Assembly (NCBI RefSeq): GCF_964204645.1 | Contig: NC_134029.1 | Coordinates: 1-64,000 of the forward strand | DNA length: 64,000 nucleotides | Direction of reading: 5' to 3' | Source: Tubulanus polymorphus | Taxonomy: Eukaryota > Animalia > Nemertea | In this document: positions 1 to 64,000 of the stretch, one piece after another | Position numbering within the stretch: the stretch's first letter is position 1 | How the letters are laid out: every line of letters begins with the position of its first letter | Program-made: the position numbers and the translations under genes | The notes under the pieces: model-generated | What the model was told of the DNA's origin: nothing | Databases searched by the model: none | What the model saw: the letters and a program-made list of their open reading frames with translations, nothing else

Positions 1-1597
1 TATTCAAGTCAAACGTAAAAATTTATCTCGAACCGAAATCGTAAACCGGAAATGAAAATTACGGCTAATGATGCTCGCGCAGCCGTTTTCAAAAACTATG
101 CGACCGTTACGATGACGTCACTGAACGACTGTTAATGATGAGTGTTATTTTTCTAGTTTAATTAAAGATGAATATCTGAGAGGAAATAGGCTGCTAACTT
201 CAAAGCAAAATCATTTGAAAATAACTGATGTTATCGCAGAATTCAGTGAAACTCGCTCGGTGTATATTGAATGAAAGATGGTTTTACAGCAGGAAATCAA
301 GCGCATTTAATTCCGTGATCAATTTAAATATTATTCGCATTGTGAGTGGTTACAGTCAGTCATACACTGGCAAGCGAGGTCTCTCTACCGCCGTGTGCTG
401 TGTGTGTACACTGTCATATATACTTATTACTTATACCATCAGTAATAATGAAAATTAATCGCGGATTTAAATATAAACCAGGTATTAAATCATCGAGAGA
501 GCTGTTACTAAATAAATAATTGACTAAGGTTGAATATTTACTAATTACTGACTGAATGGTATCAACTGCGATTAGTATTTATTGTCTATTAATGTAAATT
601 GATGTAGCTGTAAAGCACGCCCCCAGCCGGTGACGCGTGGTACTATCAATCCACTCAGTGTTTATGTCAGTTCGTACAGAAATCTAATTAAAATGTTTTA
701 ATTGAAAACTACCTTTAATTAACATTGATTGTCGTTAACAGATGAGCAGAAATAGAGTAACACTACCACACCCAGTCCAGTCCTACCCTAAATCACGGAC
801 GCACAATCCTATATAAGGTTCGAGTCACGATGAAAGGCGGGCGGGGCTGCGAGGCACAGTGAGGTCGCGAGGCAGTGAGGCCGCGAGGCAGTGAGGCAGG
901 TGCGACAGGTGCGACAGGTGCGGTCGCGGTTTAATATTCAATATTTCAATCGAATAAATACTGATTACAGACAGACTGACGCATGCGCATGATTATGATT
1001 GTAAATTACAGAATTAATAGTTTTACTGTGGACTGTGTATGCCCCTCACTGCTCGAGGTGTACCCTCAAACCCCCCTCAGGTCACCTACAAGCCGTTGTT
1101 AGAAGTAATAGATATTCGTTAGTGATAAGACGGTAACAGGTGCTCGAGTCTTATCCTGTAAACCGCCGACTCGGCGCAGTTTTATCAGACTACGATTTAT
1201 TGAAAATTAATGACCATCATAAATCAGTGAGTTTTAATTCGTCATTTATATACAACCCCCTCCCCCTCCCTACTCCCCTCGTATACTTCCCAACCACTAG
1301 GTGGCGCTTGCTTTACCTTTCTCTATGTCACGTGTTTTCGTTAGTATTGTCGCCGCTGGCATCAGCGATAACGAGGCTGCAGACATCGTCAACAAATCAA
1401 AACTGAAATTAAAGATAGAATTAAGAGAAGATTTAATCAACAGGTGGCGCCCTGAACAGAACACCCCCCCCCCCCCGGCGCCCTCTATGAATTCTAGATG
1501 TTGAATTTTTACTTTCACTTTTTTCAAATTAATTCTGGGATCATACGTATCGGTGTAAATATGTAGATATATATATATATATATAAACTGTACTCAC

Positions 1598-1810
1598 GTT
1601 TTGATGAAACATAGGATCCTAAAATACAGACACAGCGTGGCTCCTGGGGAGCAGTCAGTGAGGAGGAGCAGTCAGTGAGGGGGAGCAGTCAGTGAGGGGG
1701 AGCAGTCAGTGAGGAGGAGCTGTAAGGAGCAGCGTCCGCTATAGAGAATAGAATCCTGGTGAATACTGTAGGATTGAACAGTCAGCAGCAGTGAAACAAC
1801 ACGCGCACCA
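1598..1810 (-). other. Possible first exon of a minus-strand gene continuing leftwards
   Basis: Strong donor CAAAAC|GTGAGTA at 1597 preceded by ATG TTT CAT CAA AAC (ATG at 1612). No downstream exon identified. Confidence 0.25.
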
Positions 1811-2489
1811 CGCGTCACACACTGCAACTCTCTCTCTCTCTCCTTCTCTCTCTCTGTCTCTCCGGGAAGATAAGGCCTACCTCTCTCTCTATAAACCACT
1901 CAACTAATTAAAATATAAATGTTAGTACAATGAGGTTAGAACTCCTGCCACTTCCGGTTAACAATTACCTCGATATCCGCCGTGGCATATTTTACTGTGT
2001 AAATAAATAAACACACGCGCCATAACCACCGCGCCCCGCGCCCCACTCCCCGCGCCCCGCTCCCCACTCCCCGCCTCTCACTCCACGCCTATGTCAAATT
2101 ACTGAATTTGATACGATTTTATTTGTGCTACAAATCATGAGAATATAAATGGCTGCATAGAATTATGCAGTTATGCACAGAATGTATGAAGACACGGTGT
2201 GATGTTTCAATCCGTGTGGAAAGGAGTGGAAGGGTGTGGAAGGGTGTGGAAGGGTGTGGACTGGCGTGGAAGGGTGTGGAAGGGTGTGGAAAGTTGTGGA
2301 ATGGTGTGGATGAGATCGGAACAAAGAGACTCTTTTGTAGAATTAATTTTAACGAGTTTCAAACGAGATTTAAATTTATTTCAATCGTCATAAAAATCAC
2401 TGGAAATAAATTGTAACGACGACAGCGATATTGAAATAAATGAGCCTCACCGACAGCAGTTCGTCTGAAACTAGAAGGAAAAAAATAAC

Positions 2490-2561
2490 TGCCGTGACCA
2501 GGATTCGAACCTGGGTTATTGCGGCCACAACGCAATGTCCTAACCTCTAGACGATCACGGC
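2490..2561 (-). tRNA. tRNA-His (GTG)
   Basis: Reverse complement GCCGTGATCGTCTAGAGGTTAGGACATTGCGTTGTGGCCGCAATAACCCAGGTTCGAATCCTGGTCACGGCA. Acceptor stem GCCGTGA/TCACGGC, anticodon arm TTGCG-TTGTGGC-CGCAA, T-loop GTTCGAATC; a T7 Pol III terminator follows at 2479-2485. Confidence 0.97.
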
Positions 2562-3621
2562 TGACGACTGTGCGGGTCGGTGATCTATTACTAGTAGAGC
2601 AGGTACGCGTGCCCGGCACGTGACAGCGCACCTCCACACAATGACACGTGTCTTATAATCATCAATATTATTCAAGTTTACAACAATTCCCGGACGAAAT
2701 CGTTTTTAGTTTATATCGTGAACAGAGTGCGTGAGTTTTGAGAGAGGACCGTCCACCGGGTCTCAGTCCTACCTCCACTGTACAAGTCCACCACACCGGA
2801 AATAGGCCGGTTGCCGTTTGGGATGTGACAAGTTGTTCAAAGTTAGGCGCTTGCTCCTGACACAGAGTAGGTCCTACTAAGAGGAGAAACTCGCACAGGA
2901 CTGGGTCCGGCGGCCTTATGTCCCATTCCTCCAAACCGAGACCGGGCACAGTCTCCTCTCAACACGGTGATAGTCCCATTACCGCCGGAGACCACGGGCG
3001 GCTCCACGGGGCGGCTCCACGGGCGGACGGTATATTTTCTGTGGACACTGTTAACAATACGTTAACGATGCATTAAGCTTTGAACAATGAACGCTGTAAC
3101 CCCTAGTGACACGCGTTAGTCTTTTTTATGAACAAAAGATTCACGGCGGATTGATGTTGATTTAAACAGTTTTATATCTGATGTTCCTGAGACGAGAGAC
3201 GCGAGTCGCCGGGGAGTAGAGTGAGCGGGACCCGGTTAGCAACTAGATTATAATCTCTCATTTATTCACTCGCAAATTTCATTGATTTCTAGATGATGAG
3301 TAATTAATAATGAGTTGATTAAACTGTTAACGGCACAGCTCACTCGACCGCCACCCCCCCCCCCCGCAAAGCCGGATTCTCGATCATGGTTCAGTGTTGC
3401 GAGGGCGGATTTCGGATTTCTTCAAAGATACTCAGTGTAAAAAAGGTAGTTCATACCGCAGGCGCTGATCCCACACCCAGGATCAACCCCTGCAGTTTGT
3501 GCTGAATGGATTTTTCGATTTTTAGAATTAACAATGAATTGAAAATCAGTGTTTTTCTAATCGATGTGCACTACGTCATCGATATTGAGGTTAGTTTTTT
3601 AAACTGCGCGTTCACTGTCAG

Positions 3622-3819
3622 TTCGAGACGTGCGATGGTTCTGAGCCTACTCGATCACGGTTCGAGACGTGCGATGGTTCTGAGCCTACTCGATCACGGT
3701 TCGAGACGTGCGATGGTTCTGAGCCTACTCGATCATGGTTCGAGACGTGCGATGGTTCTGAGCCTACTCGATCATGGTTCGAGACGTGCGATGGTTCTGA
3801 GCCTACTCGATCGTGGTTC
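3622..3819. repeat. 39-bp tandem repeat, about 5 copies
   Basis: Unit GTTCGAGACGTGCGATGGTTCTGAGCCTACTCGATCACG; accounts for the spurious ORFs 3506-3943 and 3618-3974. Confidence 0.95.
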
Positions 3820-4810
3820 CACTTCGTTGGTTCGGCGAATTGCTGTAGCTGAGCTGACCGGGCGTCACGACACTGACCCTGGCAGCCGATGTCTACTTCC
3901 TGTACAGTCCTCGTACAAAAGAACTCAGTTAATAATGTGTTGACAAAATCAAGATGGTAGCCATTGGCAACCAATCATAGATTTAGATCATCGGCACTGA
4001 TAGTGGGTTTAATTAAATCTCGGGACTAAATAAAGGAATAATCGACTACTCCCGGATTGAAAGTGTCATGTGATTTGAATGACGTTTAGGAAATGGTAGT
4101 TTGGATAAAGGCGTTAGCGGGGGACAGGAAAGATAAACCCGGAGTAGCAGCAGCAGCAGCAGCAGTTTCTCAAACTGAGAGAGTCTCATTAAACTCAAAT
4201 CCATCACTAAATAATCATACATAGCAACCACTTCATTTCCGGTTAGTACGGTAACTCGCGCGAGATTCTCGCGAGATTTTATCTGGTAAATGAAGTATCG
4301 CGACCTCCCTCCTCCCCTCCCCTCCCCCCAACAGTCGGTCGGTTTTTTAATCAATCAATTTTACCCCCCAATTCAACCTGCACATTTTAACTGCGATCTT
4401 TAATGCTATAATTTTATTTTCGTCGTCAGTCAATTTTTTATCGCGATTATAATTCATGATTTCCTGATTTAGAAATCTCTCTTTCTTTTCTAAATCTTTC
4501 TGTTGAGTGAAGAATCCAAGAACGGCAGCAGTGAATCTGATTTAGAAACTCTCGTAATGTGTCGATATATACATTGATTCATAACGTGTATACACAGATT
4601 CTTTAGTGAAATATAAAGTAAATCTCAATAATTCTGTTCAAGTTGTTTTTATTGTTGGTGTAAAGAATTAATTGAAAAGGAAGGTTTCGCCGTTGGAAAC
4701 ACCTTGGTAGAAATGGGTAAAGGAGACCTAATATAGTATATGATGTCATTGCCGAGAACTGCGTTACTACAAACGACTAGTGCGCCATCTATCATAATTC
4801 ACCAGAATCA

Positions 4811-4920
4811 CTTGTAGCTCAGTACGGCGTATCACATGAATCGTAGAGGTCATGTGTTCGAATCCTCAGATAATTGTATCCACTGAATGGGAGAGGTCCT
4901 GTGTTCGAATCCTCAGATAA
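4811..4920 (+). pseudogene. Degenerate tRNA-derived (SINE-head-like) fragment
   Basis: A-box-like GTAGCTCAGT and B-box GTTCGAATCC. The B-box segment GAGGTC.TGTGTTCGAATCCTCAGATAATT occurs twice. No intact cloverleaf. Confidence 0.45.
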
Positions 4921-5125
4921 TTTTGGCCACTAGACGATGTTTTTATTGCTAAAATTCTATTTTTATTTGAACAATATTTAATTACAAACAAAATTTCAGT
5001 AGCACGAGGTACAGGAGCCACTGTGAGGTACAGGAGCCACTGTGAGGTACAGGAGCCACTGTGAGGTACAGGAGCCACTGTGAGGTACAGGAGCCACTGT
5101 GAGGTACAGGACTCACAGGAGAGTT

Positions 5126-8100
5126 TTATTTGACTGGTGAACTTCTTGTCTTATGTTTTTTTTTTCTTTGTCTTTGATTCGATTCTTTAGTCAAACGGAA
5201 AGTGATTCCCTAAAATTAAAAACATAAATAAACTGTTAAACGAACACATCGACCTCTTTAACCCCCCCCCCCAAACGGTTTTACACATCGACCCATTTAA
5301 ACCCCCCCCCCCCAAACGGTTTTACACATCGACCCATTTAACCCCCCCCCCCCAAACGGTTTTACACATCGACCCATTTAACCCCCCCCCCCCCCCAAAC
5401 GGTTTTACACATCGACCCATTTAAACCCCCCCCCCCCAAACGGTTTTACACATCGACCCATTTAACCCCCCCCCCCCCAAACGGTTTTACACATCGACCC
5501 ATTTAACCCCCCCCCCCCCCCAACGGTTTTACACATCGACCCATTTAACCCCCCCCCCCCAAACGGTTCTACACATCGACCCATTTAACCCCCCCCCCCC
5601 CACGGTTTTACACATCGACCCATTTAAACCCCCCCTCCCCCCAAACGGTTCTACACATCGACCCATTTAACCCCCCCCCCAAACGGTTTTACACATCGAC
5701 CCATTTAACCCCCCCCCCCCCCAAACGGTTCTACACATCGACCCATTTACCCCCCCCCCCCCCCCAAACGGTTTTACACATCGACCCATTTAAACCCCCC
5801 CCCCCAAACGGTTTTACACATACCCATTCATCCAACCAGTTTATTAGTTTAGCTTTAGAACATTTCTTTCACTGAATTTCTATTTAAATCAGTGTGAAAT
5901 TCATCCAGTTTTAGAGGCTACAAAATATCACAATTATTAGATATTAATAAAATGAAATCAGTTTTTAGATAATGAACCATCGATTTAAAAACTTACCACA
6001 TAGGATAAAACCTGACGATACAAATCAGGTTCATTTTCTATAAACTGTTTTACACAATCTTTCAAATTCACCTACAATATTCAAAATTCAAATTATAACG
6101 GATTTATTGACTATATGGTGATGTCATAGTGACTACTCAGCAGTATATGGTGATGTCATAGTGACTACTCAGCAGTATATGGTGATGTCATAGTGACTAC
6201 TCAGCAGTATATGGTGATGTCATAGTGACTACTCAGCAGTATATGGTGATGTCATAGTGACTACTCAGCAGTATATGGTGATGTCATAGTGACTACTCAG
6301 CAGTATATGGTGATGTCATAGTGACTACTCAGCAGTATATGGTGATGTCATAGTGACTACTCAGCAGTATATGGTGATGTCATAGTGACTACTCAGCAGT
6401 ATATGGTGATGTCATAGTGACTACTCAGCAGTATATGGTGATGTCATAGTGACTACTCAGCAGTATATGGTGATGTCATAGTGACTACTCAGCAGTATAT
6501 GGTGATGTCATAGTGACTACTCAGCAGTATATGGTGATGTCATAGTGACTACTCAGCAGTATATGGTGATGTCATAGTTACTACTCAGCAGTATATGGTG
6601 ATGTCATAGTTACTACTCAGCAGTATATGGTGATGTCATAGTGACTACTCAGCAGTATATGGTGATGTCATAGTGACTACTCAGCAGTATATGGTGATGT
6701 CATAGTTACTACTCAGCAGTATATGGTGATGTCATAGTTACTACTCAGCAGTATATGGTGATGTCATAGTTACTACTCAGCAGTATATGGTGATGTCATA
6801 GTGACTACTCAGCAGTATATGGTGATGTCATAGTTACTACTCAGCAGTATATGGTGATGTCATAGTGACTACTCAGCAGTATATGGTGATGTCATAGTGA
6901 GTTCAATCTACCTGTTGTTGAGATGAAATGATTTCTTCATCGTTAAATTGAAAACTTTCTTCAATCATATCGATACACCCTCCACAATTACTGAAACGAT
7001 ACAACAATATCAAATACAATTCAATCAGCTGTGAGTGAGTGAACCCTGGTAAGTGTGGGTGGAGAGTGAACCCTGGTAAGTGTGGTGGAGAGTGAACCCT
7101 GGTAAGTGTGGGTGGAGAGTGAACCCTGGTAAGTGTGGTGGAGAGTGAACCCTGGTAAGTGTGGGTGGAGAGTGAACCCTGGTAAGTGTGGTGGAGAGTG
7201 AACCCTGGTAAGTGTGGGAGAGAGTGAACCCTGGTAAGTGTGGGTGGAGAGTGAACCCTGGTAAGTGTGGGGGGAGAGTGAACCCTGGTAAGTGTGGTGG
7301 AGAGTGAACCCTGGTAAGTGTGGTGAAGAGTGAACCCTGGTAAGTGTGGTGAAGAGTGAACCCTGGTAAGTGTGGGTGGAGAGTGAACCCTGGTGAGTGT
7401 GGTGAAGAGTGAACCCTGGTAAGTGTGGTGAAGAGTGAACCCTGGTAAGTGTGGTGAAGAGTGAACCCTGGTAAGTGTGGTGGAAGGTGAACCCTGGTAA
7501 GTGTGGTGGAGAGTGAACCCTGGTGAGTGTGGGAGTGAGTGAACCCTGGTAAGTGTGGTGGAGAGTGAACCCTGGTAAGTGTGGTGAAGAGTGAACCCTG
7601 GTAAGTGTGGTGGAAGGTGAACCCTGGTAAGTGTGGTGGAGAGTGAACCCTGGTAAGTGTGGTGGAAGGTGAACCCTGGTAAGTGTGGTGGAGAGTGAAC
7701 CCTGGTGAGTGTGGGAGAGAGTGAACCCTGGTAAGTGTGGGTGGAGAGTGATCCCTGGTGAGTGTGGTGAAGAGTGAACCCTGGTAAGTGATTATACCTT
7801 TCTATAGAATCAACAGATGTATCTAAATCACTTTGCTGTGATAATCTGGGGTCAGGTGCTGTAACTGCAGCTGCAGCTTCTGGTGCTGGTTCTTCTGGCT
7901 TAAAACTTTCCTCAAATTCTGTATCAGTTTCATCTGTTATTAAAAGAATAGTTTCTAGTACATATCAAACTCGAGTTTCTGGTAAACCAGATTCATATTA
8001 AACTCAGTTGATTAATTGAATTCGTACATTGATGAGTTTGATGATAGACTTCAGTAAGTAATGTCACCATTCTCTTCTTACCAAATCCCGGTTTAATTCC

Positions 8101-9032
8101 TATTCTATCAACTTCTCTCTGTAAATAAATAACAAATACATGTTTATTAGAATACCAGCCAATGCCACCCACTCTCTACAGCAGAGATTCCCGATACAAA
8201 CCTTCAGTTTAGGTGTAGACATGGACTGATAATCAGGCATTGGTGTGAAGGGTGATGGAATTGTGGCCTTCTTCTTTTCATCTGCACCAGTAGCACCAGT
8301 AGCACCAGTAGCAGCTGGAGTTCGATACAGCTTAAAAAATAAATCAAATAACATTAAAATTCCTTCAATTACAAATTACTTCTTCAAAATTAATCATCTA
8401 TTTCACACCTGCCGATTAGGTATTTGTGGTTCATTTGATTCACTCCAGATGGAGCTGTCTCCCAATAAATCCTGTATAGATTGATTTAATCTGCCAGCAG
8501 TGACCCCTAGAGGACTGGACTGAAAGTAATATTTACATATATAACAGATTCACTGAAATAACAAATTTGCAGAAATTACAGATTTGCAAAAATAATACAA
8601 TAAAAAATTCACAGTTTGTTTACCTGATAAATATTTTCAATGAATCCATCATCATTGAAATCATCCCAAACATCATTCATTACATCATCACCGACCTCTA
8701 CATCATCATCAAAACCTGTGTTACTCTCTACTACATCATCAAAACCTGTGTTACTCACTGCTACATCATCAAAACCTGTGTTACTCTCTACTACATCATC
8801 AGAACCTGTGTTACTCACTGCTACATCATCAAAACCTGTGTTACTCTCTACTACATCATCAGAACATGTGTTCCTCTCTACTACATCATCAGAACATGTG
8901 TTCCTCTCTACTACATCATCAGAACATGTGCTTTCCTCATCAACAATATCTAATTTCAGTTTATCACCTTTCATAACAGAATCAGCATCACTTTCTTCAT
9001 CAGATAAAAGAGTTAGATCTACAGATATACTG

Positions 9033-9124
<92 letters not shown>

Positions 9125-12100
9125 CACCAGGAGTGCTGAAGAGTGCCCAGCTCCTTTTGTTTCTCTAGATGAACCTACTCCTATTGAACGAGGTAAACTG
9201 ACTGCCCCTCTGCGAGGTGAACGGACTGCTCCTAAACGAGGTGAACTGACTGCCCCTCTGCGAGGTGAACGGACTGCTCCTAAACGAGGTGAACGGACTG
9301 CTCCTAAACGAGGTGAACGGACTGCTCCTAAACGAGGTGAACTACAGAACTGTGAGGAGTTAAATACAGGAGAACTTGTAAACCGATTTCTATCAGACGT
9401 GGCTCCTAATAAAACGAGATTATCATCTTCATCACTAATGGCTAGAAATAAATCTAAAGCATCCTCCTTTATTTCATCTTCATTCTTATCTACATCCATC
9501 GTATACGATTCAGTTTTATCTGCAGTTACAACATTTTCCTCTTCAGTTTCATCATCGCTGAATAAATTAACGCATGATTTTTCAAATTTCTCCTTTGCTT
9601 CATTCTCTTTATCCTCTGGATAGGTTTCCTCAACAATATCAGAATGACTGTTATCGCTATCGGTAATGACAGTTTGAACGAATGATTCATCAGCGTGAAA
9701 ATTACTTTTCCGGAAACTGTCTGTATTGACCGCAGTGACAATTGGACTGACCGCAGTGACCACTGGACTGACCGCAGTGACCACTGAACTGACCGCAGTG
9801 ACCATTGGACTGACCGCCTGTATATGAGGTTCATTCAAGCATAAAACAGGTGAAAATCCCAGTGAAACACGACCTGTATTTACAGCAGCAGCAGCAGCAG
9901 CTGCACCTGACCCTACTGTGGCACCTGTATCTACTGGTGTCGACTGTTTTATAGATGGAGTTAGAAAAGATTCAAATAAACTGCGAGGTGTTGATTTAAC
10001 CAGAGACGAACAGCGACGACTCAATTTACTATAAACAGGACTACAACTTAAACTAAACGTAGCTTCAACAACTGAACCAGGATTAGATACAGCTAAACTA
10101 GGATTAGATACAGCTGAACTAGGATTAGATACAGCTGAACTAGGATTAGATACAGCTGAACCAGGATTAGATACAGTTGAATCAGGATTATATACAGTTG
10201 AATCAGGATTAGAAGTAGCTGCACCAGCTGAGAGCTGATGCTTCTTATCCTGATATTTTTGTAAACTTTCCAGAAAACTTTGTTGCATTTCTTCATTTTC
10301 ATCAAAAGTTTGTTTCATTATATTTTCCTCCAGAAGATTATCCATATCCATAGCAACATCATCATCATCATCATCTAATACCATAGCAACATCATCATCA
10401 TCATCTAATACCATAGCAACATCCTCATTTTTAGTAGTAACATCATCATCAGTAATGTCTGCATCTTCCTCCTCATTTTGTTTATCTCGTTGTGTACTCA
10501 TAAACTCATAAATCTCTTCTAAATCATCATCATTCAGATGATCAGTCTCTGGCAGGTGAGGAGGTTCTATAGAAATCACGTCATCGGACTCGCAATCGGA
10601 TTCCTCCCAGAATTCATTCAATATTTGTGTAATATTCGTAGTTTCTTCGGTTTCTGGTTTTTCATCTTCCAAGAATTTATTACAATAATCTTTCAAGTCC
10701 TTAATATTAAACCTGAAACACATCACAGTACATCAAGTATTGATTATTGGTGTGGCTAAGGAGAGGGTGATTTAGAGGGGAGGGGGGTGTTTACCTTTTA
10801 GAGAGATTGACAAGTTGATCTAAGCTGATTTCAGACCCAGGAACTGGTAACCAACCACAATAAACATAAACTATAAAACTGTGAACTGTGCTGTAACTAA
10901 ACTCACGTAAATCTATAACATCCGTCTGTGAATTCAATTCCTGCAAAAAAATACAATCAATAAAAATAAAACAACAATTGATTTTAAAATAGACCGAGGA
11001 GAATTACCTGTAATAGTGCAGGACATCTGACTGACAAAATCAGTTTATGTAGATTTATAAATCTTGTCTCTTCGCATAAAATTCTACAATCACTGAATTC
11101 ATCGGAGTTATTGATTAACGATTTGTAATCATTTAAACATTCAGCCTGGATCCCCTGCAAAATCAAAGACAAAATAAACGATGTATTGAATCATTACGAA
11201 TTCATAAAGCAGTGATATTTGGGGTGTCTTAAAAATTACCTTTTGATCATCATCGTAAAAACCAGTCATCGATTCACACTGTTCACTAAAGAGGGCTCTC
11301 TCAGCGACGAGTTGAACCAGAGCGTCAGTAGTTTGAGTCATAGGAGCCGAAAAACTGGTCTGATCAGAGGCTGAGGGGATCTCGAAACTGTGGATGTCAC
11401 TACTATCATCGGGGATCTGGAAACTAACATTAGATTTCCGTCTGCCAGGAATGATTGAATATCGCTTTAATCTATGACTAGGTGGCACCACTGTCTCAGG
11501 GTTAATCGGCGGTATCAATGATTGAGTATAGTATGATTCAATTGAATCAATATTGATTATTGATTTATTCCACAGACTGTTTGATTCGTCAGATTTAAAC
11601 AATGATTGCCGAACTGAAGTCATTTTACTGGTGCACATTGTTGATTCTGGTTCCTCAGAAACAGGACACTCCTACAAATAATATCAATATAGCATAAAAT
11701 AAACCCTGAACTGTGGAACTAGGTGCTGAACTGTGGAACTGGGTGCTGAACTGTGGGACTGGGTGCTGAACTGTGGAACTGGGTGCTGAACTGTGGGACT
11801 GGGTGCTGAACTGTGGAACTGCAGCTGAACTGTGGAACTGCAGCTGAACTGTGGGACTGGGTGCTGAACTATGGAACTGCAGGTTGAACTGTGGAACTAG
11901 GTGCTGAACTGTGGAACTGGGTGCTGAACTGTGGGACTGGGTGCTGAACTGTGGAACTGGGTGCTGAACTGTGGAACTGGATGCTGAACTGTGGAACTGG
12001 GTGCTGAACTATGGAACTGCAGCTGAACTGTGGAACTGGGTGCTGAACTGTGGAACTGCAGCTGAACTGTGGAACTGCAGCTGAACTGTGGGACTGGGTG

Positions 12101-13406
12101 CTGAACTATGGAACTGCAGGTTGAACTGTGGAACTGGGTGCTGAACTGTGGGACTGGGTGCTGAACTGTGGAACTGCAGCTGAACTGTGGAACTGGGTGC
12201 TGAACTGTGGAACTGCAGGTTGAACTGTGGAACTGGGTGCTGAACTGTGGAACTGGGTGCTGAACTGTGGAACTGCAGCTGAACTGTGGAACTGGGTGCT
12301 GAACTGTGGAACTGGGTGCTGAACTGTGGAACTGGGTGCTGAACTGTGGAACTGGGTGCTGAACTGTGGAACTGCAGGTTGAACTGTGGAACTGGGTGCT
12401 GAACTGTGGAACTGGGTGCTGAACTGTGGAACTGCAGCTGAACTGTGGAACTGGGTGCTGAACTGTGGAACTGGGTGCTGAACTGTGGAACTGGGTGCTG
12501 AACTGTGGAACTGGGTGCTGAACTGTGGAACTGCAGGTTGAACTGTGGTGCGTGGATGATAGTTACCTGAATAATTGCTGAAATTTTCTGAGCAAGTTTT
12601 AACCGACGAGACTCATGAGTTGTTTTAATCAGGATTGGAGTTTTAACATCAACTCTGAAATACATCAAACAATTCAATAACAAACCTCTACAGTTGACAG
12701 TTAACTCTACAGTTGACAGTTAACTCTACAGTTGACAGTTAACTCTACAGTTGACAGTTAACTCTACAGTTGACAGTTAACTCTACAGTTGACAGTTAAC
12801 TCTACAGTTGACAGTTAACTCTACAGTTGACAGTAAATTTTGGTTATCATATCGCTTACTTCTTCTTTTTCCTTGTTTTTGATTTTTTAGTCGTTTCAAC
12901 CATTGATTTGGATAAAGCTAAAACCATTTGTAATTCTTCAGCTTCTTTACTGAAATTAACATAAAAATTGATTTTTATTTTTCAATTCCTCACAGAAAAT
13001 ATTGAATTATATTCCAGTAAAATCGAATAGTTACGTTTTAGGATGTCGAATCTGTTGTAATACTGTCCTGGGGTTCCTTGGTTTTGTTTTCTGTTTGCTG
13101 ACAACTCCCTATAATACATGATATCACATCAGACCTCGACCGTGTAATCAAGCAACCTCTCCCCTCCATCTCCCCTCCTCTCCCCGGCCTCCTCTCACCT
13201 CTTTCTCATCACAAACCTGATCTAAACATTTATTCACATGTTGCTGGCGTCTCCTTGAATTCATATGTGAAATATCTTTATTACAAACTTCACACAAACA
13301 AATCGAATCATTGTTGAATAATCGATCGAGTAACTTCATTTTATCAGTTCCTACAAATACAACATTATATATAACTTACTTACATCACCAACCAGCTACA
13401 GCAGCA

Positions 13407-13460
<54 letters not shown>

Positions 13461-14740
13461 GCAGCAGCTACAGCCCAACCAGCAACTGCTGATGTTAATA
13501 ACTAATAATGTTACCTTGTGAAGTTTTTTCCAGCACACCGTCAGTGAAATGATTTCTCAAATCAGACTGCGGGACCTCATCACCCATCACTGCCTGACCT
13601 GTTGTGTAGCTATTAGTTACGGCTGTCAATGCCTGTAACAATACATAGAATACCCATATATCAATGTACACATTGTGTGGAGTAACAGATTACTATCTCA
13701 ATGGACTTTACCTCAGGAGCAGCAGGATAGAGTTTAAATTGAGCAGGATGTGTAAACTCTAATTCACTAATATCAAACTGATTGTGCTCAGTTGTTGCAG
13801 CAGCTGCTGAATCCTTTCTCACAGCAGCAGCTGCTGAATCCTTTCTCACAGCAGCAGCTGCTGCATCCTTTCTCACAGCAGCAGCTACTGAATCCTTTCT
13901 CACAGCAGCAGCTGCTGAATCCTTTCTCACAGCAGCAGCTGCTGAATCCTTTCTCACAGCAGCAGCTGCTGAATCCTTTCTCACAGCAGCAGCTGCTGAA
14001 TCCTTTCTCACAGCAGCAGCTGCTGAATCCTTTCTAACAGCAGCAGCTGCTGAATCTTGGTTCCGTTTTAATCTCGGTTTTTGAGGTAAAGCGAACTGTT
14101 TTAAACCCGTTTTAACTTTGACTTTACACAAATCAACGCGTTGCTGATCAGTTTTATTGTGTTGTAAATTTGAAATCTCTTTTGAAGCAACTTGAACTAA
14201 AGTTTGTAGAACTTTACTGGACACGTTGAATATAGAATCATTACCATCTACACACTCTAACGCCCCCTGGTGTCTATCTGCAGGCTCCTGGTGTCTATCT
14301 GTCGATTCTAACGCCCCCTGGTGTCTATCTGCAGGCTCCTGGTGTCTATCTGTCGATTCTAACGCCCCCTGGTGTCTATCTGCAGGCTCCTGGTGTCTAT
14401 CTGTCGATTCTAACGCCCCCTGATGTCTATCTGCAGGCTCCTGGTGTCTATCTGTCGATTCTAACGCCCCCTGGTGTCTATCTGCAGGCTCCTGGTGTCT
14501 ATCTGTCGATTCTAACGCCCCCTGGTGTCTATCTGCAGGCTCTAATGCCCCCTGGTGATTATTTTTTTTATCAGGTCTCACACGTAGTTTTCGTAATTTT
14601 AATTTTTTCCGTTTGGCACTGATTGAAATAAAATCCTCAGAATCACTTCCACTGCTGCAGTCCTCAGGAGGAACCCTTATTTTACCCTTGCCGCGGTCCC
14701 TGCACGGAGCCACCCTCCCTCCACCGCGAGGCGAATCCAT
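5126..14740 (-). CDS. SLX4: SLX4 structure-specific endonuclease scaffold (multi-exon; apparent 4-bp frameshift in penultimate exon)
   Basis: UBZ4 zinc finger CEVCNKDISHMNSRRRQQHVNKCLD (13218-13350); MLR-like EELQMVLALSKSM (12900-12945); BTB domain (10796-11154); SIM-like ISVDLTLLSDEE; SAP region PFTPMPDYQSMSTPKLK/REVDRIGIKPGFGKKRMVTLLTEVYHQTHQ; C-terminal SLX1-binding domain LYRQVLSYVPLKL...INWLDEWGITF. Exon phases are consistent except exon 5917-5824. ATG at 14740, stop at 5128-5126. Confidence 0.9.
5244..5820. repeat. About 43-bp minisatellite with variable poly-C tract (SLX4 last intron)
   Basis: Unit ACACATCGACCCATTTAA(C)nAAACGGTTTT, about 13 copies; long G-runs lie on the SLX4 sense strand. 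Confidence 0.95.
6112..6900. repeat. 32-bp minisatellite, about 24 copies (SLX4 intron)
   Basis: Unit TATATGGTGATGTCATAGTGACTACTCAGCAG, nearly invariant. Confidence 0.97.
7036..7790. repeat. 26-27-bp minisatellite (SLX4 intron)
   Basis: Unit GAGTGAACCCTGGTAAGTGTGGTGGA. Confidence 0.97.
9035..9121 (-). repeat. Coding (CAG)28+CAA polyglutamine tract in SLX4
   Basis: Uninterrupted CTG run 9038-9121 on the + strand, in frame in the large exon 8624-10712. Confidence 0.95.
11707..12548. repeat. 19-20-bp minisatellite, core GAACTGTGGAACTG (SLX4 intron)
   Basis: Units GAACTGTGGAACTGGGTGCT and GAACTGTGGAACTGCAGCT; accounts for ORF 12009-12683. Confidence 0.97.
12686..12834. repeat. 19-bp tandem repeat (SLX4 intron)
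   Basis: Unit CTCTACAGTTGACAGTTAA. Confidence 0.95.
13799..14558 (-). repeat. Coding minisatellites in the first SLX4 coding exon (27-bp DSAAAAVRK; 51-bp PADRHQGALESTDRHQE)
   Basis: Both unit lengths are multiples of 3 and lie within ORF 13661-14761. Confidence 0.9.
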
Positions 14741-14744
14741 CGGC

Positions 14745-15386
14745 TTAAAGACGTCCTCCAAATCCCTTTCTCTCGTCAGTTTCTAAAGCTAATCTTTTTC
14801 TTCTCTCTAAAATCTCTTTCATTCGTTCTTCTTTCTCTCTATCACTTTCTTCCCATCTTTTTTTCATTTTTCCAAAATTAGTTTCATCAATTTTATCAGC
14901 TGTCGCCCTGCGGAAATATACAATAAATCAATCTACATCAAACCCTCTGAAACCGAAACACATCTTTTAACATTTTAGCTGCCAAGTCTAATAAAAAGTG
15001 ATTAACCCTTGACAAACATTAGTAACACAAGCAAGCTATGTCTTGGGTTTAACAGGTTCCGATTGTGCCAAAAGTCATTGAATGTATTTGTGACATGTGA
15101 AGGAGAGAAGAAGCTACAATGTTATACACTATTAAACAGTGAGGGCTCTATACAGTACAGTGTATACACTATTAAACAGTGAGGGCACATGCTCTATACA
15201 GTACAGTGTATACACGTTAGTAACTTTATTGTTTGTATGATACAGACTCTTAACGAGAGAGACTCAGTTAGTATCTGATGAACGCACTCCCAGGACTCGA
15301 GCTACAGACCAGTCTCCACCATCGCTGGCTGCGCCAACCTGTACCAGCAGAATAATCAGCCTGTCGATTGATTGACGCAAGTTACC

Positions 15387-15434
<48 letters not shown>

Positions 15435-15640
15435 TGTATCTGGAGTGGAGTGGAAGCCAGGAAGGAACTGTGCGTCATGTGAATATGAAAGATTTGACGA
15501 TAGATAGGGGCGGATGAAACTTACGCGGCATAGATCCACCAGCCCAGGGTCCAAATTGATCCGACTGCTATAAATATATTCCTCGCTCTATAAGCTTTGG
15601 TTCCTTTCATAAACCTATTTCTATCAATCTCTTTACCCAT
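14745..15640 (-). CDS. 92-aa single-pass membrane protein, COA3/CCDC56-like, upstream cistron of SLX4 (exons 15640-15525 and 14907-14745)
   Basis: ATG at 15640 (GTG ATG G); donor GC|GTAAGT; acceptor TTTCCGCAG|G; phases match. Protein MGKEIDRNRFMKGTKAYRARNIFIAVGSIWTLGWWIYAAATADKIDETNFGKMKKRWEESDREKEERMKEILERRKRLALETDERKGFGGRL. RxRNI + hydrophobic helix + IY + charged coiled-coil tail resembles COA3 (family call is inference). Confidence 0.72.
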
Positions 15641-16015
15641 CACTACTGACCGGTCGACTTAACAAGCACCGCACAATCGGCTCCACACTGTTTAATTGAA
15701 TTGAATATAATGAATTGACTTGGATTGAATTGAATATAGTGAATTGACTTGGATTGAATTAAGAGAATATAATGAATTGACTTAGATTGAATAAAGATAA
15801 TTTCACCAATTTTTCGTTCCCTTTTTGTATTTTTTATCTCTTTTTTTCATGAGTTTTCCTATCTAATTCATTCTTTTAATTTATTATAGAAAATTAATCA
15901 ACATTGGATTGAATTGGTGGCGCTGTAATTCAAGATGGCCGCGCCCATAAAATAAATTAAAAAAAACAATAGACGAATAGTGATTGTTTTGAAACTGATT
16001 GATTGTTTGATAGCG
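15641..16015. promoter_or_regulatory. Bidirectional promoter, COA3-like/SLX4 versus MAP2K5
   Basis: Divergent ATGs only 375 bp apart; YY1-like CAAGATGGCCGC at 15931-15942. Confidence 0.65.
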
Positions 16016-18992
16016 ATGGAGTTAGTGATAAGGATAAGTGGTGTTCCTGGTGGTGATATGGATTGGACCGTTCAAACTCCGCAACAATTAACATTTCAAC
16101 ATATACTGGTAACTATCATCATCGCACTAATTACCGACACAAACCGACCGAGCTATAAGTCTGTATTGTGATTATTTATTGTAGGATGTGATCGCCAGAG
16201 TTGTTCCACATTCAAATGTTGCTGCTTTCGAATGTAAGATTCATTTAGTAAATAGTAAAACGGTTTTTTTAAATCATACAATTTTTTTTCGGCCTTTAAA
16301 ATGTATCAATGTTTGTTTAGATGAAGATGAAGAAAAGGATCGAATAACTGTGAGGACAAATGAGGAAATGATGACGATGATATCATTTGTAAGTTCAGTT
16401 ATTCCTAAAGTAAAAATCAGCCTCTGACATTTCATCGATTGAATCAATATTTTGTATTGTTATTTACAGTATTATAGTTTAATGAAAGAATCGACATCAA
16501 ACTGTGCAGCGGCGCCACCTTTAATCATCTACCCCCGAGGTACCGTTTATTCCGTTCTTTGAATTTATACTGTTTAACTTTAAACCGGGATTAATATCTC
16601 TGTTCTCTATTCATAATACAGTGAGTAAAACACAAGGCAAACGAAACATACATGGATTAAAGGTAATCAGAGTTTACTGTAATCAGGGTTTACTGTAATC
16701 AAGGTTTACTGTAATCAGGGTTTACTGTAATCAGGGTTTACTGTAATCAGGGTTTACTGTAATCAGGGTTTACTGTAATCAGGGTTTACTGTAATTAGGG
16801 TTTACTGTAATCAGGGTTTACTGTATAGGGTTTACTGTAATCAGGGTTTACTGTAATCAGGGTTTACTGTAATCAGGGTTTACTGTAATCAGGGTTTACT
16901 GTAATTAGGGTTTACTGTAATCAGGGTTTACTGTAATTAGGGTTTACTGTAATCAGGGTTTACTGTATAGGGTTTACTGTAATCAGGGTTTACTGTAATC
17001 AGGGTTTACTGTAATCAGGGTTTACTGTAATCATTGTTCTACTGTAATCATTGTTATCAGCCAATCAGATGCGTGGTATTGATAGAGCATATCCTGCCAG
17101 TCAAAAACAACACATCTGATTGGTTTAATACATAGACTGATAGCTGCTGAGCGGTGTAATAGACCAATGAAGGGTCTGTGGACGGAGTTTGTGAGGCAAT
17201 CAAACCCTGGCGAGCGAGGATGGTGTTTACTGTTTTTTTTCTGTTTCAGGTAAACACATCATCTGTATCAAATGTATCACAGGTATCAAATGAAGCGAAG
17301 GAGAGTTCTATTACGAGCTGCAGGTATCTATCACCTCCTCCCTCCCCTCCCTTCCTCCTCCCTCCCCTCCCTTCCTCCTCCGTCCCCTCCCTTCCTCCTC
17401 CCTCCCCTCCCTTCCTCCTCCGTCCCCTCCCTTCCTCCTCCCTCCCCTCCCTTCCTCCTCCCTCCCCTCCCTTCCTCCTCCGTCCCCTCCCTTCCTCCTC
17501 CGTCCCCTCCCCCTGTGATGAGTCAAGTATTTACAGAATTGATGTTTTCAATTTCAGTAATAAAATGGAGAGTGAAGATATAAAGAATATTCTATCAGAT
17601 GGAAGTATAACTGAATCGGATTTAGAATTGATTGAGATTCTCGGTACTGGTAATGGGGGTACTGTTTATAAGTATGTCTCTCTCTCTCTCTCTTTAATTC
17701 AATGCTCACAATGTTTAAACTACATAGTTTTATAAAATATATGTTTATAATTTTCAGAGCTTATCGTAAACCAAATAATCTGATAATGGCTGTAAAAGTG
17801 ATTCCTTTAGATGTAACTCCTCAAATACAACGACAGATTATATCAGAGTTAGAAATACTTTACAAGGTCAGTGAACTCCCCGCTCCCCTCCCTCACTCCA
17901 CACTCCCCTTCATCACTCCCCTCACTCACTCCCCGCTCCCCTCCCTCACTCTGTTAATCCTATTATTCTATATCTATTTCAGTGTAACTCTGATTCAATT
18001 ATTAGTTTTTTTGGTGCTTTTTTCGCTGAAAGTCGGATTTCAATTTGTACAGAACATATGGATGGTAAATACCTGTTATTAACGCCCCCTTATCAAACCG
18101 AAGTGCCCCCTAGTGTCTGTCTGATCGAACTGAGTGTCCCGTGTGTTTGTTTTTTTTTGACAGGAGGTTCGTTGGATAGATTTGGTCAGATTCCTGAGAG
18201 TATAGTCGGTCGTGTTGCAGTCAGTGTAGTGAAGGGTTTACAGTATTTATGGGGAATGAAAATCATGCATCGAGGTCAAATATTGAAATTAAATCATTTC
18301 TATCTCATTTATTTATGATCAATGAATTTAGATGAAGTGAATTTAAATTTCAGATGTGAAACCGTCTAATATTCTAGTCAATACGGCAGGACAGGTGAAA
18401 CTGTGTGATTTCGGAGTTAGCGTTCAGTTAATAAACTCTATCGCCAAATCTTATGTCGGTACCAATATCTATATGGCTGTAAGTAACTGATTAAATCCTT
18501 CAATTATCAGTATCAATAATTGTGATAATATTTGATAATTATTGAATTAAAGCCCGAGAGATTGAAGGGAGAGGAATACAGCGTTCATTCTGAAGTGTGG
18601 AGTTTAGGAGTTTCATTGTTTGAGGTGAGATTAGAGAAAGGGGTGTGTCTACTGTCTGTCAATCATTGCGTTTCACTAATTAAACCCGTTCTATTTCAGA
18701 TGGCTGTTGGTAAATTCCCATATGAGTTTGTAAGTTATGTCTAATATAAAACATGGTTACCCTCTAACCCTAGCAATATGACATGTACTTCATCAAATCA
18801 TATTGATATTTCAGATGAATCCATGTAAATTTTCACTAATGTCTCGGGTGAGTTCAAGCATTTGCAGATTATATCTTCATCTACAGATAAAATATATCCT
18901 CTTCACATCTGACTCAGTTTTAAATGATTTTATATTTCAGCCATTTGACCTGATGAATCAGATTGTTAAAGAGGTTTGTATCAGTGTCTCAG

Positions 18993-19030
<38 letters not shown>

Positions 19031-19589
19031 TTGTTGCTGCTGATGCTGCTGCTGCTGATGCTGATGCTGTTGCTGCTGCTGCAGCTGGTTTTCATGCTAT
19101 ATTTTGTTATTGTTTATATTTTCAGCCTGCTCCAGTTTTACCAGATGGAGTTTTTTCAGATGTGTTTGTGAATTTTGTATCTAAATGGTCAGTATCATTA
19201 ATCTGTAATACACCTGTAATACATCTGTAATACACCTGTAATACACCTGTAATACATCTGTAATACACCTGTAATACATCTGTAATACATGCTATATGAT
19301 CACTGTGTATATTACCCGTACATGTATTATTACTGTAGTATGGAGAAGTCACCGTATTGTAGACCGGCCCCCGGTGGGTTACTGGTGAGTATTCATACCT
19401 CCCTCCCTACCTCCCTATCTCACTACCTCCCTACCTCATTACACGATCAGTCAGAACTGTTTGAATAATGTTTATACATGTTTATTGTAGCAACATCCAT
19501 TTATAGTGAAACATGATGATGGAAACTTAGAACAAATCAGAAACTGGATCCTACTGAAACTACAGACTCAACACACTGCTGTTAGCTGA
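16016..19589 (+). CDS. MAP2K5: Dual-specificity MAP kinase kinase 5 (MEK5), multi-exon
   Basis: N-terminal PB1 domain (LVIRI...DWTV...[20 protein letters not shown]); [12 protein letters not shown]; kinase motifs [25 protein letters not shown], activation loop [14 protein letters not shown]. All exon phases are consistent; stop at 19587-19589. Confidence 0.96.
16663..17032. repeat. 16-bp minisatellite beginning at the intron donor (MAP2K5)
   Basis: Unit GTAATCAGGGTTTACT, about 23 copies; the first unit is the GT donor itself. Confidence 0.95.
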
Positions 19590-20384
19590 CCAGAAACCTC
19601 TCTCATAACCTCCCCCGTTGAGGAGGTACTCGGAGTACAACCTCACTGAGAGTCAAGAGGTTGTAGTAAACTCAGTGCATGAACAATCAAACTACACGCC
19701 ACCCACTCCCTCCTCCCCACCCACTCCCTCCTCCCCAGCCCTCCCTTCTCCCCCGCCCTCCCTTCTCCCGCCCTCCCTTCTCCCCCGCCCTCCCTTCTCC
19801 CGCCCCTCTATAACGTGTACTCCCTATAAAGGTGTATGAATGAAGCGTCTGTACTTGTTATTATTAAAATCAAGAGAGATTTATCGCGCATTGATTAATA
19901 TCTGTGTATATTCTAAAAGATGCTTTATATATTGTGATATTTTCAAATAAAACGACATGTCCGATAGATGGCGTCTGAGTGTTTTATCGCTTCCATCTCT
20001 TATTGGTTCAGCTCATCCACCACGCACGGCAGGCGCTACCTGGAGCCCAGCAGGGAGGCTGCTAGGAGTAATGATCATCGTGTGGTTTTAATGGGTCTAC
20101 ATTTGTAGCAAGTCTCCTGAACGCTTCTTTTTGGAAAGAAATATGTTGAAGCCCTGACTTGTTTCCTACACGCATAGTTGGTCCTTTAAGGGGCACTTTC
20201 TCCGCACTTCAACTGCTGAAAAGTGATAACTTTTGCCCATAAAACTCAAATCAAATAGATTCGAGTTCTAAGCTTTAATTGTCTTAATAAACTGCTACAA
20301 TGCATGAGACACTGGTGCCTGCCGCAAAGACTCTCTATATACTAAAAAAAAGATGGCCGACATTTTGCCAAAACCCTGATGTAT

Positions 20385-20513
20385 TAACCCTAACCCTAGT
20401 TTGCCCAGATAACCCTAACCCTAGTTCGCCAAGATAACCCTAACCCTAACCCTAGCGGGCCTCGATCCTGTCGCCTCCCACATCCCAGTCAGACGTGCTA
20501 ACCACTAGACCAT
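20385..20513 (-). mobile_element. tRNA-like SINE-type head followed by short (TTAGGG)n blocks
   Basis: Minus strand reads TGGTCTAGTGGTTAGCACGTCTGACTGGGATGTGGGAGGCGACAGGATCGAGGCCCGC, then three TAGGGTTAGGGTTA blocks; the anticodon stem does not pair. Confidence 0.4.
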
Positions 20514-22940
20514 AATCCAGTAGTGGTTGACCGTGTTTGTTGGTGTGTCTGGTCAGTGTGGTGACCAGTCAGGCGTGATGAAAACCGGAAACAAGTTTAT
20601 ATGAGAGACCCTATGATTGGTCAGGGCACTACAAAACACATCAATCTGGACTATATATACTGCATGTTTCCCATTCATCAGTTCAAATAAACTGTGACAC
20701 GAAACCGAAAATATACACTGCAATTCCTGAAAACATACATCACCAACACTTCAAGGGTTTAGAAATACCGGTAATATCTCAGCAAATATCACAGCTCTTC
20801 AACTCTCTACAGGAGGAGAGGGGAGGGGGAGAGGGGAGGGGGAGGGGGAGCTCATTCTTTCTCACGGTTTTCAGTTACTACTAAAAAACAAGAAATTCTT
20901 CACTCGTAAAACTATGAATATAGGTTTTTCAAAGTACAGGCGTACTCGTTTAAAACCGGGTCCAAAACGTTGATAAATGCGGGTCTGATTTCTGATTATC
21001 GATTTCTATATACGCTGTTTATTGAAATGAATTTAAAAATTCTCGTGTAGACACGAAAAAAGATGAACTTTTGTATGAATTGTGAATAACACACAATGAA
21101 AACTGAGTCATATTTCAGACTGGTTCCTTCTCAGGTGAATACAACCTCGATATCCAGGGACGCCTTCTCGAGATCGTCTATTCATTTCGGAAATTAATAT
21201 TTTTTCTTCTGTCGTCGTATTATTTAAATGTGAATGATTTTGTAAAACGGCGCAAAGACGCGTAAAATATTCGATAAAAAGAATGGAATTTGTTTTTCAA
21301 ATTCAACCGTCGCTTTAAGCCGAGCACCAATGAGATCCGTGATCTTCCAACCGTTGCTAAAATCTTTTCGTTTCACCATTGAATAATCTTTCTATTTTTT
21401 ACTCATAAAAAGCTTTAGGGCAAAAAGTGTTGAACGCACAAAGTGAACAATTTGTCAACCTTTTTAACTCTATTCAGTTATAAACAAAAGAAACGGCTTA
21501 TATATTTTCTCACTTTATAAATTGGGACCATTCCAAAACAGCTCTCAGCCCAAATTCTCAACTGTGTATAATGTTTAAAAGACGCCCAGCATTTTGAGAC
21601 GTATGATTTATGTCAGACCGGATCAGGTTTGAGGAATCACGCAATACACTGAATTATATAAGCGAGCTGCACCGAGTGGAGCCTCTCTCTGAGCTAGGAG
21701 TTTAGAATTCCTACTGTGTTTAACTAATCTAGGTAAGTAGGTGGTATAATAATTATATTGTATGATAATTAGTAACAGGTAGTCGTCAGGGGTAACTCCA
21801 GTTAACAGTATTACAAGCGCCACCTACAGGAAAACCTTTAGAATAACATCAGTAACAAATTATGTAGACAAACTACTTATAAACATTTAAAAGATTATTT
21901 CTGAAATAAGTCCCAAGTTGCAATAACTGCGTAGCTTTTAGTTGAATTCCCTTGAGTGATTGACAGACTACAAAGATATGAATGTGATATTCATCTATTT
22001 TCAATAACGTGAAAATAAACTACGCGTAAAAACCTGCTAAAAATAGAATGAAGGAAATGACTCGTACGGCTTGTGGTATCGCGAGTTGCTTGTGTCAATC
22101 TGGGTCAAACTTCGACTGTTTTCAGTTCAGAAAAAAATGTAACAAAACTCAGTGTTTATTTATAAAAACGGTAACGTCTCCACCTCCTCTCACAGCTAGC
22201 TGTTCAGCCGGCAGTGTGTTCAGAGGGGACACGCAAGTAAACTCTCTTTCTCCACTCTCTCCACTCTCTCCACTCTCTATCTCTCCACTCTCTCAACTCT
22301 GTCTCAGCTCTAGTCTCTCGGCTCGCTCTCCTCTGTTGACGACGGATTTATATTAAGGAAGTTCTGTGATTTTGTAATGAACAGATCTCTGTAAGTAACT
22401 TATAAAGTATTTGGAGGAAACTGGACATGCGCCGGGTACGGGTATCGGGGCGGGTATCGGGACGGGTACGGGTATCGGGGCGGGTATCGGGACGGGTATC
22501 GGGACAGGTACGGGTATCGGGACGGGTACGGGTATTGGGAGGAACCGGACATGCGCCGGGTCGGGTATCGGGACGGGTACGTAGCTCTTAGATTCCTAGA
22601 GATAACCTTAGATTCGGAGTGATATTTGGGGGGTGAGGGTGTGTGGGGGGGGGGGGGTGTAATCTTATATTCTGTCAATGAGTGAAATGTCTGAAATTGT
22701 ACTTCAACCTTTAAATCTTATTAAAAAAAACTCGAGAACAACATCTTAAAATAGATTTGCGGCACAGCAACAGTAAACCTCAATCACGACGTACATTTTG
22801 TTTTATTCATTATTTCAGATCGGCGACGCGCGTTGCGGGTCCTGTGTGTGACATCATCACATCTAGCTGTAAATAACAGGAAATACCGGAATCTACTGGT
22901 GACGACTTTAAAATACATTCCTCCTCCATCATCATCATCA

Positions 22941-22995
<55 letters not shown>

Positions 22996-23160
22996 AAATT
23001 CTATATAAAACTGTGATCAATCTCTATCAATATCCATTCCAACCAGCGGCACATTGTCATCATCAGCTGGATCTATCAATCAATCACCTAGCGCAGATTA
23101 GCTCTTATCAGGATTAATGATTTACTTTAGAACGGATTAGGATAAACACGTGACTGGATT

Positions 23161-26100
23161 ATGGAAGGGTTTATGACAATTTTATTACTGATGTGTGCGA
23201 CTGTGCACTCGATGCCTCAACCGGACAGTGGTAAGTGACCGGACCCCCTCACTCATCTCCCCCTCACTCATCTCAACCGGACAGTGGTGACCGGACCCCC
23301 TCACTCATCTCCCCCCTCACTTATCTCAACCGGACAGTGGTAAGTGACCGGACCCCCTCACTCATCTCCCCCCCCCCCACTCATCTCAACCCGACACTGA
23401 GCGGTAAGTGACCGCCCCTCCCCCATCGCACCCGGACAGTGGTTAATTGCCCCCCTCTGATCCTCATTGTGATGTTATATACAGCTATGGAGTTCAGCAG
23501 TATTTCTGTATAATTACACAGAAATTATCAACAATATGAAACCGTAATTACAGTTGTGTAACCAGTAATTAGTGCAGACATTAGTAATTATTATATACTT
23601 CAAATATTTATTCAAAAAATGTTAAAAATGTGACACACATTTATACAATGTGTCAGACATTGTGTATATGAAGACATTGTATTGTAATTGATTCTTTCAC
23701 AAAAATTGTTGATTTAATTTTTCAGTTTTTATTACTCGCACGAATCAGGGATTGATGGGACAGGTGTTTGTATATGACAGTAGAAATCCGCGTAAACTAT
23801 ATCCGGTCTGTAGCGAGGCTTTCGAACAGGAGGCAGCCGACATCTTCTGCGGTAAATACACACAAAACAGTGACGTCACCGCTATAATTCTCCACGGCGA
23901 CGGGATTACTTACAACAATGAAAATGATGACATCGAAACGTCGGCACGGGTTGTGGTTTATTCGCATTCAGTACGGTATTTGGACTGTTTTGAGTCCAAG
24001 ACGTTGATGCAGTGTGATTTTGATGTAGTGAATGAATATTGCGGTAGAAGTGCCGGACACACGAATTTATACGCGCACGTTTTATGTTTAAATCGTAATA
24101 TTTCTGAAACTGATTTAGGTAGGTTTATAATACACAGCTATAGCACGTGTATCACTGTTATCTTCACTTGATCCGCCGCCGTTTTGTATAAAAACATGTT
24201 ATATTTACTGAACAATCATCTGTAAGTAGAAAGTAAATACATCATAAAACCACATAAAACCATATAAACAGAACAGAACAAAACAGAACAGAACACTGTG
24301 TGTTTGTGGTGAGGACCGGACACGTCATGTCACAGTCCAAGCTCCGTTTTACCGCCATAGCTCGTCCCCCTCCCCTCCAGAAACTACCCTCAGAAATCAG
24401 AACCACAGTTCGACTCGGACCTATCACTTCAATTCTTATCACATCAACCCCCTCCAGCGCTCTCACCCACTTCACCCACTCTCACCCACTCTCTCCCACT
24501 CTCTCCCACTCTCACCCACCTCACCCACTCTCTCCCACTCTCATCCACTCTCCTCCACTCACGTATTCCTACTATTCCGACGCAGTGGCATAAGATAAAT
24601 ATAAACATTATCTTTATCTCTACCTGTAACAGAAATATATACCAAGCGGCTACATAAATACAGGTTCAGTTAGTTAAAGAGATTACATAGTCTGTATGTG
24701 AGTGCTGTGTATATAAGACAGGTCTTTATTGTGTAAATACGATAAAAATAAACCCCTAAAACCGTCAATAAAACAGCATAACACAACAAACGTAAACTCA
24801 AATTCCTTTTGTTATCAATGGAAAAAAAGTTAAATCTACATTTTGTTTTTATACTTCAAGGTTTGAAAATTTCGCTGGATAAATCAGAAACTGGAGCGTC
24901 AGATAACTGGGGTAAACTGATTGTCAGCCATCTTGGAATTCGGGGCGAATTTTGTACGGATAAACTGATTCCCGATCAGATCGCTAATGTGACCTGTCGA
25001 CAACTTAACTACACAGGGGGCGCTGCACTCGCTGTTAAATCACGGCCTCGATCTGGTATAGATCGGTTTCGATTTACAGCGGGAAGTTTAGACTGTAACG
25101 GACACGAGAGGGCGCTGTCTGACTGCACCCAGTCCAGGGGTCAGTGGCCATTTGAAGCTGGAACCGAAATCTGTAATAATGACAACAATAAACTGATTAG
25201 TTACGGCGCTGTTTGTTACCAGGGGCAACGTCATAGTATGTATTACATTATCAGGATCTGTGGATTCAGTTCCACAGTTCTGGATCCAGTTCTAAAGTTC
25301 TGAACCCAGTTCCACAGTTCAATGAATGTTACTAATGATTTCAGATGAGTTTGAGTTAAGATTGAGAGATGGTCCCTCTCACTGGTCGGGACGGTTAGAA
25401 ATGTTCTATAACCGGAAGTGGGGAACTTTCTGTGATTTAAACAGTAAAACTGATCGTCTGAAGCCCCGATCTGGTTTCGCCGAAACTGCCTGTCGTCTGC
25501 TGGGATACAGATCCGGATTCGGAGTCGGGCATTCGTTATTCGGAAGAGGCACCGGACCTATTTTGATGGAAACGCGCACTTGCAACTCAGCGGATACATC
25601 TCTCTTGACTTGTACAGATTTTGCCAGTAATTGGAATGACGTCACGATGGAATGTAGGACCAAACGATTAGAACTTGGTGTCGTTTGTTACAAAAACGGT
25701 TTGTATTCAAATTCAAATTTAAACTCCTAAATCGATGTTACTGTTCTATTATTTCACCTTCAGGTCATATGTACTGTAATGTAAGTGTATGATAAGTATG
25801 TGTCTGATAATATCGTTTTGATATTTGAGATTTTACAACATTTTCGTCACAGTTCGTTTGAGATCTCATCGCGCGGTGAACGCTATATCGTATATGCGAC
25901 AGTACGGTCACGTGGAACAATGGGTTAATAACGAATGGCGATCGATATGCTCACGTGGTTGGGATAAAGATGACGCGTTGGTCACGTGTCGTGAACTCGG
26001 GTTTAGAACTGGTTCAGTCGTACCTCAACAATACTTCTCATCAATGCAGGATTTACCAGTCGAGAGTAAGAATAAATAAATAAATCCTCGCCTGTTTAAA

Positions 26101-28051
26101 TCAGGAATTGAATACCAAGAAAAAACAAGGAAAACATTATATGAAATTCTATATAATTAATTGTATGTATTCTGGTTATATTCTGGTTGTATTCTGGGTT
26201 ATATTCTGGTTTGTATTCTGGATTGTATTCTGGGTTGTATTCTGATTGTATTCTGGGCTGTATTCTGGGTTATATTCTGGGCTGTATTCTGGGTTATATT
26301 CTGGTTGTATTCTGATTGTATTCTTGGTTATATTCTGGGTTGTATTCTGGGTTATATTCTGGTTGTATTCTGATTGTATTCTGGGTTATATTCTGGGCTG
26401 TATTCTGATTGTAGATATGTTATTGTCGGGTGTGAAATGTAGCGGTTATGAGAAGTCATTGTCTGAATGTTCGTATGATTTAGTGAAACAATGCGATGAC
26501 GATTCTTTAGCATTCGTTGTCTGTAGCAACGATACAGGTGAAAATGGTAAATATACGATTATATCATCCAATCAGAGACGAGCTACAGAGACTCACGTCC
26601 AGGTGTTCTGTGTGTTTGTATTTTACAGGTTTATCTCTGTTATTGGTCGATACAAATAAAACTGAGTCACATCGAGGTAAAATCGGGCACCTGCTCGTTA
26701 CTGTAAATAATCGACAGGGATATATCTGCCCGACAATGTGGGACGATACAGCCGCCAGCGCCGCCTGTCGGTCGTTGAATTATGCAGGGGGCGTGGCAGT
26801 GAAGATGGATATTTATCCAGCCGGTTCGAGGAGTTACATTATATCGGATGTAGATTGTAGTAGATCTAGTGATGCTGGATTCAGAGGATGTGATTATACT
26901 GATAATCCTCCTCCGAGTTGTAACCAATACGAACCGGCAGCAGCTCACTGTTACACACGTCTACACGGTAAGGATCATACTGACGTCATCGCCGTATCGG
27001 CCAATTAAATGCCTCAATTCTCTGCGATTTGATTTTATAGATTTATTTGAGTTTTCGATTGACAATGAAGAGAAAAGCGATGAGATAGCAGCGCCACCTT
27101 ACGGTCGGGTGATGTTAACATATAGAGGTCTGACGGGTTCATTGGCCTCGTTAAACATCGATCAGTCGTATCTCAATGAATTAGCTGATAGTATCTGTAA
27201 ACAGATCGGTGGCTTCACTACTGGGGAAATAAAAACTACAGTTCATAGTTACCCGAATGAAGGCCCAGTTTGGATGATCCCAAAAAATATAAAACAATGC
27301 AGGAAATCGAATAACTCTGCATATGACGCGCTTAAAACATGCGCTTATTATATTAGTACTGATGACAACTACCAGAGGGCGGCACATCAACATGACGTCA
27401 CAATATCCTGTCATAGAAATGGTAGGTGGAATCAATATGGCTGCCAGGCGTCCTTTAGGTTTAAAACCTAGTTATAATATGATTGTATGTATTTGTAGTT
27501 CGACTGTATCAGAGCCAGGGATTATCCTATAAACCATACGGATTATTACAAGTGTATGAAACACGTCTGGCGCAGCCTGGATGGATGCCTGTTTGTTTAG
27601 ATTACACGTGGTCTTCAAAACAATTAGCCGCCGTTTGTTCCATATTAGGACGACCGTTCGGTGCCCTCATTGAACAGTTACCCCATCTGTTGGCGACTGT
27701 ACATACTAATTCATCGTCTGCCACCGATTTGAGATGTGCTGATACTGAATGTTTGTTTAAAACAGTGGAACGATGTTATCAGTTTGTGTTTCTCAGATGT
27801 TCGCCTAGTGCGCGTAAGTTATACATAGTGACGCCCCCTGGTGGCACTCACCTTAACAATCATTGTTGTCTAATATCATTATTCGTTTTATAGATTTCGA
27901 AGAAAATCCCTGGGCACCAGTCCAAATAGAGGATAAAACCTGGAAACCAGTCCTTATTGAATACTCCACGATGAATGTTTCCTCTGCCGGTCAGAAATCT
28001 AGAAACTGCGGCGTCGTTTTTCTGACACTGATTTTGATTCTGCTGATTTGA
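23161..28051 (+). CDS. Secreted multi-SRCR (scavenger receptor cysteine-rich, DMBT1-like) protein, about 7 divergent domains, probable GPI anchor
   Basis: Signal peptide MEGFMTILLLMCATVHS; ten exons joined in phase 1; SRCR motifs LRLRDGPSHWSGRLEMFYNRKWGTFCD, WRSICSRGWDKDDALVTCRELGF, ICPTMWDDTAASAACRSLNY; ends SSAG...CGVVFLTLILILLI* with no cytoplasmic tail. Confidence 0.88.
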
Positions 28052-28929
28052 ATATTTTGTTACTTTGTATTAAATTGAATCAAATATTGAAATAAAAAGC
28101 GCTATTTTCATTATAAAACTTTGTTTTAAATGAACTGAATGATCTCGAGAACCTGGAGCCATGGCTGGGGCCGGGTCACCACATCAAACCTGCACTGCTG
28201 CTCAGGCGTGAGTCCCACAAACCGGGCCTCCGACACTGTACGGTAATGATACAGGAACTGTATCCTTCGGTGGAGTGACCTAGACTGGACTCTATACTGG
28301 ACTGCTGCCAACCGGCAGACCTACTACGTGAGAGTCACGCGAATTGATTCATCGATGCAATGAAAAAGTTGATAAAACTGCTTCTTCTTTCAAAAAGAGA
28401 CTATCAATCTATAATTATTGGAAATCAGTTCAGCGTACACTTAGTTCAGACCCCGGCGACGGGCCAACTAGCATAAAGGCACCTCCAGTCCAGACACTAA
28501 ACAATCTTTTAACGCATCTTCCGCAACCGCCAGTGTAATACCTTTCATTTTAATCTTATGAGTGATACCCGGGATGCATGGTCACGCCTCGCTGCACACC
28601 GACGCCCGCCGAAAGAGAGCTCGTAAGAATTACCGTTTGCTAGCGCCATCTATGGTGGGGAGAAAGAGACCATCTCTTGGCGCCATCTGTGAGACGAATC
28701 CTAAAACAAAATGATGCATGAAATTTCTCTCTAAAACTTCGATAAGATTCATTAGAGCATAATAAGATAACTACATGTACATCGCTTCCGAACTTGAGAA
28801 ATCTTACTAATACGGAAACGGACCGGCTACTGGCGCCATCTAGGACGTGTGTTAACCGGCAGAAAGGCAAAAAGGTCATGTGGAGCTAATGTTTATTGTT
28901 GGTTTTTTTTTTGTTGATGATGTAAATTA

Positions 28930-31900
28930 ATGATGCTGGGCCGAGGTGTGAAGTATCAATTCAGCGCTGGAGAATGTGTTTTATGTTTCGAACCAGATTC
29001 TTCTAAAGCTCGTGTTTTATACGAGGCAAAGGTAAAAACATCAACGACAACCGACCCTATCCTCCCCGAGTCCCGACCCTCTCCTCTCAACTCCCCGAGT
29101 CCCGACCCTATCCTCTCAACTCCCCGAGTCCCGACCCTATCCTCCCCGAGTCCCGACCCTCTCCTCTAAACTCCCCGAGTCCCGACCCTCTCCTCTCAAC
29201 TCCCTGCTGAGTCTGACCCCTCCTCTCAACTCCCCGAGTCCCGACCCTCTCAACTCCCCAGTCGACCTAATTACTCATAGTAACAGATCGATGTTTGATA
29301 GGTATTGGAAACTAGTATCGGTAAAGACGAATCTGGTAAAAGAATCCCTGAATATTTGATTCATTTTCAAGGTTGGAATAACAGGTATGAAATAAAACCG
29401 ATGAAGTATCTGCTGATCGAGTATATGTTTGTCTGATAGAGTCGTGTATTGTTTCAGTTGGGATCGTGTTGTAGGTGAATACCTTGTATTAAAACATTCC
29501 GTAGAAAATCAACTATTAATGAAAAAAATTACATCAGTCGTAAGAAAAGTGTAAGTATCATCCTGCCTCCCCTCGTTTAAAGTGGACCCGGTCTGCCTGC
29601 CACCCCCTCAGTTAAATGGGTCTCGTCTTATTTGTTGTTACTTTTTTCAGACGCGGAAATAAAAATCGAATCAAGAAAATAAATTCGATATTGAAACACA
29701 CTTTACCAGCGGATAATAAAATAATGACAGCTGTAGCCGGGGGTGATGAGGAAGATGATGAGAGTAGCGAAGAGGAGGAAACTGATGATGATACTGATAC
29801 AGATATAGAGTTAAATACTATGAGAACTAACAGCACTAGCGATGAGGTAAATTCTTACAGATCAAGCAATTCCGGATTTACTGACGACGATCTGGGGATT
29901 CTGACTGTTGCTTGAAAAGTGGGAATTTTAATATTGGAAGCTGAGGATATTTAATAATTTAATAAGAATTTGAGTTTTTGGTGTCTTGGTAAAGAACGGT
30001 ATGAGGAATGTCTTTATTAATAACAGCCTCCATTTATAAGGGTTAGGGCAATATCAGTTTATGATATTGAATTCCCGAACCTGTAAGAAGTGTTAAATCA
30101 GTAGATAGAGTATAATGATGGATTGTATTGTTTGTAGGGTGATGCCGGTGCCTCTCATGAGACTCACAGTTCTAATGATGGATTGTATTGTTTGTAGGGT
30201 GATGCTGGTGCCTCTCATGAGACTCGCAGTTCTAATGATGGATTGTATTGTTTGTAGGGTGATGCCGGTGCCTCTCATGAGACTCGCAGTTCTAATGATG
30301 GATTGTATTGTTTGTAGGGTGATGCCGGTGCCTCTCATGAGACTCGCAGTTCTAATGATGGATTGTATTGTTTGTAGGGTGATGCCGGTGCCTCTCATGA
30401 GACTCGCAGTTCTAATGATGGATTGTATTGTTTGTAGGGTGATGCTGGTGCCTCTCATGAGACTCACAGTTCTAATGATGGATTGTATTGTTTGTAGGGT
30501 GATGCCGGTGCCTCTCATGAGACTCGCAGTTCTAATGATGGATTGTATTGTTTGTAGGGTGATGCCGGTGCCTCTCATGAGACTCGCAGTTCTAATGATG
30601 GATTGTATTGTTTGTAGGGTGATGCCGGTGCCTCTCATGAGACTCGCAGTTCTAATGATGGATTGTATTGTTTGTAGGGTGATGCCGGTGCCTCTCATGA
30701 GACTCGCAGTTCTAATGATGGATTGTATTGTTTGTAGGGTGATGCTGGTGCCTCTCATGAGACTCACAGTTCTAATGATGGATTGTATTGTTTGTAGGGT
30801 GATGCTGGTGCCTCTCATGAGACTCGCAGTTCTAATGATGGATTGTATTGTTTGTAGGGTGATGCTGGTGCCTCTCATGAGACTCACAGTTCCAGCAGTT
30901 CAGACGATTCACCAACTTTTACTCTCAATATTCCATCAGCTTTGAAAAAAGTTCTAGATGAAGATTTCGTAAAAATACAAAAACAAAAACAGGTAAAACT
31001 TAGGAGTTTATAATAACTGACACTAGAGGTCACTATAGATTAGTTGTAAATACTGACACTAGGTGTCGCTGTGTTTTATAGATAATCCACCTCCCGCAAC
31101 AGAATAACGTTATCACGATATTAGAAAGTTACGCTAAAGATTACGCCATTAATACGATTGTATCGACTGGAGATAGGGGGCGCTTGCATCGAGAAAATAA
31201 TCAACAAACGCAAAGAAAGTAAGTGAACTTTTTTATCACCAGGGGGCAGTTGCACAGTCGTGACTTAAGTCCAAAAGTGGTCTTAAATCTGAAGACTGGT
31301 CTTAAGTTGTTAGATTAGCTATAGAACTAAGTTGGTCTTAGACTGGTCTTAAGTCTAAGCCATGACTATGCAACCGGCCCCTGGACACAGTTCCGAGTTA
31401 AGATTTAACTCTCGCAACTGTGCAACTGGGTCCTCTATATTTCAGTATAACCCTGTATAATTGACACCTCTATATTTCAGTATAACCCTGTATAATTCAC
31501 CTCTATATTTCAGTATAACCCTGTATAATTCACCTCTATATTTCAGTATAACCCTGTATAATTCACCTCTATATTTCAGTATAACCCTGTATAATTCACC
31601 TCTATATTTCAGTATAACCCTGTGTAATTCACCTCTATATTTCAGTATAACCCTGTGTAATGAGGTTATGGATGGTTTACGGATTCTATTCGATTTCTTG
31701 TTGCCTACAAATTTATTATATAACCCAGAGCGACCTCAATATGAAAACATCATCAATGAGTTTAAACCGAAATTGATTAAACGAGAAATGTAAGTAATAA
31801 CACCGGTCACTTCACATCAGTAAAAACACCGGTCACTTCTCATCAGTAAAAACACCGGTCACTTCTCATCAGTAAAAACACCGGTCACTTCTCATCAGTA

Positions 31901-33529
31901 AAAACACCGGTCACTTTACATCAGTAAAAACACCGGTCACTTCACATCAGTAAAAACACCGGTCACTTCTAATCAGTAAAAACACCGGTCACTTCACATC
32001 AGTAAAAACACCGGTCACTTCTAATCAGTAAAAACACCGGTCACTTCACATCAGTAAAAACACCGGTCACTTCACATCAGTGAAAACACCGGTCACTTCA
32101 CATCAGTAAAAACACCGGTCACTTCTCATCAGTAAAAACACCGGTCACTTCTCATCAGTAAAAACACCGGTCACTTCACATCAGTGAAAACACCGGTCAC
32201 TTCACATCAGTAAAAACACCGGTCACTTCTCATCAGTAAAAACACCGGTCACTTCTCATCAGTAAAAACACCGGTCACTTCACATCAGTAAAAACACCGG
32301 TCACTTCTCATCAGTAAAAACACCGGTCACTTCACATCAGTAAAAACACCGGTCACTTCACATCAGTAAAACACCGGTCACTTCTCATCAGTAAAAACAC
32401 CGGTCACTTCTCATCAGTAAAAACACCGGTCACTTCACATCAGTAAAAACACCGGTCACTTCACATCAGTAAAACACCGGTCACTTCACATCAATTCTGA
32501 GTAGCTATCTGAATTATTATTGATGTTTCTATATTTGTAGTAGTGGAGTATCAGAATGTGAGGCTGACCTCACTGGAACTCTCCTCTCACCTCCATCGAC
32601 CTCCTCACCTCGTCAATCTAGATCTCGTACGGCAGCAGCTGCTAAAAACTACACCCCGGCAACAGTTACTACGGAAACCAAAACAACTCCGAAACATCGC
32701 GGTCAGAAACGTGACTACGATCTGACGGGACTCCGAGAGTCGTCGGAGTCATCAGAGACTCCGGTTAAAAGAGTCACTCGTCAATCTGAGAAAAACCGGT
32801 CCCCGGGAGAGGAGTCGATCGCGATACCGGTGGCTCCGTCTAGCGGGTATAAACGTACTAAACCTGTAGCGGTAGCCGAGAGAGTTAGTCGCAGAGTGAA
32901 TAAACCGGTTACTATAACAACGGCTACAACAATCGTATCGGATAGTTCTACTACAACTACAGTAATCACTGATAAACCTGTAGAACACTCAGCTGCCGCA
33001 GGTGGATCATCATCATTAAAAACAGGAATTAATGATATATTAGACTGGAAACTTATACCAGACGAGGTTTACAGTTATACACCAGCGCCACCTACACTTA
33101 TATACGGAACTCAACATTTACTCAGATTATTCGGTAAATATCACTCTCCCCCTCATCCCTGTACACTCCCCATTACTCCCCCTCACCTTGTGTCCTCCCT
33201 GTACGCTCCCCATTACTCCACTCACCTTGTATCCCCCTCCTCCCTGTACTCCCCCTCACCTTGTATCCCCCCTTCAGCTGAGAAACTGGATCTATATCTA
33301 TTTCAGTTAAACTCCCCGATGTCATCTCAATGATGAATATTCCTCACAACAAACGTAAAGTTTTACTCTCACATTTTGAACAGTTACTCGAGTAAGTATT
33401 GGTTCGTTCTTCTCTCATTAGGGGGCGATGTAATCGACTGCCGACTCAGTTTATTGTCTCTATGTTTTCAGTTATATCTCGGAGCATCGTGAGGAGTTAC
33501 TGCATAAATCAGCTTATATCAGTCAGTAG
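28930..33529 (+). CDS. MSL3: Male-specific lethal 3 homolog (chromo-barrel + MRG domain)
   Basis: [22 protein letters not shown]...[17 protein letters not shown] chromo-barrel; MRG segments [55 protein letters not shown]; stop at 33527-33529. Confidence 0.95.
30113..30892 (+). repeat. 60-bp x13 array containing the intron acceptor plus exon start (MSL3)
   Basis: Unit GATTGTATTGTTTGTAG|GGTGATGCYGGTGCCTCTCATGAGACTCRCAGTTCTAATGATG. Confidence 0.97.
31239..31384. mobile_element. MITE-like element with about 30-bp imperfect TIRs (MSL3 intron)
   Basis: CCAGGGGGCAGTTGCACAGTCGTGACTTA ... TAAGCCATGACTATGCAACCGGCCCCTGG; no TSD seen. Confidence 0.7.
31432..31661 (+). repeat. 33-bp x7 array containing the acceptor plus exon start (MSL3)
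   Basis: Unit CCTCTATATTTCAG|TATAACCCTGTRTAATTCA. Confidence 0.95.
31798..32492. repeat. 26-bp minisatellite (MSL3 intron)
   Basis: Unit AACACCGGTCACTTCWCATCAGTAAA. Confidence 0.97.
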
Positions 33530-34690
33530 AAACAAACACTTCCAACAACCATCGAGACCCTTCCAATAGGTGGCATTACTCAATCGGAGACCCTTCCAAT
33601 AGGTGGCATTACTCAATAAAAACCCTTCCAATAGGTGGCATTACTCAATCAGACCCTTTTACGAGGGTGCATTACTCAACAAGAATTGCATTTAATACAA
33701 CAATGTAAATATGACTGGAGTTATACTTGTCTAATGATTATAATTATAATGAAGTGTTTATTTCTATTTAATTAATTATTTTTGGCTTTGTGTCAATATT
33801 TAATGCTTCAATAAATGGAAAAAATAAAAATACATTTAATGTTTTATTATTATTGCAAGGAGTCCAGGAATCTGGTTTTAGTGGTAACCACCTGTACATG
33901 GTTTATACAAATACGGTGAATAGTGTGGAATATTAACACAATGACTCATCACCATAATTACCTCCTTCATAGATACTGACTGATCCTACAGGCTTCACTT
34001 ATCTTACCAATCAATAGCCATCTCGATCGGTCTTGTGCTGCCCCCTACGTCCAAGTACAAAGAACGCACAATAAAACTGACATAATAATCGCTTGCCACA
34101 TCCTGGTTCTAGTGGTAACCGTTAGATCGGCTTAAACGTAATCCTGGTTCTAGTGGTAACCTTGAAGATCGACTTATATGAAATCCTGGTTGTAGTGATA
34201 ACCTGTAAGATCAGCCAACAACAAATAAAACTAATATTTGATGAATTTGTGATTAATACTAACAAAATTCTATAATGGCTTTATTCATTAAATTGATTTT
34301 ACAGAAATAAATGATACAATATTAGTTCATAATACTGATTAGGTTAAAATTATTTACAGGAATCAGCAGATATTAATGGCAGTATTTCAAGGGGAAGGTT
34401 AGCAGAGATATTATATTTATCAGATACCCAGGTTTTATAATAAAACCTCAAATTCTATTCTCTATTCTGAACTGTGGGTTATAAATCTGATAAATACAGA
34501 TAATCTATTTCTGCTAGTAATACATGTATATATTGCAATTACCCAAAAAATCTCACAACAAAAACCCAAAATAGATCTGAACAAACCCTACCCAAATGTG
34601 ACGCTAACACAGCCCGAGACAAACTGTCTATACACCCCGAGACACACAGACACCCCCTTGTTAGTCCGCAGTCCTAGTTAGTCCGCAGTC

Positions 34691-35744
34691 CTAGTTAAAC
34701 TCCTTCAGATTATTATTTGCCTGACAATCAGCATTCGGACAACACTCAAGGTCCATTAGATGTATCAAGTTTGGATGCTCCAAACAAACCAATCTTAATC
34801 TGCCTTTAAAACAATGGCCGCATGCTTGACATAAAACACTCTTTATTGGACGATTGCAGCTACATCGGTCAACCACTGCACCTGCTGTTTCCATAGTAAC
34901 CATCGACGTCCCGTCTTTATTATTGCTGTTATTGTTGTTTTCGTCACTGATGGATTTCAGTCGACCCTGAAACATTTACAAACACACAATTAATACAAAC
35001 ATTATCCCAACCAGGCCCTTATCAGACAGAGGACGGCCAGGTCCTCATCAGACAGAGGACGGCCAGGTCCTTAATCAGAGAGAGGACGGCCAGGTCCTCA
35101 TCAGACAGAGGATGGCCAGGTCCTTTATCAGACAGAGGACGGCCAGGTCCTCATCAGACAGAGGACGGCCAGGTCCTTTATCAGAGAGAGGACAGCCAGG
35201 TCCTCATCAGACAGAGGACGGCCAGGTCCTCATCAGACAGAGGACAGCCAGGTCCTCATCAGACAGAGGACGGCCAGGTTTTTAGGAGGTCAGCAGAGAG
35301 AATAGTTAGTTATCTAATCAGTAATCGTTGGTGGTAAGCTTTGTGGTTTGTGAATATATGCGATCATCCAACTAAACCACTGACAGGTTACAAACACAGC
35401 CAGGTCATCATCGGACAGGACAGCCAGGCACTCGTCGGCCGGGCGCTTTTTAGGTGGTCAGCAGAGAAGGGACCAGGCATAGAAGGCCGGGGGCGGACCT
35501 GGTGAGTGCACAGGGGCTCGTCACAATTTGATAATGAATGGATGATACCAGTATCCCTGTATAAAAAAGATTCTTTTTTATACAGGGATACTGGTATCAT
35601 CCATTCATCATTATAAAATTGTGACAAGCCCCTGTGAGTGAGTGAGTTCGGGAGAGATCTTACCGGTGAGCGCTGAGTTGAGCTGCTGCTGCTGCTATAC
35701 ATCTTAGCCAAAATACCGCGACCTCGTCCAGTGCTGAAACTCAT
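34691..35744 (-). CDS. 118-aa protein with N-terminal GRGRG and C-terminal Cys/His cluster (resembles Drosophila CG13380 family); exons 35744-35664 and 34966-34691
   Basis: Phase-0 join SP|GRLK; motif CSC...CQACG.CFKGRLRLVCLEHP....LMDLECCPNADC suggests zinc binding. The family name is from recall. Confidence 0.7.
35011..35279. repeat. 26-bp minisatellite (intron)
   Basis: Unit CCAGGTCCTCATCAGACAGAGGACGG. Confidence 0.95.
35511..35634. mobile_element. 124-bp palindromic MITE, hAT-like
   Basis: CAGGGGCT...AGCCCCTG, near-perfect hairpin along its whole length; flanks TGAGTGCA/TGAGTGAG resemble an 8-bp TSD (6/8). Confidence 0.75.
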
Positions 35745-36558
35745 GATGATGGATCGAGTTGATGGATGCTGCTGCAGCCACTGTTACTGTTTAACGCACG
35801 TGTTCGTGACCTAGTTTACAATACATACACGGTGTTTATATTATACGCCAATTAGACTGGTTGCTGGTCTCTACCGGCGCAGAAATGGACAGGCGACCAG
35901 TCTATATGCCAATCGTACCCGTCCGTACTAAATATCGACACAAACAATCCTAATTTAACAACAGCTCGCGGACGACGTTAGATTTAAGAGCAGATTCTTC
36001 AGCACTAATGAATATTGCAATTGGAAATATTTCTACTGGTTTTATCAATGAAATATGCCTTAATTAAGGTTTTTAATTACTCGCATGCCACAGTTAGAGT
36101 GTCAGATCTCTACCATAGCGTGCTGCCTCTATATAAATCATTAGCGGTCAATGCGTGAACTAATTGATTATAAGGGGACCCGCCGTGGGAACCAGAGGCA
36201 GGGCAGTCACTGATATGCCTCAGATTTAGTTTTAAATTAGTGTCCCATTCCTTTCCTTGTCTGAAATCCATGGCCGATTTAGTAAAGGTTTTCTGCCGTG
36301 TGATAAACAAACGGAAGTGAAATATCCACTTCCTAAACAAGAACTTAACTCGACCTAGAACAATTAAACATAAATGCAACACTAGTGCAATATTTTATTA
36401 AAACATAAATGTACAAAACAGTAGAATTCAATAAGCAAGTGCTTGACACCCGGGCACAGCGCTCCGAGCCCTGAGCAGCTGTTCCCGGGGGCCGCATGGA
36501 GGGTTAATCTCAATACAACCGGACGGAACACAGTGCCCCCTAGTGAGCTGAGGTCGCG

Positions 36559-39500
36559 CTATGATTTTTCTAGTTCTTCAAATAACTTTTTCATACAAGT
36601 TTTCTGATCGTACATTTCAATAACGGCAGTAGAAATCAGTTCCAGAATCAAGTCCGGCCAAATATTCCTCAAAACCGACCGCTTTTTATCAACCTCTATT
36701 GCATCAAGGGAAATATCGCGTATATATAATTTAGCATAATCCATTCTACATAACATCTCCTGAAATATATACAATTAATACAAAATTCAAATATAGTGTC
36801 TGTTAGACTGGACTGCTGGATGATCAACCGGCTAATAGCTATACCTGGCGTTTATTTTTCGCTGTTTCCGTGCACTGATAATTCAATCCAGCTCGAGATA
36901 CTGATTCCGTTCCTGATTTCACTTCAGGCGATTTACGTCCTTTCATTTCTTCATATTTCATACGTCTGCAAACAACAACAATGCAATCAGTATATATGAA
37001 ATTTGAATAGGAGATGAGAGAGAGGATGGAGTGGGGGAGGAGAGGAAGGAGTAGGGGAAGTGAGGAGAGAGTGGGGGAGGAGAGGAGAGAGTGGGGGAGG
37101 AGAGGATGGAGAGAGGAGGGAGTGGGGGAGGAGAGGATGGAGAGAGAGGAGGGAGTAAGGAGGGGATAAGGGTTATATGAGGGTGCTTTGTTTTTACCTG
37201 TTTTCACCCACTAATAATTGCAGTCTATTTTGAGTTAGTTTAGATGTAGTTATCTGTCCAACTGGGCCGAATAACCGCTCAGCATTCAACACATCGCCAG
37301 CAGTTACCTGGAAATAATACCTGTAAACTTCAGCGCCACCTGGGTGATAAATCCTCAATCAATTACCGACGATTCTTACCTCTTCATCGTTGAGTTTGCG
37401 TAGAGAGAAATGGGCTAATCTGTATATGGTATAAATCTTCCATAGATTGAATTGAGCTACAGGATTTCCCTCTAATTCAATAGTTAAACAATCTAAACGA
37501 CGAACACAAGCTAAAGCATTTATCTGATGTAGATTCTGAATGTTTGTAGCGCTAAAAATCAATGTCTGAAATCAATATAAAACATTTACGATGTATTAAA
37601 AAATGTATCAAAAGTTTACAGTAAACTTCACCCAGAGACTCGGACAAAGTAACACCTGCAAAATTCGTGCAAGTTTAGCAAATTTTGAGTTAATTTTGAG
37701 TTGGAAAATATGTCAGGAAATCATTCGTTTTTGTCAGAGTCAGTCGGAAGTGTGAGGGTGAAGGTATCTGCAGTATCAAACAATGTACCTAATATATCTA
37801 ATTGGATTCGATACATTTTGATACTCACGTGAACTGAAGGGAATCTGGCTCTGATTTTATGTAGATGTTGAACTATTTCATCGAAATCGATGAATTTAAA
37901 AGCGACCGTATTAATAGCAGCTGCAGCTTGAATTCCCCAGTTTCGATCCAACGCGTCTAAAGATCCGATACCGTATAGATTTAATGTATCACCGTCTAAT
38001 TCAGCTAAATGAGACAAACTGCCGGCAGTCGTAGACGTCAAACTTAACTTACTGCAAAAATATCAATTCATCATCGTGAATTATACCTAATACATTAATA
38101 GAATTCATTTCAATGAAATGTCAATCAGTGAAAAATTGTGCAGGTGATTTTTACCTAAGAACAATTGGTTCTTTATCGGCACTGCTGGTAGAGTTACTAC
38201 CAGTACCAGGTCGAGAATCAATCAGAGTAGTATTGTTACTACTACCAGTTACAGGACGACTGTCAGCGCTACAAACACAACACAACATAACAGTGAGAGT
38301 GACACTAATTGTGAACAGACACTTAGGAGTAGAGACACTCCACTCAGGAGTAGAGACACTCCACTCAGGAGTAGAGACACTCCACTCAGGAGTAAAGACA
38401 CTCCACTCAGGAGTAGAGACACTCCACTCAGGAGTAGAGACACTCCACTCAGGAGTAGAGACTCTTCACTCAGGAGTAGAGACACTCCACTCAGGAGTAG
38501 AGACACTCCACTCAGGAGTAGAGACACTCCACTCAGGAGTAGAGACACTCCACTCAGGAGTAGAGACACTCCACTCAGGAGTAGAGACACTCCACTCAGG
38601 AGTAGAGACACTCCACTCAGGAGTAGAGACACTCCACTCAGGAGTAGAGACACTCCACTCAGGAGTAGAGACACTCATCAGTAGAGACACTCATCAGTAG
38701 AGACACTCATCAGTAGAGACACTCATCAGTAGAGACACTCAGGAGTAGAGATACTCCACTCAGGAGTAGAGACACTCCACTCAGGAGTAGAGACATTCAG
38801 CAGGAGTAGAGACACTCCACTCAGGAGTAGAGACACTCCACTCAGGAGTAGAGACACTCCATTCAGGAGTAGAGACACTACACTCCTGAGTAGAGACACT
38901 CATCAGTAGAGACACTCATCAGTAGAGACACTCATCAGTAGAGACACTCAGGAGTAGAGACACTCCACTCAGGAGTAGAGACACTCCACTCAGGAGAAGA
39001 GTTACTTACCTACTGCGGAATGATTTTAATTCTAAATCTGCTGTGACTGCTCCAGTAGCACTGCCTGGCCTCTGCTGCTGCTGCTGCTGCTGCTGTGTGT
39101 TAGGAACTGTAGCTACATGATTTGCGTATAAATCAGGCATTTTACGTTTAGTTTTCTGTAGAGTTGTCTGCGCGACCTCCCATTGTCTTTTAGCATTGTT
39201 TATAGCCAACTTTCGTTTCTCCTAGAAACAAACATTACAAACATAAACTATCAATAAAACCGGCGAAATATTATCATCAGATTCGTTCATTAAATTTGGA
39301 ACTGACTTTAAGAAGAGCAGCTTTATTGGTTTCTTTCTTCTTTTCTTCTTCTTTTCTCGCCATCACGGCTGCAACTCTTCGTTCCTCTTCCTGAAAATTA
39401 TTCAAACGATCACTCACTCCCTCTCTCACTCGCTATTTGAACTACAGGATTCATACTAGTACTTACAGTAACTCTTTTCATATCTAACTGCTTCAATCTC

Positions 39501-40911
39501 GGTAACTGTCTGAGAACTGTTTGTTTATAAAACTGTTCTTGACAAAATGGATTCCCGTCCAGAGAGATTTCAGTTAATGAATTCGACTCCGATAAACAAC
39601 TGATATCTTCAAAACTGAAATTACAAGAAAGTGGAAAATATTTGAGGTGCAAATGATAGAAAATTGCTTGAGAAAATTTCTTATTTCATTAGTAAAAAGT
39701 ACCTGGTAATTTCATTAAAACTGAGGAATAATCTTTGGAGATTTGGTAGATTTTCAACATCAGTCTAAAACATAAAATTTTACATAGAATTGAAATTGGT
39801 TAAAATTTGAATTTAGAGCTAAATAAACTCCCGAGTTCTTACTCAAATATTTTTAACTTATTAAGTCATATTTCAATGGAGAACTGTGGAACTGAGTCCA
39901 GAACTGTGGAACTGAGTCCAGAACTGTGAAACTGAGTCCTGAACTGTGGAACTGACTCTAGAACTGTGGATCTGACTCTAGAACTGTGGAACTGAGCCCA
40001 GAACTGTGGAACTGAGTCCAGAACTGTGGAACTGAGTTCAGAACTGTGGAACTGAGTCCTGAACTGTGGAACTGAGTCCTGAACTGTGGAACTGAGTCCA
40101 GAACTGTGGAACTGAGTTCAGAACTGTGGAACTGAGTCCTGAACTGTGGAACTGACTCTAGAACTGTGGAACTGAGCCCAGAACTGTGGAACTGAGTCCT
40201 GAACTGTGGAACTGAGTCCTGAACTGTGGAACTGAGTCCAGAACTGTGGAACTGAGCCCAGAACTGTGGAACTGAGTCCTGAACTCCAGAACTGAGTCCA
40301 GAACTGTGGAACTGACTCTAGAACCGTGGATCTGACTCTAGAACTGTGGAACTGACTCTAGAACTGTGGAACTTACAACAGTAGTGATTTTATTGCGTCT
40401 AAGATTCAGTTCTGCTAATGCATCCATTCCATTTAAATTATCACCGTGTGAAATTTCATTCCCGGCTAAATTCAAAACCCTTAACTCGAGTAAATGATTT
40501 AAATTCTCAATGTGTTTAATCTGAAATAAACAACAACAAATAAATCAGTTAATATTCAAATATAATTTGAATATAATTCAGCGGTTTGTAACTAACTCTG
40601 TTTCCGTGTAGATCCAACACATCCAGTTTAATCAATGCGTCTAAATTCTCTATTTTACGTATTTTATTTTTGCCGAGCATCAAAACTCGTAGCGACCTCA
40701 GATAATTTAAACCTCCAATTTCTTCTATTTGATTGTCGTATAAATCAAGGAATATGAGTTTTTTTAAGCTGTTTAAATGTTGTATTTTGATGATGAGATT
40801 GTGCTGATAGTTTAACAATCGTAGCTGATCTTCTCCTTCCAAAATCGGACAGACGGATAGACGTCTCCTAGAAACAATAATCACAACAATCAATACAGTT
40901 TGATTTGAATA

Positions 40912-40969
<58 letters not shown>

Positions 40970-43815
40970 AGAGTTTTACCGGTCTAAATTCAGTCTATCA
41001 GGATTAGCGTTTCTCTCATCAGGAGTTCTATAAACAATAGGTATCCCCGGTGCAGACGGACTTTCAGCAAATATCACTCGATCTCCTAAAAATCAATATA
41101 TATTCAGTAGTGAATTAATGGAGGCTCTGTATAACAATAGTTTAGGAATAACAGTTTGCTTCTTTAAACCGGGCACAATTGATTTCTATATGAAATAAAA
41201 GCCAAGCTAAATATATTACTTTGCATGAGCGCAAGATTGCTAAATTGTATTCATACATTTCTAAGATAAACAGTGCATTAAAATAGTGATAAATGTAGAT
41301 ACAATATAAAACAATGTAGGTGTATATAAGACTACAATGTATCCCGCTCAGGCTGTAATGTGTTAGCTGTGTAGTAAGCGCCACCTATATCTACAGAAAG
41401 CTGTCGTGATTACCAGGAATCTGAACAGGGGGCGCTTTACTCGATTTCAGCGGTATTAACATAGATGGCGCACTCTGACGTCGAATATAGGAAGCGTTAT
41501 CTTCTCCGAGAGTATCGACGATATAATCGGTAAGATCATGAGCTATCGCCGTGGAAACTGACTTTAGTTTATTGTTAGCTCGATGTCGATAGGGAACGTT
41601 CCCTAATTTATCAGAAACAGCTTCAAAATAAAATATCATTAAAATACATGAAAACAAGCGCTGGAAGGTCATGAGGGCTGAGGGGAGGACATGAGGGGTG
41701 AGGGGAGGACATGAGGGGAGGATACGAGGGTGAGGGGCGGACATGAGGGAGGATACAATGGTGAGGGGAGGATACAAGGGGTGAGGGGAGGATACAAGGG
41801 GTGAGGGGAGGACATGAGGGGTGAGGGGAGGATACGAGGGTGAGGGGCGGACATGAGTGAGGATACGAGGGTGAGGGGAGGATACAAGGGATGAGGGGAG
41901 GACATGAGGGGTGAGGGGAGGACACATGGGGAGGGGAGGACAGCAGAGATGAGGGGAGAACATGAGGGGTGAGGGGAGGACACGAGGGGAGGACACGAGG
42001 GGAGGGGAAGATATGAAGGTGTGAGTTGTGAAATTACCTGGTATATGATTCGGTACCTGCTGCTGCTGCTGCTGCTGGTGATGATCACTGCTGGTGCCAT
42101 ATTTACGTATTAATTGATTATTTCCAGCGACTTCACTTGAAATTAAACTTGATTCACGACTTCGAACGTCACTAGAATTCTTCAATTTATACATAAAACA
42201 AGTAATCAACTCAACTCTCTCTAACACTTACAATTCAGTGTATATGTAGTGTGTTTATTCTAGACAGAGCTTCCTTCAGATTATTGTTTCTATTATCAAA
42301 TATTTTCCCATGAATTTCAATTGAAGTCAATCAATCATTTGTTCCTCATTTCATAGACATCTTTAAAAAGACTTTATTGCAAACACTAATTCAAATTGAA
42401 TACTCGGACTGAACTAGGTCACTTCTAAACTTCACTACATGAATAATAAATCATTTTGTTAAAGCATCAATAATAACCATCAACCTCATAATATGATATT
42501 GATATAATATTAGCCTATTTTCTATTTTTAAATAGACTAAACAAATCCATAACCAAAGATAAATAGTGGGCTAGGGTTAATTCCAGTCTGTAAAGGGCTA
42601 GGGTTAATTCCAGTCTGTAGAGGGCTAGTGTTAATTCCAGTCTGTAGAGGGCTAGGGTTAATTCCAGTCTGTAGTGGGCTAGGGTTAATTCCAGTCTGTA
42701 GAGAGCTAGGGTTAATTCCAGTCTGTAGTGGGCTAGGGTTAATTCCAGTCTGTAGTGGGCTAGGGTTAATTCCAGTCTGTAGAGGGCTAGGGTTAATTCC
42801 AGTCTGTAGAGGGCTAGGGTTAATTCCAGTCTGTAGAGGGCTAGGGTTAATTCCAGTCTATAGTGGGCTAGCGTTAATTCCAGTCTGTAGAGCGCTAGGG
42901 TTAATTCCAGTCTGTAGAGGGCTAGGGTTAATTCCAGTCTGTAGTGGGCTAGCGTTAATTCCCTACACTAGAGTTTGATATGATTAAAACGTACCGTCAT
43001 TTTTATCATTACAAAATTCTGATAAATTAACAACAAAGGAACAATTCATTAAACCATGAACATAAAAAACCATCCACCCCTCCCACTCCCTCTTCCCCTT
43101 CCACTCCCTTCTCTCCCTCTTCCCCTTCCACTCCCTTCTCTCCCACTCCCTTCTCTCCCTCTTCCCCTCCCACTCCCTTCTCTCCCACTCCCTTCTCTCC
43201 CACTTCCCCTCCCACTCCCTTCTCTCCCACTCATACACACTTGTTACCTGTTTATAAGTTGATCTGTCTGAAACAGCTGATCCTGAAGCATGAAGACCAA
43301 GATGTGGACCAAATATCTGACTCTATAAATATATAACAATTTCATTTTCAATTTGTTATAAGATCAGAAAGGAGAGTAGGCTGTAGCTCGACCCCAGCAG
43401 CAGGTGTGGGGGTCAGTAGGCTGTAGCTCGACCCCAGCAGCAGGCGTGGGGGTCAGTAGGCTGTAGCTCGACCCCAGCAGCAGGCGTGGGCGGTCAGTAG
43501 GCTGTAGCTCGACCCTAGCAGCAGGCATGGGGGTCAGTAGGCTGTAGCTCGACCCCAGCAGCAGGCGTGGGGGTCAGTAGGCTGTAGCTCGACCCCTGGG
43601 GCTGGGGATGGAGGGGGTCTGGTCAGGTCTGGGGGGGGGAGACGAGGACGAGGTTATTCATTAAACTGACCTCTTTAGGGGTGACAGTTTGTCTGCTGAG
43701 GGGGAGGGGAGTCTGGTCTGGGGGAGACGAGGGTATTCATTAAACTGACCTCTTTAGGGGTGACAGTTTGTCTGCTGCTGCTGTTAATATTACGTGATTT
43801 ATTATAATGATACAT
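36559..43815 (-). CDS. LRRC49: Leucine-rich repeat protein 49 (centriolar satellite / tubulin polyglutamylase complex subunit)
   Basis: IPIVYRTPDERNANPDRLNLDRRRLSVCPILEGEDQLRLLNYQHNLI; SDS22-type LRRs; LRRcap LKQLDMKRVTEEERR; SHLAELDGDTLNLYG. Exon phases are consistent. The start ATG at 43815 is less certain. Confidence 0.93.
38325..38996. repeat. 21-bp minisatellite (LRRC49 intron)
   Basis: Unit GGAGTAGAGACACTCCACTCA. Confidence 0.97.
39881..40373. repeat. 20-bp minisatellite, core GAACTGTGGAACTG (LRRC49 intron)
   Basis: Unit GAACTGTGGAACTGAGTCCA. Confidence 0.97.
42565..42962. repeat. 27-bp minisatellite (LRRC49 intron)
   Basis: Unit GGGCTAGGGTTAATTCCAGTCTGTAGW. Confidence 0.95.
43376..43595. 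repeat. 40-bp minisatellite (LRRC49 intron 1)
   Basis: Unit AGTAGGCTGTAGCTCGACCCCAGCAGCAGGCGTGGGGGTC. Confidence 0.95.
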
Positions 43816-44192
43816 CTTCAAAATTCTTCCATGTCCGCCATTTGTAAACAAATCTATTTTCGGTAATAGAGAGATGTGGAGCGCGCGATATTTTTCCCTA
43901 GTGTGGAGCCAAGGCGGGCGCACGTGGGTTTGTTTACATCCGGTGATAAACAAATCAAAAATAAATTTATTGTTTATAAATACGTACGCGCTTGATATTG
44001 TAAGAATTATCACTGATTTACTATTTCTAGGATTAAGGAATTTCTTTTAGTTAAAAATCTTCTTGCAATATTTTTAATTGTAGCTTCCGCTAAACAATTG
44101 CACTTCAATTCAATTAATATTTATTTGACAACTCGTTGATAGTGTTTAAATCAAACTTTCTGGCTGTTTCTTCATCGAATAGATCAGTGAGA
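43816..44192. promoter_or_regulatory. Bidirectional promoter, LRRC49 versus SIRT6
   Basis: Divergent ATGs 377 bp apart; E-box CACGTG at 43921, forkhead-like TGTTTAC sites, YY1-like AAATGGCGG. Confidence 0.65.
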
Positions 44193-46498
44193 ATGTCAGT
44201 AAATTATTCATCGGGACTTTCTGAATACGCGCATAAAGGCAAATGTGGATTGGCGGAAGTATTTGATTCTGTTGAAGAAATCGAGAGGAAAGTCTGTGAA
44301 TTATCGGAATTAGTTCGGAATAGTGGATATTTAGTGGTTCATACCGGGGCCGGTATCAGTACAGCAGCTGGAATTCCCGATTTTAGAGGACCAAGAGGTA
44401 TTGTTAACTCTAATATCAGCGCTTCAGTTCGGGTTCGTTAGGCCTACCCCTGCTTGCTGGGGACTGCTGGAATTAGGTCCAAACAACGGCTCTGTCTAGT
44501 GTCTGGAGTAGGCTATATGATGGAATACTAATATTTCAGGTTGTTAATGTGTATTGTATAAGCTGATTTTGAGTATTCACAGTTTGATAAAACTGTAAAC
44601 AGTGGATTCAGTCTCTTGTTGGTGGTGGGTGCTACTGGCAATAGCTTCATCTGCTACCCCTCCTGAGCAGATTGGTCAAGCCAATCACATGACCAGCCAC
44701 TTCCATCTAGGGCTGGCCTGGGAGGAGCTAACCCTAACCCTAGGGTTGATTGGTCAAGTCAGCAGCCTAAGGCAATCATGGTCGGGAACTAACCCTAACC
44801 CTAGGGTTATGCTGACTGGTCAAGACAGGTCACATGCCCAGCCACTTCCATCTAGGGCTGGCCTGGGAGGAGCTAACCCTAACCCTAGGTTTGATTGGTC
44901 AAGTCAGCAGCCCAATGCAACTATGGTCAGGAACTAACCCTAACCCTAGGGTTATGCTTATTGGTCAAGGCAGGTCACATGACCAGTAGTTCCTTATAAG
45001 GCTAAGGCCAGTAACAGGTGACCACAGACACTAATGGAGTCTTATTAATGTGGTGACAAACTGTTTTTATCTATCAGGAGTTTGGACACTCGAAGAAAAA
45101 GGTGAAGCTCCAAGTTTTAATGTTACATTTGATGAAGCTCGACCAACATTGACTCATATGGCTTTAGTTGCATTAGAACAAGCAGGTAAGTGTGTGTGTC
45201 GTTTGAATTGTTATTCACTGGACTCTGTGCTGTTTTATAAACTACTGATTGTATTTTCAGGTTATGTAAAATACATCGTAAGTCAGAATGTAGATGGATT
45301 ACATTTACGTTCAGGATTCCCTAGAAATAAACTTTCAGAATTACATGGAAACATGTTTGTGGAAGAATGTGATAAATGTTCGACTCAGGTAAATCACAGT
45401 GAGTTCTAATCTCAATCATCAGTTAGTTGTTAAATAGTTTAATCCATTTCAGTATATCAATTGGAAATCCGTTTCTACAATGGGTTTAAAGAATACAGGA
45501 AACCCGTGTGTAATGAAAAAACCGAGAGGAATTTGTCGGTAAGTCCTAAACCTCACTCTCTGCGTCTGCTACAGAATTATTTCAATCTAACTTTTGTGTG
45601 GAATTTATTTTCAGCGGAAATTTAACAGATACGATTCTAGATTGGGAAGATAATTTACCAGAATCTGATTTGTTAAACGCTGAATTAAATGCAAAGTAAG
45701 TCAAAACCGATCGCTGTACATTGTTCCAAATCCTCAATTCAATATTAAAAAAACACTGCATCTTCTTTTAAGATAATCTCTGTTTATGTTGCGTATTTCA
45801 GGCAGGCAGATATCAACCTGTGTTTAGGGACCTCGTTACAAATAGTTCCCAGCGGAAATATTCCATTATTGAACCGGAAAATTAACGGAAAACTTGTCAT
45901 CGTTAATTTACAACCGACGAAACATGATAAAAAATGTCATCTTAAAATCAATGCGTATATTGATGACGTTATGTTAAAACTGTGTGAGAATTTAAACATT
46001 AAAATACCAGAGTTTAAAACTGTGCAATATAAACTGAAATCAGAACATAAACCAGTGACAAAAACTAGCGGGAATATCAGACAGAAGTGTATTATACGTG
46101 ATGGAATTAAAACAGACAGCGAACCAGCAGAGAATGACAGCAAACTAGTGGAGATAGACAGCAAACCATCAGAAACAGACAGCAAGCCGGCAGAGATAGG
46201 CAGCAAACCATCAGAAACTGACAGCAAACCAGCAGAGATAGGCAGCAAACCAGTTGAGATAGACAGCAAACCAGCAGAAACAGACAGCAAGCCAGCAGAG
46301 ATAGGCAGAAAATCAACCATAACTCCTCATCACAAGCATTTAATAATAAATGGTTTAGAATCAGATTCAAAAGATTTTAAGATAAATTCTGCTGATTTCA
46401 CAGAAACTGAGAATCATATTCAAATAAAACGCAGAATCTCAACAGAAATAAAAACTGAATGCGTAGAAAATAACAGTAAAATTAAAAAGAATGAATAA
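44193..46498 (+). CDS. SIRT6: NAD-dependent protein deacylase sirtuin-6
   Basis: [19 protein letters not shown]; [18 protein letters not shown]; SQNVDGLH; ELHGNMF; two Zn-binding Cys pairs; DTILDWED; [11 protein letters not shown]; six exons in phase; C-terminal 21-bp coding repeat ([14 protein letters not shown]). Confidence 0.97.
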
Positions 46499-46585
46499 AT
46501 ATTTTTAATTCAAGTAGTTTTGTTGCTTTATTTATTGGGATCAGGAAGCAATAAGAGAAATGACCGATATGTGGCGCTGATTGTT

Positions 46586-48678
46586 TCATTGTTGTTGAAT
46601 TCTCGATGTTAAATGTTGTATTCGATCCTGTAGATGTTTATTCAATGATTCGGTTTCCTTCGATTGTCGTTTTAATCTTTTCAATTGAGCAGAATTCCGC
46701 TTCTAAAATATAAACACTGATAATATCACAACCTATGAATCAGGAGCAGGAGCAGGAGGAGGAGGAGGAGGAGGAGGAGGGGTCGACTGAGTGAAAGACA
46801 GAAATCTAATTACCTTCGCCACATCAAACTGTTGCCTCATTTGTTTATTTTTCATCGTTTCCAACTCGATCTAAAATTCGAAAAATTACAATTTTACTTC
46901 TGATGAGACGTGAAGTACACTATACTCGATGCATTTAGTACTTCTGGTGAGACGTGAAGTACACTATACGCGATGCATTTAGTACTTCTGATGAGATGTG
47001 AAGTACACTATACTCGATGCATTTAGTACTTCTGTGAGACGTGAAGTACACTATACTCGATGCATTTAGTACTTCTGTGAGACGTGAAGTACACTATACT
47101 CGATGCATTTAGTACTTCTGTGAGACGTGAAGTACACTATACTCGATGCATTTAGTACTTCTGTGAGACGTGAAGTACACTATACTCGATGCATTTAGTA
47201 CTTCTGATGAGACGTGAAGTACACTATACTCGATGCATTTAGTACTTCTGATGAGACGTGAAGTACACTATACTCGATGTATTTAGTACTTCTGATGAGA
47301 CATGAAGTACACTATACTCGATGCATTTAGTACTTCTGTGAGACGTGAAGTACACTATACTCGATGCATTTAGTACTTCTGTGAGATAACAAGTCCACTC
47401 GTAGTTAGTAATCTTTACCTGATCTGCCAGTTTTTTAATCTCAGTTTTTTCAGACTCGATTTGTTTATTCAATTCATGAATCTCTTCCGCTATTTTGTCT
47501 TCATTTTCTAACAATATTTCAGGCTGATCTGAAAACATAAAACTACTTTCAATTTACACCTGAATAAATATTGAAAAACTGCAGCAGTTGTGAATAGAAT
47601 TTCAAACCTATTTTTAACTGTTCACATTGTTGAAGTTCGTTTTCTAACTGTTCACATTGTTCAGTTATCGGATCGTGTTTTTCTGATTGTTGAAGTTTTA
47701 CGGTAAATTTTGAAATCATTTTCGAATATTTCTCATTCTCCCTAGAAAGAGAAAAATAGAAATCAATTTTTATAAAAACATTGATGTAGTGTTTTACAGT
47801 GAAGATCAGGATCTGGTGACTGAATACGTGTTTATTTGTTTATGCAATAGTTTTTGTGTAGCGACATGTCCCTTCCAGGCCTGTGCATCTGATAAATATT
47901 CATTTAAATCTACAAAACAAAAATCATTATAGCATCATTTAATGTTGACGTAATAAATCTCTTGAATATTTCAGTGGTTTCACACTTTATTTACTTGAAT
48001 GCAATAAATGAGAATTTCTTGTTTTTTTGTTGATATCATCTTGAATCAGCCACAGTTGTCTGGTAATTCTACAGTCTTCATGTTGAGCATCTTCCAATAA
48101 TTCACATTCTACACACACAAAATTTCAATCAATACATTGCAATAATTTAAGTTTCAATAAATTGTTATTTGTTATACTGTAATATATTGTATAAATAACA
48201 ACCAACGATTTGAAAATCTGTTTATTCCTCGTAAATTCTCAAGTCTGAATAACAAACCTTTTTCATATTCTTGCTGAAATTTAACAAAGAAACAAAATTC
48301 AAGATTGGTTTTGAATTTCAGATGAAAATCCGATTTCTTGAACGCAAGATTTTCCAAATCACCTTTTTATGTTGTACAATAAGTTGATGTTTATGTAATT
48401 CGGAAAGTTGTAATGTTTGCATGACAGACATTTCACTGGCGACCACTGGTAAACTTTGTAAAGCTTCATCTGCTAAATTACTTTCTAGACATTGATTCAT
48501 TGCAGCTAAACCTGAAATTAATGAGGAACAGTCACAGCACCCACACAGCACCCACACCCACAGCATCCACGACCACAGGTTGCGGTGTCTCAGTGTCTGG
48601 AGGAAATCCTTGATTGGATGGCTTACCTGGATCGGCAGCAAGGGCAGCCTCTGGTACAGGCACCTGTGCTTCTGACAT
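46586..48678 (-). CDS. Coiled-coil protein, CCDC122-like
   Basis: Phase-consistent exon chain from ATG 48678 to TGA 46588-46586; C-terminal FDVAKKRNSAQLKRLKRQ resembles the CCDC122 KRxxAxLKRL motif (recall). Confidence 0.62.
46896..47385. repeat. About 41-42-bp minisatellite (intron)
   Basis: Unit ACTTCTG(A)TGAGACGTGAAGTACACTATACTCGATGCATTTAGT. Confidence 0.95.
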
Positions 48679-49379
48679 TTTAAGAACAGAATCAGAATTT
48701 CTGTTTCAGTTAACTGAACTCTTTTTGGTCCTTGGCTTGGGAATCGGAGGCTGAAGAAATTGAGAAAAAAAGATATACAGGCCTCAACAATAACATTTAA
48801 CATGGCTGCGGAGTTTTTGGATTGTAATACTGACCGCATTCGCTTGCTGGTCAAATGCTTGGCCCTTATCTATTGTGGAAATACTCGACATTAGAATAAT
48901 TCAATTTAAAATACCCTTTTCTATTTGATTTCCAGCCTGTGCTTGGTTTCGTTAGTAGAAGCACGCTTCGAATTTTGAATGTAGCGCGTGTTGCGCCGGT
49001 GTGGGCTGAGAGAGACCAGACTCGCGCAGGCGCCTGTAATCCGACTGATTGTCGGCTGAATCGACCAACTTCATTTATACATCAAACATGTACAGATGAT
49101 TATTTTTTCATAATTTTCCCGATTTATCAAATATAATCGTTATTTTGAAATGGGTTATTTGATAATTAATTAAATATAATCGGTTGCGACGTTTCGTCAA
49201 TTTGTTTCAATATAAGTTAGTTCCAAGTCACGAGAGCTCGGTTGTAATATGTATTGCAATAAACATGTATCAATAAACGGGCGGGCCGCCACCGAGTGGT
49301 AATATAAATATATCCCCGACTACTTTAATAGCAGAGATCCTTTTTCAACTGAGCATGCCAATTTAACATTTGGCCACCG

Positions 49380-49794
49380 AAACCTTAGTGTTGGCCTGGT
49401 AAATAAACGCAGAAACTCTAGTGTTGGCCTGGTAAATAAACGCAGAAATTCTTGTGTTGGCCTGGTAAATAAACGCAGAAACCATAGTGTTGGCCTGGGT
49501 AAATAAACGCAGAAACCCCAGTGTTGGCCTGGTAAATAAACGCAGAAACCCTAGTGTTGGCCTGGGTAAATAAACGCAGAAACCCCAGTGTTGGCCTGGT
49601 AAATAAACGCAGAAACCATAGTGTTGGCCTGGTAAATAAACGCAGAAACCCAAGTGTTGGCCTGGTAAATAAACGCAGAAACTCTAGTGTTGGCCTGGTA
49701 AATAAACGCAGAAACCCCAGTGTTGGCCTGGTAAATAAACGCAGAAACCATAGTGTTGGCCTGGTAAATAAACGTAGTTATCCTAGTGTTGGCC
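49380..49794. repeat. 33-bp intergenic minisatellite
   Basis: Unit AGTGTTGGCCTGGTAAATAAACGCAGAAACCNN. Confidence 0.95.
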
Positions 49795-50500
49795 CGTTGA
49801 TTGTGAACGGGATTATGCTATTCAGAAATACTGCAGAGTTATTGATGCGAGAGGTGTACAATAAAATGAATATACAAGTTGGTCGCCACAACATCGGGGA
49901 CTTGACATAAAACCAGAGCTCATCCAAAACAAGAAACGACCAGAGCAGAATTTGTATATATTTAATTCAGAAAAATTACAAAATATTTCATACAGACCAT
50001 ATATAAATTTGTCCACGAATAAAATCTCAAGTGAATCATGTATGAATTAATTTCCAAACATGAGTGATTCAAAAACTAGTTTATCAATAAAAAAACACTT
50101 CAAAATTCAGATATAAAAATAGTTCAAGGACTAGAGAAAAGTCTAGTTGTGATCCTTGTTATTAGAATGGTTCTTATCTATGGAACGATTCATCAATAAT
50201 CACAGAGCTATTAAAATTATACATGAGTAGTTTGATTATCACGGTACCAGTAATATAGACAGACAGACAAACCACTGCCCAAATTCAAGCAAAAATGTTC
50301 CGATGTTTCATTCAACTTTCAATGAAATTTCATTTGACCAAAGTCTAGATTTGAACTGTATCAAAGTGTGTTCCAAAACGACCAGATTTAAACTGACTTT
50401 TTATGGCCGTATTGAATTGAGCTGAGTTTAAAATCTGTTCCAAAAAGATTTAACAGAAACAGACTTTACTGATATTTGATTTAATCGTAAGAAGTTGTAT

Positions 50501-52349
50501 TTATTTCATTTTTCTACTGGCAGCAGTTTGATGTCTGGTAACAGACAGCGTCCCAGCAACGCACGCGACCTGTTTACCGTTAGTTGACAGACGCGCTGTA
50601 ACTCTGAAATCACCATCAGCTAAAGCAGCAGGAATGGAACTATCATTGATGTAAACCTGATATGACGGAAGTCTGTATCGACCCTATATAAATAGACACA
50701 ACATTCAAATAACTGACACATAAAAACCCACAGTAAATATGTAGAGAACTTTATTTTCTATAAGTTTTTGACATGTTTACTGTGGGATAACAGTTCACTA
50801 CAGTCAGTCAAATAACTATTCATCAAACAGTACATTATATTCCATGTGGTGACGAACGCCAGTTTCAACTAAATCCTAATCTTCTGGGGCCAGTTTTATA
50901 AACTGGTACCATTTTTAACCTGCTGGTTAACTCAATTGAAAATGAATTGAGTTAATCCCCGGGTTTAAGTCAATACCAGTCTATAAAACTGGCCCCAGGA
51001 TTACTGATTGAACGAATAATTCAGCATTTCTAAAGATGACTATTACGATATAGTCAAAATGTCGAATAAAATAAACTATTAGCTTAAAGGAAACATTATG
51101 GACTTATCATCACTAGTGCAGGATTCTAAAACAGTCAAATAGATTATCCACCAATAGGTGGCAACACTTACCGGTTTGAACGGGCATCTACAGGGTATTT
51201 TGTAAGAGCTGAATGGTGGAGGGCACTGTCCACCAGGGGGCGACGGTATCATTGAGCAGATATCGTTATAAGTACAAGAACCTACATTACTGATACAAGG
51301 AATTTCTATCCAGAAAAGAACACGCTTTTCTATTTTCAATTCAGCCTTAAAAAAAACAAAAATATTCACAGTTTGAAGGTAAAATATATCAGATTATAAA
51401 TACTGGAATTAGCCACACGTACCTTCAACGGTGCAACAATAGGGGCGGAAAAAGTGACATCAAATCCGACGTTAGCGTTACCGGGTAGATTTAACGGGTC
51501 TGGACTAACAGACGCGGAATTCACTTTTATTGCGTCAGTTCCCGGACCACAATTACTCCAGGAAAATCCATTCACTTGTATTTCAGTTTCACCGTAATAT
51601 TTCCTCTAAATATACACCACAAAGCGGTTAATGTCTCTTTCAACCTGACTTGAGAGCATTCCGGGTGGCCTAGCTCAGTCAGTTATGGTAGTACATACCT
51701 GATAAAGGTCTTAATAGGACGAGAAAGGACTGGCAGTTGACCTAAATCATCATTTTTTAATCCATTTGAAACTGTATTGAAGGATATCCAAAAAGTCTTC
51801 ACTGAAAGGGGTTAAATGAAGAGAAGTGACTCCATGATTTGAAAGTTTAACAATATGTCTCCATGCCTACCAACTGAAGTTTGGTATGTAGGCATGGAGA
51901 CATATTGTTAAACTTTCAAATCATGGAGTCACTTCTCTTCATTTAACCCCTTTCAGTGAAGACTTTTTGGATATCCTTCAATACAGTTTCAAATGGATTA
52001 AAAAATGATGATTTAGGTCGACTGCCTTTCCTTTCTGGTCCTATTAAGACCTTTATCAGGTATGTACTGCCAAAACTGACTGAGCTAGGCCACCCGGAAT
52101 GCTCTCAAGTCAGGTTGAAATAGACATTAGCAGTTAGAGAGACTCGAAATCGAATAATTTTTCACCGGTCGGCGAAATAATTAATTAATTTACCTTGACA
52201 AAGCTGGCCTTCTTTAAAATTGTGAATAAATCATCGTTAGGTTGAATATTCAATGATGATTGGTCGAATTGATCGACTAGATCAGCACCAACTGCAGCAG
52301 CAGCAGCAACGACTAGAAACAGAACAGTTTGAACCGGTTTGACAGCCAT
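50501..52349 (-). CDS. GM2A: GM2 ganglioside activator-like ML-domain lipid-binding protein; exons 52349-52194, 51605-51423, 51345-51172, 50683-50501
   Basis: Signal peptide; FSWSNCG; VSPDPLNLPG; WIEIPCISNVGSCTYNDIC; IPCRCPFKPGRYRLP; all joins are phase 0. Confidence 0.9.
50884..50998. mobile_element. Palindromic MITE-like element (GM2A intron 3)
   Basis: CTGGGGCCAGTTTTATAAACTGGTA ... TACCAGTCTATAAAACTGGCCCCAG, plus inner inverted repeat TTAACTCAATT/AATTGAGTTAA. Confidence 0.75.
51631..52127. mobile_element. 497-bp fold-back element (two about 240-bp inverted arms) in GM2A intron 1
   Basis: Arm 51631-51870 is the near-exact reverse complement of 51888-52127; flanks are TA/TA, or AAGCGGTTA/TAGCAGTTA (7/9). 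Confidence 0.9.
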
Positions 52350-52945
52350 CTTATCCGGCACTGGATCGATCAGGGGAATCAGCTGATCAATTCAATCCCT
52401 TCTGAAACGACATATACAAACTTAGCATAGATTATTAACTATTTAGAATACAGAGATCAATAACACACATATCACATTTAGTTTAATGAATCTAAAGAGG
52501 TTTAGATGTATAGAAATGCTAAATAAGTTTATTTCATATTCTCATCGTTTCATACAGAGAGTTTTGTGCTTGAAGCGAATTTTCACAAACCCATGACAGT
52601 CCGAATCTGCCGCGTCTTTAGCCTCTATACCGATGTATTACTACTCAAGTCATGGCAGATAATTGCACACAAATAACAAAGCGCCACTTATCAAAATTTT
52701 AAAACTGTATTGTATGAAACGATTTATTCAAATTAGCTTAAATTTGCAGGAAATTAATTGTGTATGCGCTCGATTTGAGTATTTAGATCAGATTTTCTTT
52801 GAAAAGAGAGGTTTTGATCAGTTTGAATAAGTTGAATTTCGACATTTCAGTAAATAAATTCAGTTTTATGAAAGGCGGAAGTAAAACGTGCATGTTGTTT
52901 GTAACTTATCGATAAAAACAGCTGTTTGTCGCGTGAAATAGAATA

Positions 52946-55900
52946 ATGGGCAAACCAAAAAAGGGAAAGAAAGGAAAAGCTGACGACGATAATCTGTAGG
53001 TGTTAATCCCTAAGAGAGATTATTCCAAATAATCCGCTTTAATCCGTAAACAGAACCCGGTTCGATTAATGTATAGTCTGTGTGTACCGCGCTTAGATTC
53101 ATTAACTGAAACATATTGTAGAAAATAAACGCGAGAAAAATATAAACTAACTTCAGTTTCATGAAACAACAAAACACAGAAATATTCGTTCAATCATTTA
53201 CAGATTTCATCATTTAGAGTTCTTATAAATCAAGGAATTTGGACTGCTTTCTTGATTGAAAACTTTTGGCTTTTTGAAAAGCAATTTTTGGTGTCTTGTT
53301 GATGTGATGAATGACATAAGGAACCTCTTCATAAGAAACAGCCTCCACTTATTTTGAGATCTTATAATTTACTCAAGGAAGGGTCCTTAGGGGGAATGAT
53401 TCTGGATTCTGAAAGGAACCCTAGATAGCAAGGTATTAGTCCATATTTTGATTGATAATTCTAATTTATGCAGCGATGATGATCTGCCAGCGGAACTAGT
53501 GGCTAAATTAAACCTGAATAATGACGATGAAAGCAATGATGAGGAAGAAATCATCGCTATTTCTAAACCTAAAAAGAAAGAAAAGGTTCGTCTAAATTCT
53601 CTTCAACTGTTAAAATGTATGTAAAACTTGTGGTTTTTTTCAAAAATTTATTTTTTATTTTGATGAATTTTCCAGAAGAAGAAAGTGAAGATAATATTAT
53701 CAGCTGATGAGGAGGATAATGAAGATGATGGTTTGTTTGAGGCGTTGAATATGATACCAGCAGGAAATGCTGCTGCAGCTGGATTCAGTATGTTAGATAT
53801 GTTATCAGATGCTGAGGACAGTGAGGTAAACACTCACTTGTTACCCCCTCTGAACACCCCCTCTAAACACCCCCTCAAAACACCCCTTTATCCCCCGCCT
53901 GGAACATCTCCATTCTCCTTTAACTCCCTCCCTCTAAAACACTCCCCCTCCCCCAAAAAAACCCATCTTTTATTCCCAGACAGAATTATGTATATCAGTG
54001 ATTAAATTACAGAAAGAATCTGAAGAAGAATCTCCTAAAATCGTCATCAAACAAGAACCGAAAAAATCCAACAAAAAGAAAGATAAGAAGAAAAAAGAGA
54101 AATCAGCGGCCGATGAAGATTTAGACGCGTTGTTAGCCGAAATAGAATCGGCACCGGTTAAAAAAACTGGCAAAAAAAAGAAAAAGGAAAAAATAGCGGA
54201 AGAAGAAGATTTAGACTCGATACTTGCTGAAATAGAGGCTGAAACGTCGGGGGTCAAAGAGTCACCAGAGGGCGTGGTCAAACAGGATGAGACAGTTGTA
54301 ACCGGGGAAGATGCGGTAACTGTCGCCGATAACGACGATGGTGATGAGGTTAAAACAATGAAAACAGCAGCTCAGAAACGCAAAGAGAAGAAAGAGAGAG
54401 AGAAAGAGAAAAGAAGAGAAGAGGGGAAGAAGGTAAGAGAGAGAGAGGAGGAGAGAGGGAGGGAGAGAGAGAGGGAGGAGGAGAGAGGGGAGGGAGAGAA
54501 AATGTGAGGATTATTAATTACTATTGGTGGTGTGTTTAACTTTGATTCTTATTTTCTTTCAGAAAAAAGCAAATGAAGCAAATAAGGAGCCAGAATCAGC
54601 AGCAGCAGCAGCAGCAGCAGCAGCTACAGCAGCAGGTACTACAGATACAGCTGCTGCTGAGATAGAGGTGGAGGTAGCTGAGGTTAAACCAGCTGCAGAT
54701 GCCGGGGAAGACGCTGAACCAACTGAAGAGAAAGAGGACAGTAAGAAAAAGAAGAAAAAAGATAAGAAAAAAGCTAAACTGGAAGCAGAGAAGGAGAAAG
54801 AAAAGGAGAAAGAGAAGGAGAAAGGAGGGAAGAAAAAAATGGGAAAATCAACGGTTCGTAAATAAATGGATGAAATGGAGAATTAGTTAATGAATAACGA
54901 GTGTTAATTGTGTTGTTAATTGTTTGTAGCTGTTAGCGATGCAAGAGGCTTTGAGAAAAGCTAAAGAAGAAGAAGAAAGATTAAAAAGAGAAGAGGAAGA
55001 GAGAATAAGGAAAGAGGAAGAAGCGATAAAGAAAAAAGAAGAGCAGGTTTGTAATGTGTGATTTCATTCAGGGATCTGGAGGCAGAACAGAGACTTTCAC
55101 ATCTGAAAACAGCAGCATACGACGTACTCCTGCACCAACTAGTCCTGCAAGTCCTCCTGAATCTGCCAGATCTCCAATCAGTCAATGATGGGGGTTCTGT
55201 AATTTATTGCGTGTGAATTGTCCGTTTTCAGGAAAGACTTGAAAAGGAAAGAAAAGAAAAGATAAAACAAAAGAAAACAGAAAGCTGACAGACGACGAGC
55301 TATGCAGATGTTAGAAATGATGAAACAACAGGGTAAGGAATGGAGTGAGAGGGGAGGGAGGGGAGCTGAGCAGGGGGAGGAGGTGTGGAGGTAAGGGGAG
55401 TAGAGCAGGGGGAGGAGGTGTGGAGGTGAGGGGAGCTGAGCAGGGGGAGGAGGTGTGGAGGTGAGGGGAGCTGAGCAGGGGGAGGAGGTGTGGAGGTAAG
55501 GGGAGTAGAGCAGGGGAGGAGGTGTGGAGGTGAGGGGAGTAGAGCAGGGGGAGGAGGTGTGGAGGTAAGGGGAGTAGAGCAGGGGGAGGAGGTGTGGAGG
55601 GAGGGGAGTAGAGCAGGGGAGGAGGTGTGGAGGGAGGGGAGCTGAGCAGGGGGAGGAGGTGTGGAGGTAAGGGGAGTAGAGCAGGGGGAGGAGGTGTGGA
55701 GGGAGGGGAGTAGAGCAGGGGGAGGAGGTGTGGAGGGAGGGGAGTAGAGCAGGGGGAGGAGGTGTGGAGGGAGGGGAGTAGAGCAGGGGAGGAGGTGTGG
55801 AGGTGAGGGGAGTAGAGCAGGGGGAGGAGGTGTGGAGGTTAGGGGAGCTGAGCAGGGGGAGGAGGTGTGGAGGTGAGGGGAGTAGAGCAGGGGGAGGAGG

Positions 55901-57455
55901 TGTGGAGGTGAGGGGAGCTGAGCAGGGGGAGGAGGTGTGGAGGTGAGGGGAGCTGAGCAGGGGGAGGAGGTGTGGAGGTGAGGGGAGCTGAGCAGGGGGA
56001 GGAGGTGTGGAGGTGAGGGGAGCTGAGCAGGGGGAGGAGGTGTGGAGGTGAGGGGAGCTGAGCAGGGGGAGGAGGTGTGGAGGTGAGGGGAGCTGAGCAG
56101 GGGGAGGAGGTGTGGAGGTGAGGGGAGTAGAGCAGGGGGAGGAGGTGTGGAGGTGAGGGGAGTAGAGCAGGGGGAGGAGGTGTGGAGGTGAGGGGAGTAG
56201 AGCAGGGGGAGGAGGTGTGGAGGTGAGGGGAGCTGAGCAGGGGGAGGAGGTGTGGAGGTGAGGGGAGCTGAGCAGGGGGAGGAGGTGTGGAGGTGAGGGG
56301 AGCTGAGCAGGGGGAGGAGGTGTGGAGGTGAGGGGAGCTGAGCAGGGGGAGGAGGTGTGGAGGTGAGGGGAGTAGAGCAGGGGGAGGAGGTGTGGAGGGA
56401 GGGGAGTAGAGCAGGGGGAGGAGGTGTGGAGGTGAGGGGAGTAGAGCAGGGGGAGGAGGTGTGGAGGTGAGGGGAGCTGAGCAGGGGGAGGAGGTGTGGA
56501 GGTGAGGGGAGCTGAGCAGGGGGAGGAGGTGTGGAGGTGAGGGGAGTAGAGCAGGGGGAGGAGGTGTGGAGGTGAGGGGAGCAGGATTGGGTTTTAATGT
56601 GTTTTGTATGTTATATAGGTATCGAAATCCCGATGAAAGTAGAAAACTCAGAACAACAACAGAAAAAAACACGAGTTCGTTACGAGCACAAACCTAAACG
56701 CAAACAACAACAACAGCAGCTACATAAACAAACATCACAGGAAGAACCAGGTAAGAGATTGAGAGGGAGAGTGAGAGTGAGATAAGGGAGAGTGAGAGTG
56801 AGAGATGAGAGTGAGATAAGGGAGAGTGAGAGTGAGATAAGTGAGAGGGAGAGTGAGAGGGAGAGTGAGAGTGAGAGATGAGATAAGGGAGAGGGAGAGG
56901 GAGAGGGAGAGGGAGGGGGAGGGGGAGGGAGAGGGAGAGGGAGAGGGAGAGGGAGAGTGAGAGATGAGATAAGGGAGAGGGAGAGAGAGAGGGAGAGGGA
57001 GAGGGAGAGGGAGGGGGAGGGGGAGGGGGAGAGGGAGAGGGAGAGGGAGAGGGAGAGGGAGAGTGAGATAAGGGAGAGTGAGAGGGAGAGTAAGAGTGAG
57101 ATAAGGGAGAGTGAGAGTGAGATAAGTGAGAGGAAGAGTGAGGGAGAAGGGAGAGAGTGAGAGTGAGGGAGAGGGAGAGGGAGGGGGAGGGGAGGGGGAG
57201 GGGAGAGCCAGGAGAGCCAGGAGAGGGAGGAGAGGGAGAGAGGGAGGAGAGGGAGAGGGAGGGAGAGGGAGAGAGTGAGAGTGAGGGAGAGGGAGAGGGA
57301 GAGGGAGGGGAGAGGGAGAGGGAGAGGGAGAGAGAGATGTGAAAGAGTAGTTTCAGTTTGTTGTTAACATGTTGATTATGTTTGAATAAATCCAGTGAAA
57401 AAAGAAGATTCATCAGAGAAAGAATCACCATCAGAAGAGACAGCACCTGCTGCAC

Positions 57456-57488
<33 letters not shown>

Positions 57489-60400
57489 AAGAGAATGGTT
57501 CTGTTAAAGATGCATGGGATGATGAAGAGGATGTAAAGGATTCTTGGGATCAGGAAGATGAACCAGAAAAACCTACAACAATTGATGATAAACCGGAACC
57601 AACAACTGTAGAAGAAAGTAAAGGTAGAAACAATGATCCGGGCTGAGGGGGCGGGTACAGGTGTCCGGGCGGGAAGAGGGGTACAGGTGTCCGGGCTGAG
57701 GGGGGCGGGCATAGGTGTCCGGGCGGGCATAGGTGTCCGGGCGGGAAGAGGGGTACAGGTGTCCGGGCGGGAAGAGGGGTACAGGTGTCCGGGCGGGAAG
57801 AGGGGCATAGGTGTCCGGGCGGGCATAGGTGTCCGGGCGGGAAGAGGGGTACAGGTGTCCGGGCGGGAAGAGGGGTACAGGTGTCCGCGCGGGAAGAGGG
57901 GTACAGGTGGGGCAGGTCTCTGGGTGGGGCAGGCTGGCATTGTGGTCATTTGTGAGGTTTGAGTTGAATACTTATCAAACTATTACAGCGAAAACACAGC
58001 AACAGGAAGAACAAGAGGAAGAAGATGAAAGCGATGAGGAGAGCGATGAAGAAGAGGAGGAAGAGGAAAGTGACGAGAGTGAAGAAGAGGAAAGTGACGA
58101 GAGTGAAAGCGAAGAGGAAGATTTAACTCCCAGAGAAAGAGCTCAATTACGTATTCATGTATGTTACCCGCGGCAACTACCGAATAAACATCATTGTTGT
58201 ATTTGAATATGATGAAGTTGCTATAGAAACATGTTATTGTTGTGTGATTGTTATAGAAACGTCAAGAAGCGAATGAGAAGAAGAGAACGACCGACGTATT
58301 ACGAGCTCCGGTTGTTTGCGTACTCGGACACGTAGATACCGGAAAAACGAAAATATTAGATAAAGTAAGAATATTTTACGGCGTTTATTTTTTGAGAGAT
58401 AGAATTATAATTAGATACGTGTGTTATAGTTACGTAGGACGAATGTACAGGATGGAGAAGCAGGAGGTATAACTCAACAAATTGGTGCTACTAATGTTCC
58501 GGCTGATTGTATCCGAGAACAAACTAAAATGTGTAAAGAATTCCAGAAATTAGAACTTCTTTTGCCGGGTCTCCTCATCATAGATACTCCGGGACACGAG
58601 TCTTTCAGGTAACCTACTCTATAGAGATTACTGTAATTTGAGATGTTACTGATTTACCGTTGTAAGATGTTACCGTAATTTGAGATATTGTTGTTTCAGT
58701 AATTTGAGATCTCGAGGTTCATCTCTATGTGATATAGCTATTTTAGTAGTCGATATAATGCACGGTTTAGAACCACAAACTATCGAATCAATCAATCTCC
58801 TGAAACAGAGAAAAACTCCTTTCATCGTCGCGCTCAATAAGGTCTGGTGGTTCTCATTTCAAAAATCGGCTGATTTTTTTAACCGATTCGATTGTTGTAA
58901 TTAACTGGTTGTTGATTGATTTATAGATCGATCGTTTATTTCAATGGAAAACTAGTCCTCACACTGATGTTCAAAATACGATCAAAAAACAATCGAAGGT
59001 CACTCGAGATCAGTTCGATGAACGCACGAAAGAAGTTATCTTACAGTTTGCTGAACAGGTAACCAGTCCAACTATGTATATCATAAAGTAACCAGTCCAA
59101 CGTATTCCATAATACAATACCAGGAGCCAGTTCTAGATTTTTCAGTTAAAAAAAACATTGAAAATGAACTTAATTTCAACTCTTCAGTAAAACTTTACCC
59201 AGAGACTTCGGAACTGAAAGCTGTCTCATACTGAAAACTATCTAATACTGAAAGCTGTCTAATACTGAAAACTGTCTAATACTCGATGCTGTCTAATACT
59301 CGATGCTGTCTAATAACCGATGCTGTCTAATAGTCGATGCTGTCTAATACTCGATGCTGTCTAATACTCGATGCTGTCTAATACTGAAAGCTGTAGATTT
59401 CCTGATTGTATCATGTTATCAAATAATTCTCTAATGAATATTTTTCAGAGTTTAAATGCTGCTTTATTCTACGAAAATAAAAACCAGCGAGAATTTGTCT
59501 CATTAGTTCCGACGTCAGCGCACTCTGGTGACGGAATGGGGAACCTGATAGCGCTGATTTGTGAACTCACTCAAACTATGCTCGCTAAAAAAGTGTCTTA
59601 TACCGATGAATTACAGGCGACAGTAATGGAGGTAACATTCAGTATACACCACTAACGCAGAGCGTTTAAAATTCAAATTATAACTAATTTCATTGTTGTA
59701 ATTACAGGTAAAAGCGTTGCCAGGTCTGGGTACGACTATAGATGTTATATTAGTTAATGGACGACTAAAAGAGGGCGACACTGTTGTCCTAGCGGGACAG
59801 GAAGGACCAATCACGACACAAATTAGAGGATTATTGATGCCTCAACCGATGAAAGAATTGAGAGTGAAGGTAAGATAACCGATTTGCTCCCTCCTCTCCC
59901 TACCACTCCCCCTGCCTCCCTCCCCTCCCTACCACTCCCCTGCCTACCACTCCCTCCCCCTGCCTCCCACTCCCTATCACTCCCCTGCCTCGTACTCCCT
60001 CCCCTCCCGATCACATCCCTGCCTCCCACTCCCTCTCCTCCCGATCACTTCCCTGCCTCCCACTCCTCCTCTGGATCACTTCCCTGCCTCCCACTCCCTC
60101 CCCTCCCTACCGCTCCCCCTGTCTAGCACTCCCCTGCCTCCCACTCCCGATCATTTCCCTGCCTCCCACTCCCTCCTCTTGCCTACCACTCCCTCCCCTC
60201 CCACTCCCTTTCATGCTCCCCACTCATTCTCACTGTTATTTGATTACATGTTTTTAGAATCAGTACATGAAGTATAAAGTGGTTCCTGCAGCTCAAGGAG
60301 TAAAAATCATCGCTAAAGATTTAGATAAAAGTCTCGCAGGGTTACCGCTTTACGTCGCTCATCATCAGGATGAGATCGAACTTCTCAAGGTCAGTGGATC

Positions 60401-62256
60401 CACTCTCTCTGTTGGTCACTATCGGTTACGGCAGTATTTAACTGTGTTTGATTGTTTATATTACAGGATGATGTTTCCGTCCAACTGAAGAATGTATTAA
60501 ATGCTATCAAACTAAGAGAACGAGGTGTTTACGTTCAAGCTTCAACTTTAGGTTCAATGGAAGCTTTACTAGAATTCCTTCGTACGTCCAAAATTCCTGT
60601 AAGTTTATTACACAAACCTTTCTCATCCACCTGGATCCACTTCCACAGTTGTGTGAGTTAGAGTTAACTCTGAACTCTGGATCCAGTTCGACAGTTGTGT
60701 GAGTTAGAGTTAACTGTGAACTCAAGATACAGTTCCACAGTTGTGAGATAGAGTTAACTCTGAACTCTGGATCCAGTTCCACAGTACCGAGTTACAACTG
60801 TGGAACTGGATCCAGAGTTACAGAGTCCTTATTGTTTTCTGGTACATCATAGCGATTAACTTTAACATTGAAGCTATCTTTGTAACATTGAAGCTATAAC
60901 TTTAACATTGAAACTATCTTTGTAACATTGAAGCTATAACTTTAACATTGAAGCTATCTTTGTAACATTGAAGCTATAACTTTAACATTGAAGCTATCTT
61001 TGTAACATTGAAGCTATAACTTTAACATTGAAACTATCTTTGTAACATTGAAGCTATAACTTTAACATTGAAACTATCTTTGTAACATTGAAGCTATAAC
61101 TTTAACATTGAAGCTATCTTTGTAACATTGAAGCTATAACTTTAACATTGAAGCTATCTTTGTAACATTGAAGCTATAACTTTAACATTGAAGCTATCTT
61201 TGTAACATTGAAGCTATAACTTTAACATTGAAGCTATCTTTGTAACATTGAAGCTATAACTTTAACATTGAAGCTATCTTTGTAACATTGAAGCTATGTT
61301 TGTAACATTGAAGCTATGTTTGTAACATTGAAGCTATAACTTTAACATTGAAGCTATGTTTGTTTTACAGTATGCAGGTATAAGTATTGGTCCAGTACAT
61401 AAAAAAGATGTAATGAAAGCTTCAATAATGTTAGAACACGATGAACAGTGAGTGTTAGCATTTCTTCACAAACGATGTCAACCTACGTTCAATCCCCCAA
61501 TGATGTCATCGATTGTCATTGTAGGTATGCGGTGATATTAGCGTTTGATGTGAAAGTAGAGAGAGACGCTCAGGATTTAGCGGATAGCGTCGGAGTTACG
61601 ATCTTCACCGCCGAAATCATTTATCATTTATTCGATAAATTTATAAAATATAAAGACGACTATAAACAGAAGAAGAAAGAACAATTCGCCCACATGGCCG
61701 TGTTTCCTGCTAAAATTCGTGTTCTTCCACAATTTATATTTAACAGCCGAGATCCGATAGTTGTAGGTGTTTGTATCGAGGATGGAACTATTAAAATAGG
61801 AACTCCTTTGTGCGTTCCTTCTAAAGAGGTCAGTTAATAACCCGGTTCAGTAAACACCGTCAATCTGATTTATATTCTCATAAACTGTAATGTAATATTG
61901 TATTTTTAGTTCGTTGAAATCGGGCGAATATCCAGTATAGAATTGAATCATAAACCGCAAGATTCCGCTAAAAAAGGGCAGGAAGTTTGTATCAAAATAG
62001 AACCAGTACCGGGTGAAGCTCCTAAAATGTATGGCAGACATTTTGATAATACGGATATGATAATGAGTATGGTATGTATTGATTAATACGGTGTATTGTG
62101 TATGAATACGAGGAATACAGGTTTAATATATCGATATATCATTTTCAGATATCTCGTGAATCGATAGATGCTTTAAAGGATTATTTCCGAGATGAAATGT
62201 CTAAAACTGACTGGCAACTGATCATGGAGCTGAAGAAAATATTCCAAATCATGTAG
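52946..62256 (+). CDS. EIF5B: Eukaryotic translation initiation factor 5B (apparent frameshifting deletion in exon 55232-55332)
   Basis: Charged N-terminus; [21 protein letters not shown]; [13 protein letters not shown]; DTPGHESF; ALNKID; [10 protein letters not shown]; [19 protein letters not shown]; C-terminal [31 protein letters not shown]. Confidence 0.97.
55358..56582. repeat. About 35-bp G-rich minisatellite, 1.2 kb (EIF5B intron)
   Basis: Unit GAGGGGAGCTGAGCAGGGGGAGGAGGTGTGGAGGT; a GA-rich polypurine tract fills the next intron (56760-57337). Confidence 0.97.
60631..60815. mobile_element. Rearranged MITE-like element with CTGGATCCAGTTCCACAGTT termini (EIF5B intron)
   Basis: CTGGATCCACTTCCACAGTTGT ... 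ACAACTGTGGAACTGGATCCAG inverted ends, with internal repeats of the left end. Confidence 0.6.
60858..61360. repeat. 40-bp higher-order repeat built from two 20-bp subunits (EIF5B intron)
   Basis: AACTTTAACATTGAAGCTAT alternating with CTTTGTAACATTGAAGCTAT. Confidence 0.95.
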
Positions 62257-64000
62257 CAACTTCTCAGCATCGGCGAACTGTGGTTTATTTACTGAGAAAA
62301 TCAGCATGTACACCAACCATATCACTATGGTAACGGTTAATCGGATAGTTAAAGGATGTTGCTACGGTGATGGTAATTAACAACAGATGTTGCTATGGAA
62401 ACACGTGTAGTTTGTGCTTGAACTGTGATAAATGATTGAGTTAAACATGATATTCATGTGAAACATTGCGCACTTTAGAATTGAATTAGATACAGTTTGC
62501 ATATTCATGTTTAAAGGAAAGTTTTAAATGAGAACGAAATGAAATTGACAGAAATAAATATAAAACGTGCTGAAATTATGAGAAAAACAATATTGATGTT
62601 TATTTGTTATCTGTGATATACGATGTCTACTGTTAGTGCTTCTTTTTGTAAAAGATTCGTTATAGGCCAAGCGGTTTTATAGAATCGAATAAAATTAAAT
62701 TTGCTTTAAATTCCTCCTGTGGCACGTGAGTCTGCTGTTATTACCTCCGGAGCTGGCCGCCCGGAGCTAATAGATTCGCTGAGCAAAGAGTTCTACTAAA
62801 AATGGCTTGAAAATCATTTACAAAATCAGATTCCCCTTAAATAAAGGTTTGACGTTGATGAAAATATTTATTCAAAACAAACAGGTTTTAGTTGATGTAT
62901 GAAATTTGACTTATTCGTCATTCCTCACATGCCACAGTTGAACTGTATAAATAGAATACAAACTCCGTCTTCTCCACAAGTTACATAGAAATAGGTCGAT
63001 AGGCAAATTTACTCTTTTAAATGTGATTCGATTCTAGAAATATTGCCAGTTGAGTAGTTCCGGTGCTGTAATTAAGAGTTTGAGAATTTTCTCGATATCC
63101 GGCTCGCAAATCGGTAAATAGTTCGTCATCTACCCCCAGTCAAAAGTGTCTGGCATGCGAGTAATAAGATAGTTCACGTTTTTCACGCTATCGTTATACA
63201 TAGGGGCAGCACTAGACGGTCGAGACTGAGGCGGGCTAATATAGTTTCAATCGTCATTCAATTCAACGCCAATACTTATAAGTCATTTTCTTATACTTCA
63301 AAGTCACTTTTCAATAGAAATTATTCCAATTCATTTTATCCGATTTTAATTTTTGGTTAGAACGAAGGTACTATCAAAAATCTAACTGAAATTGGTTAAA
63401 TAAAAAGATGAATTAAAAAACTAATTACCGCTATCCATAGCAATAATATAATAAACCTTGCTCGGCCAAATTGATGATTTATATCGAATTGTTCCTTCTC
63501 TGTTTTAAAGAAATGTGTTCCAAAGTCGGATTTTATAAGATTAGTAGAAGTCACTCACCAAAAGTTTATCCGTTCCTGTCTGATTTCTTCCCTATTCCGC
63601 CGATTCCTCTGGCTTGAAATCAACAGTCGTGATTTTATGTGTGGTTAGTGTATCAGAATAGAAAGATAAACCAGAATTATTTCAGCGCTTTTTAATTGTT
63701 TTTTGCAGATGTTGATTTAATTTTTTCGTTTAAAGAAATTCATTCTCAAGTCGTAGTTTTCGGAAAATGGCTGGAAATCCGACTAATTCAAACGAATTTT
63801 TCTTGGTCCCAAAAGATCCGACTTGCGCAAGGTTTACGTGGACTTTCTGTTGCTTCGTGTTACAATAAATTAATATGCGTCCTGATTTAGAACGTGATTA
63901 TTGAATAAATGTTGAATGTGATATCGCTATAACTCCTGTAGAAGTTGAAGATGTTGCTTTATTTGAATGATAATGAATGTTCAGCAGTTTTCGTTTGCAA

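Follow-up and report, generated by a model that had tools for sequence, protein, structure and literature searches.

A conserved small-protein gene ends four nucleotides ahead of the SLX4 start codon on a spliced RNA of the ribbon worm Tubulanus polymorphus

How might ribosomes reach the start codon of a large nuclear scaffold protein when the leader of the same RNA holds a complete ORF for an unrelated small membrane protein, ending four nucleotides short of it? The question is raised by the SLX4 locus of Tubulanus polymorphus. The locus lies in the window analysed here, the 64,000 nucleotides at the start of contig C5 in an assembly of 268 Mb and 77 contigs. The first-pass annotation of this window proposed that a spliced, COA3-like ORF and SLX4 form a bicistronic unit; the layout that it described is upheld, and the family assignment is not.

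The first ORF is on the minus strand, behind a 5' untranslated leader (15641..15681) whose extent is that of the longest contig, record 9 of sequencing run X4. Coding exon 1 (15525..15640, minus strand) supplies 116 nt, or 38 codons and 2 nt, and the coding part of exon 2 (14745..14907) supplies 163 nt, specifying 53 amino acids and ending in TAA at 14747-14745. The 617-nt intron between them (14908..15524) is of the U2 type, GT-AG, in phase 2, and its joint is present in contigs of runs X4 and X5. The two segments originally drawn at 15640-15525 and 14907-14745 accordingly make up 93 codons (92 amino acids and TAA) with matching phases (2/1) across a GT..AG intron. The exon 1 product has a basic N-terminus (net +5) followed by a hydrophobic segment that begins at residue 22 (hydropathy peak 1.54, residues 22-38); the peptide specified by exon 2 is 57% charged and likely to be helical. 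Run X4 shows a single variant within the ORF, a synonymous change in a Lys codon at position 14859, for which an allele and an edited base are indistinguishable.

The junction with SLX4 reads TAA-GCCG-ATG (14747-14738) and, as the first-pass annotation had it, lies within one continuous exon: contigs cross it without indels, and the 4-nt spacer GCCG (14741..14744, minus strand) has the same letters in the contigs of X4 and X5. The SLX4 reading frame is shut just upstream by a TAG at 14785, as also proposed, and exon 2 has no AATAAA or ATTAAA ahead of the SLX4 ATG. The several AUGs said to precede SLX4 number seven in the spliced leader, the ORF's own and six others. The spacing by itself is not rare, since at the local density of ATG triplets the chance of meeting one no more than 10 nt from any given stop codon is ~14%. 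An assembly error at the junction is ruled out by ungapped contigs in both runs, and a fusion of the two proteins by these contigs together with the TAG that closes the SLX4 frame. A cis-spliced joint between 15524 and 14744 would leave SLX4 in the wrong frame, and it is absent from the contigs.

Five sequencing runs contain the stretch and none is labelled as RNA, yet X4 (2024) and X5 (2014, a different sample and study) behave as RNA in that their contigs skip introns; X3 appears to be DNA, and X6 yielded nothing. Record 9 of X4 is one unbranched contig of 552 nt that starts at 15681, crosses the 617-nt intron and ends at about 14513, so that it takes in the entire first ORF and ~230 nt of SLX4. 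One contig of X5 spans the same intron, and record 11 of that run bridges 14850-14609. Spliced RNA therefore continues through the stop codon of the microprotein into SLX4 coding sequence. The contigs of X4 and X5 show no intron depth, other joint, gap or loose end, and a start for SLX4 transcripts inside 14908-15524, named beforehand as an outcome that would count against the proposal, finds no RNA-like depth there in either run. Contigs establish presence: they drop rare isoforms, carry one depth each and prove no single molecule. None extends past the repeat at 14542 or to later SLX4 exons. The X4 contig stops on entering a 51-nt tandem repeat, 90 nt beyond an ATTAAA at 14603, a place at which an assembly graph must break.

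That the first ORF goes beyond chance follows from comparison with P0002, a singleton that corresponds to exon 1 of a gene from another organism and whose 2-kb JGI contig ends within the intron. Among 1.84 billion proteins, exon 1 finds P0002 at E=2.2e-4; the only other match is a repetitive protein of 1007 amino acids. The two sequences align from their starts and are 55% identical; in both the N-terminus is basic and ~17 residues form a hydrophobic segment; 12 of the 21 identical residues are specified by different codons, nucleotide mismatches fall 10/11/24 at codon positions 1/2/3, and P0002 has a GT donor at the same intron position and in the same phase. The E-value, the codon changes, the third-position bias and the common intron together indicate that the 92-codon ORF is, as read from these two sequences, a real conserved gene. 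A homologous-protein search returned nothing for exon 1, a two-sequence profile returned P0002 only, two scans of metagenomes gave no confirmed relatives (14 pattern matches, all attributable to chance), and the genome contains no paralogue. MAP2K5, the divergent neighbour of the ribbon-worm gene, was not found in the 1.9 kb upstream of the P0002 gene.

The identification as COA3/CCDC56 does not hold. The genome's true COA3 gene is on another contig (G000:C6:6093164-6093882), where it scores above the Pfam cut-off in a PF09813 profile scan of the genome that does not list the window at E<=1; neither exon 1 of the microprotein nor P0002 has a Pfam match, and hhalign gives a probability of 0.4% for the comparison with COA3. 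Exons were searched one by one, which lowers sensitivity for family assignment, but for the COA3 family the exon-wise test is a fair one, because the C6 gene reaches 29.5 bits against PF09813 with its exon 1 alone. The introns differ as well, that of COA3 being U12-type, in phase 1 and at another position, that of the microprotein gene U2-type and in phase 2. The COA3 intron (L001:1589-2164) is GT-AG, with donor GTATCCTT and branch site TCCTTAAC, and its presence implies that the minor spliceosome is in use; the COA3 gene also has its own AATAAA downstream. A homologue search with COA3 exon 1, intended for a deep COA3 profile, returned nothing.

It is nevertheless conceivable, if doubtful, that the microprotein is a strongly diverged COA3 paralogue or an orthologue of UQCC3/Cbp4, a reading that is compatible with a bicistronic mRNA. 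Its 92 residues, single hydrophobic segment and charged tail are of COA3-type size and layout (about 90-105 amino acids), an architecture generic to many small proteins, and RxRN precedes the hydrophobic segment as it does in COA3. UQCC3 (PF15141) and CBP4 (PF07960) have no match in the genome, in one search that had no positive control; this may reflect loss, divergence or low sensitivity, and it leaves room for a very diverged member of that family. Against such a relationship, neither exon has a usable match in Pfam, PDB sequences or the ESM Atlas, P0002 has none in Pfam or PDB, and PF15141, PF07960 and PF09803 (UQCC3/Cbp4 and PET100) match neither exon; the orthologues of COA3 and PET100 sit elsewhere, the latter on C2; and the intron is unlike that of COA3 in type and position. 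The best description of the microprotein is a conserved single-pass protein of no named family. The architecture would fit a small assembly factor of the mitochondrial inner membrane, a guess from shape only.

The identity of the downstream gene as SLX4 stands. Its first coding segment (13712..14740, minus strand, with a donor predicted from sequence) belongs to the exon in which the microprotein ends and is transcribed to at least about 14513; it stays open for 343 codons, of which one specifies Met, and carries 51-nt and 27-nt tandem repeats that preserve the frame. A predicted coding exon 2 (13515..13632) and an exon with a CxxC...HxxxC zinc finger (13217..13350), which we take to be UBZ4-like, follow on the same strand, each in frame with 14740. 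Further along the minus strand, the exon at 11008..11153 scores above the Pfam cut-off for BTB, with SLX4 BTB domains as its top PDB matches, and the SAP (MUS81-binding) region at 8202..8330 matches PDB 7tuj_A, SLX4, at E=0.003. The domain order UBZ, BTB, SAP and C-terminal CCD is present, with UBZ and CCD as read from the sequence; PF09494 gave no score on the split CCD exons.

These observations are probably best accounted for by a bicistronic mRNA whose chief product is the microprotein, with small amounts of SLX4 made through reinitiation. A single promoter near 15681 would generate one spliced mRNA carrying two separate genes, and the same molecules would carry the whole SLX4 ORF, whose exons are in frame from 14740, with no other Met in the first 343 codons. 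Most ribosomes would initiate at the first AUG, where both -3 and +4 are G, and produce the microprotein, leaving SLX4 as the minor product. Plain leaky scanning to the SLX4 AUG is unlikely, because six more AUGs intervene (two of the six with A at -3) and the SLX4 AUG itself has C at -3. Two other routes are more likely. Along the first, which takes about half of the weight of the bicistronic reading, a ribosome that terminates at the TAA would reinitiate 4 nt downstream. Along the second, given about a third, ribosomes would leak through to an out-of-frame mini-ORF of four codons (14844..14856, minus strand), whose AUG at 14856 is flanked by A at -3 and G at +4 and whose stop lies ~100 nt before the SLX4 ATG, and would reinitiate 100 nt later. 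Both routes would yield little SLX4. Such translation as occurs would clear the many downstream exon junctions, sparing the RNA from nonsense-mediated decay. The pairing would most likely reflect promoter economy, in a layout used repeatedly in the genome, with no functional link to DNA repair; nothing in the analysis supports a connection between mitochondria and DNA repair.

The first route has its counterpart in the termination-reinitiation of caliciviruses and influenza B virus, in which a long first ORF is followed by a start codon in another frame, no more than 20 nt from its stop (PMC10275272). The ribbon-worm junction, 4 nt with a frame offset of 1, falls within the spacing of ~20 nt characteristic of a TURBS. 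The route is weakened, in that reinitiation is efficient after uORFs of 10-30 codons and after long ORFs usually needs extra elements (PMC10275272), none of which is supported at this cellular gene. A TURBS comprises a structured upstream element with an 18S-complementary motif; at the ribbon-worm junction the only UGGGA is at -115, where it codes for Trp. This motif is not above chance, and none of the three sister junctions described below contains it. The predicted fold of the junction region is no better than that of shuffled sequences (z=+0.89), which gives no indication of unusual structure. How ribosomes of cellular mRNAs gain access to a second ORF once they have translated a long first one is listed as unknown in a review (PMC10275272).

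A pair of overlapping transcripts might instead be responsible, although this is the less probable by some way: the 3' UTR of a microprotein mRNA would enter the first exon of SLX4, perhaps ending after an AATAAA at 14158, and a rarer SLX4 RNA would start in the intron or in exon 2. Such an arrangement would spare ribosomes the passage of seven AUGs; contigs omit rare isoforms and report one depth each, and the AATAAA is followed by a GU-rich stretch. Yet chance predicts 0.7 AATAAA for that SLX4 exon, exon 2 is nothing other than purine-rich coding sequence, and neither X4 nor X5 shows RNA-like intron depth, a branch or a loose end. No monocistronic SLX4 mRNA is seen in the contigs, which cannot show absence.

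An operon in which a spliced leader is added in trans at the AG of 14745-14744, yielding a monocistronic SLX4 mRNA, is very improbable, because the acceptor is a poor one. In its favour, this AG is 3 nt ahead of the ATG, a comparable AG is found just before the SBDS start at one of the sister loci, and contigs could clip the short tips of leaders. The sequence in front of 14744 is purine-rich, with 5 T between -25 and -6, where 13 other acceptors (5 verified by RNA and 8 inferred) have 9-15; it has A at -3 and a further AG upstream that is absent from all 13. The ANAPC13 and UQCC5 junctions likewise have no T-rich acceptor, and none of the three sister junctions possesses one. The microprotein and MAP2K5 transcripts show no loose 5' ends in contigs, which may clip short leaders, and a cut at this position would leave the upstream RNA with neither 3' UTR nor poly(A) signal. 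The ORF might also have arisen by chance, or be a uORF with a regulatory role only, its peptide being unimportant. This notion draws on there being one homologue, matched over exon 1 only, and can be virtually dismissed in the face of 55% identity, strong third-position bias and a shared intron position in another organism, along with an X4 variant within the ORF that is synonymous.

The bicistronic reading gains support from three other loci in the genome with the same layout, confirmed from sequence only, at which the spacers are 2, 19 and 48 nt. At the first (L009:1457-2145, G000:C45), the LYRM7-like ORF runs through TAA-CT-ATG into an intronless SBDS ORF of 228 codons. At the second (L024 1501-3204, G000:C6, minus strand), 48 nt separate the ANAPC13 stop from an adaptin-beta-like ORF (AP4B1) that has no introns and comprises at least 477 codons. 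At the third (L025 1479-1503, G000:C11, minus strand), the stop of a UQCC5-like ORF is 19 nt ahead of the UQCC6 start. LYRM7, AP4B1 and UQCC5 are named by resemblance and not by profile. Neither the SBDS nor the adaptin ORF has introns, a hint that each may be a retrocopy captured downstream of a small gene; SLX4 has many and did not arise in this manner. A broader generalisation is possible and is offered tentatively: that operon-like mRNAs occur genome-wide without trans-splicing, large downstream ORFs such as SLX4 and SBDS being reached by cellular termination-reinitiation after ORFs of 75-110 codons across spacers of 2-4 nt, and that the microprotein is the first member of a family of membrane microproteins not yet described from invertebrates.

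The human dual-coding genes SLC35A4, ASNSD1/ASDURF, MKKS and PYURF-PIGY are arranged in a comparable way. MIEF1 is likewise reported to be a human dual-coding gene with a functional uORF protein (PMC6283296). As in these genes, a conserved microprotein, likely the more abundant product, precedes an unrelated main ORF; the microprotein upstream of SLX4 differs in having no Pfam or PDB sequence match to those proteins. Drosophila has 196 annotated bicistronic mRNAs (PMC9681215). The sloth1-sloth2 bicistronic mRNA of the fly encodes UQCC5/SMIM4 and UQCC6/BRAWNIN with a 5-nt spacer, and its second ORF is reached by leaky scanning past a weak first AUG (PMC9681215). A spliced mRNA and a small single-pass protein whose stop is a few nucleotides before the second start (5 in the fly, 4 here) are common to both systems. 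The fly ORFs, however, are both small, are related and serve one pathway, whereas the second ORF here specifies a large multi-exon nuclear scaffold; and the first AUG, weak in the fly, is a good one in the microprotein, with six more intervening. As read from the C11 locus, the sloth1-sloth2 (UQCC5-UQCC6) linkage is kept in the ribbon-worm lineage.

The precedent cited by the first-pass annotation, in which Drosophila CCDC56/COA3 and mtTFB1 share one bicistronic mRNA, is correct, as cited in 10.1101/704403. The two cases are alike in that the leader of a larger gene encodes a small membrane protein unrelated to it. The protein upstream of SLX4 is not COA3, whose gene is on C6, and the precedent is for this reason an analogy of layout and not of family. 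The two ORFs at the ribbon-worm locus do not overlap and each is a conserved gene, as is characteristic of animal bicistronic mRNAs. The layout is thus of a known animal kind; for the pairing with SLX4 no report was found, nor was one found of an SLX4 uORF protein or of ribbon-worm bicistronic mRNAs, in a literature search that covered few subscription papers. What the locus adds is a conserved small protein, unnamed in family libraries, that annotation at one ORF per mRNA has overlooked. The combination of a good first AUG, six further AUGs and a 4-nt spacer makes it a clean natural case for access to a second ORF in animals, and several such units in one genome permit a comparative test.

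The 5' ends of the spliced contigs, 15681 on the minus strand and 15995 on the plus strand, leave ~313 nt between them, which bears out the short promoter that the ORF and MAP2K5 were said to have in common. This divergent promoter (15682..15994), bounded by contig ends that are not mapped start sites, includes an AT-rich repeat at 15694-15801 and, about its middle, a YY1-like motif read from sequence, CAAGATGGCCGC, at 15931-15942. The first exon of the neighbour (15995..16108, plus strand, ATG at 16016) is represented in a spliced contig and runs away from the microprotein-SLX4 unit; the earlier identification of this gene as MAP2K5 is confirmed, its kinase exon included, just as that of SLX4 is by the BTB and SAP matches. 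Run X4 has a synonymous A>C change at 16031, in MAP2K5 exon 1. SLX4 is less than 15 kb away from the end of the contig, and its coding exons (13797-14542 and 8696-10428) contain many tandem repeats with units of 21, 24, 27, 30 and 51 nt and a run of 29 Gln, all of which preserve the frame; introns near these repeats contain long arrays.
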